From Callorhinchus milii (lineage: Eukaryota), in the NCBI RefSeq assembly GCF_018977255.1, contig NW_024704793.1, positions 248,001 to 312,000 on the forward strand: a stretch of 64,000 nt of DNA, in the 5' to 3' direction. The position numbers and the translations under genes were made by a program. The notes under the pieces were generated by a model that ran no database searches, was not told the origin of the DNA, and saw nothing but the letters and a program-made list of their open reading frames with translations. Positions 1 to 64,000 of the stretch are shown here, piece by piece. Position 1 is the first letter of the stretch; each line of letters opens with the position of its first letter.

Positions 1-59
1 TCCCTCTTTCGGCTGCAGATCATCCAGAACACGGCATCTCATGTCCTCTCCCTGTACAG

Positions 60-480
60 GGTCCGTGGCACTATTACGCCCATCCTCGCCCTACTCACAG
101 GCTTCCCGTCACACAGAGGATACTGTCCAAGATCCTCGTCCTTTCTTTATATGTGAGCGCTTAGAGTGCTCTGGCCTTCTTCAACCCCCCGACTCGCTCG
201 CCACACGCCTGTTGATAGGTATTCTGCCACTCTGCCCTCATCCTACGGAACACCATGCCGCAGTCCCAAATCCTCGCTCCCTCCCTTGCCTCCTTCAAGA
301 CCCATCTGAACACCCTCCTCTGCGACTGTGCTTTCTAACTCTCTGTTTCACGCCCGCCTGCCACTCTCCCCGATTCCGAACCCTAGCTCGGGTCCCAAAC
401 ATTGAGTGTCCATCGACTTGGGACATCATCCAGACGTGAAAGGCGCTTTACACATATGATGTTGTTGTTTTTGTTGTTGT
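60..480 (+). mobile_element. L2 LINE 3' fragment with stem-loop tail
   Basis: Resembles the 3' end of the long L2 at 20700-21176; ends in gggacatcatccagacgtgaaaggcgc followed by (ttg)n. Boundaries approximate. Confidence 0.75.
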
Positions 481-680
481 TGGCCTTTATTGTTATTATT
501 ATTAAGCGCTCGTAGAGACTGCCTTACGAATTTGAAGAATGTGCTAAACATCTCTGTTTCCTTTGTCTTCAGGTGCCTGTCGCTTTATACAGCAGATGAT
601 CTGTGAGTCCCGCCCACACGGCCACTTCCTCTTGTGGGTAAAAGTATAAGTAACAAACAGAGTAAAGAGCTGATGGTGAA

Positions 681-1094
681 ATGGCTTCCGTACAGGAACC
701 AGAGAACATGAGAACTGAAGCTGCTCGTTCAATCTCTCTGGAGTTTTACACGGTTCCGGTGACTGCAGACTGTGGGCACAACTTCTGCAGAGCCTGTACT
801 TTACAGAGTTGGGGCACAGTGTAAGGAACTGTGTCCTGTCCTCAGTGCAGGCAGTAGATTCCCCAGAGGAGTGTTCGGCCCAATCGCTTTGTGTCTAACA
901 TTGTGAAGAGTATTGAGAGACTGAGCCTGAATCCGAGACTGGAAGAGACGGGATACCAGTGTGAAGATCATGAGGAGAAGCTGAACCTGTTTTGTGAAAC
1001 GGAACAAAGATCGTTCTGTGGGCTCTGTGCCATGTCTCGTGATGACAAGGATCACACTGTAATTTCCATTAAGGAAGCGGGTGACCTCCACAAG
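681..1094 (+). pseudogene. TRIM-family RING + B-box exon, disrupted
   Basis: Frame from ATG 681: MAS..E...CGHNFCRAC...CPQCR...RPNRFVSNIVK...CEDHEEKLNLFC...C..C...DH.V, with donor AAG|GTATGG at 1094/1095. In-frame stops TAA 822-824 and TAG 855-857; the first RING CxxC is replaced by ARSIS. Confidence 0.9.
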
Positions 1095-1269
1095 GTATGG
1101 CATTTTGTAATAATCCTGACATTTATACAGCGTTGGGATACAGGAACAGGATTAGACCATTCAGTCTCTCAAGCCTGTTCCGCCACTCTATTAAATCATG
1201 ACTGATCTGTACCTCAACTCTAAATCCCCAAATGTGTGCATATCACTTTATAGTCTGACATAACAAAAG

Positions 1270-1510
1270 TCTAATCACCTCCGTCTTGAAAATTCAAATG
1301 GATCCAGCCATAATTCACAGCCTTTTTGTGTGAGGGAAATCCAGATTTCGAACACCATTTGCGGGAAAAAATACCTCCTTATTTCATTTATAAAGGCTTA
1401 CTTACAACTATAAAATGATATCCCTCGTTCTGGATTCTGCCAAAAAAAGTTAGTTTCCCCCGAGTTACCATCTCAAAATAATTTATCATTTCAAACACCT
1501 CAATCAGATC
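1270..1510 (-). mobile_element. CR1 LINE 3' fragment
   Basis: Reverse complement resembles the CR1 ORF2 C-terminus/3' region seen in other copies (e.g. 12150-12530). Boundaries approximate. Confidence 0.6.
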
Positions 1511-1804
1511 CACGCTCAAACTGCGAAACTCAATACAATACACACCCAGCTCATGGAAATTGTACTGACTGTGAATGTTGTGTAAAACTGGTCACAGAGC
1601 AGCAATCTCGCTTCCCTCTGGATCAGAAGTGTATGTGTTCAAACCCTGGTGCTGGCTCGGTTGCTGCCGCCATGTTAGGTAAATGCAGAAGGACTGAGCG
1701 GCCTTGCCATATGGCTGTGCTTATGCTGCAGAATGAAATATTACAGCGCTGTCAGACAAGTGGAATATAACAAACTAATAATAACGACGCTAGCCTTTCT
1801 CCCT

Positions 1805-2055
1805 GTTTATTTACAACAACAATATGATTACATTTTATAGCGCCTTTCATGTCGGGAAAACGTCCCAAGGCGCTGGACAGTGCACAGCCTTTCACACCCA
1901 AAGGGGGTGGCCGATGGCATGGTCGAAGTGGAGAGACTTGAGGCGGGACTTGAAGGAGGCTAAGGAGGAGGCGAGGTGGAGTGACTGGGGGATGGAATTC
2001 CAGAGGTTGGGGGCAGAGTGGCTGAAGGCTCTCCAGCCAATGGTGGGGCTGGTGG
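1805..2055 (-). mobile_element. L2 LINE 3' fragment
   Basis: Reverse-complement tail gcgcctttcatgtcgggaaaacgtcccaaggcgctg and matches to the L2 ORF2 C-terminus (ggaattccagaggttgggggc). Confidence 0.8.
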
Positions 2056-2069
2056 GTCTGTTCCTCTAG

Positions 2070-2540
2070 GTATGTGTGAATGTCTGCTGGAATGTCTCTC
2101 TGTATCTGCTTGTGAGAGCCTATGTGAGTCTCTCGCTCTCTCACTGTGTTTTTGAGTGTCTGTGTGGGTATTTCTCTCTCTATGTATATATGTTTATGAG
2201 TGTCATTATAAGTGTTTCTGGCTATGTGTTTCTGAGTGACCGTTTCAGTCCCTTTCTCTCTTCTCTGTGTGCATTTTTGAGTGTGTGTGTTTTGTGAGTG
2301 TGTGCATGAGACTCCCGCTCTCTCTCCCTCTCTCTGTGTTTGCGAGTATCTGTTTGAGTGTGTATCTATGTGTGTGGGTATCCGTGTGAGACTACTTCTC
2401 CGTGTCTATATATCACTGCCTGTGGGCTCTTTCTGTCCGTATGTGTATCTTACCCGCTTTGTATGTGTGTGTGTTTCTCTTACTTTATCTATCCCTCTCT
2501 CTGTCTGTGTGTGTTTCTGTGTTTTTTTGCCTGTGTAATG
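2070..2540. repeat. TG/TC low-complexity tract
   Basis: Degenerate (tg)n/(tc)n visible in sequence. Confidence 0.9.
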
Positions 2541-2869
2541 GATCCATAGATATCATTTTCTAGCAGAAAATTGTCTGATTGAACATTAATACAAAGGGCC
2601 TTTTAGTTATTTCCTGTTATGGACAAAATTCTCAACCGCTAAAGCTGCCTTTCTCCACGTCTTCCTGTTTAAGTGGAGAGTGGGGCGTGGCGTGGGGTGA
2701 TGGGGAAATAATTTATCTTGCATTCCTGGAGGCTCAAAATCATCCCGTGTCGTTTTTAAGTAGTTGGTGTCCAAAAATGAGTACAACTTACAAGCAATGT
2801 CAAGTTATTTTTCAAATTTGGTATTGTTCAGTTGTACCAAAGACTATAAAAGAGGTAACGTTCAGATCA

Positions 2870-3774
2870 AATCTGTAGGTTGAGTGACACACAAAGACAA
2901 AGACAGGCATGGAAAAACATAAACATACAGGGAGAAACAGGGAGAAATGGAGAAAGACAGAGACAATAAGAGACAAAAAGCAAACATACAGAGAGGCAGA
3001 GAAACAGAGAGACAAAGGTCGACATAGAGACACAGATAGAGGAACAAAGAGACAAACACAGATATAGGGAAACCGAGAGAGGAAAGAGAGAGAAATACAG
3101 AAATTGAGAGACAGAGTCAGGAACTAGAGACGAAGACAGACACAAAGAGACAGAGAGAGGAACAAAGAATCAAAGACAGACATGGAAAGGGATTGACACA
3201 AATAGACGAAGCCAATCAAAGAGAAAGGCACAAATAAGCAAAGTCAAACACGGAGAGAGAAAGAGACACAGAGCGACGCAAAAAAACAGATACAAACAGA
3301 AAGAGAGAGAGATAGAGAGAGAAAGAATGACTTGAATAGACCAATACAGAAATACAGAAAAACAGACAGAAACAAATAGATAAACGCAGCATTGAGTGAG
3401 ACAGACTGAGAGATATATAGACAAATGCAGATAGAGAAAGAGACAGAGAGACACACAAATAGACAGAGATAGGCGTGAAGAGAGAGACATACACACAGAG
3501 AGACAAGCACATTGATAGACAAAGAGAGCCACAAGGCGACAAAGACGGTCAGAGAGAAAGAGAGTTAAAGACACAAATACAGACATGGAGAGAGAGACAC
3601 AGGGAGAAACAGGGAGACACAAAAAACAAGATGCTGAGAGAGACGGCGAGACAAAGACAGTCATGGAGAGAGAAAGAAGCAGTGAAACAGACAAAATGAA
3701 TCATGGGGAGAGAGAGACACAGAGCGGCACAAAGAGACACAAATAGACAAGTAGGTCATGGAGAGAGAGAATGA

Positions 3775-3820
<46 letters not shown>

Positions 3821-4260
3821 AAGAGACATAGAGGGACAGAGAGATATAGAGAGAGAGAGAGCTCAGCACTGACTATCATCAAACATAAAAAAAACATGAG
3901 AAGCCTCTAACAGTTGTGCTATGAACAAATTCCGTGACCAAATGGAGAACAGAAATGGCTCTATTTCTGCAGTGTGGTTTTGCCGTTTCCTGATTTCCTG
4001 TTTCAGAATTTACTTCTGTGTTTTTCTCTCTAATAAGTACTTTTTGCACTTTCCCTCTTTTTCTCTCTTTCTTCTTTCGTCATTCAGTGCCTATCCAAAC
4101 TCCCTCTCGCACCTCATTCTATCCTCTCACTCGCCAAGTCAGGAGATGGATTGCAGTGAGAAAGAGAGATGGATAGAGATATGAGGGATTCACGGGATGG
4201 AATGGGCTGTGAGATGAAGATGAATAGAGACTTACATGCATATTTATCCATATGTCTACA
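2870..4260. repeat. GA-rich low-complexity block plus unique flank; copy 1 of a local duplication (copy 2 at 6370-7700)
   Basis: Shared unique text such as gaccaaatggaga.cagaaatggctctatt and aggagatggattgcagtgaga at 3935-4165 and 7410-7625. Confidence 0.8.
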
Positions 4261-4269
4261 TGGATACAG

Positions 4270-5800
4270 TCGCATACTCTCTCTCTCTCACACACACACA
4301 CAAACACACACATTCTCCTTCTCATACACAGAGAAACACGTACTCTCGCACACAGACACTGGCACGCAAACACACACACAGAAACATGCACTTTCACACA
4401 GACAATCGCAGACACATTCTCTCTCACACACAGAGACATGTGTACTCTCACACTCAGAGACACATGCTCTCACAGATACAAATATTGACACATTCTCTCA
4501 CACACAGACACATGCTCTCTCACATAGACAGACACATGCTCTCTTACACACACATACATATGTTGTCTCTCACACACATACACATGCTGCCACACATGCA
4601 GTCACATTCTCTGACACACACACATAAAAGATGCTCTCTAACAGAATCAGAAGCAGGCTTTCTCACACAAATAGACAGATGCTTTCTCTCATAAACACAA
4701 ATACATGCACACAAACATGCTTTCACACACACATATTCACATATTCTCTCACACACATACAGACGCATGATCTCTGACTCACACTAACACATGCTCTCTC
4801 ACACAAACAGACACATGCTCTTTCCCACACACACAGACGCATCTCTCTCACAAACAGACAGACATATGCTGTCTCAAACACATAGACAAATGCTCTCTAT
4901 CATAGACTCAAAAAACATCCTCTCACACACAGAAACATGCTCTGACACACATAGACACATATACCGCCCCACGCACAGACACATGCTCTCTCTCTCAAAT
5001 ACAAAACAAACATGCACATTCTCTCACACACACAGAAACATGATCTCTCACAGACAGACACATGCTCTCACCTACACCAACACAGACACATGCACTCTGA
5101 CAAACACACACACAGACATTCTCTCTCACACACACAAATACATGCTCTCTCACACACACAGACACATGCTCTCTCTCACACACAAACACAGATGCACTCT
5201 CACACACAAAGACACACATTCTCTCACACACACACAGAAGCATGCTCTCTCACACACACAGACACATTCTTTCTCACACACACAGACACATGCTTTCTCA
5301 CACACACAGAAACATGCTTTCACAACCACAGACACATGATCTCTCACACACAGACACATGCTCACACACACAGAAAAATATTCTCTCACAGACGAGGGCA
5401 CAGTTTCTCTCTCACACACAGACACATGCTCTCTCACAGATACAGACACATGCCCTTACACACACACATATACATGCGCTCTCTCTCACACACACAATAA
5501 ACACACACACACGCGTGCACATTCTCTCCCTCACACACACACCACATGCTCTCTCACACAGACAGACACATGCTCTCTCACACACACAGACATATGCTCT
5601 CTCTTACACACAGACATATGCTCTCCCTCACTAATCCTAATATATGCTCACAAACACAGAGACATGCTGTCATACACATATAGATACATGCTCTCTCTCA
5701 CACACAAACAGACACACTCTCTCACACACAGACTCACACTGTCTCACACACACAGACACTCCCTCATACACAGGCACACAATCTCTTACGCAGACAAATG
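4270..5800. repeat. Degenerate CA-rich minisatellite (unit like cacacagacacatgctctct)
   Basis: About 20-22 nt motif recurring across about 1.5 kb; explains the H/T/S-rich ORFs in the track. Confidence 0.9.
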
Positions 5801-5884
5801 AACGGATCAACATATTTTTATATTATTTCGGTCGTGGTCGTGAAGCTCCATCACTGCCACTTCTCGCTTTCCCCAAGTCCCCGT

Positions 5885-5904
5885 CTCCCTCTCCTTTTAC
5901 TTTC

Positions 5905-5958
<54 letters not shown>

Positions 5959-6000
5959 TCCTCTCTCTTTCTCACTCTCTTCCCTCTAACACTCCTCCCT

Positions 6001-6050
<50 letters not shown>

Positions 6051-6310
6051 CTCTCACTCTCTTACCTCTCACTCCCTCTTCCCTTTATCTCTCCTATCTC
6101 TCCTCCCTCTGCCAATTCTCTATATCTCCTCCCTCTCTCTCATGTTCCTCTCTTCACTCTATCTCTCATCTACCCCTCTCTCATCCTCTCTCTTTCCCAT
6201 CTATCTCTCCTCTTTTTTACATTTTCTGTCTCTATGCCTCATTTTCTCTGCCTTTGTCTCTCTGTCGCACTCCCCCCCCCCCCCCCCCCCCCACCCCACC
6301 CCAGTCTCCC
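5885..6310. repeat. CT-rich microsatellite / poly-C tract
   Basis: (ct)n runs and a long C run near 6270-6292. Confidence 0.9.
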
Positions 6311-6369
6311 TTTACATGTCTCTGCTTTGCATTGAACAGTAGAACCAGAGAATACGGCCTGCGATAGAA

Positions 6370-6712
6370 GGGATTACATTCAGAAGTAATCTGCAGAGAG
6401 AGTGAAACATACAGATAGAGACAAGCATGGAGATACAGAGACACATACAGAGAGAGAAAAATGCAGAAATAGAGAGAGACAGAGACAAGACCTGACAAAA
6501 AAACAAATATAAATATATAGAGCGAGAGAGACACAGAGAGACAAAGACAGACATAGAATGACAGTGAGAGGAACTGGAGACAAAAACAGACATGGAAAGG
6601 GAATGTCACAAATAGACAAAGCCAGTCAGTCAGAGAGAGAGCCACAAACAAGCAAAGTCAGACACGGAGAGAGAAGGACACACAGAGAGACACAAGCAGA
6701 CAGAGAGAGACG

Positions 6713-6746
<34 letters not shown>

Positions 6747-7700
6747 CATTTGAATAGACCAATACGGAAACAGAGAAAAACAGAGAGAAACAAATAGACA
6801 AGCACAGCATGGAGCGAGAGACTCGGAGAGACATAGAGATAAACACAGATATAGAAAGAGACAGGGAGACAAACAAATAGAAAAAGACAGACATGGAAAG
6901 AGAGAGACACACACACACACACACACAACGAGTCAAGCACAGGGACAGAGACAGAGACAGACAGAGAGAGAGACATTATACGACAAAGGCAGAGAGAAAG
7001 TCAAAGGCACAAATACAGACAAGGAGAGAGAGACACAGGGACACAATGGGACAAACACAGCCATGGAGCGAGACAGAGAGAGACAGAAATAGAGAAAAAT
7101 AGTCATGGATAGAGACAGAAACCGAGAGACACAGATAGATAGACAAAGGCAATCATGGAGCGAAAGACACAAAGAGCGACTCAAAGAAAAACAAATAGAC
7201 AAGGCAATCNNNNNNNNNNNNNNNNNNNNNNNNNNNNNNNNNNNNNNNNNNNNNNNNNNNNNNNNNNNNNNNNNNNNNNNNNNNNNNNNNNNNNNNNNNN
7301 NNNNNNNNNNNNNNNNNNNNNNNNNNNNNNNNNNNNNNNNNNNNNNNNNNNACAACAAACATAACAAAACGTGAGAAGACTTTGAAAGTTGTGATGAGAA
7401 CAAGTTCAGTGACCAAATGGAGACCAGAAATGGCTCTATTTTCACAGTGTGATTTGGGCACTTCCTACTTTCCTGTTGCAGAACTGACTTCTCTGTTTTT
7501 TCTCTGATATGTGTTTGCTGCCCTTTCTCTCTTAGTCACCTTCTTTCATCATTCAGTTACTATTAAAACCGTAAGCTCATGCAATCTCTCACTCCTCAAG
7601 TCAGGAGATGGATTGCAGTGAGATAAGAGCTGGATAGAGACATGAGGGATTCGAGGGATGGACGCGGGTGTAACATGGTGATGGATATAGACTTTGGCTC
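6370..7700. repeat. Copy 2 of the GA-rich block plus flank (spans the gap)
   Basis: See 2870-4260; period about 3.5 kb. Confidence 0.75.
7210..7351. other. Assembly gap (N run)
   Basis: Run of n characters. Confidence 1.
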
Positions 7701-8583
7701 GTCAGTGGATGGTTAGAGACTTGACAAGGCAGGAGATGGAGTGATGTCTGAGATGGTGATGGATAGAATATTGGATAGGTACTCGAAAATATATAAAATG
7801 CAAGGAGAGGGGAAAGATTGGGGGATTGGAACTGATTGGTAATGCTTCTGTGCTGTCAAATTCCATGAGTCTAAGAGGGGCAGCGCAGAGGATACATATA
7901 TAATAAATGGTAATTTGAGAATCATATTTGAAGGCGAAGTACAAGTCAATTCTGCAACCAGAAAGTAGGCAGTGACAGAGCTTGAAAGACAATCTACTCT
8001 GGGATCTTTATAAACATTGGATCACATCTGATGCAAGGTTCTCTCATTTCCTGGTGTGTGAGGCGTTGGCCAGATCCTCTCTATCTCAGTCTATCAGTAC
8101 CTCAGTTCTCTGTCTGTCTCTCGTTCTCATACTCTGCCTCGCGGAGCGTTCACACTTTTCTTTGTCTCTCTGTGTCTCACAGTCTTTCTTTGTTACTCTC
8201 TGTCTCTCAGTCTCTCATTGTCTCCGACTCTCACTCTCTCCCTGTTGCTCTGTCGCTCAGCTTCTCTCCCTGTCTCTCAGTCTCTCCCTGTCTCTCAGTC
8301 TCTCACTCCGTCACTCATTCTTTTCCTGTGTCTCTGACTCTCAGTCTCTCTGTCTCACTATCTCTCTGTGTCAGTCTCTCACTGTCCCTGACTCTCATTC
8401 TCTCCCTGTGTCTCTGTCGCTTAGTCTCTCTCTCGCTGGCACTCTCTGACACTGACTCCCTGTCTCTCAGTATCTCTGTCTTGTGGTGTGACCCACACCT
8501 TACAGGAATACCCTTGTACCAGCAGTGGAGCTGTGAAGGACAGAGCCCGTGTCCTGCCCACAATTGAGATCAGTCACTCCATC

Positions 8584-8629
8584 ATGTCATTCTGGTGGAT
8601 ATTCCTGTCTCTCTCTCTCCTGACTCCAG
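8584..8629 (+). CDS. IgSF receptor gene exon 1: signal peptide MSFWWIFLSLSLLTP(G)
   Basis: ATG 8584, hydrophobic 15 codons + G, strong phase-1 donor CAG|GTACGT, in frame with the V exon. Too short for the ORF track. Confidence 0.8.
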
Positions 8630-9143
8630 GTACGTGTCCACAGACCTGAGCGATCCTCGCTCTGCATTTTACACCAGGGGCTAACTTGTGTGGTGTGTTG
8701 TGCTGGTTATCAAAAGCTGACAATTTGTGCCGTGCGATGTGCTAAATCTACACCTGGATCAGTTGATCGCAGACCATCACGTCTTCGAGACAGAAGATTG
8801 TGGTTTTCAGCCCCCCCCCCCCCCCACGAGACACCCCATTCCACGCCACATACAAAAATTGTTGGGGGGTGGGTTTGAACTCACAGCCCAGCCTGACCCT
8901 CCGGCGCAGCCTTGGGGGGAGAGACAGCCGAATTTGTAGAGACGTTGAACCTCGCTCACAGAGAAAGTGAGAGAGGTAGAGAAAGAATCAGAAATAAATA
9001 GATATTCCTGTTCTTCTGAGCTTTGAGTCACACTCCCTGCCCTCCCAGCCATCCAGCCTCCTGATTTTTACCCCAAGATTACATCTGTGTATGGAGGATG
9101 TTAAAGATTTTTCACGGCGCTGTCTGGAATAGAGAAAGGAGTT

Positions 9144-9184
<41 letters not shown>

Positions 9185-9444
9185 ATGATCACTTGATGTA
9201 CATGAAAGACACCATGGCTTGGTCACTTCACGGTTGTTTGCGGGGAAGACGCTGTATGCAATTAGTTACCGCTTTGGCCTGCAAAACACAGTCACTACAC
9301 TTTGCTATGTTCATGTAAGCGCTTTAAGTTGTGAAAGGGTCTGTGTGAAAGTTAGCATTTGCTCTGATGATTTCAGTCTCCGTTGTACTTCCTTATTTGG
9401 CTTTGAGTGAGGAGAGGAGAGATGGTCTCTCACCATCAGTTTGC

Positions 9445-9534
9445 TGATAAGACCCGCCATGGCACTTCCTGTTACACAGGACATGAGAGGCCTTACTTCT
9501 GTCTCCCCACAAACAGTCACCAGCCACAACCACA
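9445..9534. promoter_or_regulatory. Candidate GATA-ETS-RUNX intronic element
   Basis: TGATAA 9445-9450, CACTTCCTGTT 9463-9473, AACCACA 9528-9534. Motif match only. Confidence 0.3.
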
Positions 9535-10097
9535 AACTGCATTTGCAATGTGACTCTTGAAGTCGGGAGAACGTCTCAAGGTAGTAAACGATCTGAGACG
9601 TTGCCCTGAGTGAGGGGCGCTATGTCAGTGCAAGTTGTTGCTGTTGTTCAACAAAGAGGGTTTTTACCTGGGCTGGGGGTTGGGATCAGGAGGGATGGAG
9701 GGCACGGAGGGCAGCAGAGTGATCGAAGGCACAGTAGAAGAGGAAGCTCTCTATCTTCTCCAGCTATCTCTATATCTCTCTCTTTCCCTGTCGCTTTCAC
9801 TTTGTGTCTCTCTCCTCCTTTTTCTCCCACTCTTTCCCTCTCTCTCGTTCCCTTCATCTCCACCTTTTTCCTTCCTCGCTCTTTCCTGCATCGATACTTC
9901 TATTCGCCTCTCACACTATTTCATCTTCTACTTCCCTCTGTGTCTCTCTCTCTTTCTCTTTCTTTCCCTATCTTTCCCTGCATCCGCCTCTTTTGTCCCC
10001 CTCACCCTTTCCCTATCTTTTGATTCTGGCTTCCTCTGACACTCCTTCTACCTCTGTGATGTGCTGTTTATCACAACCTACATCATATTTGCAGTCC

Positions 10098-10430
10098 TGC
10101 AGCTCAGCGGTTAGAGCTCTCGCCTCTGAATTGAGAGCTCTGGGTTCAATTCCTGGTAGGGCTAAATGTTGGGCAAGTTTCCTTATTTCACGCACACGCC
10201 ACTGCTTACCTCGCAGGTAGTAGGAGCACGATTTTTAGTTGTTGGGCGGATCTCTTTTCCTGGGTTTAATAATTCCTTTAAAAAATATATAATAAACTAT
10301 TCACTCAATCCGTGACCGTTTGTGGGACATTGCTGTGCGCAATTGGCTGCTGTGTTTCGAGCACAAAATTGGCAGTCAAGTCGCTTCACAGTACATTCTG
10401 TAAAGCGCTTTTAGACTCATTGAGCACTTT
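10098..10430 (+). mobile_element. tRNA-derived SINE with L2-type tail
   Basis: A-box-like cagctcagcggttagagc, B-box-like ggttcaattcc, family core gggcaagtttcctta and tgtgggacattgctgtgcgcaattggctgc. An orthologous copy is in the inverted duplicate at about 62170-62430. Confidence 0.85.
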
Positions 10431-10579
10431 ATACTGTTCTATAACTAATGCGAGAATTAGAATTATGACAATACGCTGTGTGTTGCGCTAATGATCCCGA
10501 GGAGCAGAATTCGCGCTTTGTCTGTGTATTAGGTGAGGAATGTTTCTCAGTCTCTCTCCCGTTTATCTCCTGTTTGCAG

Positions 10580-10939
10580 GATCTTCGGGAAGTGATACGA
10601 GCGTCAGTTATGTGGTGTCTAACGGCTCCAGCGCTGTCTTACTGCCCTGCTCTGCTGAGGCTGGGAAGAGATTCAAAGTCGCTGTATGGGAATGTATCAC
10701 AACCCCATGGAGAGAAGGGTACAGCTTGTGTGAGATAACTGAAAACCAACCTGTGTGTAATTCCCCACATCACACGGAGTTATCAGTGGCTGATTCCAAC
10801 GCATTCCAGTCAGGGAATGTCTCCCTGTTACTCACACCCACAATGAGCCAGGCTGGGGAGTATCACTGTAATGTTTATAAAGGAGAGAAGGGAAACAAAC
10901 GTGTGTATAAATCCATCATCCATCTGATAGTGTTTCACG
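10580..10939 (+). CDS. IgSF receptor gene exon 2: V-type Ig domain
   Basis: Acceptor tgtttgcag|G, donor CACG|GTGAGT, 360 nt phase 1-1. LPC...W...GNVSLLL...AGEYHC with an extra Cx8C pair. Confidence 0.93.
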
Positions 10940-10979
10940 GTGAGTTAGTGCAAAGACCCGAAAGATCCCTTGACATGTG

Positions 10980-11031
<52 letters not shown>

Positions 11032-11473
11032 TCACTCAGTCTTTCTCTCTCACTCATTCTCTCTCACATTTACTCTTTCGCGGTCTCGATATCAGTCTCC
11101 CTGTCTTGCTTCTTTTTTTCTTTCTTTCTTTCTTTCTTTCTTTCTTACTTTCTTTCTTTCTTTCTTTCTGTCTTTCTTTCTGTCTTTCCTTCTTTCTTTC
11201 ATTTATTTAATCATTGCCTCTTCATTTATTCATTTGTCTCTAGCACTCTCTCTCTGTGTTTTATTGTTTTTCTGTCTTGCAGTCTGCCTATCTTTCTTTC
11301 AGTCTCTACTTCTCCTTTTCTTCCTCCATGTCAGTCTTTTTTTTCTCTGTCTAACTTTCTCTCTCTTTCAGTCTTTTTCTCTCACATATTGTCTCTGACA
11401 TTTTCTCTTTCTCTGCTCTATATCAGTCTCTCTATCTTGCTTTTATCTTTCTTTCTTTCTTTCTTTCCCTATT

Positions 11474-11516
<43 letters not shown>

Positions 11517-11696
11517 CTCTCTATGTCCCTCATAGAGAAAGTGATAAGACGTCCGTCAATGCAGTGAGTTTGGCAGACCAGTGTCAGATACAGTTAATCT
11601 TCAGACTCTGAATGTTCCTGCGGTAAGTCATGTTGGAATAAGTTTTAGTTAATGGTTTTGACTGTGTCCCCTTGTCTGTCTCCTATCTCTCCGCAG

Positions 11697-12005
11697 TGTC
11701 TGTGTCTGCTGATAACTCTCTGACCCCGGGTGGCCGGCTGGCTCTGACCTGTAACATCTCTCACCCTGGTTATTTTAACACCACACCCACAATACATACA
11801 AACGGCTCAATCACTGCAGGGAGAATTGAGGTGCTGTGGACACACAATGGAAATGTGATTATCAGTGACACTCGTCACTGCGTGGATCTCAGAAGCTTAA
11901 ACATCAGCAAAGTTCAACAAACAGATTCCGGATCATATCGCTATAATATCAAGATAAAAGATTTCACCCCGTCCTACCAGAAAATTTACGTGACCGTTCT
12001 ATCAA
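11697..12005 (+). CDS. IgSF receptor gene exon 3: C2/I-type Ig domain
   Basis: Acceptor ctatctctccgcag|TG, donor TCAA|GTAAGT, 309 nt phase 1-1. LTC...W.HNG...LNI.KVQQTDSGSY; the F-strand Cys position is Tyr. Confidence 0.9.
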
Positions 12006-12149
12006 GTAAGTGGGAGCACACGCCATCCCTTTGTCTTTGTCCCTCTCTCTTATTCCATTCACTATCTATCAGTTTTTTCCTTCTGCCCTGATGGATCTCC
12101 ATCTGTCTCTCGATCTTTCTCTTTCTGTGTCTGTTTCTCTCTCTGCTCC

Positions 12150-12530
12150 ATTAAGTTGTTTAATACGATAAAGGGTTACGATAGGGTAGATACAGAGAAT
12201 CGTTTTCCTTTGTGTGGGATTCCAGAACAAGGGATATTATTTTAAAATTAGAGGTAGGCCTTTTAGTAGAGAAGTAAGGGACCATGTTTTCCACACAAAG
12301 AGTAGTGGAAATGTGCAACAAACTTTCGCCGCAAAAGACAGCGTATTATGGCTGGATCCATTCACATTGTCTAGAGTGAGGTGAAGGAGTGTTTGTTACG
12401 TCAGGATATTGAAGGATATGTGGCAAGTTCGATTAATTTGAGTTGATGTGCAGATCAGGTTTAATCTTATAAAATCGCGCAAAATTCTCAAGAGGCAAAA
12501 TGGCATTCTACTGTTCATAAGTTCCTATCT
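12150..12530 (+). mobile_element. CR1 LINE 3' fragment
   Basis: Text such as ccagaacaagggatattattttaaaattagaggtaggcctttt corresponds to the CR1 TRGH.LKI...F motif region. Confidence 0.7.
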
Positions 12531-12589
12531 CTTCATCAGTCCATCCATCAGGATGTATGTCTGTCTATCTATGGCTCTATCCATCTTTC

Positions 12590-13600
12590 TAAGTATAAGA
12601 GGTAGATGGACTCTGATTTTGGTAGATAGGCGATGGGTGAAGCTGCAAGAAGGAAATAGATAGAGATTTCGGTGAGTCAGGCGATGGATTAGGGTGTGAG
12701 AGTTTGGTGGACAGAATCAGGGAAATCCGAAAATGGAATAAGGTGTGAGAAGGTCTTGGTTGACACTTGCAGTCAGGGGATGGATTAGAGTGTGAGACGG
12801 AGATGGATATAAACGTGGGAATTGGCGAATGGATTGAGGGAGATCGATAGAGATTTTGGGAAGACAAGGTTTGGATTGAATTGCAAGAGGAAGAAGAATA
12901 GTGACTTCTTGTGTCGGGATGGACTGCGGTATGAGGTGGACATGTATAGTATTCAGGAGTCATGGAAGAATTCAAGTTTACGACGGAGATGGATAGGAAA
13001 ATTTGGTCAGGCAGGGGTTTATTAACGTGCATGGGTTGATGGATAGAGAACTGAACGAGTCAGTGGATGGATTGGTGTTCAAGAGGGTGATGGATTGAGA
13101 CTTCGGAGAGTCATGGAATGGATTGAAGAGCTAGAGAGAAGTGAATCGAGAATATGTGGAGTCAGCAGATGGGTTGTGGTGTGAGAGGTAGATGGATACA
13201 GATTTGGGGATGACAGTGGACTGGTGAAAGTGTGAGAATAAGATGGATAGAGATGTGGGGTAACAAGGGGATTGATTAAAGTGTGAGACCGCTATGCAAA
13301 ACTAAGTTGTTATTGTTGTTGACTTGAGATATCCCAACCATGCCCCAATCTACAAAAAGGATAAGCACAGATTCAAGAGGTAAGATATAAATAATAGCAA
13401 TGATAACAAAGTTAATAGATTGAGCTGTAAGAGGGTAATCAATTGTTTGGGTAAGAGGGAATGGATTGGATTGCAAGAGAGAGATGTCTCGGGGAGTTCA
13501 TGGGTTGGACTAAGTTGCAATAGCGTGGTGGACAGTGACTTGCTGAGTCAGGAGATGTAATTAGTGGAGAGAGTGAAATGGATAGAGATTTGAAGAGTTA
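12590..13600. repeat. Highly degenerate purine-rich repeat (about 50-nt unit, gatggatagagat motif)
   Basis: Recurrent ggatagaga / gatggatt / gtgtgaga words; similar text at 7590-7990. Confidence 0.6.
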
Positions 13601-13879
13601 GGGCATATATTGAGGTGTGAGCGGTTTCACAGATTGAGATTGAATTAGCAGTGTGGAGCAGCGAGGCTGATATTTTGCTTTAGAGAACCGTATCATGATC
13701 AAAGATTGGACGATTATTTTTATATTTTTTGCTATCTCATCCATTTCCCCAACTAAAAGATGGTTGAGCACAGCATCAGGAGGTAAAATGTGTTTAACAA
13801 CAATAATCAATAATCTGAAAAGATCTGATCCTTCCAATTCTACCCTCCAGAAGCTGCAGAACAATTCAGCTTCTGTCGT

Positions 13880-14960
13880 TTCCACAAACGGCTTTTCCTC
13901 CACCCCCCGCACTACCTCGTGCGGTGTCCCTCAGGCCTCTGGTCTCGGTCCCCTCCTCTTCACCCTCTATACGCTACCCCTTGGTAACACCATCCGCAGA
14001 CATGGGATTAACATCCACATGTATGCGGATGACACGCAACTCTACCTTTCCACCTCTACCTCAACTCCACGACCACCGATGTCCTGACAGCTGCCTGTCC
14101 GACATCGAGTCCTGGACGAGAGACAACTTTCTGCAGCTCAACGTGCGCAAAACTGAGGCCCTCCTGATTGGCTCGCGTTAGCGCCGCCGCACCTCCGGCG
14201 TTGACAGCATCAGCATCCTAGGCTGCACTCTCTAACTCTCAAAGCCATCAGGAATCTCGGTGTTCTGTTCGACCCTGAGCTGTTTTCTGCCTCATATCCG
14301 CGGCACAACTGGCACCGCTTTCCGTCACCTCCGAAACATCGCAGACTACGGCACTACCTCACCCCTCACGCTGCTTAAACTCTGGTCCCCGCCTTTATCA
14401 CCTCAAGGCTGGACTATGGCAACTCTCCCTTCGCAGGCCTCCCCGGGCCTCCCTCCACACTGCAGGTCATTCAGAACTCTGCAGCTCGTGTACTGTCCCG
14501 CACCAGGCTTAGCGTCCACATCACTCCCACCCTCGCTCGCCTCCACTGGCTCCCCATCCCCCAGAGGATCGAATTCAAGATCCTCACCCTCACCTACAAG
14601 GCCATTCACGGCCTTGCTCCCTCCTACCTCTCCAACCTACTATCCCCCTACCTAACTGCCCGTACCCTCCGTTCCTCTGGCTCCCATCTGTTCCACATCC
14701 CCCGCCCTAAACGCTCTGCCGTCGGTGGCCGGGCCTTCAGTCTCTCAGCCCCTAGGCTCTGGAACTCTATCACCCAGTGCCTTCGCTTTACTTCCTCCCT
14801 TTTCTTCTTCAAGGCCGGTCTCAAGACCTTTCTCTTTGACCGTGCCTTCAGCTCCCTCTCGACTCTCTACCCCCTCCTCGCTCCCTCCCTTCCCAACCCT
14901 CACCCTGACCATTTCCCCCTGTTCGGCTCCTGACCCAACTGTATAGCGCCTGGTACTTGA
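13880..14960 (+). mobile_element. 5'-truncated, decayed L2 LINE (RT domain to 3' UTR)
   Basis: [15 protein letters not shown]...[12 protein letters not shown] in ORF 13695-14087; same family as 17680-21176, with stops and frameshifts. Confidence 0.93.
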
Positions 14961-15399
14961 AGCATTGGAGAGAGGGTGCAAGGCGGAAGGATTGAGGTAC
15001 AATATTCCAGAGTTTAGTAGCGTAATGGCTGAATGCACGACCTCCGATGGTGGGGCGAATAGTGCGAGGGACGGGAATGAGTCCATTGGATCGGAAGCGC
15101 AGGGTGGCAGATTTGTGAATGAGGAGGTCGCAGAGGTAGGGAGGTGACAGGGACTGAATGGATTTGAACAGAAGTGTGAGGATCTTGTGGCAATTATTTA
15201 ATTAGAGCACAAACCCGGGGTCCAATTCTCGGCTTAAGAAGAGTCCACATTTTTGCCTCTTATTAAATCTCAGACAGAAACAGTCTCGCAGGCTGTCACT
15301 GTGGTTATTTTCCATGGTTCCAAGAATATAAGATTCTCGGCTTGATAAATTGGGGCAAAAACTACACAAAAATACAACAAAAAATTAAGGAACTTCTGT

Positions 15400-15845
15400 T
15401 GAAACTTCAATAATTGCTGGTTAGGTTACAGCGAGATTATTGTGCCCAATTCTGGTCAATAAAATTTATGGAAGATGCTGGTGCCTTGTAGATGGTGAGG
15501 ACGACATTTACCAGGATGCTACCAGCTATGAGGGACATAGTTATGTGGAGAGGCTGGAGAAGCTAAGATCGTTCCCCTTAGAGTAGATATTTAAGACATT
15601 TGACAAAAGAACCAGAGGGGAGAAGAGGCGAATTTTTTTTATCAAAAGAGCAAGTAGGAATTCACTGCCTAAAGGGTGGTGAAAACAGATTCGACATTAT
15701 CTTACAAAAGGGATTTATTTAGGTATCTAAAAACGAAATAAAAACACAACTGCATGTTTATGAAGTTAGAGCGGGGCATCGGGAAGTGTTGGTAGCCTTC
15801 CAAATGGCCTCCTTCTCTGCTGTAAATTTCTATTATTCTATGTAA
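15400..15845 (+). mobile_element. CR1 LINE 3' fragment
   Basis: catttaccaggatgctaccag...ggagaggctggagaagcta...ccaaatggcctccttctctgctgta, ending ttctatg. Boundaries approximate. Confidence 0.75.
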
Positions 15846-16442
15846 CAGATTAGGACATTGTGCCCAGTATCCCCCGAGTTCCTCCCTCTAATCCTTCCAA
15901 TTAAACTCCCTTTATTTATCTTTAATCTCGCTTGCTGATTTACCTCTTTAACGGCTCTTAAAGTCACATTTCCCTCCCCCTGTGCCTTGCTTAACATTCA
16001 ATAGGACTCGTTGCAAAGCTCCCAGGCCCTATCCTGTGTGAAGGGAATTATATCAATGTAGGTTGTTGTTGTTGTAATAGTCTTTTTGATTGGATATTCA
16101 GGGGAGAACATTACGCGATGCATTCCATTACAACTGCAGCCAATTTTCCACGTGCCAGTGGCATAGGTAGAACCATAGAAATATCCAGCACAGAAGAGTA
16201 CTATGGTCTGTGCTGCTCTATTAAACTGCGTTCCTTTCAGTGCTGTCGAACTGTCCGCAAGAGGAAGCCCATCAACGTGCTATAGAGTATTCAGTTGTCG
16301 CTGTGGAACTTGATTGAATCATCCTCAGCATGATGATGGTTTTCACCTTCTGTCGGACACTCCGTTGACAGACAAAACCTGTGCCACTGTTGCAGTCATC
16401 ATTCAGTCACTGACCAGTCTTTTATCTGTGTTTATCTCACAG

Positions 16443-16591
16443 GTTTCTTGACTACTCAGGGAATTGTGAACATTGTCCATGTCAGCCTGGCGATCGCACT
16501 GTCTCTGGTAATTATTGTCCTGCTCGTGTTCGAATGCCGACCAATAACTAAAGACGACAGTCAAGAAAGGGTTATTGAAGACACGACCTGA
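16443..16591 (+). CDS. IgSF receptor gene exon 4: transmembrane + short cytoplasmic tail
   Basis: Acceptor tttatctgtgtttatctcacag|GT, phase 1, in frame: (S)FLTTQGIVNIVHVSLAIALSLVIIVLLVFECRPITKDDSQERVIEDTT*. Not in the ORF track. Confidence 0.8.
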
Positions 16592-16964
16592 CCTCTCAAA
16601 TGTTCTCCTCAAGGCTCTCAAATTCCAGCTCGTCTCCATCTTATCCTCGGTCTCACACGATAGATTCTATCTTTTGCTCTTGACCTAATTTCCTGCCTTT
16701 GCTTTTGCTTCACTTCCCCGTTCTCTGTCTGTCTTCTTTAGCCTCCAGTTTGAGGTGAATTGTCCCTTGAGGGCTGAGCGTTCAAATAAACCGGATAACA
16801 ATAAGAACAATAATAATTCCCACATTTCGTTTTGCAGTTTTCACATCAGGAAAACATGTCAAAGCACTTTTCAAGATATCCTGTTCAAAGAGTAGTTATT
16901 GTTCGGGTAAATGCGGTATCTAATTTGTGCACAGCAATGTCCCAGAATCAGCCACCAAGTTAGT

Positions 16965-17590
16965 AAAATCATAGAATCATGTTATTTACGGCAGAGATAA
17001 AGACCTTGACCCATCGTGTCTGTGACGGCATTTTAAGAGTACTCCATTCAGTCCCATTTACCTGCCCGTTCCCAGAGCCAACTATATTTGTGAGATTGTC
17101 CGCCACGGGTAAGACTTCGCGCGTTCAGATGCAACATTTTTAATTTCCTACCGTGTTCTCTACTCTCTGGTTCCTTGTCTACGTTGCCAAGCTTCTTACA
17201 CCAACTTAATATATTTCCATTATCTGGCAGTCTATTCTGCACTACCATTTTTACTTTTTCTCATTCTAACCTATGGTTTCTCTTACCTATATATTCCCAC
17301 CAGTTTACTTGTTTAAATTCCTATTTATTTCCCTGTTAATTCGCTTCCCCGGAGCGAGTCGGGGAGCGGCAGCAGGACAGCGCGGGGAGGAGCCTGGGCC
17401 TACTGACCCAGGTACTTAAACTCGACGCCGGAGCGAGTGCAGCCAGTCGGGGAGCGGCAGCAGGACAGCGCGGGAGGAGCCTGGGCCTACTGACCCAGGT
17501 ACTTAAACTCGACGCCGGAGCGAGTGCAGCCCCGGGGCAGGGGAGGGAGGTGTGGGGGCGGAGCGGGGGAACTGCGACGTCATAGATTAG
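16965..17590 (-). mobile_element. CR1-like element: GC-rich 5' end with 2x88-bp repeat, start of endonuclease domain, then CR1 3' tail
   Basis: On - : tgacgtcg and GC box, tandem 88-bp units (17357-17531), LKMLHLNARSL (about 17112-17145), then cacagacacgatggg...atgattctatga. Confidence 0.6.
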
Positions 17591-17679
17591 TTTTCAGGTG
17601 AGTGCGCGCGCACAAAAAAAAAAAAAAAAAAAAAAACCCTCTGCGCCCCCCCCCACCCCCCCAGGGCTCACATCAGAGC

Positions 17680-20600
17680 CCACTATGGTCCTGTTGGGTT
17701 CGATGCCCCAATCTGCGGGATAATGCCATCCACCTGACCGCTCGCTCCCGGTCCCCGCGTGCGCACTATGGCTGCCGCTTTGACCCGAGCCCCTCACCCC
17801 CTCCCTCCCCCCCCTCCTCTCTCCCCCCAAACCCTCCCCCCTCTCCATCTCTCCCGCTCTCTCCTCCTCTCTCTCCGTCCCTCTCGTCTTCTATCCCCAC
17901 TTGACCCTCCCACAACCTCCCTCTGTTCCAGTCTGGGAATCCTCCGCCGGGCTCACCGCGGCACTCGGCGTTGGCTGTCCAGCAGCAGCCACACCGACTG
18001 CCCCATTCCCCACCACTCTCGCCAGCCACCCCGGACACAGACCCGGGGAGTCAACCTCTCCTCCCTCATCCCCATCTCCCCCACCCCTGCCTCACAACCT
18101 GGACCCCCCTCCCCTCCCACACACCCTTCTGTCAACCGCTCCCTCCACATCGGACTGCAAAATGTCCGCTCCCTCTGCAACAAGGCCCTGGTCATCAACG
18201 ATCTCATCCTTGATGAGAACGTTGATATCATGGCCTTGACAGAAACGTGGCTCACCCCAGGCGACACCTTCCCCCTCACGGAGGCCACGCCACCCGGCTA
18301 CACCTCCCACCACATCCCCCGCCCCAACCGCCGTGGCGGTGGTGTTGCCCTTATCTCAAGGACACCACTTGCCCTATCCCCCTACTCCTCTGGCTCTTTC
18401 CCCTCCTTCGAGCACCTCACCCTCTCCCACCCCTCATTCCTCTCCCTTAAAATCCTCCTCCTCTACCGGCCCCCTAAAACCTCTCCCACCTTCATCTCTG
18501 ACATTTCAACACTCCTCACATCTCTTTGCCTCTCCTCTGATCGCCTCATCATCCTGGGCGACTTTAACCTACACTTCACCCCCTCCTGCTCCATCTCCAC
18601 AGACTTCTCTTCCCTGCTCTCCTCACTCAACCTTTCCCTACACATAAACTCCCCCACTCACAGTCACGGCCACCCACTCGATTTGGTGATCACCCGGGGC
18701 CTCAGTGTCTCGGATGTCACTATTACCGACAAGGCCATCTCCGACCACTACTTCATCTCCTTCACCACCTCCACCCCCCTCCCCACCTCCACCAGACCCA
18801 CCACCATCTTCTACCGCCCTTGGAAGAAGTTACCCCCACAATCCCTAACCGATGCCTTGGAGTCCTCTGAACTCCTCTCCCTCTGGCCTTCAACCCTCAC
18901 CGACCCCTCTTCTCCTCTCTCCCTCCTCCACAATATCCTCTCCTCCACACTCGATACTCTTGCCCCCATCACTTCCCGCACTGTCTCCTACTCCCGCTCC
19001 TCCCCCTGGTACACCACCCACCTCCGCTCACTGAAATGCCAGGTGCGGGCTGCTGAGCGCACCTTTGTCAAATCCGGCTTAACGGTCCACCGACAAATCT
19101 GGCTGGACCTCCTCAAAATTTACCGCTCCACTCTAGCCTCGGCCAAGTCGTCCTTCTACTCCAGGATAATCCTGGAGGCGAAGAACAACCCCAGGCTACT
19201 GTTTTCCACCACATCCCGACTCCTCCGTCCCCCCCGCCACCCCGCGCAGGTCATCTCCTCCAACCTTCACTGCGAGGAGATGCTGGATTTCCTTGAATCC
19301 AAGATCAAGGGAATCCGCTCCGCGGTCACTTCCCCTCCAACTTCCACCCACCACCCACCCCTTCCCTCCCACACTCCGACTCCTACCCATCCTCCCCTAC
19401 ACACCTTCGTACCCGTTTCCCCACCCTCTGTCACTGAACTCATCCTATCCCTAAAACCAACCACCTGCTCCCTTGACCCCATCCCCACTCCACTCCTTAT
19501 CTCCCAGCTCCATTTTCTTGCCCCACACATCACTGACATCATAAACCTGTCCCTCTCCTCTGGCTCTGTCCCCATTCCATTAAAAACTGCCATCATCACG
19601 CCCACCCTGAAAAAACCCTCCCTTGATGCGTCGCAGCTATCAAGCTACCGGCCCATCTCCAACCTCCCCTTTCTCTCCAAGGTCTTGGAAAGAGTTGTCG
19701 CCTCCCAACTGCGCTCTTTCCTCTCCACCCATTCTCTTTTTGAACCCCTTCAGTCAGGTTTCCGTGCTGCCATAGCACAGAAACTGCCCTGGTCAAGGTC
19801 ACCAATGATATCCTGACCATCTGTGACCAGGGCTCCCTCTGTCTCCTCGTCCTCCTCGACCTATCGGCAGCATTCGATACGGTCGACCACGCTATCCTAC
19901 TCCACCGCTTGTCCTCCCACCTCAACCTTCAAGGCACTGTCCTTGAATGGTTTAGCTCTTACCTTTCCCACCGTCTTCACTTCGTCTCAACGAATGGCTT
20001 CTCCTCCACCCCCCGTACTGTCTCATGTGGTGTCCCTCAGGGCTCTGTCCTCGGTCCCCTCCTCTTCACCCTCTATATGCTCCCCCTCGGTGACATCATC
20101 CGCAAACATGGGGTTAACTTCCACATGTATGCGGATGACACCCAACTCTACCTTTCCTCCTCTACTCTCAACTCCACGACCACCGATGTCCTGACAGCCT
20201 GCCTGTCCGACATCGAGTCCTGGACGAGAGACAACTTTCTTCAGCTCAACGTGCGAAAAACCGAGGCCCTCCTGATTGGCTCACGTCAGCGCCTCCGCAC
20301 CTCAGGCGCTGACACCATCAGCATCCAAGGCTGCACTCTCCACCTCTCAAAGCCAGTCAGGAACCTCGGCGTTTTGTTCGACCCTGAGCTGTCCTTTCTC
20401 CCTCACATCCGCACCACAACTGGCACCGCCTTCCATCACCTCCGGAATATCGCCAGATTACGGCACTACCTCACCCCTCACGCCGCTGAAACCCTGGTTC
20501 ACGCCTTTGTCACCTCAAGGCTGGACTATGGGAACTCTCTCCTCGCCGGCCTTCCCGCCACCTCCCTCCACAAGCTGCAGGTCATTCAGAACTCTGCAGC

Positions 20601-21176
20601 TCGTGTACTGTCCCGCACCAGGCTTCGGGACCACATCACTCCTACCCTCGCTCGCCTCCACTGGCTCCCCATCCCCCAGAGGATTGATTTCAAGATCCTC
20701 ATCCTCACCTACAAGGCCATTCACGGCCTTGCTCCCTCCTACCTCTCCAACCTACTATCCCCCTACCTACCTGCCCGTACCCTCCGTTCCTCTGGCTCCG
20801 GTCTGCTCCACGTCCCCCGCCCCAACCGCCCTACTATCGGTGGTCGGGCCTTCAGCCTCTCAGCCCCGAGGCTCTGGAACTCCATCCCCCAGTGCCTTCG
20901 CCTTGCTTCCTCCCTTTCCTCCTTCAAGGCCGGTCTCAAAACCTTTCTCTTTGACCGTGCCTTCAGCTCCCCTCTCGACTCTCTTCCTCCTCCTCGCTCC
21001 CTCCCTTCCCTCCCCTCACCCTGACCATTTCCCCCCTCCTCTCTCCCTCCCTTCCCTCCCCTCACCCTGACCATTTCCCCCCTGCTCGGGTCATGACCCA
21101 ACTGTGCAGCGCCTTGGGACGTCCTCCTGACGTGAAAGGCGCTCTATAAATGGAATCTTGTTGTTGTTGTTGTTGT
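17680..21176 (+). mobile_element. Near-intact L2 LINE
   Basis: APE domain (LQNVRSL, LTETWL, GDFN, SDH), RT ([23 protein letters not shown]), duplicated segment in the 3' UTR (about 20995-21080), hairpin agcgcctt...aaggcgct 21108-21143, (ttg)n tail. Confidence 0.97.
17768..21024 (+). CDS. L2 ORF2 (endonuclease/reverse transcriptase) with one frameshift near 19771
   Basis: ORFs 17759-19816 and 19909-21024 join if one base is restored in gctgcc[c]atagcacagaa ([15 protein letters not shown]). Confidence 0.9.
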
Positions 21177-21189
21177 ATGTTAGTAGAAT

Positions 21190-22105
21190 ACAAGACGACA
21201 CAGAAAGACTGGAAAAACGCGTAGAGACATGGCAGATGAAGTTTAATGTGAAGAAATGCGAAATGATGCATTTTTGGAGCAAGAATGAAAAGAGGCAATA
21301 AAAGCTAGATCATAGAAGCTTAAAGTGTGAAGGAACAGAGATACCTGGGGTTTCATATAGGTAAATTTTAAGTTAGCAGGACAGGCTGATGAAGCTGGTA
21401 AGAAGCATATCGGAAACGAGACTTTATAAATAGCGACATAGGGTACAATATTTAATAAGGTGAGATGAATCTCTGTAAGACCCTGGACCCTGACATCAGC
21501 GAGCGTACTTTGTTCAGTTTTGGGCACTACATTTCGGAAGGATGTCAAGCCATTGGATAAGAAGCAAAGGAAATTTACCAGGACGGATCCAGGAATGAGG
21601 GAATTGAGTTATCAGGAGAGGCTGGAGAAACTAAGATTATTCGCCTGGAGCAGAGCTAGAAAAGAGGAGACTAAGTAGAATTTTTCCATATTATGAAGGG
21701 ATTCGAGAGGGTGAACAAAGAGAGAATATTTCTAACGGGGGTTTGGGAGTGTGTGTGGGTCGAGTGTTTGTGTGGGGGTGGATTGGGGGGCGTGTGTCGG
21801 TAATCCAAGACAACCGATATAAAATTATGGTTTAAATAAACAGAGGGCGGTAAAGAGAAATGGTTTCAGACAGCGAGTTTTTCCGATCCGGAAAGCATTG
21901 CCTGAAGTGATGGTGGAAATTGATTGGATAACAACTTTGAAGGGATAGGTAGAGAACTTTTAGGGAGGACAGTTTCCTGGGCAATGGAGTGGGTGGGGTG
22001 GTGGGAATTGTTTGGATAGCTCGTTTCAAACAGCTGACACAGACACAATAGGCCGAAAGGCCTCCTTCCGTGGAGTATAATTCTATGATTCTATGAGTCT
22101 ATGAA
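21190..22105 (+). mobile_element. CR1 LINE 3' portion, decayed
   Basis: tggcagatgaagtttaatgtgaagaaatg (WQMKFNV.KC) through ggccgaaaggcctccttc and the (attctatg)n tail. Confidence 0.88.
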
Positions 22106-23849
22106 TTTTCATAGAAGCCATTCACCTACAACATATGCTGCTAAAAAATTATCAAATCTCGTTTCTTCCATTAAGTCATTACACAAACCGAGATTCAGAA
22201 TTTACCCTCAAGAAAAATAGATGGAACTATCAGGGTGAGGCAAACTTTGCCGAAGGAAGAAGGTTCGAAGATTCTCAGTCCATGTTTATATTGCTTATAT
22301 TTAACAAGTTATACAAGATTGGCTTTACAAACGTGCATGACATTGCAGTTCATGCCGGTAGTGTAGACAATGCTGACCATGATCACAGTTCGGTTAATAA
22401 AAATAACAACAACTTGCAATTATATTGCACACCTTATGCACGGTAGCACCACAGAGTGATTAATGATGTCGAGCCTGGGGGAGGGGGAACGTGACTCTAG
22501 GCATTGTCGAAGAGGACGCTCTTCAGACTCGACCTGAAAATAGAGAAGAAAGGTGGCGGGAGAGAGGAAGAATGCTCTTGAATTTCGGAGACGAGTGGCT
22601 GAAATTGCAGCCATCAGCGATAGGTACCAGAGCGCCATCGAAGAGATTCATGAGCATATGAGTTCTGCAGTCAAAGATCTAATACTGAGCCAATTCTCCT
22701 TCCCAATCTGAATGCTGGTAAATAATTCGGATGTTTCAGCATCATGTTTCTGCCAATGAGGGAATGGTCAAAACTTCGATCCTTCCCCAGTTTGTTCCGT
22801 TACCTGGTGATATGTTGCCCAAAGGTTGGTCTAAACGTTTGCTCAACAGAAGCTCGCTCTTGTTCAGTTGATTTTCAAATATAATAATAGACAAATGCCC
22901 ACTATCCGCTGCAACGTGTGTAGAGTGCCATTGGGACTTTGTTCTTAAACTAGAATGGTCACCACCGCAACGAGGTGGACCAATTCTCAGACATATACTA
23001 AACCTTCAGTTTTATTTGTAGCAACAAACATAGCAGTGTTACATCATACTGTGAAAATGGCAGCAGCAAAAACCAACATTACTGATGTTGGAGTATTTAG
23101 CAAGGCCCGGCTGGGAATCAAACCCAAGTTCTCCTGTTCACGGGAGTGGCACTTTGCAACATAATCCATGAAGCTGTTGTTTCATATCAACTTTTTTGAA
23201 TTTCACATGCGCATTAATGGTAATTTTTAAAAAATATATTAATCAGTTATCTATCTCTTGGATCGCGGCAGCAAGCGGATTGTAATATCCCATCTGCATC
23301 TCTTTGGTCTTGACTGAATTCTATATTTTCTATACCGAATTCTTGGTTATTCTAAAGTAAAGACCATTCACATATCGCATTTATCCTTCAGCATTTAACC
23401 TCGCTGTGAACCTGATAGCTTCTACAATCGTGACCTGACCTAAAAGTTTAACGTTCATAGAACTTATGGATGGAAATTGTTTACCAGATATGTTTCGACT
23501 TCGGATCCCTGAAAAAGGTTCCAAATCAAAATTTTGTCCTCCACGTGAACTTATCAGAAAGCCGTTTCTGGTGAACTATCAAATATTAGCGAAACAACCT
23601 GTATAAACGTCGATATTCACATCAAGAAAAATTGGTATCAAATAAACCAGCAAACGTGAGAATAATATAATAAAAATAATATAATAACATAAGAACCTAA
23701 GAAATTCTAGACAAGGGAAATACGGAGGTGCATCTTGTTCATCTAACACTTTCCTGGCGGCCACACGAACATTTGACAATAACGGCCAATGTGCTGTCCC
23801 GTAATGCTATTGCCTAAAAGAAAACTCTCTCAGCTGTGTTTGATGGAAT

Positions 23850-24235
23850 CATAATGTTCAACTTCATCTGTCTCCTCACGCCCTGCCAACCCGCCCGTTC
23901 CCTCCTCTGAGCCGCCTCTGGCATCTCCACGTTCCCCGACCAACCCGCCCAACATTGCTGGAGAGCCTTCAGCCACTCTGCCCCCAGCCTCTGTAGCCAT
24001 CCCCCCAGGCACTGAGCCTCGCCCGCTCCTTATCATCCTTCAAGTCCCGCCTCAAGACCCTCCTCCTTGACCATGCCATCGGCCGTCCCTCGTTACCCTC
24101 TTCCCTTTAGCGCAACCCCCCAGCCCAACCCCTCCCAAACCCGACAAAAACTAGTGGCTGAAACACGCTATTGCGCTTTGGACGTCTTCCCGACGTGAAA
24201 TGCTATTGTAATCGTGTTGTTGATCTTGATGCTGT
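23850..24235 (+). mobile_element. L2 3' fragment with tail
   Basis: ccttcaagtcccgcctcaagacc...gcgctttggacgtcttcccgacgtgaaa and a ttg tail. Confidence 0.75.
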
Positions 24236-25369
24236 TGTCTCCATAGGGAGCCGGATCCACCGGTTTACTGTTCGCTCACTGAATTAGTGTTTCAAAAGAT
24301 TGATTCTGAATTCACCCCACTTCATTTGCAGGATGTGTCGGCTAATTACATTATTCTGTACTGTTTGAAATAGGGTGGCTGATTTAAATTGTTTAGCTAC
24401 TTTTGAATCGCAATGTCAATCATATCGCAGCTCAATATTCTCTTTTTCAGTGGGAACATTCTCAATCACTATGAAATCATAGATGCAATAGATAGAGCTG
24501 TTTTTTTCCAACAAACCAGATATGATACTAACTAAAAAGTGATTGTATATGTCACGTTCTTTATAAGATAAGCAACTTGCACAGATGTGGAAAAATAGGA
24601 TCTATCAATTAATCGCAGACTTATATAGCAATATAATAAAAAAACAAAGTTCCTACATGATTGAGGATAACAGAGCACATGCATGGGAATAGCTCAACAT
24701 CAGTGTTTAGTCTGGACAAAGCATCGTATCCAAAATATTTTGAAACTGGACTTGTGAAACTGAATATTGATTGGGTTTGTTCACGCTGGAAACTGGAATT
24801 GTTAATAAGACTGTTGAGAAATCGATAGCCGATGGTAATAATCGTTGCTTGGCATCAAAACAGCACCCGATGTCTTTGTTCATCCGGTTCTGGCCTCCTC
24901 CTTGTCCCCCGATTCCTCCGCTCCACACTCTATGGCTGTGCCTTGAGCCACTATGCCCCAAGGCTTTGAAACTGTCTTCCTCACTCCCTTCTTCTCGATC
25001 CCTACTTTCCCATTTTCAGGTCACTGCTGAAGACCTTTCATTTCGACCGCGCCTTTGGTCACTCGCCCGCAACAACCCGTCCCCTCTCCCCCGTAAAAGA
25101 CATCGGGTCAATGTCAAGTTTTTCTTTTTTCTCATACAGCCCCTATTACGAACTCACAAAAACATTTGCTATTCCCTCTTGATATTCTTTAGCAGCTGTC
25201 TTTAATTATTTGTTGATTCGACTACAATCATTATCAGCGATAACACCACCTGTCACATTCACTGGGGAAATTCCTCTGCTATATAAATACTTCTTTGAAA
25301 GTGTCATCCAACAATTGAATGCAAAGCGTTTGTGATCAACACAAAAACTCAGCATCATCCTGAACAAAA

Positions 25370-25451
25370 ATGAACGTACTTACATTGGATGAAATAATCA
25401 ATCAGATAGAAACGATATATTACCCAATCATTGCCGGTATTGGCATTCCAG
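25370..25451 (+). CDS. GPR139/GPR142-like GPCR gene A, exon 1
   Basis: MNVLTLDEIINQIETIYYPIIAGIGIP + G, donor CAG|GTACGT, phase 1. Confidence 0.88.
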
Positions 25452-26943
25452 GTACGTTTTTGTGTTTAATCAATGAATTCCTGAACTTTGCTCATTCACC
25501 CGCATTTTACGATTCTTGTCCTCATGATTCCACAATCACTTCTCTTCAGTGCATCAGACTCACTGGGGCGCATCACAATTTTTAGTCATCTGTTTTATGT
25601 GATTGATTAGGTAATACTTTTCTGACATCAGTTTAAATCAAATGATCGCATTAACGAGCATTAGTCGCTAAATGGTTATAATTAACATGATCGCTAATCT
25701 GATGGTTAAGTGATATAGTGAGTGAATTAATTGCAGTGAGTATTGCGGAAGATGGCAAGGGACACATGGAGGATACATCATTAACACGTTGATAGTCAAA
25801 GTCATCAAAGTAATTCTTCCATTTCCCTGCCTACTTTTGTTGCTTCTTCCATCTTTTTCCATTGTAATAATTAACCACTCAATCCATGGCCTCTCCTCTC
25901 CCCTCAGCACAGGTAGGGATGTGTCAGGGCGTGAACGCACTTGTGGACTGGAGAGAGGATCTTGAAATCAATCCTTTCTTTGATAGAAAACCAGAGAAGC
26001 CTGACGAGGGCAGCTGTAATGGCAGTATGGAATTCAGTGTGTGTCAGTATACAGGCTGCAGATTCCTCATTCGAATCGAATCCGAATTTACCTTCGGAAA
26101 AAATTGTTAAAAATATTTGAAGGAATTATTCAATCGACAATTATTTGTGATTGGCAATCCAAGCGATATTTGAATCTATCTTGGATATTGAGCCGCTAAA
26201 CAAACGGTGACTAAATTTAAAGTAATATACCAACTTCATTTCTCCATCACGGGCAGTGATCAATCGCTTCCTACTACAATCCATGCAGTTGATGCTGAGC
26301 CTCATCATGTTATTGTGACACCAAAAATTGCATCACAGTATTATTTGTGAAGTTTGCAGTGTGGAATTATTGTTATTCTTGTGCTTTGCCTGCTGACATC
26401 ATCAGTTGTCTCACCACTCCCAATTGACAAATTAATCGAACTTTCTGCCTTGTACAACTCAATAACCTGTGGAGATATGCTCACCTCAGTTTTCAAATGT
26501 TACGCCTGAAAGTCACATTGAAACTTCACCGTAAACACTTACGGCTTCTTCTTCCAGTGTTAATTCAATTTTCTAATAAATATTTCTGGCAACCCGATAT
26601 GTTAAGCTGTCGTATGCTGGTTACACAAGCCTCAGTTTAACGGGCAGTAAGCAGGAACTCTTTAGTTATTTGATTGGCGGATTGCATTTGCGATCGGAAT
26701 AATCTCTTAAAAAGAATTAAATCAATCCAGGAATGTATTTCGGTCAATCCTTTGCCGCGTTTTGCCCTCAACACATAAAGTCAATTCAATTCACAGTATA
26801 TTCTCTAAAGCAATTTAAAACGTCTCCACAACACGAAAAGGTGTTTCATGAATTGGAAAGTTTATTCGAAGTACTGATTATCGAAACGATGGCATTATTT
26901 TCATTAAATGAATCTGATATATTTTGTGATTTATTTCTTGTAG

Positions 26944-27860
26944 TTAACTTGGTGACGATTATGATCCTTTCCCGAGGAAAGTGCGGTCTCTCCACATGTA
27001 TCACTCGCTACCTGGTGGCCATGGCAGTGGCAGACCTGCTGGTGGTGATCACTGATGTGATGTGGAAGCGAATTTCAGAAGCTTATAGGTTTCAATTTAT
27101 TTTCCTGAACCTGACTCCTATCTGTAGCATCCGTGAGGTGCTGTTCCATGCAACCACCACCTGTTCTGTTTGGCTCACAATCGCTTTCACCTTTGATCGA
27201 TTTGTAGCAATTTGTCATCAGAAACTGAAAAGCAAATACTGCACCGAGAAAACAGCGACTGTGGTCATTGTGTCGATCTGCGTGTCCAGCTGTGTGATCA
27301 ACATACCCTGGTACCTCGAGCGCGAAACGCTATTTATAATTAACAACACGCCTTGGTTTTGTGTTGTTAAAGCAAATTTTTATTATTCATGGATATGGAC
27401 CGCTTTTCAGTTGTGTCAATGCATTTTAACGCCATTTATCCCATTTGTTCTCATTTTGCTGCTCAATGTACTGACCATCAGATATATCTTATTGAGCAAT
27501 GCTGCACGGAGAAGGCTCCGAGGCCACAGCAATGGGGAAAATCAGAAAGATCCAGAGATGCAGAATCGTAGAAAATCCATCATTTTGCTCTTTACAGTAA
27601 CGGTGAGTTTTATATGCTTATGGGTGACATATGTGATAGCCTATTTTAAATACGAAATCGAATTTGCGACTCTTAATAATATTGGTCACTCATGGATAGC
27701 ACTACAGTTTGGAGATATGCTTCGGCTATTGAGCTGCTCTACAAACACATGTATTTATGCTTTGACACAAACCAAATTCAGAAAACAGCTGATGAATATG
27801 GTGAAATGCCCGTTTTATCAAATACGCATTCTGTTCAGAAAATACGAATTTGCTGCCTAA
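26944..27860 (+). CDS. GPR139/GPR142-like GPCR gene A, exon 2 (spliced product 332 aa)
   Basis: Acceptor ttcttgtag|TT; SRGKCGLS.CITRYLVAMAVADL, AFTFDRFVAIC, LSCSTNTCIY; 82+917=999 nt, open. Confidence 0.92.
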
Positions 27861-29150
27861 AAAGACCAATATCCATCGAGTTCGCCATCCATTTTCTTGC
27901 GGGAACGCTGACATGTTGTGTCCCAAACTATATGCTGTATATTGTGTGTATGTCCGTGCGCGCGTGAGTTAGTGTGTGCATTTTCCGTATGTGTAGCGTA
28001 TCATAGGATATTATTTTCCAGCAGTAGTCTATCTACTTTTTCTTGAAGTGAACATTCTCTGCTTTCGTTTTCTCCCTAGAAACCTGTTCCGTAAGTTTAC
28101 TCGACGATGTCTGAAGTAAGTTTTCCGGAAAACCCGCGTGATGGGTATTTCAGGAGGATGCATGATTATGGGGAAATGGCTGGGGTTTGGGATTGACATA
28201 ACATTGCTCTTTTCAAAGAAGCGTAACAGACTCAATGGGCCGCATGGCCTCTTTTTGTGCTGTTCGATTCTATAATTCCATGGTTCTGTGCATAATAGTA
28301 TACCTTGCCATTGACGTTGCGGATTACCGCATCCTTGTGCCATCTGAAAGTGTTTCACATTATATTCTGTGAAAGAGATGCACATCAACAGATAAATGAG
28401 GCTGTATGATCTTAAATGCTTCCGTTGTGTTCCGTAAAAGAAAATCCAGATTCCTTTTCAACTCAGTTCACTCAAGAAGGTCAAGAAACCACAGTTAAAT
28501 ATTATTTTTTATCAAGAAAATTGTGCTAAAGCCCAAAATAATCACGAGCCGAAAGAAGCGAGCATCAACATATCAAAGGATTATATGAATAAGAAGTAAT
28601 CATGGAAGTTGAATTGACGGCCAAAGCCACATTTTCTTAAGCATGTTAGAAACCTAACGTGAGAGAGAGAAGAGAGATGTGGAGCAGTGGGTAAGGAGTA
28701 GTAGCGGGGTCGTTTATATGGAGATATAGGGTTGAGGAGAGGATCGAGTTGGCTTCTAAAATATCAGAAATCAATCATGTATCGGTCTTTGGTAAATTAT
28801 GAAAAGAAAATCAAGTGACTCCTGAGGTTGGCAATTATTAGTCACTCACAGCGGCTTCGAGCGGTGTGAAAAATGATGTGTAAAACGAATTGTCTTCAAT
28901 TGTCTCTTCAAAACGCTTGTTATTGGACTTGAAATGTATGTATATTTCCCGTATTTTCTGTCTTTATTTACTTACTCACTTAACCAGCCAATTAATAAAT
29001 CATCACCTAATTTGAAAACAAAACACTCCTGCGTCATCTTTCATTATCTTGTTCTCCAGAAGATTGATAATTCAAGTAGAGTCTGTGTGAAATGTTACTA
29101 TATTGATAGAAGCGAAGCTCCAGTTTGATATTGACATCAGCGCCTTGTGA
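27846..29150. repeat. GPCR A 3' end and flank, duplicated at 31368-32662
   Basis: Near-colinear text from gaatttgctgcctaa to atcagcgcctt in both copies. Confidence 0.92.
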
Positions 29151-30139
29151 CGCCCCCCAAAAAATGTAATCTTGCTGCTGTTGTGGCACGTTATCGTGTG
29201 CGCGGTATTCGCTCTCTGCAGCTGGACGAGCTGTCAGTGTCTAAGGATGTGATTGATCAGCGAAATGCTTTCCTTCCTGACACACTGCAGCAATGTCCGG
29301 CTTGAATTTCATTCGCCAAGTTGCACACTCGCAAAGGCGATTTCCAGCCGCTGCCTTACGATAATTTTCATCGTGGATGGAGCGAAAGGTGGAAGGTTGG
29401 AATTGGTGTCTCACCGGATCAATCACCCAAAAGGCGGGATGCGGACTGTGGGCCGACATTTGGACACCGCTGTTGTAAAGTGTCGAGATTCTGTGCTGTG
29501 TAGGTTAACGTGGCAGCAATTTGCAGTGCAAGGAGCGTCCAATTTTATTTTCCGGGTTTGTCAGTCAGGACAACAGGAGAAACTCAGTTCACATTTGAGT
29601 TGCGCAGAAATTGTATATACAAACCCACACCCAAACAGACACTCACACACACCCCCACAACGACACACACTGGTGAGGTCAGGACTCCATAATGACCCCC
29701 GTTTCTCAATCACATTTCAAGAGAGAATCTTGTTCCTGAACTCACAAACAACTGGACCCTTATAAAATCTGACTTTTTCAGTTGAGGGTCAGCAAGACAC
29801 AACGGTCGCAAACTGATCGTTTTCAGACGTCTTCAGAAAATGAAAGACATGATATCAATATAATTTTTCAGTCTATGGTGCAGTACTGTGGAAATTATAT
29901 TCCACACTTCTTCAAATAAAATTGTTTCAACTTCAATGAAAAATTAACATTAATCTTGCGCCTTTCGATTTGTGAAGTCAAGGCAACACGTTTAATAATA
30001 ATGATGACAAAACCAGGCTGGGAATTGGAGTGAAGCGGGGTAGAAACTAAAAATTCATCCCTGCCGCCAGCAAAGGGATAGCTTCTGAGACAGACTTGAA
30101 TGAGGTAAGAAAGGGTAAGTCAAAGCAACTCTGGGATGG

Positions 30140-30740
30140 AGGTATAAAGAGTTATTGATATTCTGCCGGTTGTGCAGGGCAGAGCTGGGGAAGCTCACAG
30201 TCACAAATTTAGAGTTCTCATGTCGTTGTGGAGTACACAAGAAACATGTCTTGCAATTATACAGCGTCCCTCACAGAGTGCAGCATTTCGGAGCACTGGG
30301 CAGTGGTGGAGCAGGAATCGTCGACAGTGGATGCGAAAGGTGACTTCAGATGCGGTCGAACAGGGATATATTCAGTGGGTCCAGATGACGGGAAGCCAAG
30401 GGGTGAAGCGAAGCGTCTGAGGAAGAGAGTTCCCGAGTTTCGGGGCATAGTGGCTGAAAGGGTGACCTCCAGTGGTCAACAGGGATCAAGAGGCACATGG
30501 AGAAGGCTGTAAGAAGTCGAACAGGGGGAGCGGGTTTTGCGTTGTGGACTAACCATGTCAGAAATGTAGGGAGGAACCAGGGCTTGAAGTGACCTGTAAA
30601 CGAGTGGGAGGATCTGACCTCGACCAGGTCGGTGATGGCGAGCAGTGGAGCGCGGTTGAAACTGGTCTGATCGGGTTACTTGTTATAGGAGGAATGAGCA
30701 TGCGGACCACGTAGTTTTGGATGAGTTTGATCCTATGTAT
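30140..30740 (-). mobile_element. L2 3' fragment
   Basis: Minus ORF 30558-30785 contains IHRIKLIQNYVVRML...SALH, matching the L2 C-terminus. Boundaries approximate. Confidence 0.75.
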
Positions 30741-30762
30741 GATGGAGCTGGGGAGACCGGCA

Positions 30763-31070
30763 AATAATAATAATAATCCTTGCATTTGATATAGCGCTTT
30801 TCACGTCGGGAGGGCGTCCCAAAGCGCTTCACAGAACACACTGTAAAGTGAATTGACTGTATATTTGTTGACGAACGCGGCAGCCGATAGCGCACAGCGA
30901 TGTCCCACAAGCAGTCGGAGATAGAAAATGACCAATTTATTATTGATTTGGGGATTATTATTGGACTCTGTGTGGAGTAAGGAAACTTGCCCGAGGTTTC
31001 GCTCTGACCTGCCTAGGATTGAACTCAGGTCTCTCGCTTGCAAAGCGAGTGCTCTAACCACTGAGCTACA
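30763..31070 (-). mobile_element. tRNA-derived SINE with L2-type tail
   Basis: Full head (tgtagctcagtggttagagc on -), core and tail gcgctttgggacgccctcccgacgtgaaaagcgct + (att)n. Confidence 0.92.
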
Positions 31071-31179
31071 GGACTACACAAAGAGAGTAGTTCAGAAGTC
31101 TAGTCGGGAGGAGACTGACGCAAAGTCGAGTGGGCTACAAGAAGGATTGAGGACCTGCAGTCCGATTAACCAACCTACC

Positions 31180-31367
31180 CAGTAACCCTTAATAACCAGA
31201 CCTAAAACAATCCGAGGAACCTCAGTCTTGAAGATGTGAATAGATTCAGCATGCACAACCTTCAGGGGGAGAGGTGCAGACATCCACTTCACTTTAGATG
31301 ATAAATTGTCTCCTAATTCCTTTACTAAAAGCCGAGGTCTAATTTTAAGATAATATCCTCTTATTCT
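31180..31367 (-). mobile_element. CR1 3' fragment abutting the duplicated GPCR flank
   Basis: Minus ORF 31092-31526 contains IRGYYLKIRPRLL...LPLKVVHAESIHIFKTE. Confidence 0.8.
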
Positions 31368-32662
31368 GAATTTGCTGCCTAAAAAGACAAATATCCATCG
31401 AGTTCGCCATCCATTTTCTTGAGTGAAGCCTGACATGTTGTCTCCCAAACTATATGCTGTATATTGTGTGTATGTCCGTGCGCGCGTGTGTGAGTGTGTG
31501 CGTTTTCCGTATGTGGAGCGTATCACAAGATATTATTCTCGAACAGAAATCTATCGATTTTTTTCTTGAAATAAACATTCTCTGCTCTCGTTTTCTCCCG
31601 AGAAACCTGTTCCGTAAGTTTACTCGACGATGTCTGAAGTAAATTTTGCGGAAAACCCGGGGTTGGCTACTTTAGGAGGACGTGTTTGCAGTGTTATGGG
31701 GAAAGTGCTGGGGATTGGGATTGATATAACATTACTCTTTTCAAAGAAGCGTAACAGACTCAATGGGACGCATGGCCTCTTTTTGTGCTTTTCGATTCTA
31801 TGATTCCATGATTCTGTGAATAATAGTATTCCTTGCCATTGATGCTGTGGATTACCGCATCCTTGAGCCATCTGAAAGTGTTTCGCATTATATTCTGTGA
31901 AAGAAAGGCAAATTAACCGATATATGAGAATGTATGAACTTAAATGCTTCCGTTGTGTTCCGTAAAAGAAAATCCAGATTCCTTTTCAACTCAGTTCACT
32001 CATGAAGGTCAAGAAACCACAGTTAAATATTATTTTTTATCCAGAAAATTGTGTTATAGCCCAAAATAATCACGAGCCCAAAGAAGCGAGCATCAACATA
32101 TCAAAGGATTATATGAATAAGAGTTGATCATGGAAGTTGAATTGACGGCCAAAGCCACATGTTCTTAAGCATGTTAGAAACCTAACGTGAAAGAGAGAAG
32201 AGAGAGATGTGGAGCAGTGGGGAAGGAGTAATAGCGGGGTCGTTTATATCGAGATATTGGTTGAGGATAGGATGGGGTTGGCTTCTAAAATATCAGAAAT
32301 CAATCATGTATCGGCCTTTCGTAAATTGTAAAACGAAAATCAAGTGGTGTCTTAGGTTCGTAATGATCAGTGACTCAAAGCGGCTTCAAGCGTTGTGACA
32401 AATTATGTGTAAAATTAACTCTGGAATGTATCTCTTCAAAATGCTTGTAATTTTGGTTGACGTGTATATATTTCCCATACTGTCTACATTTAGTTACTTA
32501 CTCACTGAACCAATGAATCATCACCAAATTAAAAAAAATACTCTTGCGTCATCTTTCGTTATCTTGTTCTTCAAAAGATTGGTAATTCATATAGAGTCTG
32601 TGTGAAATGTAACTATAGTGAGAGCAGCAAAGGTCGAGTTTGATGCTGATATCAGCGCCTTT
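31368..32662 (+). pseudogene. Duplicated GPCR A terminal codons (EFAA*) and 3' flank, without the rest of the CDS
   Basis: Homology to 27846-29150 starts four codons before the stop. Confidence 0.8.
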
Positions 32663-32670
32663 TACGTGTT

Positions 32671-35118
32671 CCACAATGGTCCTGTTGGGTTCGCTGCCCC
32701 AGCCCCAGCCTATGGGCTAATGCCATCCGACTGACCGCTCGTTCCCGGTCTCCGCGTGCGCACTTTGGCTGCCGCTTTGACCCTCACCCCCTCCTTCCCT
32801 CCCCCCTCCTCTCTGCCCACAAACCCTTCACCCTCAACATCTCTCCCGCTCTGTCCGACTGTCTCTCCGTCCCTTTCGGCTTCCATCCCCAATTGACCCT
32901 TCCACAACCAGCCTGGGAATCCTCCGCCGGCCGGGCTCACCGTGGCACTCGGCGTTGGCTGTCCAGCAGCAGCCACACCGACTGCCCCATTCCCCAATAC
33001 ACTCGCCAGCCACCCCGGACACAGACCCGGGGAGCCAACCTCTCCTCCCTCATCCCCATTTCCTCCACCACTACTTCACAACCTGGACCCCCTCCCCTCC
33101 CACACACCCTTCTGTCAACCGCTCCCTCCACATCGGACTACAAAATGTCCGCTGCCTCTGTAACAAGGCCCTGGTCATCAACGATCACATCCTCGATGAG
33201 AGCGTTGACATCATAGCCTTAACGGAAACCTGGCTCACCCTAGGCGACACCATCCCCCTCACAGAGGACACACCAACCGGCTACACGTCCCACCACATCC
33301 CTCGCCCCAACCGTTGTGGCGTTGGTGAAGCACTTATCTCAAGGTCACCACTTGCCCTATCCCCCTACTCCTCTGTCACTTTACCCTCTTTCGAGCACCT
33401 CACCCTCTCCCATCCCTCCTTTCTCTCACTCAAAATCCTCCTACTCTCCCAGCCTCCGAAAACCTCTCCCACCTTCAACTTCGATAATTCTACACTATTT
33501 GCATCTCTGCCTCTGCTCTGATTGCCTCATCATCCGGGGCGAATTCAACCTGCACTTCACCAGCTCCTGCTCCATCTCCTCGGACTTCTCTTCCCTGCTC
33601 TCCTCGCTCAACCTCTCCCTCCACATCAACTCCCACACTCACCGTCACGGCCACACAATTGATTTGGTACTCACCCGGGGCCTCAGTGTCTCGGATGTCA
33701 CCATTAGCGACAAGACCGTCTCCTATCACTACTTCATCTCCTTCACCACCTCCACCCTCCTACCCACCTCCACCAGACCTACCACCTTCTTCTTCCGCCC
33801 CTGGAAGTAGTTATGCCCACAATCCCTAACCGCTGCATTGGAGTCCTCTGAACTCCTCTCCCTCTGGCCTTCAAGCCTCACTGACACGTCTTCTCCTCTC
33901 ACGCTCCTCCATAACACCCTCTCCACCACACTCGACACTCTTGCCCCCATCACATTCCGTACTGTCTCCTACTCTCGCTCCTCCCCCTGGTTCACCACCC
34001 ACCTCGGCTCAATGAAGAGCCAGGTGCGGGACGCTGAACGCAGCTGCCTCAAATCTGGCCTAACGGTCCACCGACAAATCTGGCTGGACCTCTTCAAAAT
34101 CTGCCGCTCCACTCTAGCCTCGGCCAAGTCGTCCTTCTAATCCACGATAATCCTGGAGGCGAAGAACAACCCAAGGCTTCTGTTTTCTACCACGTCCCGA
34201 CTCCTCCGTAACCCCTGCCAATCCGGCGCAGGTCATCACCTCCAACCTTCACTGTGGGGAGATGCTTGACTTTCTTCAATCCAAAATCAAGGGAATCTGC
34301 TCCTCGGTCACTTGCCCTCCAACCTCCACCCACCCCCTCCCTCCCACACTCCGACTCCTAACCATCCTCCACTGCACACCTTTGAACCCGTTTCCCCACC
34401 CTCTATCACCAAACTCATCCTATCCCTGAAACCCACCACCTGCTCCCTTGATCCCATCCCCACTCCATTCCTTATCTCCCAGCTTCACCTCCTTGCCCCA
34501 TAAATCACAGCCATTGTCAACCCGTGCCTCTCCTCTGGCTCTGTTCCCATTCCCTTAAAAACTGCAACCATCACTCCCACCTTGAAAAAACCCTCCCTTG
34601 GTGCGTCGCAACTGTCAAGTTACCGGCCCATCTCCAACTTCCACTTCCTGACCAAGGTCCTTGAAAGAGTTGTCGCCTCCCAGTTGCGCTCTTTCCTCTC
34701 CAGCCATTCATTATTCGAACCCCTTCAGTTGGGTTTCCGTTCTGCCAATAGCACAGAAACTGCCCTGGTCAAGTTCACCAATGACATCCTGACCATCTGC
34801 GATAAGGGCTCCCTCTGCCTCCTCGTCCTCCTCGACCTATCGGCAGCATTCCCTGCGGTCGACCACAATATCCTCCTCCACCGCTTTTTCTCCCACCTCA
34901 ACCTTCAAGGCCCTGTCCTTGAGTGGTTTGGGTCGTACCTCTCCCACCGTCTTCACTTTGTTTCCACGAACGGCTTTTCCTCCAGCCCCCGCACCCTCTA
35001 TATGCTTCCGCTTGGCGACATCATCCGCAGACATGGGGTTAACTTCCACATGTATGCGGATGACACCCAATTCTACCGTTCCTACTCTACTCTCAACTCC
35101 ACGACCACCGATGTCCTG
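32671..35118 (+). mobile_element. Decayed L2 LINE (5' end to RT), 3'-truncated
   Basis: Colinear with 17680-20190; many stops and frameshifts; deletion of the [10 protein letters not shown] segment near 34990. Confidence 0.95.
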
Positions 35119-35799
35119 TAATTTTGGAGAGTAGGGACTACATCCGCGGTTAGTTATGAGTACGGGTCAGAAGCGAGTTGGTGGCAAAACGTTGATCCAC
35201 AGGGACAGGTGAACGGACAGCCAAAGGAGGCCAGTTACAAAGTGGGTTAAAGGCACTTCGACCATTTCCTACAAAGCACAATCCAGCAGACACGGACTTG
35301 CGATTGGTTGGGGCTAAATTCATAACAACAACAACACGTTTCCATATATAGAGCGCCTTTCACGTCGGGAGGATGTCCCAAAGTGCTGAACAGTTGAGTG
35401 AAAAGTTAGAACGTATCGAGACAAACACGATAGCAGTGAGAGTATAGTTAACCCGTGGAACAGGCAGCCCAAGGAGACGCTTAAAGCACAGGTGTTCATC
35501 CGTTAAAATACAGATTATATCGTGTTCATTTAGAAAATTACACTGTGGATACACTACATAAGAACAAGGGAAATATGCGCATGCGACCGCCTGGAAGAAG
35601 GAAGGAGAACTAGATGTATCTAGTTGATGCATTTCAGAGCGCTGTAAAGTGGAGGAGCACGACTACGAGGGGGGTGGTGGATGTGAAATGTAAAGTTTTA
35701 TTCTATGAAGCAATAATTTGGAAGCTGTATACCATAATTCTTCACAGAAAATGGTTTATTCTTCAACACAACTTCATAGACATCTACTGCCTTTCAATT

Positions 35800-36490
35800 T
35801 GGGAGGTCAAGGCAAAACGGTTACAATACTAACAATACCAAACTGGGGGTTGGAGCTGAATGGGGTCAGAAAGGGAAAGATGATGATCCCTGGTGCGGAC
35901 AAAGAGATAACTCTTGAAACACACTTGGATAAGTTAAGCCAGCGTGTGAGTCGAAACAACCTTGGGATGGCGATACAGAGTGTATCCTGAATGGATGAAA
36001 ATCCAATCGTGCAGTGGGTAATGTTGGGTAATTGAAGCAGACTGGTAATATTTGAGGGTACGGTGTCACTTCGCGGTTGGATATCTGGAAGTGGCAGTAG
36101 AAGAGTGAAGGCGAAACTTTGATCCACTGGGGAATGGAAAGCGCAAGTCGGCATGTTAGGAAGTTGGTCACAGACATGTCGAATATATTATACAAATAAC
36201 AATCAGGTTTACATGGCTTGCGATACGAGGGAGTGATGTTCAGCACGAATCTGCACAAATACTATTTCAGTGAGCGAATAGCGAATTTGTGGAATAGGCT
36301 CCCTAGTCAATCTGTTGACGCAGTAAGTGTTGATTCATTCAAACACAGATTAGACAGCGTTATTATCGGACATAACGCTGTGGGTTGTAGCACATATATA
36401 GTTCGGGACATATGTGCATGCAACCGCCAGCAATGTGGAAGGCGAACCAGATGGGCCTTGATATTTTCTAACATTTCTGATGTTCTTATG
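35800..36490 (+). mobile_element. CR1-type LINE 3' fragment
   Basis: tactatttcagtgagcgaatagcgaatttgtggaataggctccct (YFSERIANLWNRLP) and tail ttctgatgttcttatg. Confidence 0.75.
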
Positions 36491-36649
36491 CACTGCAACT
36501 TCATTAGTTACAAATTGCTTGATATTCTGCCGGTTGAGCAGAACAGAGGTGGAGAGGCTCACAGACGAATCTTTAGTGATGGGAAGCCGATGGGTTCTAT
36601 CCAACAAATATATGTCATAATTATACTGCGCCCCCCCGAAGGGTACAAC

Positions 36650-37110
36650 TTCAGAGCTCTGGAACGTGTTGGAGCATGACTCTGCGCCATCGGGCTGGGA
36701 GTTGACAGTTGGCAAAGTAGAGTAGGAAGATCTTCACGTGAGTCAGAGGACGGGGATGGAAGTGGAAAGTGAAGGGAGAGATGAAGAGTATTCCAGCGGT
36801 TCGGGTCTCAGTGTGCGCGGTCAACAATGGTGGAAAGGTGCGCACAATGGACAAGAGAAGGATGGAGGCAGGCGAGAGGAGGGAGCGGGACTTGGCTTGG
36901 GACTTTAGCACGTCAGAAAGTGAGGGAGAGTCAGGGCTTGAAAGGATTTGGGAACGAGTGGAGGATCATGAAATCGACCCAATCGGTGATGGGGAGCAGT
37001 GGAGCTCGGATAGAACTGGCGCAATCGGTTTATCTAGGACAGTAGGGATGAGTATGCGAGCAGCGTAGTTTTATATCAGTTGGATCCTATGCATGGTGTA
37101 GCTGGGGAGA
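36650..37110 (-). mobile_element. L2 3' fragment
   Basis: Reverse complement resembles the L2 ORF2 C-terminus; tail remnant near 36655. Boundaries approximate. Confidence 0.6.
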
Positions 37111-38470
37111 AAGGCAAAGAAGGTGTTCGAGGAACCCATTCGGTAAGTGGAGAAAGAAAATTGCAGTGTTCAACAAGAATGATAGTTGGGATCAAGGGAA
37201 AAATAAAAACAGGAGAAGGACTTTCTGCTCCTTGTGCCTGTTTCGCAAATTTTAGAGGATGCCTGAAATCTACATCGAGTCCAATTAGCCACCCTGCCCA
37301 GTATCCCTTAATACCTTGGCCTAAGCGATATCTACCCACCTCAACCTTCAAGGTTTGAATGCATTATCCACGGCATTTGGGGAAAAAAGTTGCAGCTTTT
37401 CGGTAAACCTAAGGTCAAAAACGGCCGGTTAGCTTCACACCGAAATGGCCGAGATCTCATTGTAAATTCGTGCCCCCTGTTCTCGATTACCCAAATAGAG
37501 TGAAAGAGTGAATCAGCATCTATTCTAAGGAATCACTTTGTCGATTTAGAAACCTCAACCAGATCATCTCTCAACTTTTTAAGCGGAAAGGAATAGAGAA
37601 CAAGTTTTTGCAACCTGTCCAGCGGAAAGTTGTGCTGATGATCTCGGCAACTAGATACAGAGATGAGCAACCAAAATAATTGAGTGATTGGAGGGACAGG
37701 AGTATCTGCAGAGGTTCAGTATATTCACAGCGCAAAATAGTTGATTGGGAGAGGACATTATTGTTGTGTTTAGTAAGCTAAAGTGGTGGAATCCAGAATA
37801 AATCTGCACAAACACTATTTCAGTTAGCGAATCGTGATTCTGTGGAAAATCCACCCTCGCGAGACGGTTGAAGCAGAAAGTGTTGATGCGTTCAAACGCA
37901 GATCAGCTCGATTTATTTTAGGAAATATTATCATGGAATATAGTACGCAGGTAGATTGTGAAATAAGTGCATGTCACATCGCCTGTCTGTCATTATTCTG
38001 ACCAACATAGTTTTCACTCTCACTGGGTAAGAACTGTTCTTTGTGGGGAATTTTAGGCCAGGACAAGACCAATCCTGTTGCTATCCCCAACACAAGAGAT
38101 TGGTAACGACCCGCTATTATTGACCCCTAATCGCAACAACATCCACTGTTTTTAAATGCAACTTGTAACCTGCCTGACACAAACACAGACAAACGCTGAC
38201 CACTACATAGGTTTGATTTCATTCCAGCTTTCTGTTGTTGAACACGTCAGCGTAAAGCTCGCTCAGCCCCCGTGAGATCCCGATTACCTTCCCCAAGGAA
38301 TCGGTTCAGCAGTTCGTGCCATAAAATGAACGCTGGCGTTACATCGTCACTTACAGTCATTTGTGCAAACAGCCTAATCTCAGTGGAGACATTTTTGGTA
38401 TATAAAGACTGGTAGTTTTGAGTGACAGCGATGTTTCCAGCACAGACAGCCTTTACGCTGTTGATGGACA

Positions 38471-38570
38471 ATGTTGTGGGATTTAGCCTTTGTCCCGTGG
38501 CGGATTATGCCAACACTTTTTCGCACAGTGAAAGTTTATTACCCTATTCTGGCAGCTGTTGGTATTACAG
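38471..38570 (+). CDS. GPR139/GPR142-like GPCR gene B, exon 1
   Basis: MLWDLAFVPWRIMPTLFRTVKVYYPILAAVGIT + G, donor CAG|GTAATA, phase 1. Not in the ORF track; the start could be the second Met. Confidence 0.82.
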
Positions 38571-40665
38571 GTAATAAATTGCAGCCAGATTTTACTTGTA
38601 TGGAACATATACTACGTTGTTCATCAGCTTACTCATGAAGCATACAACTTCTTCTCCTCCAGCTGTAACTCCAATTCGGTTATGACTTGTTAGTTTTTTA
38701 AAGGACATCAAAGTCTGGACGTGGGAAAACGTTCAGCAGCTGAATACTTGGCAAGACGGAAGCCACAGAGCTTGGCTGTCATCAACGACTTCCCTCCTTC
38801 AGTTTTGGACTTTTCGACATCCCTGGTCTCGCCCTCAGTCTCACCTAACCCATGTGCAACTTAGGCGTCAAGTTTGATCCAAATCTTTCCTTCCAACATG
38901 TGTCCATTACCTGACACGGACTGTTGGTTTCTCTAAGTCTCGGCATTCCCCGCCTCAATCCACACCTCGCAACAAACACAACCGATCCATCATCCATGGA
39001 CTGGTCATGTTCTGGTCTGACTATAACTTTTCGGTCCTGATTTCGGTTACATTCCACACTCTCTCGCCTCCTGGCTCGTTGTCATATTCCGCCATGTTAA
39101 GCATTCCAGTTCGCTAACCTTCTTGAATCGCTCTCTTTCAAGATAAGTTATTATTGTTCGCTCAACCCTTTCTACTCTCACTATCAGATTGATAGTGCAA
39201 CCCTTCTTGTTCGATGACCTGTTCAATTCGACAAGTGTAAAAATACCTCAATCCAAGAGTTATATCCTCAGGCTTCTCCAGCCTCAGAGGGTGTCGCCTG
39301 GAGAAGCGATGGCCGTGAGCAAGTTGAGATGCATATAGGTGCCAGTGCAGGAAATGGTGAGTAGATGAGTTAGAGGGGATTGAAACCCATCTGTTTTTTG
39401 ATAAGGAGGCACTGAAACCTGGCAAGGACTGTAGTGATGGAGGTGAAGAGATTGCTGGAAGTGAGGACATGATGCAAGTATTTTTAATCAATTGGATGAT
39501 TTGAATGAAGGAGCTGTGGAGACCAACATGTCAGGGATTGTGGAATCCGATATTGTTGTTGGTTTGTGATAAGATATGGCGTATTCGACTTGTTTCAAAT
39601 TATTCTAAGCTTATTTTTAATAAATGTATGATTCGACAGAACGTAGTTTCACCACATACAAAATGTACATTGATCAGATACATGTGGTGGACTTTAGTTT
39701 CATTTCAATGTTACATTGAAACGCCAAGAAGCCCTTCATCTGGTTTGCTTCTATAGTTATTAATTTTTTTGATCTTATCTGAACAAACACACGTTTGAGC
39801 GAAATATTTTCCTCAACTTTCAACTGATGTTCTATTTAATATACTTCCCACAGTTGCTAACATGATACTGAGCGAGATTTTATAAATGAATGTTGTGCTC
39901 TACTCTCCATTACCGTCAATCCAACCATGTTCTTAATACATATTTTACGGCATTTACAAAGAATATTGATTACTACAATTCATATGACACCATTCGAAAC
40001 ATTGAGATAGGTAAAAGCGGTTCAGAGTATATACTGTGAACTGGAGGGTCATTGTATTGTGTGAGGGAAACAAGAAATCCAATTGTGCACAGCAATATTC
40101 AACAAATAGACTTACAATCACTGTTTTTCCAGCATTTCTCGGTACTTTATATTGCATTTGGAGTTTGTTGGCCAGGACTCTTGGAGAAACTTCATTCCTT
40201 TTTCTAATAGCGTCACCGAAGATCTTTTAAAATCCATTTGAACAGCGGACAGACGTGGTTAGAGGTTTAACAACCTATCTCTAACTCTGATTTTTGTATC
40301 TCCAGTTCAGTTTAGCTGTTTCGTATTTGTATCTCAGTTTTGAGAGAGGAGTCGGAGTCCGGCATCTCTGAGGTTGGGTCCCTCGGATCGCAAACGAAAC
40401 ACTTGGGTTAGATTTCCGATTGGCGAAACCTTGGGCAGGTTTCCTTACACCAAGTGCGTATGTTTCCATAACAGTAACTAGGAAACTGATTTGGAAATCA
40501 CTTTTCCGGGAGTAATCATTAAAAAATAATACCAATCAATGGGTGACTTCAATCCATGCCGTGGGTCAATGCGGTTTGCAAACATTTGCAGAATTCAGCA
40601 ACAAAACCGTGTAATTTAATTTAATTTAATTTAATCGGTTTGTGTCTGTTTCCTTCATTTCACAG

Positions 40666-41564
40666 CGAACCTGTTGGCTATTGCGGTCCTGTCTCGGGGA
40701 AAGTGTGGTCTCTCAAAATGTATCACCCGCTACCTGGTGGCCATGGCAGTGGCCGATTTTCTGGTCGCCATCAACGATGTGACATTATATCAAATCAGGT
40801 TCCTTTATTTCCCGCCAACATTTCTGGACATCACTCCCGTCTGTTCACTCAGATTTGTGTTGGTTTCGGCAGTTGTACACGCTTCAGTCTGGTTCACAGT
40901 GGCTTTCACCTTTGATCGCCTGGTTGCCATTTGTTGTCCGAAATTGAAAATAAGATATTGCACCGAGAGAACAGCAGCCGTGGTTATAGGAGTGATTTCT
41001 TCACTGAGCTGTTGCTTCAGCATTCCGTGGTACTTTATATTGCAACCCGTGATAATACTCAGCAAAGTGCCTTGGTTTTGCGTTTTGAAAGCAGATTACT
41101 ACACCTCACCCACATGGGCTGTGTTTCATTGGTTGGACGCAATAATAACACCCTTTGTACCATTTTTGCTGATTTTGCTGATGAACGCCGTGACCGTAAG
41201 TCACATTTTAGTGGCCAACAGAATCCGCAGAAACCTCCTGCACCAGAAACGTGAAAGTGTCAATGATGCAGAGATGGAGAAACGGAGAAGATCCATCATT
41301 TTAGTGTTCGCCATATCAGGAAGCTTCATACTGTTGTGGCTGATGTACGTTATAGAATTCATACTTTTACAAGACACAGACAATTATTTCTATTCAGTTT
41401 ACACAGACCCAGTGTTTGTTGTCAGCGTCGTGACAGAAATGCTTAAGCTTTTGAGTTGCTGCACAAACACAATCATTTATGCTTCGGCACAATCTAAGTT
41501 CAGAGATGATGTAAAATATATTGTGAAGTATCCGTTTCAGGTCATCTTTAAACTTGTTAAATGA
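40666..41564 (+). CDS. GPR139/GPR142-like GPCR gene B, exon 2 (spliced product 332 aa)
   Basis: Acceptor tttccttcatttcacag|CG; NLLAIAVLSRGKCG, AFTFDRLVAIC, LSCCTNTIIY; 100+899=999 nt, open. Confidence 0.92.
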
Positions 41565-44388
41565 AGAGCAATATTTCTCATTCTGGGCATAATGTGTAAA
41601 ACGTTGAAAAAGAGTTTATCGACCAATGATCTGTTGGCAATTATTTCAAGCAGTCTGTGGACAACAGTGATAATCATTGCAATTGATAGAGTGCTCTAAC
41701 ACATCGATGACCCATTGAAAATTTCTCACAGAATATACTGCGAAATACGATGCAATTAAAAGTGCAATCTGGCTCGACTTGTTGTAAAGCCTCCTGAATA
41801 CTGTATACAAGTAACTCCAGATCACTTTGAAATTACGCTCAACCAAAAGCAACAAACACCAGTTAAGAGTTACCTTTTAACAAGAAAAATATTTCAATCA
41901 CAGATTAATCACGAGATCAAAGGGGGTAAAAAACAACAAAACATTTTTTAAACTGGAGTTGATTATGGTGTTTGAATTAACAACCAAAGTGATATGTTTA
42001 GTAAGAAGGCACAAAATTTAATAGAGAGCGAGGGCGAGAGATGTGGATCAATGGGGAAGGAACAAAAACTGTATCGTTTATGTCGGAATATTGGGTGAGG
42101 AGAGAATCGAGGTTGCGTCAAACATATAACAATTCAATCATGTATCGGTCTTTAGTAAATATTAAATCGATGATAATCAAGTGTGCAGCTCAGGTTGGTA
42201 TTGATTAGTCACTGAGAGAGGCTTCCAGTATTGTGACAAATTTTGTGACATATAAAGTATGGAATTTTACACTGTAAAACACGTGTACTTGTAGCTCAAC
42301 TGTATACTATTGCAGTTCTGGCAGTCATTATTTCCTGAGTCAGCAAATCAGCCAATAAACATCTGATTTGAAAAGCACTGCGTGGCACTTTTCAATGTCT
42401 TGGTCTTCAAAGGATTACTAACTGAAGTAGAGTCGGTGTGAAATGCAATTATATTTATACCACCAATGCTCGAGTTGGATATTGCACGTTAATTTCCAGT
42501 GAACTGAGTGTCCAGTTTTAATACGGGGTGTTGTGAACCAGGACACCAGGAGAAAATCACTTCCTTTTTTTGTCCCGTCGTTGTAAAGGATATTGTGAAA
42601 CAAAATTGCATGTACAGACTCACACACAAACGGACGCACAGACACACAAACACCGACGCACACACACACACACACAAACACAGAAATACAAACGCAGACA
42701 AAAAAAACACTCATAAACAAACACGCGGACAGAGAAAGGCACAAACACGCAGACACACACAGAAACACAAACACAGACGCACCCAACAATAATTTCAGTT
42801 GGTATAGCGCCCTCCATTCTGCTGTTATTCCAGGTACATACTCGCACAGAGAGAGATACACACATAGACACATTAGATTGTTTGCGACAAGGAATGCCAA
42901 GCGACCGCAGGAATGCTAAAAGACAAACTAGAGAGATCTCTCTTCTGTCACTCAGGAAGTTCCTATATTTTATGTTCTTATGGTCTTACTCCAGGCAGAT
43001 GTGAATTAAATTCAAACACCGTGAGCATATAATGGTTTATATCCTACAAACGGGGTCTCCTTCTCAGGACCTGCCGGGTAAGAAATGAGGTCAGAGCTTT
43101 ATATTGATCCCCGATTCTCTGTCACAATTCAAGATTGAATCTTGTTCCGAACTGTCAGACAACTGGACCCCTGATGAGCCCGAACTTTCCTCAGTTTATC
43201 TCCAGCGAGACACAATCTGTTGGAGGCAGCAAGGTGAACATTTTAAGACGTCATAAAAAACTGAAAGACACCTTATCAATTTAATTTTTCACTGTGTGGT
43301 GCAATAGTGTTCCAATATTCTTGAAAGAAAATTGTTTCTACTTCATTACAAATTTAGATTGATCTAACGCATATTCATTGCGGAGGTCAAAGGAAAACGC
43401 TCACCACATGGACAACACCAAGCTGTGGGTCTTAGCTCAATTGGTTGAGAAAGGAAAAGATCATTGCTGGCGGCTGCAAAAATATAGGTATTGAGAGCAG
43501 ACTTCGATAAGTAAAGCCAGGGTCTGAGTCAAAACAACTGTGAAATGGAGTGACAGTATGTGTCCAGAATTGCTGACAGCCCCATGGTGTGGTGGGCAAT
43601 GTGAGGTGATTGAAGCAGGCTGGTAATGTTGGAGGGCACGTAGTAATTTGAGCTTCAGGGCGCAGTGGCTGAAAGCGCGGCCACCAATGGAGGAACGGGG
43701 TTCACGAGGGACATGGAGAAGGCTGGAGCCAGTCGAGTAGACAGAGCGGTTTTTGGTTTGAGGGGTACGCAGGTCAGAGAGGTAGGGAACAGCCAGGGTT
43801 GAAGGCATTTGGAAAATAGGGCGAGGATCTTGAAGTGTATCGTTCGTTGATGGGGAGCCAGTAAAGCATGGCTAGAAATAACGTGATGGGGGTACAGAAT
43901 ACAATACCCTGGACACACTTCCTCAGTCCCTTAACTTTGCCACTTCCTTCCCCGTCTTCTGCTCTCGCCTGCAGAACAACCTATTCGACCGTACATAATG
44001 TTATCCTTTACTCCCCACCTCGGAGTCGTGCTCCGCCACTGTCCAGCCCTTCGAAATGCTACCCTGCGTGAGGGGCGCTGTATAATTGCAAGATGTTTTT
44101 ATTCTGTAAAACACATCGGCATGACATCGCTAAAATTCAAATTGCGAGCTTCCATATCTATACCCTGCAGTTGTCAGTGTATCCTCTTACCGCTTTTAAT
44201 CATCCCGATGGCGTGAGTGGTGTCATATGGATTGTATGGATTATTATTCTTTGCAAACACAGTAAAACGCAACACAAGAACATTGTTTAACTGACGGTAA
44301 TGGAGATGCAGAGCAAAACATTCATTGACTCAATGTCGAACCATGTTAGCAACATATAGTAAATGTGGAATGTGAAATGCGGAATCCT

Positions 44389-44697
44389 GTAGCTCAGTGG
44401 TGAGAGCACTCTCTTTGCAAGCGAGAACTGAGTTCAATCCAGTAGAGGGCGAAACCTTGGGCAAGTTTCCTTACTCCACACAGAGCCTAATAATAATCCC
44501 TCCAAAACCCAAAATAATAATAAATTGATCATTTTCAATCTACGACTGTGTGTGGGACATTGCTGTGCGCAATTGGCTGTCGCATTCGCCCACAAATATA
44601 CAGTCAATTCACTTTACAGTGTGTTCTGTGAAGCGCTTTGGGGCGTCCTCCCGACGTGAAAAGCGCTATATCAAATTGAAGGATTATTATTATTATA
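44389..44697 (+). mobile_element. tRNA-derived SINE with L2-type tail, complete
   Basis: gtagctcagtggtgagagc head, gagttcaatcc B-box, core, tail hairpin, (att)n. Confidence 0.92.
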
Positions 44698-45118
44698 AAT
44701 GTGGGAAGTAAATTCACGCAATATATTAGAATTTTGAGGAAAGTATTAAATTGATACGTGCGTTTGTGCAGATAAGATCATTACGAATCGTTCAACCTCA
44801 AACTAGAATCGCCATGTCTACTGATACTATTCTGACGTTAAATGTTCCATGGTGTTATTGTAGAAAGACTACCCATCACACAAAAATTCAACAACTATAA
44901 CATCAAAATAGGTGAAGGGTTTCTAGCTGCTGAAACGTAGCAGTAAATTGCAATAGAACTCCAACACAATATATCTGATCAATGTAGATGTATTAGGTGA
45001 AAGAAAGTTGTTTCCAGTGATGCATTTATTAAAATAAGTTTTAAAATATTTTGAAACCAGTCAAAGACATTATTTGCGATCATAAACCAACAGTTTCGGG
45101 ATCCTCAATACTTTACAG

Positions 45119-45187
45119 CGCCTTGGGACGTCCTCCTGACGTGAAAGGCGCTCTATAAATGGAATCTTGTTGTTGTTGTTGTTGTTG
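45119..45187 (+). mobile_element. Tail-only L2 insertion with 6-bp TSD (ttacag)
   Basis: Matches the 3' end of the L2 at 21110-21176; ttacag at 45113-45118 and 45188-45193. Confidence 0.85.
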
Positions 45188-46199
45188 TTACAGGTTGTTC
45201 TCCCCAGCTCCTTCACTCACAACATCCAGCTGATTCAAAACACTTCTATCATGTCCTCATACCAAGCAAATTCCGCACCTCCATCACGACAGTGCTTGCC
45301 AGTCTTCCTTGCTTCTTCGTTACAGATCAGATCGGTTTCAATATCCTCAAACTAATCTACAAACCATACCCAGACCGGCCATTTCTCTGCCTCTCAACCT
45401 GCTCACTGGCCTGGCTTCTTCAGCCGCCCCACACTCTCAGCCACTGCCAAACTTCTACGCACCCCTCGACCACTCCCCTCACCCATCGGCAGCCATTCTT
45501 ACGGCCAATATCACTATATATATTAGCAGAAACCAATACTTTTTCTTACTTGTTGTTGGGAGAAGAAGTGTCCATATAAAGTGTCTGAAAATGGTATCAG
45601 TATAAAATGTATGTTAGGGTAATGATAAAACAGATTTTCTCTTCTATGTTAATCCGAATGTTTAATTCTTGATTGTGGAGGATCAGCAGGATGTTGAAAG
45701 GAGAACCAATATAGGACACACAGATGGTCCATGTGTGAGGTTGTCTGCAATGAATCAGGATAATGGTCAGACAGAAGCAATTAGAAGAAATAGAGAAACA
45801 CTAGTTGGCATAAAAGACAAATATGTGCTCAAAATACGCATACATTGGCTAATGGGGGGGAAACGGAAGAAAGCCAGGTAACGTTGGTCCAGGATACATG
45901 TCATAGTCGGCAAGTTTTTCGTGAATACTAGACGCATCAGTACAAGTTAATGAGTAAGAAAGGTAGAAGGAAGCTGGAAGAGTAGAGATTAGGAGACAGA
46001 CGTATCCTTGATAGATCAATGTTGAAGCTGAACTTTTGTGTCTGCTGCACAAAGAGGATTTAGGAGAGGTAACTGAAAGGAGTGAAAGTTTAAGGAAAAT
46101 ATCTGTTATCTTAACCGGCCAGACCACAAATGAGAAGTTAGTAATCAGGAGAGAGGAGCACAAATTGGGGAAATCAACCCCAAAACCTGCAGGAAAAGG

Positions 46200-46730
46200 T
46201 TATGTTGGAGGGAGATAGTCAGACCGGGAGCAGAGATCAATGGGACATTATAAATACGGATACTTCCACCCTCGCCCGATTCCGCTGGCTCCCCAACCCC
46301 CAGAAGATCGAGTTGAAAATGCTCGTCCTCAACTTTAAGGCCATCCATGGTCTTCCACCGCCTACCTCTCTGACCTGCTGATTCCCAAACAACTTGCCCG
46401 CTCTCTCCGTTCAGCGGGCTCCAGCCTGCTCCATGTCTCCCCCCCGACCCGCCCTACCATCGCTGGTCGTGCTTTCAGCCTCTCTGCTCCCATATTCTGG
46501 AACTCCATCCCACGGTCCCTTCGCCTTGCTTCCTCCCTCGCATCCTTCAAGGTCGGTATCAAGACCTTTCTCTTCACCGTGCCTTTGGTCTCCCTCCCAC
46601 CTCTCTGCCTCCCCTCACCCCTACTACACCCTTCCTCCATTCTCGGTCCCCGACAGCTGACTGTTCAGCGCTTTGGGACGTCCTCCCGACGTGAAAGGCG
46701 CTCTATAAGTGTAATTTTGTCGATGTTGTC
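46200..46730 (+). mobile_element. L2 3' fragment with tail
   Basis: ccgctggctccccaacccccagaagatcgagttgaaaat...cagcgctttgggacgtcctcccgacgtgaaaggcgct. Confidence 0.85.
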
Positions 46731-47049
46731 GTTGATATGGAATCGCCGTTCCCGTTTCAATAACAAAGTATACATCAATTCACTTTTCTGTTGATTTCGT
46801 GAAGTGATTTATTTAATCTCAATCAAGTGATAAAGCAAGGATTATTTTATTATATCTTTCTAGGCCATTGCAGAATTAGTGATGAAGAGCTGTGCATGCA
46901 GCTGCAACAACTTTACATAACTTTTTCCTTTTAAAATGACGGTGTTGATGTGACTCAGATAGATTCGACCGATTAATGCAGGTTGGATTCTCGAAGCGCT
47001 TAACAGTGCCATAGACCTTTAATGTTTCACGGCCCTTTCAGTCATCCTC

Positions 47050-47570
47050 AGTCATCAGAGTCATCAGGGTTATGCCAACGCCCTGATTTTCGGCCTTTAC
47101 AACTCTTCCCTATAGAAGCTGCACATCATCTAAAACTCTGGAGCTCGTTTCCTCTCCCGCTCTAGACTCCGTGACTCCATCAACACCCCCTCGCCACTGG
47201 CTTCCCAACCCTCAGAGGATCGAGTTCAAAATTCTGGAGTTCACCTTCAAAGCTCAAAGAGCGAGTTCCAGCTTTCTACTCGTCTCCCAAATGGCCGGTC
47301 CCACCTTGGGTGGTAGAGCCTTGAGCATCTCTGATCCCATCATCTGGAACTCCATCCAATATTTCCTTCAATTCGCTCCCTTCCTTTTGTCCTTGAAGGC
47401 ACATCTCAAGACCTGCCTCTTCGACCGTGCCTTTGGCCACCATCGTACCCTCTCTGACTGCCACCTTCCCTGATCCTTAATAACAATCCGCTCGGCTCCT
47501 AATCCCTGACTCTTCAGCGACATCGTATATCCTCCTGTCGTGAAATACGCTTTACAAATAATCTTGTGTT
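47050..47570 (+). mobile_element. L2 3' fragment, decayed
   Basis: ORF 47171-47473 contains HWLPNPQRIEFKIL...IWNSI...LKAHLKTCLFDRAF. Confidence 0.8.
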
Positions 47571-48050
47571 GTCTCAGCGGAAAGGAGGAATAGGTGACTG
47601 TAGGTGTGAGTCAAAGAACCGATGCCTAGTTCTGGCATAGACCCTGGACTGCCGTGCCTCATCAGTATCAATCTATCAGATTTCAAATTATTTGCTTTGC
47701 GGTGAAATTGGAATTGAAACACGTGTTGAAATAATCAGTAACTTTTAACGACAGTGGAGTTCATGCTTTAATGTAACCATTCAGCGGCGCTACAGGAGCT
47801 TTTCGGAAACCTGAACACTGTTAGTGCTGTTAATCAATAATGGCAATTTGGACCGATGAGATGCTTGAGCAGCGGGAAACTTGAGAAGCATTTGGATTCT
47901 ATGACTTTCAAGTGAATCTGAACAAAAACACTTTGCTTCATCTGATGACATATTGGTACCAAAGCCTGCAGCGGTAAAGAGATTTTTTTTATAAAGCGTC
48001 TATATTTTAATTCACCCACTACTTCACAGAATATCTATCAGCTAAACAAC

Positions 48051-48195
48051 CCATCCACCTGACCATCACAGGTCACACATCCACCTGACCATCACAGGTC
48101 CACACATCCACCTGACCATCACAGGTCAACACATCCACCACACCATCACAGGTCAACCCATCCACCTGACCATCAAAGGTCAACGCATCCACACT
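48051..48195. repeat. 27-28 bp minisatellite, about 5 copies
   Basis: Unit catccacctgaccatcacaggtcaaca. Confidence 0.9.
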
Positions 48196-48849
48196 TCCAT
48201 CCAGTCTTCAACCTAACCAATCAATCCTTCCGTGCAAACGCCCAGCTTGGCTTTTGAAATGAATTACAAGCAAACATTACAAGGAGACAAGCGATGAGGA
48301 GCAGAGACTGTTGTTTGTAAAATGATCCAAGGCCTACTCATCTATGAGACCAGGTAATCTAGATCGTTGAGATCATCTGGTTTTAAAATGTACAATTATC
48401 CTGTGGAAAATTAAGTTTGGAAATAAAGTTATTCATTTGAATAATTGTGGGCCGATGCTTCAGTTGATGTTCCAGCTTATTTAATTGGGATTTGTCTCTT
48501 CAAATATCACTGACTTTTTTCGCAGCCAATGAGAGAAAGCTTTGTATGTCATCACTGTGGTGGATAAGTTCTCCAACGTTTGCACTCATGCGATTTTCAT
48601 CTGCAAATCAACAGGAAACGACTCACTGCCCACAGAGCACAGATTTCTGCAGATAGCAAACCATGGCAGATGATATGTGTAACTCATTGTAACTACCCAT
48701 TTGTTCTTTGTTTCAAAACGTTTCCATATTAAAATAATGATTCATATTAATAATCCATGAATATTATACAGTGCTTTTCACATCTTCTAGATGTCACAAA
48801 GTGGTTCACAAATTATTCAACGATATGAGTTAGCTGTACGTTTGTGGAC

Positions 48850-49030
48850 AAACCTAGGCAGTCTATTGCAATTTGTCAAACACAGTTCTCGTTTGAAGTG
48901 ACCAATTTATTATTCTTAGTTTTCTCTTGAGGGATTAATGTTAGATTCGTGGAGTCGGGAAACTTGTCCAAAGTTTCGCCCTGCCGGGAATCGAAGCCAC
49001 AACGCTTCCTTGAGAGGCGAGCGCTCTACT
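48850..49030 (-). mobile_element. tRNA-derived SINE fragment
   Basis: gaaacttgtccaaagtttcgccctgccgggaatcgaa matches the family head/core in reverse. Confidence 0.7.
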
Positions 49031-49529
49031 AATAATAAACAGATAATCTGGGAGTGACGGGATATCTGATAAGTAAAGAATAAGGGATGGTCTTGTAAAA
49101 ATCGTCTCAATTATTGGTGGGCGGGTGGGTGGGTCGAGGGCCTATGACGTGGGGGGCAGCTTGATAGAGATCGAGAGTTTTTAATACAGATAAATTATTT
49201 TCACGGTCGTTCAAGTCATTGACTAAAGGCTTTAATTTAGATATTTGGCTATGGAATGCCTGACAGGAGCAATGTTTGTGACAGAACCATATACATTTTC
49301 ACAAGATATCCAGAGACATATCTAAAAGAGCATCAAATGTAGGGCAAGTATATTGGCTGAAAAGGATTGTCCTTCAAGTAGCCAGCAGACATTCAATGGA
49401 GCAAATTGTCACTTTTTTGCTCCAAACGTCTTATTTTCTATAATCAATGGACTGATAGACACTGTATTATTGCTCTCAACTGTTGTTTCAACTGATGTTG
49501 GTTATTCAGTTTCAGTTTGAATACTTTTT

Positions 49530-49765
49530 GCGGGGTGGGTGTCGTGGGGGTAAGTTTCCTTACTCCACACGCCTGATAATATTCCCTCTGCAAAATAAAA
49601 CAAGATATAGTTGTTCTCTTCAAAAAACGACTGTTTGCGGGACACTGCTGTGCGCAATTGACTGCCGCATTTCGCCCACTAGTATCCTGTCAATTCACTT
49701 CACAGTCTATTTGGGACGTCTAGATGACTTGAAAAGCGCTGTACGAAAGGATTATTATTATTATA
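49530..49765 (+). mobile_element. tRNA-derived SINE fragment (core + tail)
   Basis: gtaagtttccttactccacac...gggacactgctgtgcgcaattg...tgaaaagcgct...(att)n. Confidence 0.75.
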
Positions 49766-49944
49766 TATATTATTTAATACACAGCGTCGCCAAATCGAGT
49801 ATAATAATCTTTACATTTTATACAGCGTATTTCCTGGCTTGAAGATATCTAAATCGCTTAAAATGATTTACTGCAGAGCTTAGTGACTGTATGATGCAGG
49901 TGAATGAAACGCAGCCACGAAATGTTTATCAGTCTGTTTCACAT

Positions 49945-50430
49945 GGCAATAGTTTCGCCTCTGACAAGTGATTGTGTGTCCACTTTGACATTTTGACTCA
50001 TGTAGTCCCTCCTGATAATGCAACACAGTGCTCGGGTTGTGCCGCATAGTGAGGCTGCAATCTTTCCGGTGGGATATTAAACCGAGGTTTGTCTGTCTGT
50101 GTAAATGGAGGTTAAAGATTTCAGGGCACTATGTGAAATAAAACGGGAGATTCTCCCGTGTCCTGGCCAACAATCCTACTCTGAGAATGCTCAACAGCAC
50201 GAAATAACGGCGTCTGAAATGCTGATATCATTATGGTGCAATATAAAATAATATTAATAAGAAGAAATTGGTCATTCAACTGCTTGTCTTTTGGTGGAAC
50301 ATTGCTGGGTGCAATTGACCGCCACATTCTCCCACAAATTAAAAAGTCAATTTACTTCACATTATATTGTCTGAAGCACTTACAGACGAATTTAACACGT
50401 TGTATCGAATGCAAGGATTATTTTTATTAG
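49945..50430 (+). mobile_element. DeuSINE-type (AmnSINE1/SacSINE1-like) element
   Basis: gggatattaaaccgagg...ggcactatg...gggagattctcccgtgtcctggccaac resembles the Deu domain as recalled from memory. Confidence 0.65.
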
Positions 50431-51854
50431 TAATTTAATGTAATCTTGTACAGTGGTGATTTTTGTCTGATTATCTTGAGATATTCTCTCTTTTTGAAAA
50501 CAGAGGTATGGGACCTTTATAATGCAAATAAAAAGAGAGGGAAATTCTCCAACAATGTAGTTCACCCCCTGCACTGTATTACAGTGTCGGACGGGAACTC
50601 ATCAGTTCCACATGCAGACATGGGGCTTGAACCCACGGCCTTCTGACTGACAGGCCAGAGTGCTGACAACTGAGCCAGGTTACTGCATATGTTTAATGGT
50701 ACACTCTGCGTTCTTAACTTCTTAAGACATGAAGGTTACAATATTCCCTGTGTTCTATTGATTTCAAAATAATATTTCCTAAAACACACGTCCAAAGATC
50801 ATTTGGAGCGTTTCTGTTTCACTCACTGAAAGAGCTCTGCTCACACGTTCACACACGTTCATTGTTTAGCTATTAATTTGCAATAATTAATGCTGCCATA
50901 ATACCTACTGTAAATTGTTATCCTTTCTGTTGCGAATTATTCTACGCTAGTCAGCAGTAGGTTTCAAACTTTTTTTTGCTTCTGAAATATAAAGTTTGCG
51001 TGGAGAGATTATAATTACATAAACGTTAAATAATCAAGGAATGTCTGTCCAAAAATTAACTTTCTGGAAGATGTTAAGCTTTGTAAGATACGCATTTGTC
51101 ATGAATTTGCTACCAGACAATATTAAAGCTGTCTTGTGAAGTATTCTCCAATAGATACGAATAAAGTTCAACAGTTTTATATCCCCTGCAGAACAATTTC
51201 TGATAGAATTATTTGATTTCCACTGGCATGAGGCGTGTATGGAAAAAACACTGTGTTGTTTTTTGTAATATTTTTAACTAGTTTCTGGCAGCTGGTTTAA
51301 GGTTAGGTTTATACTGAGATGAAGCTGCTCTAATTTAGTTTGAGAAAGTGCAGGTGTTTCCTGCAGATAAGAAACTGATTCACTCTCAGAACATCACGTG
51401 GCCAATGTATGTGTTTTCTTGCAAATGTTGCTTGATGGATACAGTACAGTGTTCATTAAAGTTAGTTACTCTCGAAACCTTAACGATTGTTAAAGTTGAT
51501 TTTACTCAAATTTATTAATTGTGGATATATTCGTTGTATTCTTTTCTTCCTTTGGTTATTGTGGCCAGAAGTGATGTGCGGTGTTGGGGTGAAGGGGTGA
51601 GAGAAGGAAACGGGTCTCACTGGAGCTTAACTGATTCCAGGGTGGGACACTTGGCATAAAATATGGGAGTTGAACAAAGCCTATGTCGTGATCTCGATCA
51701 TTGTGTTCCTGAGCCAAGTGAGTCCTTAGCATTTCACGCCCTGTTGTTGACAAACCAGTCAACCTGACTGCCTCATTCGAAGGACCAGAGTGGCAAACTG
51801 TTTAAGGTGGCATTTGAAATGTGTTTAATTTGGGTCATGCTAACACTGTAGGCC

Positions 51855-51907
51855 GTCCTCCTGACGTGAAAGGCGCTTCATCAATGGAATCTTGTTATTG
51901 TTGTTGT
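51855..51907 (+). mobile_element. 53-bp tail-only L2 insertion with 8-bp TSD (tgtaggcc)
   Basis: tgtaggcc at 51847-51854 and 51908-51915; the insert starts inside the hairpin (gtcctcctgacgtg). Confidence 0.85.
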
Positions 51908-52819
51908 TGTAGGCCAAAGCAGTAACTGACAGGATAGTTCGAATTGGTCAGGACATAGGAAACTGGCCAGGCATTACATGCACTTGCAGATAAATTCCAT
52001 TCCTGCAACAAGAGTTTCCAATGTTGCTGGTTTCCTGAAAAAAATATTGCTATTAAACTGTCCCCTAAATAGAGTCCTGATTCCTGCAGCTTTGTTTAGT
52101 GCAAATTATTCCCCAACCAGCCTCCTTCCCTCTCTATCTCTTTCTCTCCTTATTTCTCTCTCCCTTCTCTCTCTCCCCCTATTTCTCTTTATCTCTCTCC
52201 CTCTCTCTCTTGGACACAAACACACACACTCACATACATACATCATCATATATTACAATTTCATATGAATATACGCTCCAGTTTATTAATTGTTCCTCAT
52301 AGAACATCAACCTCACTGAGGAAATAAGCCTCGCTGTTCTCTGTGCAGTATCTTGTCCAGGCTCTTTCATTTGGACAATCAGTCTGAACAATGTCTGTGC
52401 AGCTTCATGACGTTTTCCGAGGATTTGAGCCTCAACTGGTTAAGCATGTTGCACAACATCCTATTTGCTTTCTCAGGCCATAGCATGGCATGGTCTGTGC
52501 TGCTTTAAGATTATAGAAATGAACATCCTTCTCTTGTTGCAGAATAATTTTCTTCCTATATTTCCATTGCAAGACGCAAACATCCTTGGATTGATAGCTG
52601 AATGGAAAAATTGTGAAGTAAATGAAGGATTGTTTTGGACAGGACGATTCTACTTGATATGGAAAGTGTTCATGGGCTGAATTCCACCAGAGTCTAAATA
52701 TACTTTATTCATGTAACATTTTGAAATTTGTAGAATTTGGCAAGTCTTTGAAATCAGTACAAATACAATACTGACTTTATTTTGGCAGTACTTAACAATT
52801 TCCAATTGCTGGATACAAA

Positions 52820-53320
52820 AAATTCTGCATAAAAGTGTAAAGATTTATAAAAGTGTGATTCCTTACCTACAGGGATCATTCACAAGTATGGTAATGGTAA
52901 GAGGCCTACAGTGTTTTGGTCAAAACAGAGGACATTTCCTGCAATTAAACTTCAAAGCAAAGCTCTGTACACAGTATTTCAGTGAGTGAGCAATACATGT
53001 ATGGAACAGGATTCTTCCGGAGACGGTGAAAGCAGAAAGTTTTGATTCTTTCAAAAGCAAACAAGATAGATTTGTTTCAGGAAATAATCTTGGAGGACAG
53101 TAAATGTATAGAACAGGATTGCTCGGGAGACGGTGAACGCAGAAATTGTAGATGATTTCAAAAGCATACGGGATAGACCTTATTCAGGAAATTATAACTT
53201 GGGGGTCGGTAAAGATTTGGGGCCATGACAAGTGAATTTCACTATGAGGATAGTGGAAGGTGAACTGGATGGTCTCTGGTCTTCTATTGTAACACCATTC
53301 TTATGTTCCAACTAAGCTGT
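52820..53320 (+). mobile_element. CR1-type 3' fragment with an internal tandem duplication (about 105 bp)
   Basis: aacaggatt...ggagacggtgaa.gcagaaa...ttcaaaagca...caggaaat occurs twice (about 53005-53205). Confidence 0.65.
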
Positions 53321-54512
53321 TGGATTGGATCAGATCAGATTGAAAGCAGATATAACTGAGGATGTTAAACGTACTAAACACAGGATACAGTAAGGATTGT
53401 GCTTTTTAGTTAGCAGGATAATCAAGGTCAATATTGCACCACATTTCTGCACGGTTAATCCCCAAATCATTAATAGGGTTGGCTGGAAATGCAGAGGTTG
53501 GATGACGAGAGGTCAAAACAGAACATGGTACAAAAAAAATGATGTATGTTTTGAGAGAGCTGGAAAATTATTCACATGTAAGATACGTGAATACTAATGT
53601 AGATGAAACAAACGGCAGAAGTTGTCACAGAATGGTCAGAACAAATGTACTTTTGTGCAGGGAATTTCCTCCTTACTGTGCAATTGTGAGTATTTTGTTA
53701 TTGATCTGTCAACTTATTTTTTTCCCATGAAGCTGCTCGGTTCAAATTGTGCAGCTCAGCAGAGGCAGGAGATAAATCTATGTCAATGCATAAAACAGAT
53801 TGAACACGCGCATTGTTCCATAAATACTCTAACACATAAATGCATGTTATTCTATTAGAATAGCCACGTGTCTGAAGCTGTATCTGGGTGTGGGGCAGAT
53901 CATTGGGGACGGAAGCAGCTGCTCGTCACTGGAGCAAAGAATAACTCAAGTGGAACAATTTTATAGCAAAGCTATATCTGAAGTAGGACATTACATTTAA
54001 CAGCTTTTGTTTAATGCTGACTTACTGGAATCTGTCGAATTTGGAAATCAGGAGCAAAGGCAAAATTGACACAAAAGGAACAGGAAATAAAAATATCAAA
54101 CAGCTCAATCAGCCGTCACATCTTTATTGATATATCACGGTAACAATATAGAGAATCTGCAGACATTAAGAAACAGGAGTGAATACATATATAGAGCATC
54201 AAATTAATATCAAAGCATAGATACATCAGTCAATGTCTTTCGGTATCGTTACATCACAAAAAAATTAAACAGCAAATGAAGACTATCAGAGAGCCGTGAT
54301 GGTAACATTATTAGTTATTGTTTCCAAAAGGCATATTGTAAAATAAACTAAAGATAAGAAAAGCTACTAAAATTCACATAGTTGCACAACACATTGTTTA
54401 TTTTCAGCTGATTTCTATAATGGGGGAAAAAAGACAGCACATAATCAGTCTCAAGACACCGTTGTAAAACACAGACGGACGAGACACATCGATGAATATG
54501 ATCTGAAGAAAC

Positions 54513-54521
54513 TCAATTTAT
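54513..54521 (-). CDS. IGHM: IgM heavy chain TM2 exon (I-N-stop)
   Basis: Acceptor gcttttattttccag|ATA AAT TGA, phase 0 matching the TM1 donor; AATAAA candidates on - at about 54398-54403 and 54123-54128. Confidence 0.6.
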   Translation of the reverse strand: MN

Positions 54522-55055
54522 CTGGAAAATAAAAGCAAATATATAATGAATGATTTCAGCCGAGATGGAGAATTAATATTTAGGCATATATTTAATGTTT
54601 CATATATATATGTATCAACACAGACACAAACACACTTAAAAGAACAAATACACATAAACAAATACAAATAAACAAACACACACACACATACACGAATCCA
54701 ACTGATTGTGTTTGAATTTTTAGTTGCTTGCTGGGAACTGTAGCAGACAGAACGATTTCATGATGCTTTAAATTGTCCACAATGTACAGACAGAGGCACA
54801 TAATCTGTAGAGAACCATTAGTCCTTGCCTAGTCTATACCAGGTGAGCATATCTCAGGTGCGATAGGGTGTGTAATGGAGAGGATATTCTCATCACCTTC
54901 ACACAGCCCAGTAACAAGGAACTTGGCCTAAAAAGAGAGGGAAAGTTCTCAGCAGAGTGGTGGCAATGAGAATGACAATGAGGGTTCCTATGGAACAAGT
55001 ATTCAACATCAGCTGCTACATCATATCATGGCGTCAAATAATTTATTCTCATCAC

Positions 55056-55186
55056 CTTAATTAGAGTGACGGCTGCGCTGTACATAATACTCAGGAAGAA
55101 GAGGATGATGAAGGTGGAAGCAGTAGGCCACAGGTTGTCACTTGGTACTTCTTGAAAACCTTTCAGCATCATCTCGGTTGGGAAAT
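55056..55186 (-). CDS. IGHM: IgM heavy chain TM1 exon
   Basis: Acceptor ttttatcctaacag|AT, donor AAG|GTGATG; (D)FPTEMMLKGFQEVPSDNLWPTASTFIILFFLSIMYSAAVTLIK, the conserved membrane-Ig TM motif. Not in the ORF track. Confidence 0.93.
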
Positions 55187-57141
55187 CTGTTAGGATAAAA
55201 AAAAGGAAATATCTTTAGAGGGGATTCAAACCTGAGGCCTTTCTGCTTTCAACGTATTATTGTTAATGTATATGCATTTTCCCAGTTGATCACGGGCTCC
55301 CTCACTTTAATAAACTGCACGTTCCCTTCGATCAATTTTTCTAAATGTTTAGTTTTAACAGAAGTAAAGGAATCTTGGTTTTATTTTTTCTTCCTCACAA
55401 TTAATGAATCCAAAAAAGAACTGGGGGAACATTTTGGGAAATTAAAATTCGTGGAATAACAGAAGGATGGAAATACTACCATTGAGATTCCGCTGTTAGA
55501 AAATGGACATATCTTCCCCAATCATCCAATTCCTCCTTTCTGCCTATTGTACGTTCACACAGTGACTGTCCAAATTCCATTTTAAATTTCTTTACATAAT
55601 GATATTGAGATAAAGCATAATATATTCTAAAAAATCTGAATATAGGAATCGACTTATCCTTCATATGTTACAGTGGCTTTCCTGCATGTTTTATCCCGTT
55701 TGTATGGATACAATCCACTTTCATTGCTTCAGTCTTTGAAGACTTCATGGATTTAAATGCTTTGGTACGACTCTCTTCAATTTTTCTTTTACTTTCTGTT
55801 TTTAGAAGTACAGCAACAATATTTGTAGCTGTTCGCTGCAGCGCCAATCACAGGCATTATTTTCATGGTCTTTGTGTAACTGCCCAAAACCCTCTCAGCA
55901 GCTCTTATGTCCTTTGTGTGATAAATTGTCCAGAACCACATGTAGTGATCCACTCACAATCCCGTTAACTTGAAATGTCATTGACAGTCGATTAACTTTG
56001 CGAAAATCACAGAATCTGTTTCAGTGATCTTCCGATACGTTTTCCAATCGACGTGTCCTCCAAGTTTTTTGCCATTCCACTTATAACAGAATTATTTTGC
56101 TGCTATTCCTACAGTGATTATTTTACTATAAATATACTTCAACAAACTGGTGTCTCAACATTGAACTACATTTCCACCTCTCTGGAAACTCAGTTAAAAT
56201 GTCTGTTACATTACGCAATTCCCCAGGTTATTCCTCAATTTGTCAGCGTCCCCTACTCTTTCATCATCAACGTTTTTATAAATGGCACCATTTCTATTTC
56301 AAAATGGCTGATATTGTTGTAAAGCAATAGAACAACCAGCAAAAACATTTGTGTAAATCAACTAAACAGATTGAGGTATAAGTGAACAGGGTTCATCCCT
56401 GAGGGCCATCAAGTGTGTGAGGGGCCTGGTTGGTGTGAATGTAGTTAAGTGCGTGGAGACTGGTGGAAGTGTTGTGTGTGAGTTAGTGTGGGCCTGGGTG
56501 GATATGGTTGTGAATGAGTGTGCGAAGGTCTCGGTGTATGAGTGCAAATGTGGACTTGGGTGGATTGAGACTGTGTGAAGTTTGTGAATGAGTGTATTTA
56601 TTTACAAAAGCGTGGCTAAGCGAGTGCTCAAGTGAATATGTAACCGTATCCAGATCTTTTCTGTGGAACAAGTATCATTGTTACAGGAAATTTACCAAAA
56701 AAAGGCCACAGTTTACATCTGAGAAGTTGTTTCGTGTGGAATGCGATGCTGTTCAGTGATAGAGAAAATATCCTGCAAGGGAAAAGGTGTAGCTGTGCTG
56801 TGCAATTATAAAACAAACTGCAAATAAAATTCGTTTTGAGATTGGATTATAACCAGTGATGTTGAATTAGTGGGGACTTTATTATCAACTTATTTTTGGG
56901 GGGGGGATTGTGTGTGGGTGGTGGGGGCGTAGGGGTGTGGGGTGGACGTGCTGGTCGCCCGGCGTATGACACATGTGGAAATATATCACCACGCTTAATT
57001 GTAACCACCAAAATGACTGCGGTAATAACTTAATATTAGCTTTGCTTCCAAAAAAAATGCATCAGTCCTCACGCTGGAAAATATCTGTTTGATTAATTTT
57101 AATCACTCCGAAGTACCTGACACGTCAATAAAACAATGATC

Positions 57142-57147
57142 TTTATT
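57142..57147 (-). terminator. Candidate secretory-form poly(A) signal AATAAA
   Basis: About 83 nt downstream of the Cmu4 stop codon. Confidence 0.6.
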
Positions 57148-57229
57148 TGATTTAATTGTTGAAAACTGACAATGCAATGGCAAGAAGGTGGGTGCACAAA
57201 AGGATAAGCAAGATGGTATTGAGAGACAC

Positions 57230-57621
57230 TCAGTGACACGGATTCACGGTGTCCATCAGGACAAGTGCAAGGTTTACAAAACTCGGTTTACCGCTGGATT
57301 TATTTACGGTTCTGGTCAGGGTCTTCAGTGGGAACGTTTCGTGGCCGACCACACATGAGTAGGAGGGCCTTCTGTTCCACTCATCGACTGAGAGGGTTAA
57401 CATGCTGTACATGGAGTAGTTGAGATCTTCACTGTCTGCCATCACCTCGGTGTTTCTGTACTTGTTGGCATCAATCAACTGGTCATTCACAGTCCACTGC
57501 ACAAAGATCTCTTTGGGAGCGAAGTCCTTCACCAGGCAGGTCAAGGTGACAAACTGCTGAGCAGCCATTTCTTCTGCCGAGGGGAGGAGCAGATACACTG
57601 AAGGTTGTTTTGTGTACATAA
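57230..57621 (-). CDS. IGHM: IgM heavy chain Cmu4 + secretory tailpiece
   Basis: Acceptor ttcttcctgcag|TT; PSVYLLLP..EE...TLTCLVKDFAPKEIFVQW...YSCVVGHE..PLK...RTVNKSSGKPSFVNLALVLMDTVNPCH*; internal membrane donor AGCG|GTAAAC after 57292. Confidence 0.95.
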
Positions 57622-58111
57622 CTGCAGGAAGAATGCAATCAGATCAATACAATGATGGTGTCAATCATAGAATATTTTGAAGCATCAGATCTTGCAGAAC
57701 AAGCTGAGAATAATGTTTGTGTCTCTGTTAAATCTGTGCTCAGTGGTTTGTAATTGTTGGTGTGACTATGAACACTGGTGTGGGTTGAAATCCCCGACAG
57801 GACTTTATTATATGCCCCCAGTGACCAGCGGTTCAGATATGGTAACTCTGCTCCCTGAGAACATGTGTAAACATCCTCCAGATGATGGTTAGATTCTTGT
57901 TGATATAATTCATGTGAGTGAATGTACTTAACAAATTTTATCTATAAATTGTTGTCCGACATTTGTGAGAGGTTATAAATCTATCGAAAGACAAACAGAA
58001 AAAGAAGCAAACAGAGAGCTGATCATTGTATTCCCAGTTGTTTCTGTTGACTAAAATCTGAAATTACAATAAACAAATAAATCATTTATTTCCTGAAATA
58101 TGGCTACTCAC

Positions 58112-58423
58112 CTTTCCTCTTAAATGTCTTTTCTCCGATGGGAGTTGGAATATCTTCATGATTGGCAAGGCAGAAGAATTCTTTCCCACTCTTCCAGTCT
58201 TGTGTAGAAACGTTTAATTTACTGATCACTTCCTGAGGCTCAGTGGCAGACGGTTTCCCATATCCAGACTGTAAATGTGTCTTTCCTTGTGTCCAAGTCA
58301 CGTTGACGTCAAGTGGTGCATTGGCCACGACACATGTCAGCGTTACAGTGGACTCCATTAAAACCTGTTGCTGCGAGGGTGGTAGGAAAGAGACCTTCAC
58401 ACCCCCAGTGGGTTGCTCACATT
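58112..58423 (-). CDS. IGHM: IgM heavy chain Cmu3
   Basis: Acceptor tttccttttctag|AA, donor AAG|GTGAGT, 312 nt phase 1-1; LPP..QQVLMESTVTLTCVV...W...SKLNVST.DW.SG..F.C.ANHEDIPTP, resembling shark Cmu3. Confidence 0.92.
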
Positions 58424-59629
58424 CTAGAAAAGGAAAACATACATGAAACTGGATTAACAACCAATATCCAGGATTTCATATTCGGTCAGTTAAACAATAC
58501 TGTCCATGAATATTCTCACATTGTGGGTGAGCTGAACACAGATTGCTGATTCCGAATATGCTCATCATTTGGTGTTGGAATAATTTACTGGAATACTGAA
58601 CAAGACTTCCTGAAGGACTGCGTGATATTGCACCTGTTGAGTTTCAATTCCATCTGACTGAATACCACTCAGGAATAAACACGTGTATTGGATGACTTGT
58701 AACTGTGCGTTTAACTGTATACCTTCTCGGATTAACCCAAATTCACTCTTTGTGTCCAGGAAACAAAGTGGAAGTAATTGTTGAGGAAGTGTGTGGTATA
58801 ACTCTGCGGATAAAAGGCTGTAGATTGCGGCCCGATTTCCTCATGTTGCTCAGTTAAATAAACTTGGGGTCAAAGCTCACATGTGTATTGTTTTCATTGA
58901 ATACCAAAAAGGGGCACTACAAAAATGAATGTAGCATTGTCAGGCGAAGCAGGTTCTCTGTTTGTATGTGTGTGTGTTCATGTGTGTGTATGTATGTATG
59001 TATGCAGTTTTTAGAAAAGCCGCTGAAACTAAACTGTTGCATCAATTTCCTAATCGTCTGTTTCATTTGCTAAAATATTTTTGTTTCAAGGTTACTAAGA
59101 CATTTGCGTAATCTTAAATTTTGATGCAATCGTCAGAAGATTTCAAACATATGTCTTTCTGGCTCTGATATGTATTAAAACAAGTTACTCTGCCGATGTG
59201 TGTTGTTAAAATAGTACATTAAATATTGATAAGAATAGGATCACTTGCATTGGAAATAGCGTCTTATCAAGTCTTTGAGACATTTCAATGCGCTTCACAC
59301 AATACAATGTGAAGTGAAATCAGTGTATATTGTCTGTGCGAAAAATATTTGATTGACTGTTGAAGAATTTTGATCCCTCTTAATTTTGTAATCTACAAAA
59401 CTAGAGAACGATTAAAATGGTTAGGTTCAGTGTTTACATGAGGAATGAAGGACTGCAATCAGTGTTGTGCCCAGGACACGGAAATACCCAACATATCTAT
59501 GGGTATTTTTGTCGCAATCAGCTGTGAAATGGTTAAATAAAGGCAGAAGCCGCTGTCCGGCGTTTGATGTTAGTGACGGTGCATTGCCTAACGGGCAAAG
59601 CAATATTACATTCACATTTGAAACTATAA

Positions 59630-60003
59630 ATAGAATATTCCTTGCATTTGTTATAGCGACATATCAGGTCTTCGAGACGTCTCCAAGTGCTTCAAAGAAT
59701 ACACTGTAAAGTGAATTCACTGTATGTTTGAGGGCGAAATGCGGCATCCAAATGCGTACAGCAGTTTTCCACAAACAGTCGTGGATTCAGTGACAAATTT
59801 ATTGTTAATATTTTGAAGAGAGTAATACTTCCGGGGAAGCAATCGGTTGATTGACTAACAGGTGTGTTGCTACTTACTGTAAGGCAAACCGAATTGTTGT
59901 TGTGAGTGTGGAGTAAGTAGACTTTCCTGACTTTTCGCCCTGCCCGGGAATCAAACACAGGTTGTCTATCCTGCGAGGCGAGTGCTCTAAACTCTGAGCT
60001 ATA
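59630..60003 (-). mobile_element. tRNA-derived SINE
   Basis: Reverse head ctaaactctgagcta, core ggagtaagtagactt, tail remnant near 59640-59700. Confidence 0.8.
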
Positions 60004-60484
60004 GGACTCCACAGAGTGGAAAACATTCTGCTTTGCTTCACAGTCTGTATTACCCTGAATTGTGTTAGATCCATGTGGTGACAGTTGAATGTCCTGTGGT
60101 CATGTTGTATTCATGACACACAGGCTGACAGACAGAGGCAGGTGATATAAATATATAAAACAAGCAGTGCTGGTGTCTGTGGGTCTGTTTCCAGCCCCTG
60201 CGGTCACCGACTTGTTAGCTATAAATAAATTAAATTAACTAATGATACAAATAGAGACATTATTCACTTCTGAGATCCAAATCCTCAAGTAATAATAAAC
60301 ACTTGTAGATTATAAAACTTTACTTTAAGATTTCGCCGAAGCGTATAATAATCTTAAATTTACTTTAAATTTGGATTCCGGTTCTTCTGAAGAAGATTGA
60401 CGTCAGTTCATGTTTCGACCTCTGGAATGATATTTTGCACAATGTACGGTCACAATTCCCTGCAGCTCAAACAGTTACACAGAA

Positions 60485-60985
60485 TAACTAATTCATGTAT
60501 TTACAGTTGAATGAGATACTGATTCCTTTCACGCTCATCTCTGCTGAGTCTGGAGTTTGAGCTGGTCAGTTCTGGTATCATTAGCTGCATGTCTGTGACC
60601 AGTTTCGCTGTGTGTTAACCATCTCATAAACAAATGTATCTGATACATTGCAGCGTGTTATCCAGAGTTTACCATTTGTTTACTCAAAAACAACAAATTT
60701 TGCATTTATTTCTGCTGATCAGTTAATGTAAAACAGGAAACTCATATTTGTAGATCAACAGATACATAGAATAACTAAAGCATGTGATTACAGTAAAATG
60801 AGAGATTTCTTCCTTTCACCCTCATCTCTGCCAACTCTGAAGTTTTAGATAATCAACTACGATATCATTAGTTTGGTGTCAGTGGCCAGTTTCGCTTTGT
60901 GTTAAACATGTCATTAATAATTGGATCTCTTACAATGCAGTCTGATATTCAAACTTGAACACATGTTTGATGAATACATCGTGGG
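60485..60985. repeat. Two diverged tandem units (about 285-bp period)
   Basis: ataactaa...ttcctttcac.ctcatctctgc...ccagtttcgct.tgtgttaa at about 60485-60620 and 60771-60907. Confidence 0.8.
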
Positions 60986-60989
60986 ACAA

Positions 60990-61264
60990 GAGAAAAGGAC
61001 AAAGAAAATCATTAGCTAAAATTTATTCCTATATGACTTACCGAAGGAACTGTCAAAGTCTTAAATTTAACTGTGTCTGACACTGGTCTGCCCAACTCAC
61101 TGCATGTATGTGTCTTTTAGAGAGCGAGAAAATGAAAGAGAGAAAAAATAGGACAGAGTTTTAGAAAGAGAGAGAGACTGTGAGAGGTAAATTGAGAGAG
61201 AGAGTGAGAGAGAGAAAGAGAGTGAGATAGAGAGGGAGAGAGACAGCAAAAGAGAGAGAGAGAG

Positions 61265-61319
<55 letters not shown>

Positions 61320-61535
61320 GATAGCACGAGATAGACAGAGAAAAAAAAAGAGGGACATAAAAGGATAAACGGAGAGGTAGAGACTGAAAGAAAGATAGAC
61401 AAGCTGCAAGAGATGGAAACAGTGAAACAGAGAGAATGCTCGTGACAAATGAATAAATGAAGGAAGGAACAATTAAGAAAATGAAAAAAGATAGGAAGAA
61501 AGAATGAAAGAAAGAAAGAAAGAAAGAAAGAACGA

Positions 61536-61571
<36 letters not shown>

Positions 61572-62840
61572 AAAAAAAAGCAAGATGAAGAGACTGATAT
61601 AGAGAAAAAGAAAATGTGAGAGAGAATGACTGAGAGAAAAAGACACAGAGAGAGAGAGAGAAATACACATGTCGAGAGATCAGTCAGGTTTGTGCAGTAA
61701 CTCACCGTGAAACAATATCAGATGGACGATGGTTTTATACAAAATTTTGTGTTCCTTCTCTCGTTTATAAACAATACAGTGATATTCCCCAGCCTGGCTT
61801 ATTGTGGGTGTGAGTAACAGGGAGAGATTCCCTGACTGGAAAGCGTCCGAATCAGCCACTGATATCTCCTTGTGATGCAAGGAGTTACACACAGAGCTCT
61901 CTTCAGTTATTACACACAATCTGTGCAATTCTCTCCTTCGGGTTGTGAACCAATCCCATACAGCGAGTGTGAATCCTGTCGCAGCCCCAGGAGAGCAGGG
62001 CAGTAAGACAGCGCTGGAGCCGTTAGACACCACATAAATCTCGCTCTGATCACTTCCCTCAGATCCTGCACAGGAGATAAACGTGAGACAGACTGAGAAA
62101 CACTCCTCACCTAATACACAGCACACGGAGCAAAGCCTGCACCTTGTGATCATCAGCACATCACACAGCGTATTATAATAATAATCAGCGCATTAGTTAC
62201 AGCTCCTTATCACGTGCTCAAGTTGTCTAAAAGTGCTTCACAGAATATACAGAATATAATAACCCCCGGAAAAGAGACAAGCAATCATCTGATAAGTGGA
62301 ATCCGACTAACTGGGAGATAAACAGTGTTTGCGTGTGGAGTAAGGAAACTTGCTCAACATTTCAACCTTCAGAAATTGAACCAGCAACTCTCACTTCTGA
62401 GGGGAGAGCTCTAAATCCTGAGTTTCAGGACTGCATATATTGTATAGGTTGTGATGAACAGCACATCACAGAGAGAGGAGTGTGAGAGGAAGGCGAGAAA
62501 CCAAGGAAAGTGAAAGAGTGAATGAGGTAAAAGAGTGAGATGCCGGGAACGAGAGGGAGAGAAACAGGGAAATAGAGAGAGGTAGAGGGCGAAAGAATGT
62601 GAGAGTTGAAGACAAGTATCAATACAGCAAAGGGTGAATACTAAAAGGTGGAGATGAAGTTAATGAGAGAGAGCGAAAGAAAGTGGGAGAAGAAAAAGGA
62701 GAGAGACGAAGGGTAAGAGGGACAGTGAAAAAGAGAGATATAGAGATAGAGGGAGAAAGAACGAGGGCGTCCTCTTCCACTGTAACTTCGATCAACTTCC
62801 TGCCATCCCTACCCTCCAACCCTCCTGATCCCAACTCTCA
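60990..62840 (-). repeat. Inverted paralogous copy of 9675-11665 (intron 1 part, SINE, V exon, intron 2)
   Basis: Shared unique text at both ends (gttgggatcaggaggg; cagaccagtgtcaga.acagttaa...cggtaagtcat), the same SINE and the same microsatellites. Confidence 0.93.
61706..62065 (-). CDS. V-type Ig exon, paralogue of 10580-10939, upstream of Cmu3
   Basis: Acceptor ttatctcctgtgcag|G, donor CACG|GTGAGT, 360 nt phase 1-1, no stops; 82/120 aa identical to the + copy by manual count. Confidence 0.93.
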
Positions 62841-63074
62841 GTGCTTTCGCTGAAATTGTCGTTTAGGAGTAACAGCAAGCTTGTGTTGCAAAGCTGAGCT
62901 GATTGTGCAAAACTGTTTTTGCTAAAAACAATGCTAGTTGCTGACTGCAGCAAAACTAAACTGCACAGGGGTCGAAGACCATATTTCGGAATATGTTAAG
63001 ATCGTTGGTTTTGTGACTTTTACCGAAAATAGAATGGCTGAAAGAATTAGTGATAAGGAAGAGTTGTGGCGAAC

Positions 63075-63287
63075 ATAATAATAATAATATTAATAATCCT
63101 TGCATTTGATATAGCGCTTTTCACGTTGGGAGGATGTCCCAAAGCGCTTCACAGAACACACTGTAAAGTGAACTTAATGTATATTTGTGGGCGAACGCGG
63201 CAGCCAATTGAGTACATCAATGTCCCACAAACAGTCGTAGATTCAAAATGACCAATTTATCATTGTTTTTGGCTTTGAAGGGATTAT
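63075..63287 (-). mobile_element. tRNA-derived SINE, tail half only (interrupted at 63288)
   Basis: Matches the 30763-30960 part of the full copy and stops at ggattat. Confidence 0.85.
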
Positions 63288-63674
63288 TGCGGGACCCAGT
63301 GAATGCCCAATTAAGATGGGTAACTTGCAAAATAGATTAGGAGCTTAGTGTGCTCGGGTGCAAATGATAAAATAAGGGCAAGAACGGGAAAAAGACAGAA
63401 GTGTCCGTAGTACGAGTAGATGGAATACTGAAAGCAGGAAGAAACAAGGTTGCATGTAGTAAAGAAACAGTTCTGAGTTTCTATGCTTGACATAGGGCTG
63501 AGTTTGTATGCTGAAAAGACACAGTGCTGAGCGTGAACCTTCTACGGTAATATTGTTCCGAAACAAGATCGTTTGATTGTACCTGCCTTTGTTCTACCAA
63601 TTGGGTAACTGGAGAAAAGCGATGAATAAGCCAATCTGCTTGCAAACGGATGTTGGTTGACTTTGTTTCTAACA
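63288..63674 (+). mobile_element. Putative 5' LTR (TG...CA) of an LTR retroelement/ERV
   Basis: Starts with TG where the SINE homology breaks, ends ...ctaaCA 4 nt before a tRNA-complementary tract. No second LTR or coding region in the window. Confidence 0.5.
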
Positions 63675-63678
63675 TATT

Positions 63679-63719
63679 TGGCGTAGTCGGCAGGATTCGA
63701 ACCCGCGCGGGGAAACCCC
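63679..63719 (-). other. 3' half of mature tRNA-Ser including CCA (reads as an extended PBS on +); not a tRNA gene
   Basis: Minus strand GGGGTTTCCCCGCGCGGGTTCGAATCCTGCCGACTACG-CCA differs at one position from the vertebrate tRNA-Ser 3' end as recalled. Confidence 0.88.
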
Positions 63720-63850
63720 TCCTTACCGTGACCTGGTGCGTACGGGCTTCCCCCGAGACACCATGAAGACGCCGAGCTTGGCGCGGACGCCTGATCGGCA
63801 CAGCCCGCTGCAGCTCAGAACTCCTGGCCTTAAGCGATCCACCAGTCTTA
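63715..63850 (-). ncRNA. 7SL (SRP) RNA-derived segment, roughly nt 50-181 of vertebrate 7SL
   Basis: Minus strand GGATCGCTTAAGGCCAGGAGTTCTGAGCTG...TGCCGATCAGGCGTCCGCGCCAAGCTCGGC...ATGGTG...CACCAGGT...TAAGGAGGGGT aligns by eye with 7SL as recalled. A fragment, not a full gene. Confidence 0.82.
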
Positions 63851-64000
63851 ACTTACAACGCACCACTTACATGCCGGTCGATAGCAGCCACGAATGGGTA
63901 CGCCCTCCCTCTGCTGGACAAATATCCCGGAGTTATCGCTACACATAAACATGATTGCGGTCATATCACTGAAGTGGAGCAAATTAAAGGTCCCACTCAC

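Follow-up and report, generated by a model that had tools for sequence, protein, structure and literature searches.

The window, that is the whole 64,000-nt stretch of Callorhinchus milii DNA analysed here, closes on the 5' LTR of an endogenous retrovirus (ERV), which is followed by an over-long primer-binding site (PBS) and a captured piece of 7SL RNA (Table 1). It stops 115 nt past the 7SL part, before any gag, PPT or 3' LTR, and a second copy of the tRNA-7SL unit is absent from its 64 kb. The coordinates at which a preliminary description had placed this unit are correct on re-reading the sequence, and its assignment of the unit to a retroelement leader is supported and can be tied to an LTR like that of CmiERV lineage I. 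A 123-aa stop-free frame (63481-63852) that spans LTR, PBS and 7SL part is dismissed as chance, as are the IS009 and CRISPR-DR29 matches of Rfam in the region.

Table 1. Features at the right-hand end of the window, in order of position
Feature	Positions	Strand	Basis or remark
Possible 5' start of the LTR (uncertain)	62994..63066	+	TG-starting 8-mer, 2 mismatches to the reverse complement of the LTR end
SINE 3' tail with (ATT)n end	63084..63288	-	89% / 88% identical to copies at 44492-44696 / 30763-30952
3' part of ERV 5' LTR (U3 end, R, U5), related to CmiERV lineage I	63291..63674	+	By-eye comparison with PMC4422223 Dataset 1
4-nt spacer, LTR end to PBS	63675..63678	+	Sequence; the CmiERV lineage I spacer is 3 nt
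Canonical 18-nt PBS (tRNA positions 76-59)	63679..63696	+	18/18 identical to the CmiERV lineage I PBS
23-nt extension complementary to the same tRNA, from position 58 via T-arm and variable arm to 45	63697..63719	+	Direct reading
5-nt microhomology common to tRNA variable arm and 7SL	63715..63719	+	Variable-arm stem; human 7SL primer
7SL RNA fragment, model positions 45-175, antisense on the element strand	63720..63850	-	RF00017, E 1.5e-8
Antisense of 7SL helix 6, hairpin on both strands	63734..63763	+	z -2.78 on +, -2.18 on -; picked after the fact
Local hairpin of the element strand inside the 7SL part	63771..63799	+	-15.8 kcal/mol, z -2.99, 2/200 shuffles; picked after the fact
Possible degenerate 5' end (Alu domain) of 7SL with internal deletion; weak	63851..63885	-	Model positions 1-44, low alignment confidence
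Sequence downstream of the 7SL part, leader or flank	63886..64000	+	Window end

Two immunoglobulin C1-set exons (57230-58475, minus strand; Pfam PF07654, E 4.2e-22 and 3.9e-11), the lower of which ends like a secreted heavy-chain tail, lie about 5 kb from the LTR element, which is possibly situated within or beside a heavy-chain gene. Two inverted paralogous blocks (9673-11677 and 60989-62841) are about 75% identical, and each contains an open frame that resembles a V-type Ig exon (10537 on the plus strand, 61680 on the minus strand) and has no Pfam match; an Ig-like exon follows at 11642-12091. The plus strand also carries two intronless rhodopsin-family GPCR frames (PF00001; 26721-27860 and 40635-41564) and a nearly intact L2-type LINE ORF2 with endonuclease and reverse transcriptase (RT) at 17738-21024, in two overlapping frames with one frameshift near 19750-19816. 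The only Rfam matches at gathering level are tRNA-like and probably SINE heads (10093-10164, plus strand; 31004-31075, minus strand); a third, decayed tRNA-like sequence, probably of the same origin, lies near 62333-62435.

Homology to the host paralog stops at 62841, and no host sequence resumes within 62842-63066. The LTR start proposed in Table 1 is one of four candidate 8-mers with two mismatches within 62800-63300, and the SINE tail is probably a later insertion into the LTR. On the other side of the tRNA-7SL unit, the paralogous host block is not resumed at 63851-64000 (score 22, shuffle mean 21.9), and 63886-64000 has no match elsewhere in the window. Among the 24 sequencing runs listed, 20 carry some part of 62842-64000, and five contain 0.74-0.88 of its sampled words; these five come from two studies of one organism, one of which may be the source of the assembly. 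That five runs contain at least half of 62842-64000 argues against an assembly error over the greater part of this interval, although it does not bear on the join. None of the runs listed as containing the interval is an RNA data set, which carries no information on expression. Shares of 0.06-0.08 in the runs of three other organisms may be the SINE.

The closest comparison for the LTR is offered by CmiERV lineage I, an elephant-shark ERV grouped with Snakehead retrovirus (Han 2015, PMC4422223, Scaffold 2 element). Compared by eye with that element, the LTR is identical at 27 of 36 ungapped positions at 63545-63580, at 12 of 13 at 63635-63647, where both sequences have a poly(A)-like hexamer immediately ahead (63625-63630 in the window), and at all nine positions of the LTR end (63666-63674); only the block at 63545-63580 is significant by itself (about 0.002 over all placements). 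The three blocks stand in the same order in the published element and lead to an identical 18-nt PBS, so that the 3' ends of the two LTRs are homologous and, beyond a short spacer, the PBS agrees in its first 18 bases. The two elements differ in that the PBS of CmiERV lineage I is 18 nt long and its sequence diverges from base 19 (tRNA position 58), the 23-nt extension being absent; its leader, in the part of the source available, has neither a tRNA extension nor recognisable 7SL. The LTRs, moreover, align in short blocks only (about 75%), and coding sequence does not enter the comparison. Behind the PBS, the leader has by eye no likeness to the published lineage-I leader as far as the source gives it, and a 12-nt 7SL motif has no match on either strand in two CmiERV supplement files as available, where line breaks can hide matches. 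The ordered LTR blocks and the identical PBS, together with the departure of the published element at base 19, identify the flank as an ERV 5' LTR and the extension and 7SL as a derived state. Judged from sequence, the window's ERV is a sub-family related to but distinct from CmiERV lineage I; it is a relative and at most a candidate member of the lineage.

Read directly, 63679-63719 of the plus strand is complementary to the 3'-terminal 41 nt, CCA included, of a tRNA with a long variable arm, which bears out the mature tRNA 3' half recognised in the preliminary description. The complement of CCA is followed by the discriminator, a 7-nt acceptor strand, the T-arm, one linker base and the variable arm. 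The T-stem consists of four Watson-Crick pairs and one G-U wobble, 11 of 11 letters of the T-loop region agree with the Rfam tRNA consensus, and the variable arm is 12 nt long, with a 4-bp stem and a 3-nt loop, its last base (63719) being tRNA position 45. As the tRNA part carries CCA, it was copied from a mature RNA. A tRNA gene would show the whole cloverleaf and would not encode CCA, whereas this locus has no more than the 3' 41 nt, of which CCA is a part. Neither Rfam (RF00005) nor ARAGORN reports the half-tRNA at 63679-63719, and the Infernal comparison with RF00005 suggested earlier thus returned no match to it. We take the tRNA to be Ser, as had been claimed, from its long variable arm, the vertebrate tRNA-Ser sequence and the discriminator rule, and not from a database match. 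A long variable arm is a mark of Ser or Leu tRNAs (PMC3333845).

The sequence beyond the tRNA part is 7SL in antisense. Aligned to RF00017 as a truncated fragment, 63720-63850 scores 36.5 bits over its model positions (Table 1), and 63720-63885 scores 39.9 bits (E 2.1e-9) over model positions 1-175 of 299; the antisense 7SL proposed beside the tRNA half, for which this Rfam family had been named as the check, is therefore significant as a truncated fragment. A 701-nt scan of the region gives a chance-level RF00017 match only (E 5.5), and both fragment scores lie below the 70-bit gathering score, as expected for a fragment. The last 35 nt (63851-63885) contribute only about 3 bits, with low alignment confidence; an end of the 7SL at 63880, as originally put forward, is plausible, although support past 63850 is weak. 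Full-length 7SL would include helix 8 and the 3' strand of helix 5; model positions 176-299 are missing except for the shared 5 nt, and the 7SL part is a fragment, not a gene. The helix-6 hairpin noticed in the preliminary description is present at 63743-63755. Both local hairpins of Table 1 are partly inherited from 7SL and their z-scores are post hoc; the 7SL part as a whole folds no better than shuffles on either strand (z -0.68 and -0.60). The human 7SL forward primer differs from the window at four positions, three of which (within 63777-63795) lie in a single 4-bp local stem whose pairs are all Watson-Crick on the element strand; as two of these three changes also occur in the Rfam consensus, they do not establish selection.

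The GGGGT overlap that had been pointed out at the join is real on both RNA sides. In the tRNA it provides one strand of the variable-arm stem, and a human 7SL reverse primer (PMC2175372) matches at 11 of 11 positions from 63715 to 63725 with a mismatch at 63714, which therefore makes the overlap exactly 5 nt long. The chance of at least 5 shared nt at a random join is 0.005-0.011. LINE-made chimeras and SINEs are recognised by a tail and a target-site duplication; the tRNA-7SL unit has no tail, and no word of at least 5 nt is shared between 63640-63678 and 63845-63930 as a target-site duplication around it. The junction pattern has no match in viral contigs, which are uninformative for vertebrate ERVs.

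The two halves of the unit have diverged to very different degrees. The tRNA part has one irregular site in 41, and the 7SL part, compared by eye, 17 differences in 57 positions from three human 7SL oligos (PMC2175372), to which it is identical at 15/19, 10/19 and 15/19 positions, the last with one inserted base. This asymmetry has a Fisher P of 0.0004, or of 0.04 if half of the differences are those of host versus human, the 7SL divergence being measured against human oligos and not against elephant-shark 7SL. Only one of the 13 differences scored in two of the human oligos removes a CpG. The interval 63721-64000 contains 20 CpG, a number reached by one of 222 background tiles; its observed/expected ratio of 0.95 is as high in 24 of the 222.

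The fusion is likely to have originated by read-through of the primer tRNA during plus-strand synthesis, followed by a jump to co-packaged 7SL. This sequence of primer read-through and microhomology-guided switch, already envisaged in the preliminary description, is supported, each step having laboratory precedent (PMC8599865, PMC2175372, PMC4997597). An origin by plus-strand switch is favoured by the low chance of the microhomology and by the lack of a target-site duplication of at least 5 nt. During plus-strand synthesis the RT first copies the LTR and afterwards proceeds into the primer tRNA, beginning at the CCA end (PMC3187697); such copying followed by a switch accounts for both RNAs lying antisense on one strand with CCA first, whereas tRNA priming on 7SL would give the opposite polarity.

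From the demonstrated parts, namely the LTR end, the 18-nt PBS, the 23-nt extension, the 5-nt overlap, the antisense 7SL and the common polarity of both RNAs, we infer the following steps. Plus-strand synthesis would have proceeded past position 58, either unmethylated or read through, and past position 54 and the variable-arm loop, to stall after position 45, adjoining position 44. The last five copied bases would then have paired with 7SL around model position 176-180, and from there synthesis would have continued toward the 7SL 5' end. A second jump, needed for integration, would have brought the product back onto the minus strand of the virus, where the initial 18 bases of the PBS still paired, and the completed DNA would have integrated in the germ line. 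Position 44 is presumably 2'-O-methylated in vertebrate tRNA-Ser too, and with Um at this position a stall after position 45 is a reasonable inference. In yeast tRNA-Ser, position 44 is Um, that is 2'-O-methylated (PMC10275265).

What is known of retroviral primers and particles speaks on both sides of such a read-through. The plus-strand stop depends on m1A58, and an RT that meets a tRNA without m1A58 does not stop at position 58; in tRNA-Lys3, 2'-O-methylated U54 acts as another stop, and the complementarity of lentiviral genomes to the primer is retained as far as U54 (PMC8599865). Of the host RNAs in retroviral particles, tRNAs apart, 7SL is the most abundant; it is packaged without SRP54 or SRP19 and has entered an experimental recombinant as a patch, through repair of the microhomology type (PMC4997597). 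In virions, 7SL is also reverse transcribed (PMC2175372). Against a read-through origin, longer read-through products normally fail at plus-strand transfer (PMC8599865). All cytoplasmic Ser tRNAs of zebrafish, furthermore, carry m3C in the variable loop (PMC11417395); with m1A58 and this m3C, the RT must have passed several modified bases, which counts against read-through.

The same anatomy is predicted by a repair after integration, in which the provirus was broken at or near the PBS, the end annealed to tRNA-Ser, and a LINE (L2/CR1) RT or a repair polymerase extended the tRNA copy, switched to 7SL and rejoined, as a one-off event without a retroviral particle. An almost intact L2 ORF2 inside the window would provide for it, but the tRNA-7SL unit itself bears neither a LINE tail nor a target-site duplication. 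L2/CR1 elements often leave no target-site duplication. The far greater divergence of the 7SL part relative to the adjoining tRNA part would stay unexplained by repair, and while primate LINE-1 chimeras with tRNA halves and 7SL do exist, their tRNA pieces are mostly 5' halves (nt 1-37; PMC13174262); taken together, we regard this repair as unlikely. Joining at the RNA level, of a 7SL fragment to a 3' tRNA fragment with subsequent copying of the chimera into the leader or the genome, has a precedent in U6/L1 chimeras, for which RNA ligation is an established route (cited in PMC13174262 and PMC7472051), and 7SL fragments are present in virions (PMC3781035). Ligation, however, predicts zero shared bases, against which stands the low chance of a 5-nt overlap (0.005-0.011), and the tRNA is broken at position 45 and not in the anticodon loop, where halves usually get cut; such a ligation is very improbable. 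The minus strand, finally, reads 7SL and then tRNA-CCA, like a Pol III chimera, and could be taken for a SINE or a free chimeric retrocopy with a 7SL head and a tRNA tail that lies beside the LTR by chance. Yet the CCA end is 4 nt behind the LTR end and the published relative has the same 18-nt PBS at the same place; an A-rich or repeat tail is missing, and elephant-shark SINEs, as far as described, begin with a tRNA head and end in an L2 tail (PMC5499810). Of the three origins, a SINE or free retrocopy is the least credible.

A further proposal, compatible with an origin by read-through and switch, is that the element RNA has been selected to pair with the tRNA half and with host 7SL, for instance as a means of recruiting 7SL into particles. 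Packaged 7SL, devoid of SRP54 and SRP19 (PMC4997597), might be open to pairing, and in one 19-nt stretch three of four changes retain pairing via wobble. Over the 13 differences from two human 7SL oligos, on the other hand, five retain pairing by G-U wobble and eight break it; among the transitions, five of eight retain it, which is chance level (P 0.36). A base is inserted in the 7SL part near the join, and as of 2016 7SL had no known role in retroviral replication in the available account (PMC4997597). The pairing design with host 7SL imagined in the preliminary description does not find support in these counts, which compare with human 7SL and not with that of the species itself, and selection for pairing is quite unlikely.

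This raises the question as to whether the recombinant formed by read-through and switch was a single dead copy or continued to replicate. From a one-off copy that is dead one expects even decay and a loss of CpG, and the uneven divergence and the retained CpG thus favour a replicating lineage. The pan-metazoan Rfam consensus, however, has several of the window's differences from human 7SL, including three of the four CpG gains; host 7SL may therefore be closer to the window than human 7SL is, which weakens the argument from asymmetry. On balance, we hold it slightly likelier that the recombinant kept replicating than that it died as a single copy. If it did replicate, the long PBS would have been re-copied from the tRNA, or kept complementary to it, in every cycle, while the 7SL piece would have drifted, retaining only local hairpins. 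More tentatively, and at somewhat less than even weight, one can picture a Snakehead-retrovirus-like ERV sub-lineage of chimaeras that replicates with a 41-nt PBS comprising the tRNA-Ser T-arm and variable arm, tolerates read-through past m1A58 to a stop at position 44, and keeps antisense 7SL in its leader as hairpins, possibly for packaging. The 7SL segment may have been co-opted as a packaging hairpin; this is a fair lead, not a result.

In terms of known systems, the locus works like retroviral patch recombination with packaged 7SL, combined with primer read-through. The retrovirus-7SL recombinant of Hajjar and Linial 1993 (cited in PMC4997597) likewise has 7SL built into retroviral DNA by template switching at a fortuitous microhomology, but it is a laboratory product, and the account in the available part of PMC4997597 includes neither a primer read-through joined to 7SL nor fixation in the germ line. 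The lentiviral second stop at m5Um54 (PMC8599865) shares with the window a complementarity to the primer tRNA that runs past position 58 and ends beside a 2'-O-methylated uridine (presumed here); it covers about 22 nt, in contrast to the 41 nt of the window, which take in the whole T-arm and variable arm and are followed by a second host RNA. LINE-1 chimeras of small RNAs (U6, tRNA halves, 7SL; PMC13174262) also join host small RNAs in one reverse-transcription event, whereas they are attached to a LINE 3' end with target-site duplications and the unit described here has no LINE part and is placed at the PBS of an ERV. The literature searched, the scope of which left aside most subscription journals, Repbase and Dfam, yielded no account of an ERV whose 41-nt PBS continues into 7SL; the available parts of PMC5512871, PMC12789967, PMC3203606, PMC3945221, PMC7472051 and PMC3187697 provide background and contain nothing on this element.

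Even as a single copy, the locus is a natural germ-line record of primer read-through and of recombination with packaged 7SL, both of which are known mainly from the laboratory. It belongs to one of the earliest-branching jawed-vertebrate retrovirus lineages and would suggest that the packaging of 7SL extends beyond the retroviruses of birds and mammals. If the join is common to many copies, a retroelement can tolerate a PBS that exceeds twice the usual size; the join would then point towards an additional stop of plus-strand synthesis at tRNA position 44 and constitute a natural test case for the role of 7SL in retroviral particles.
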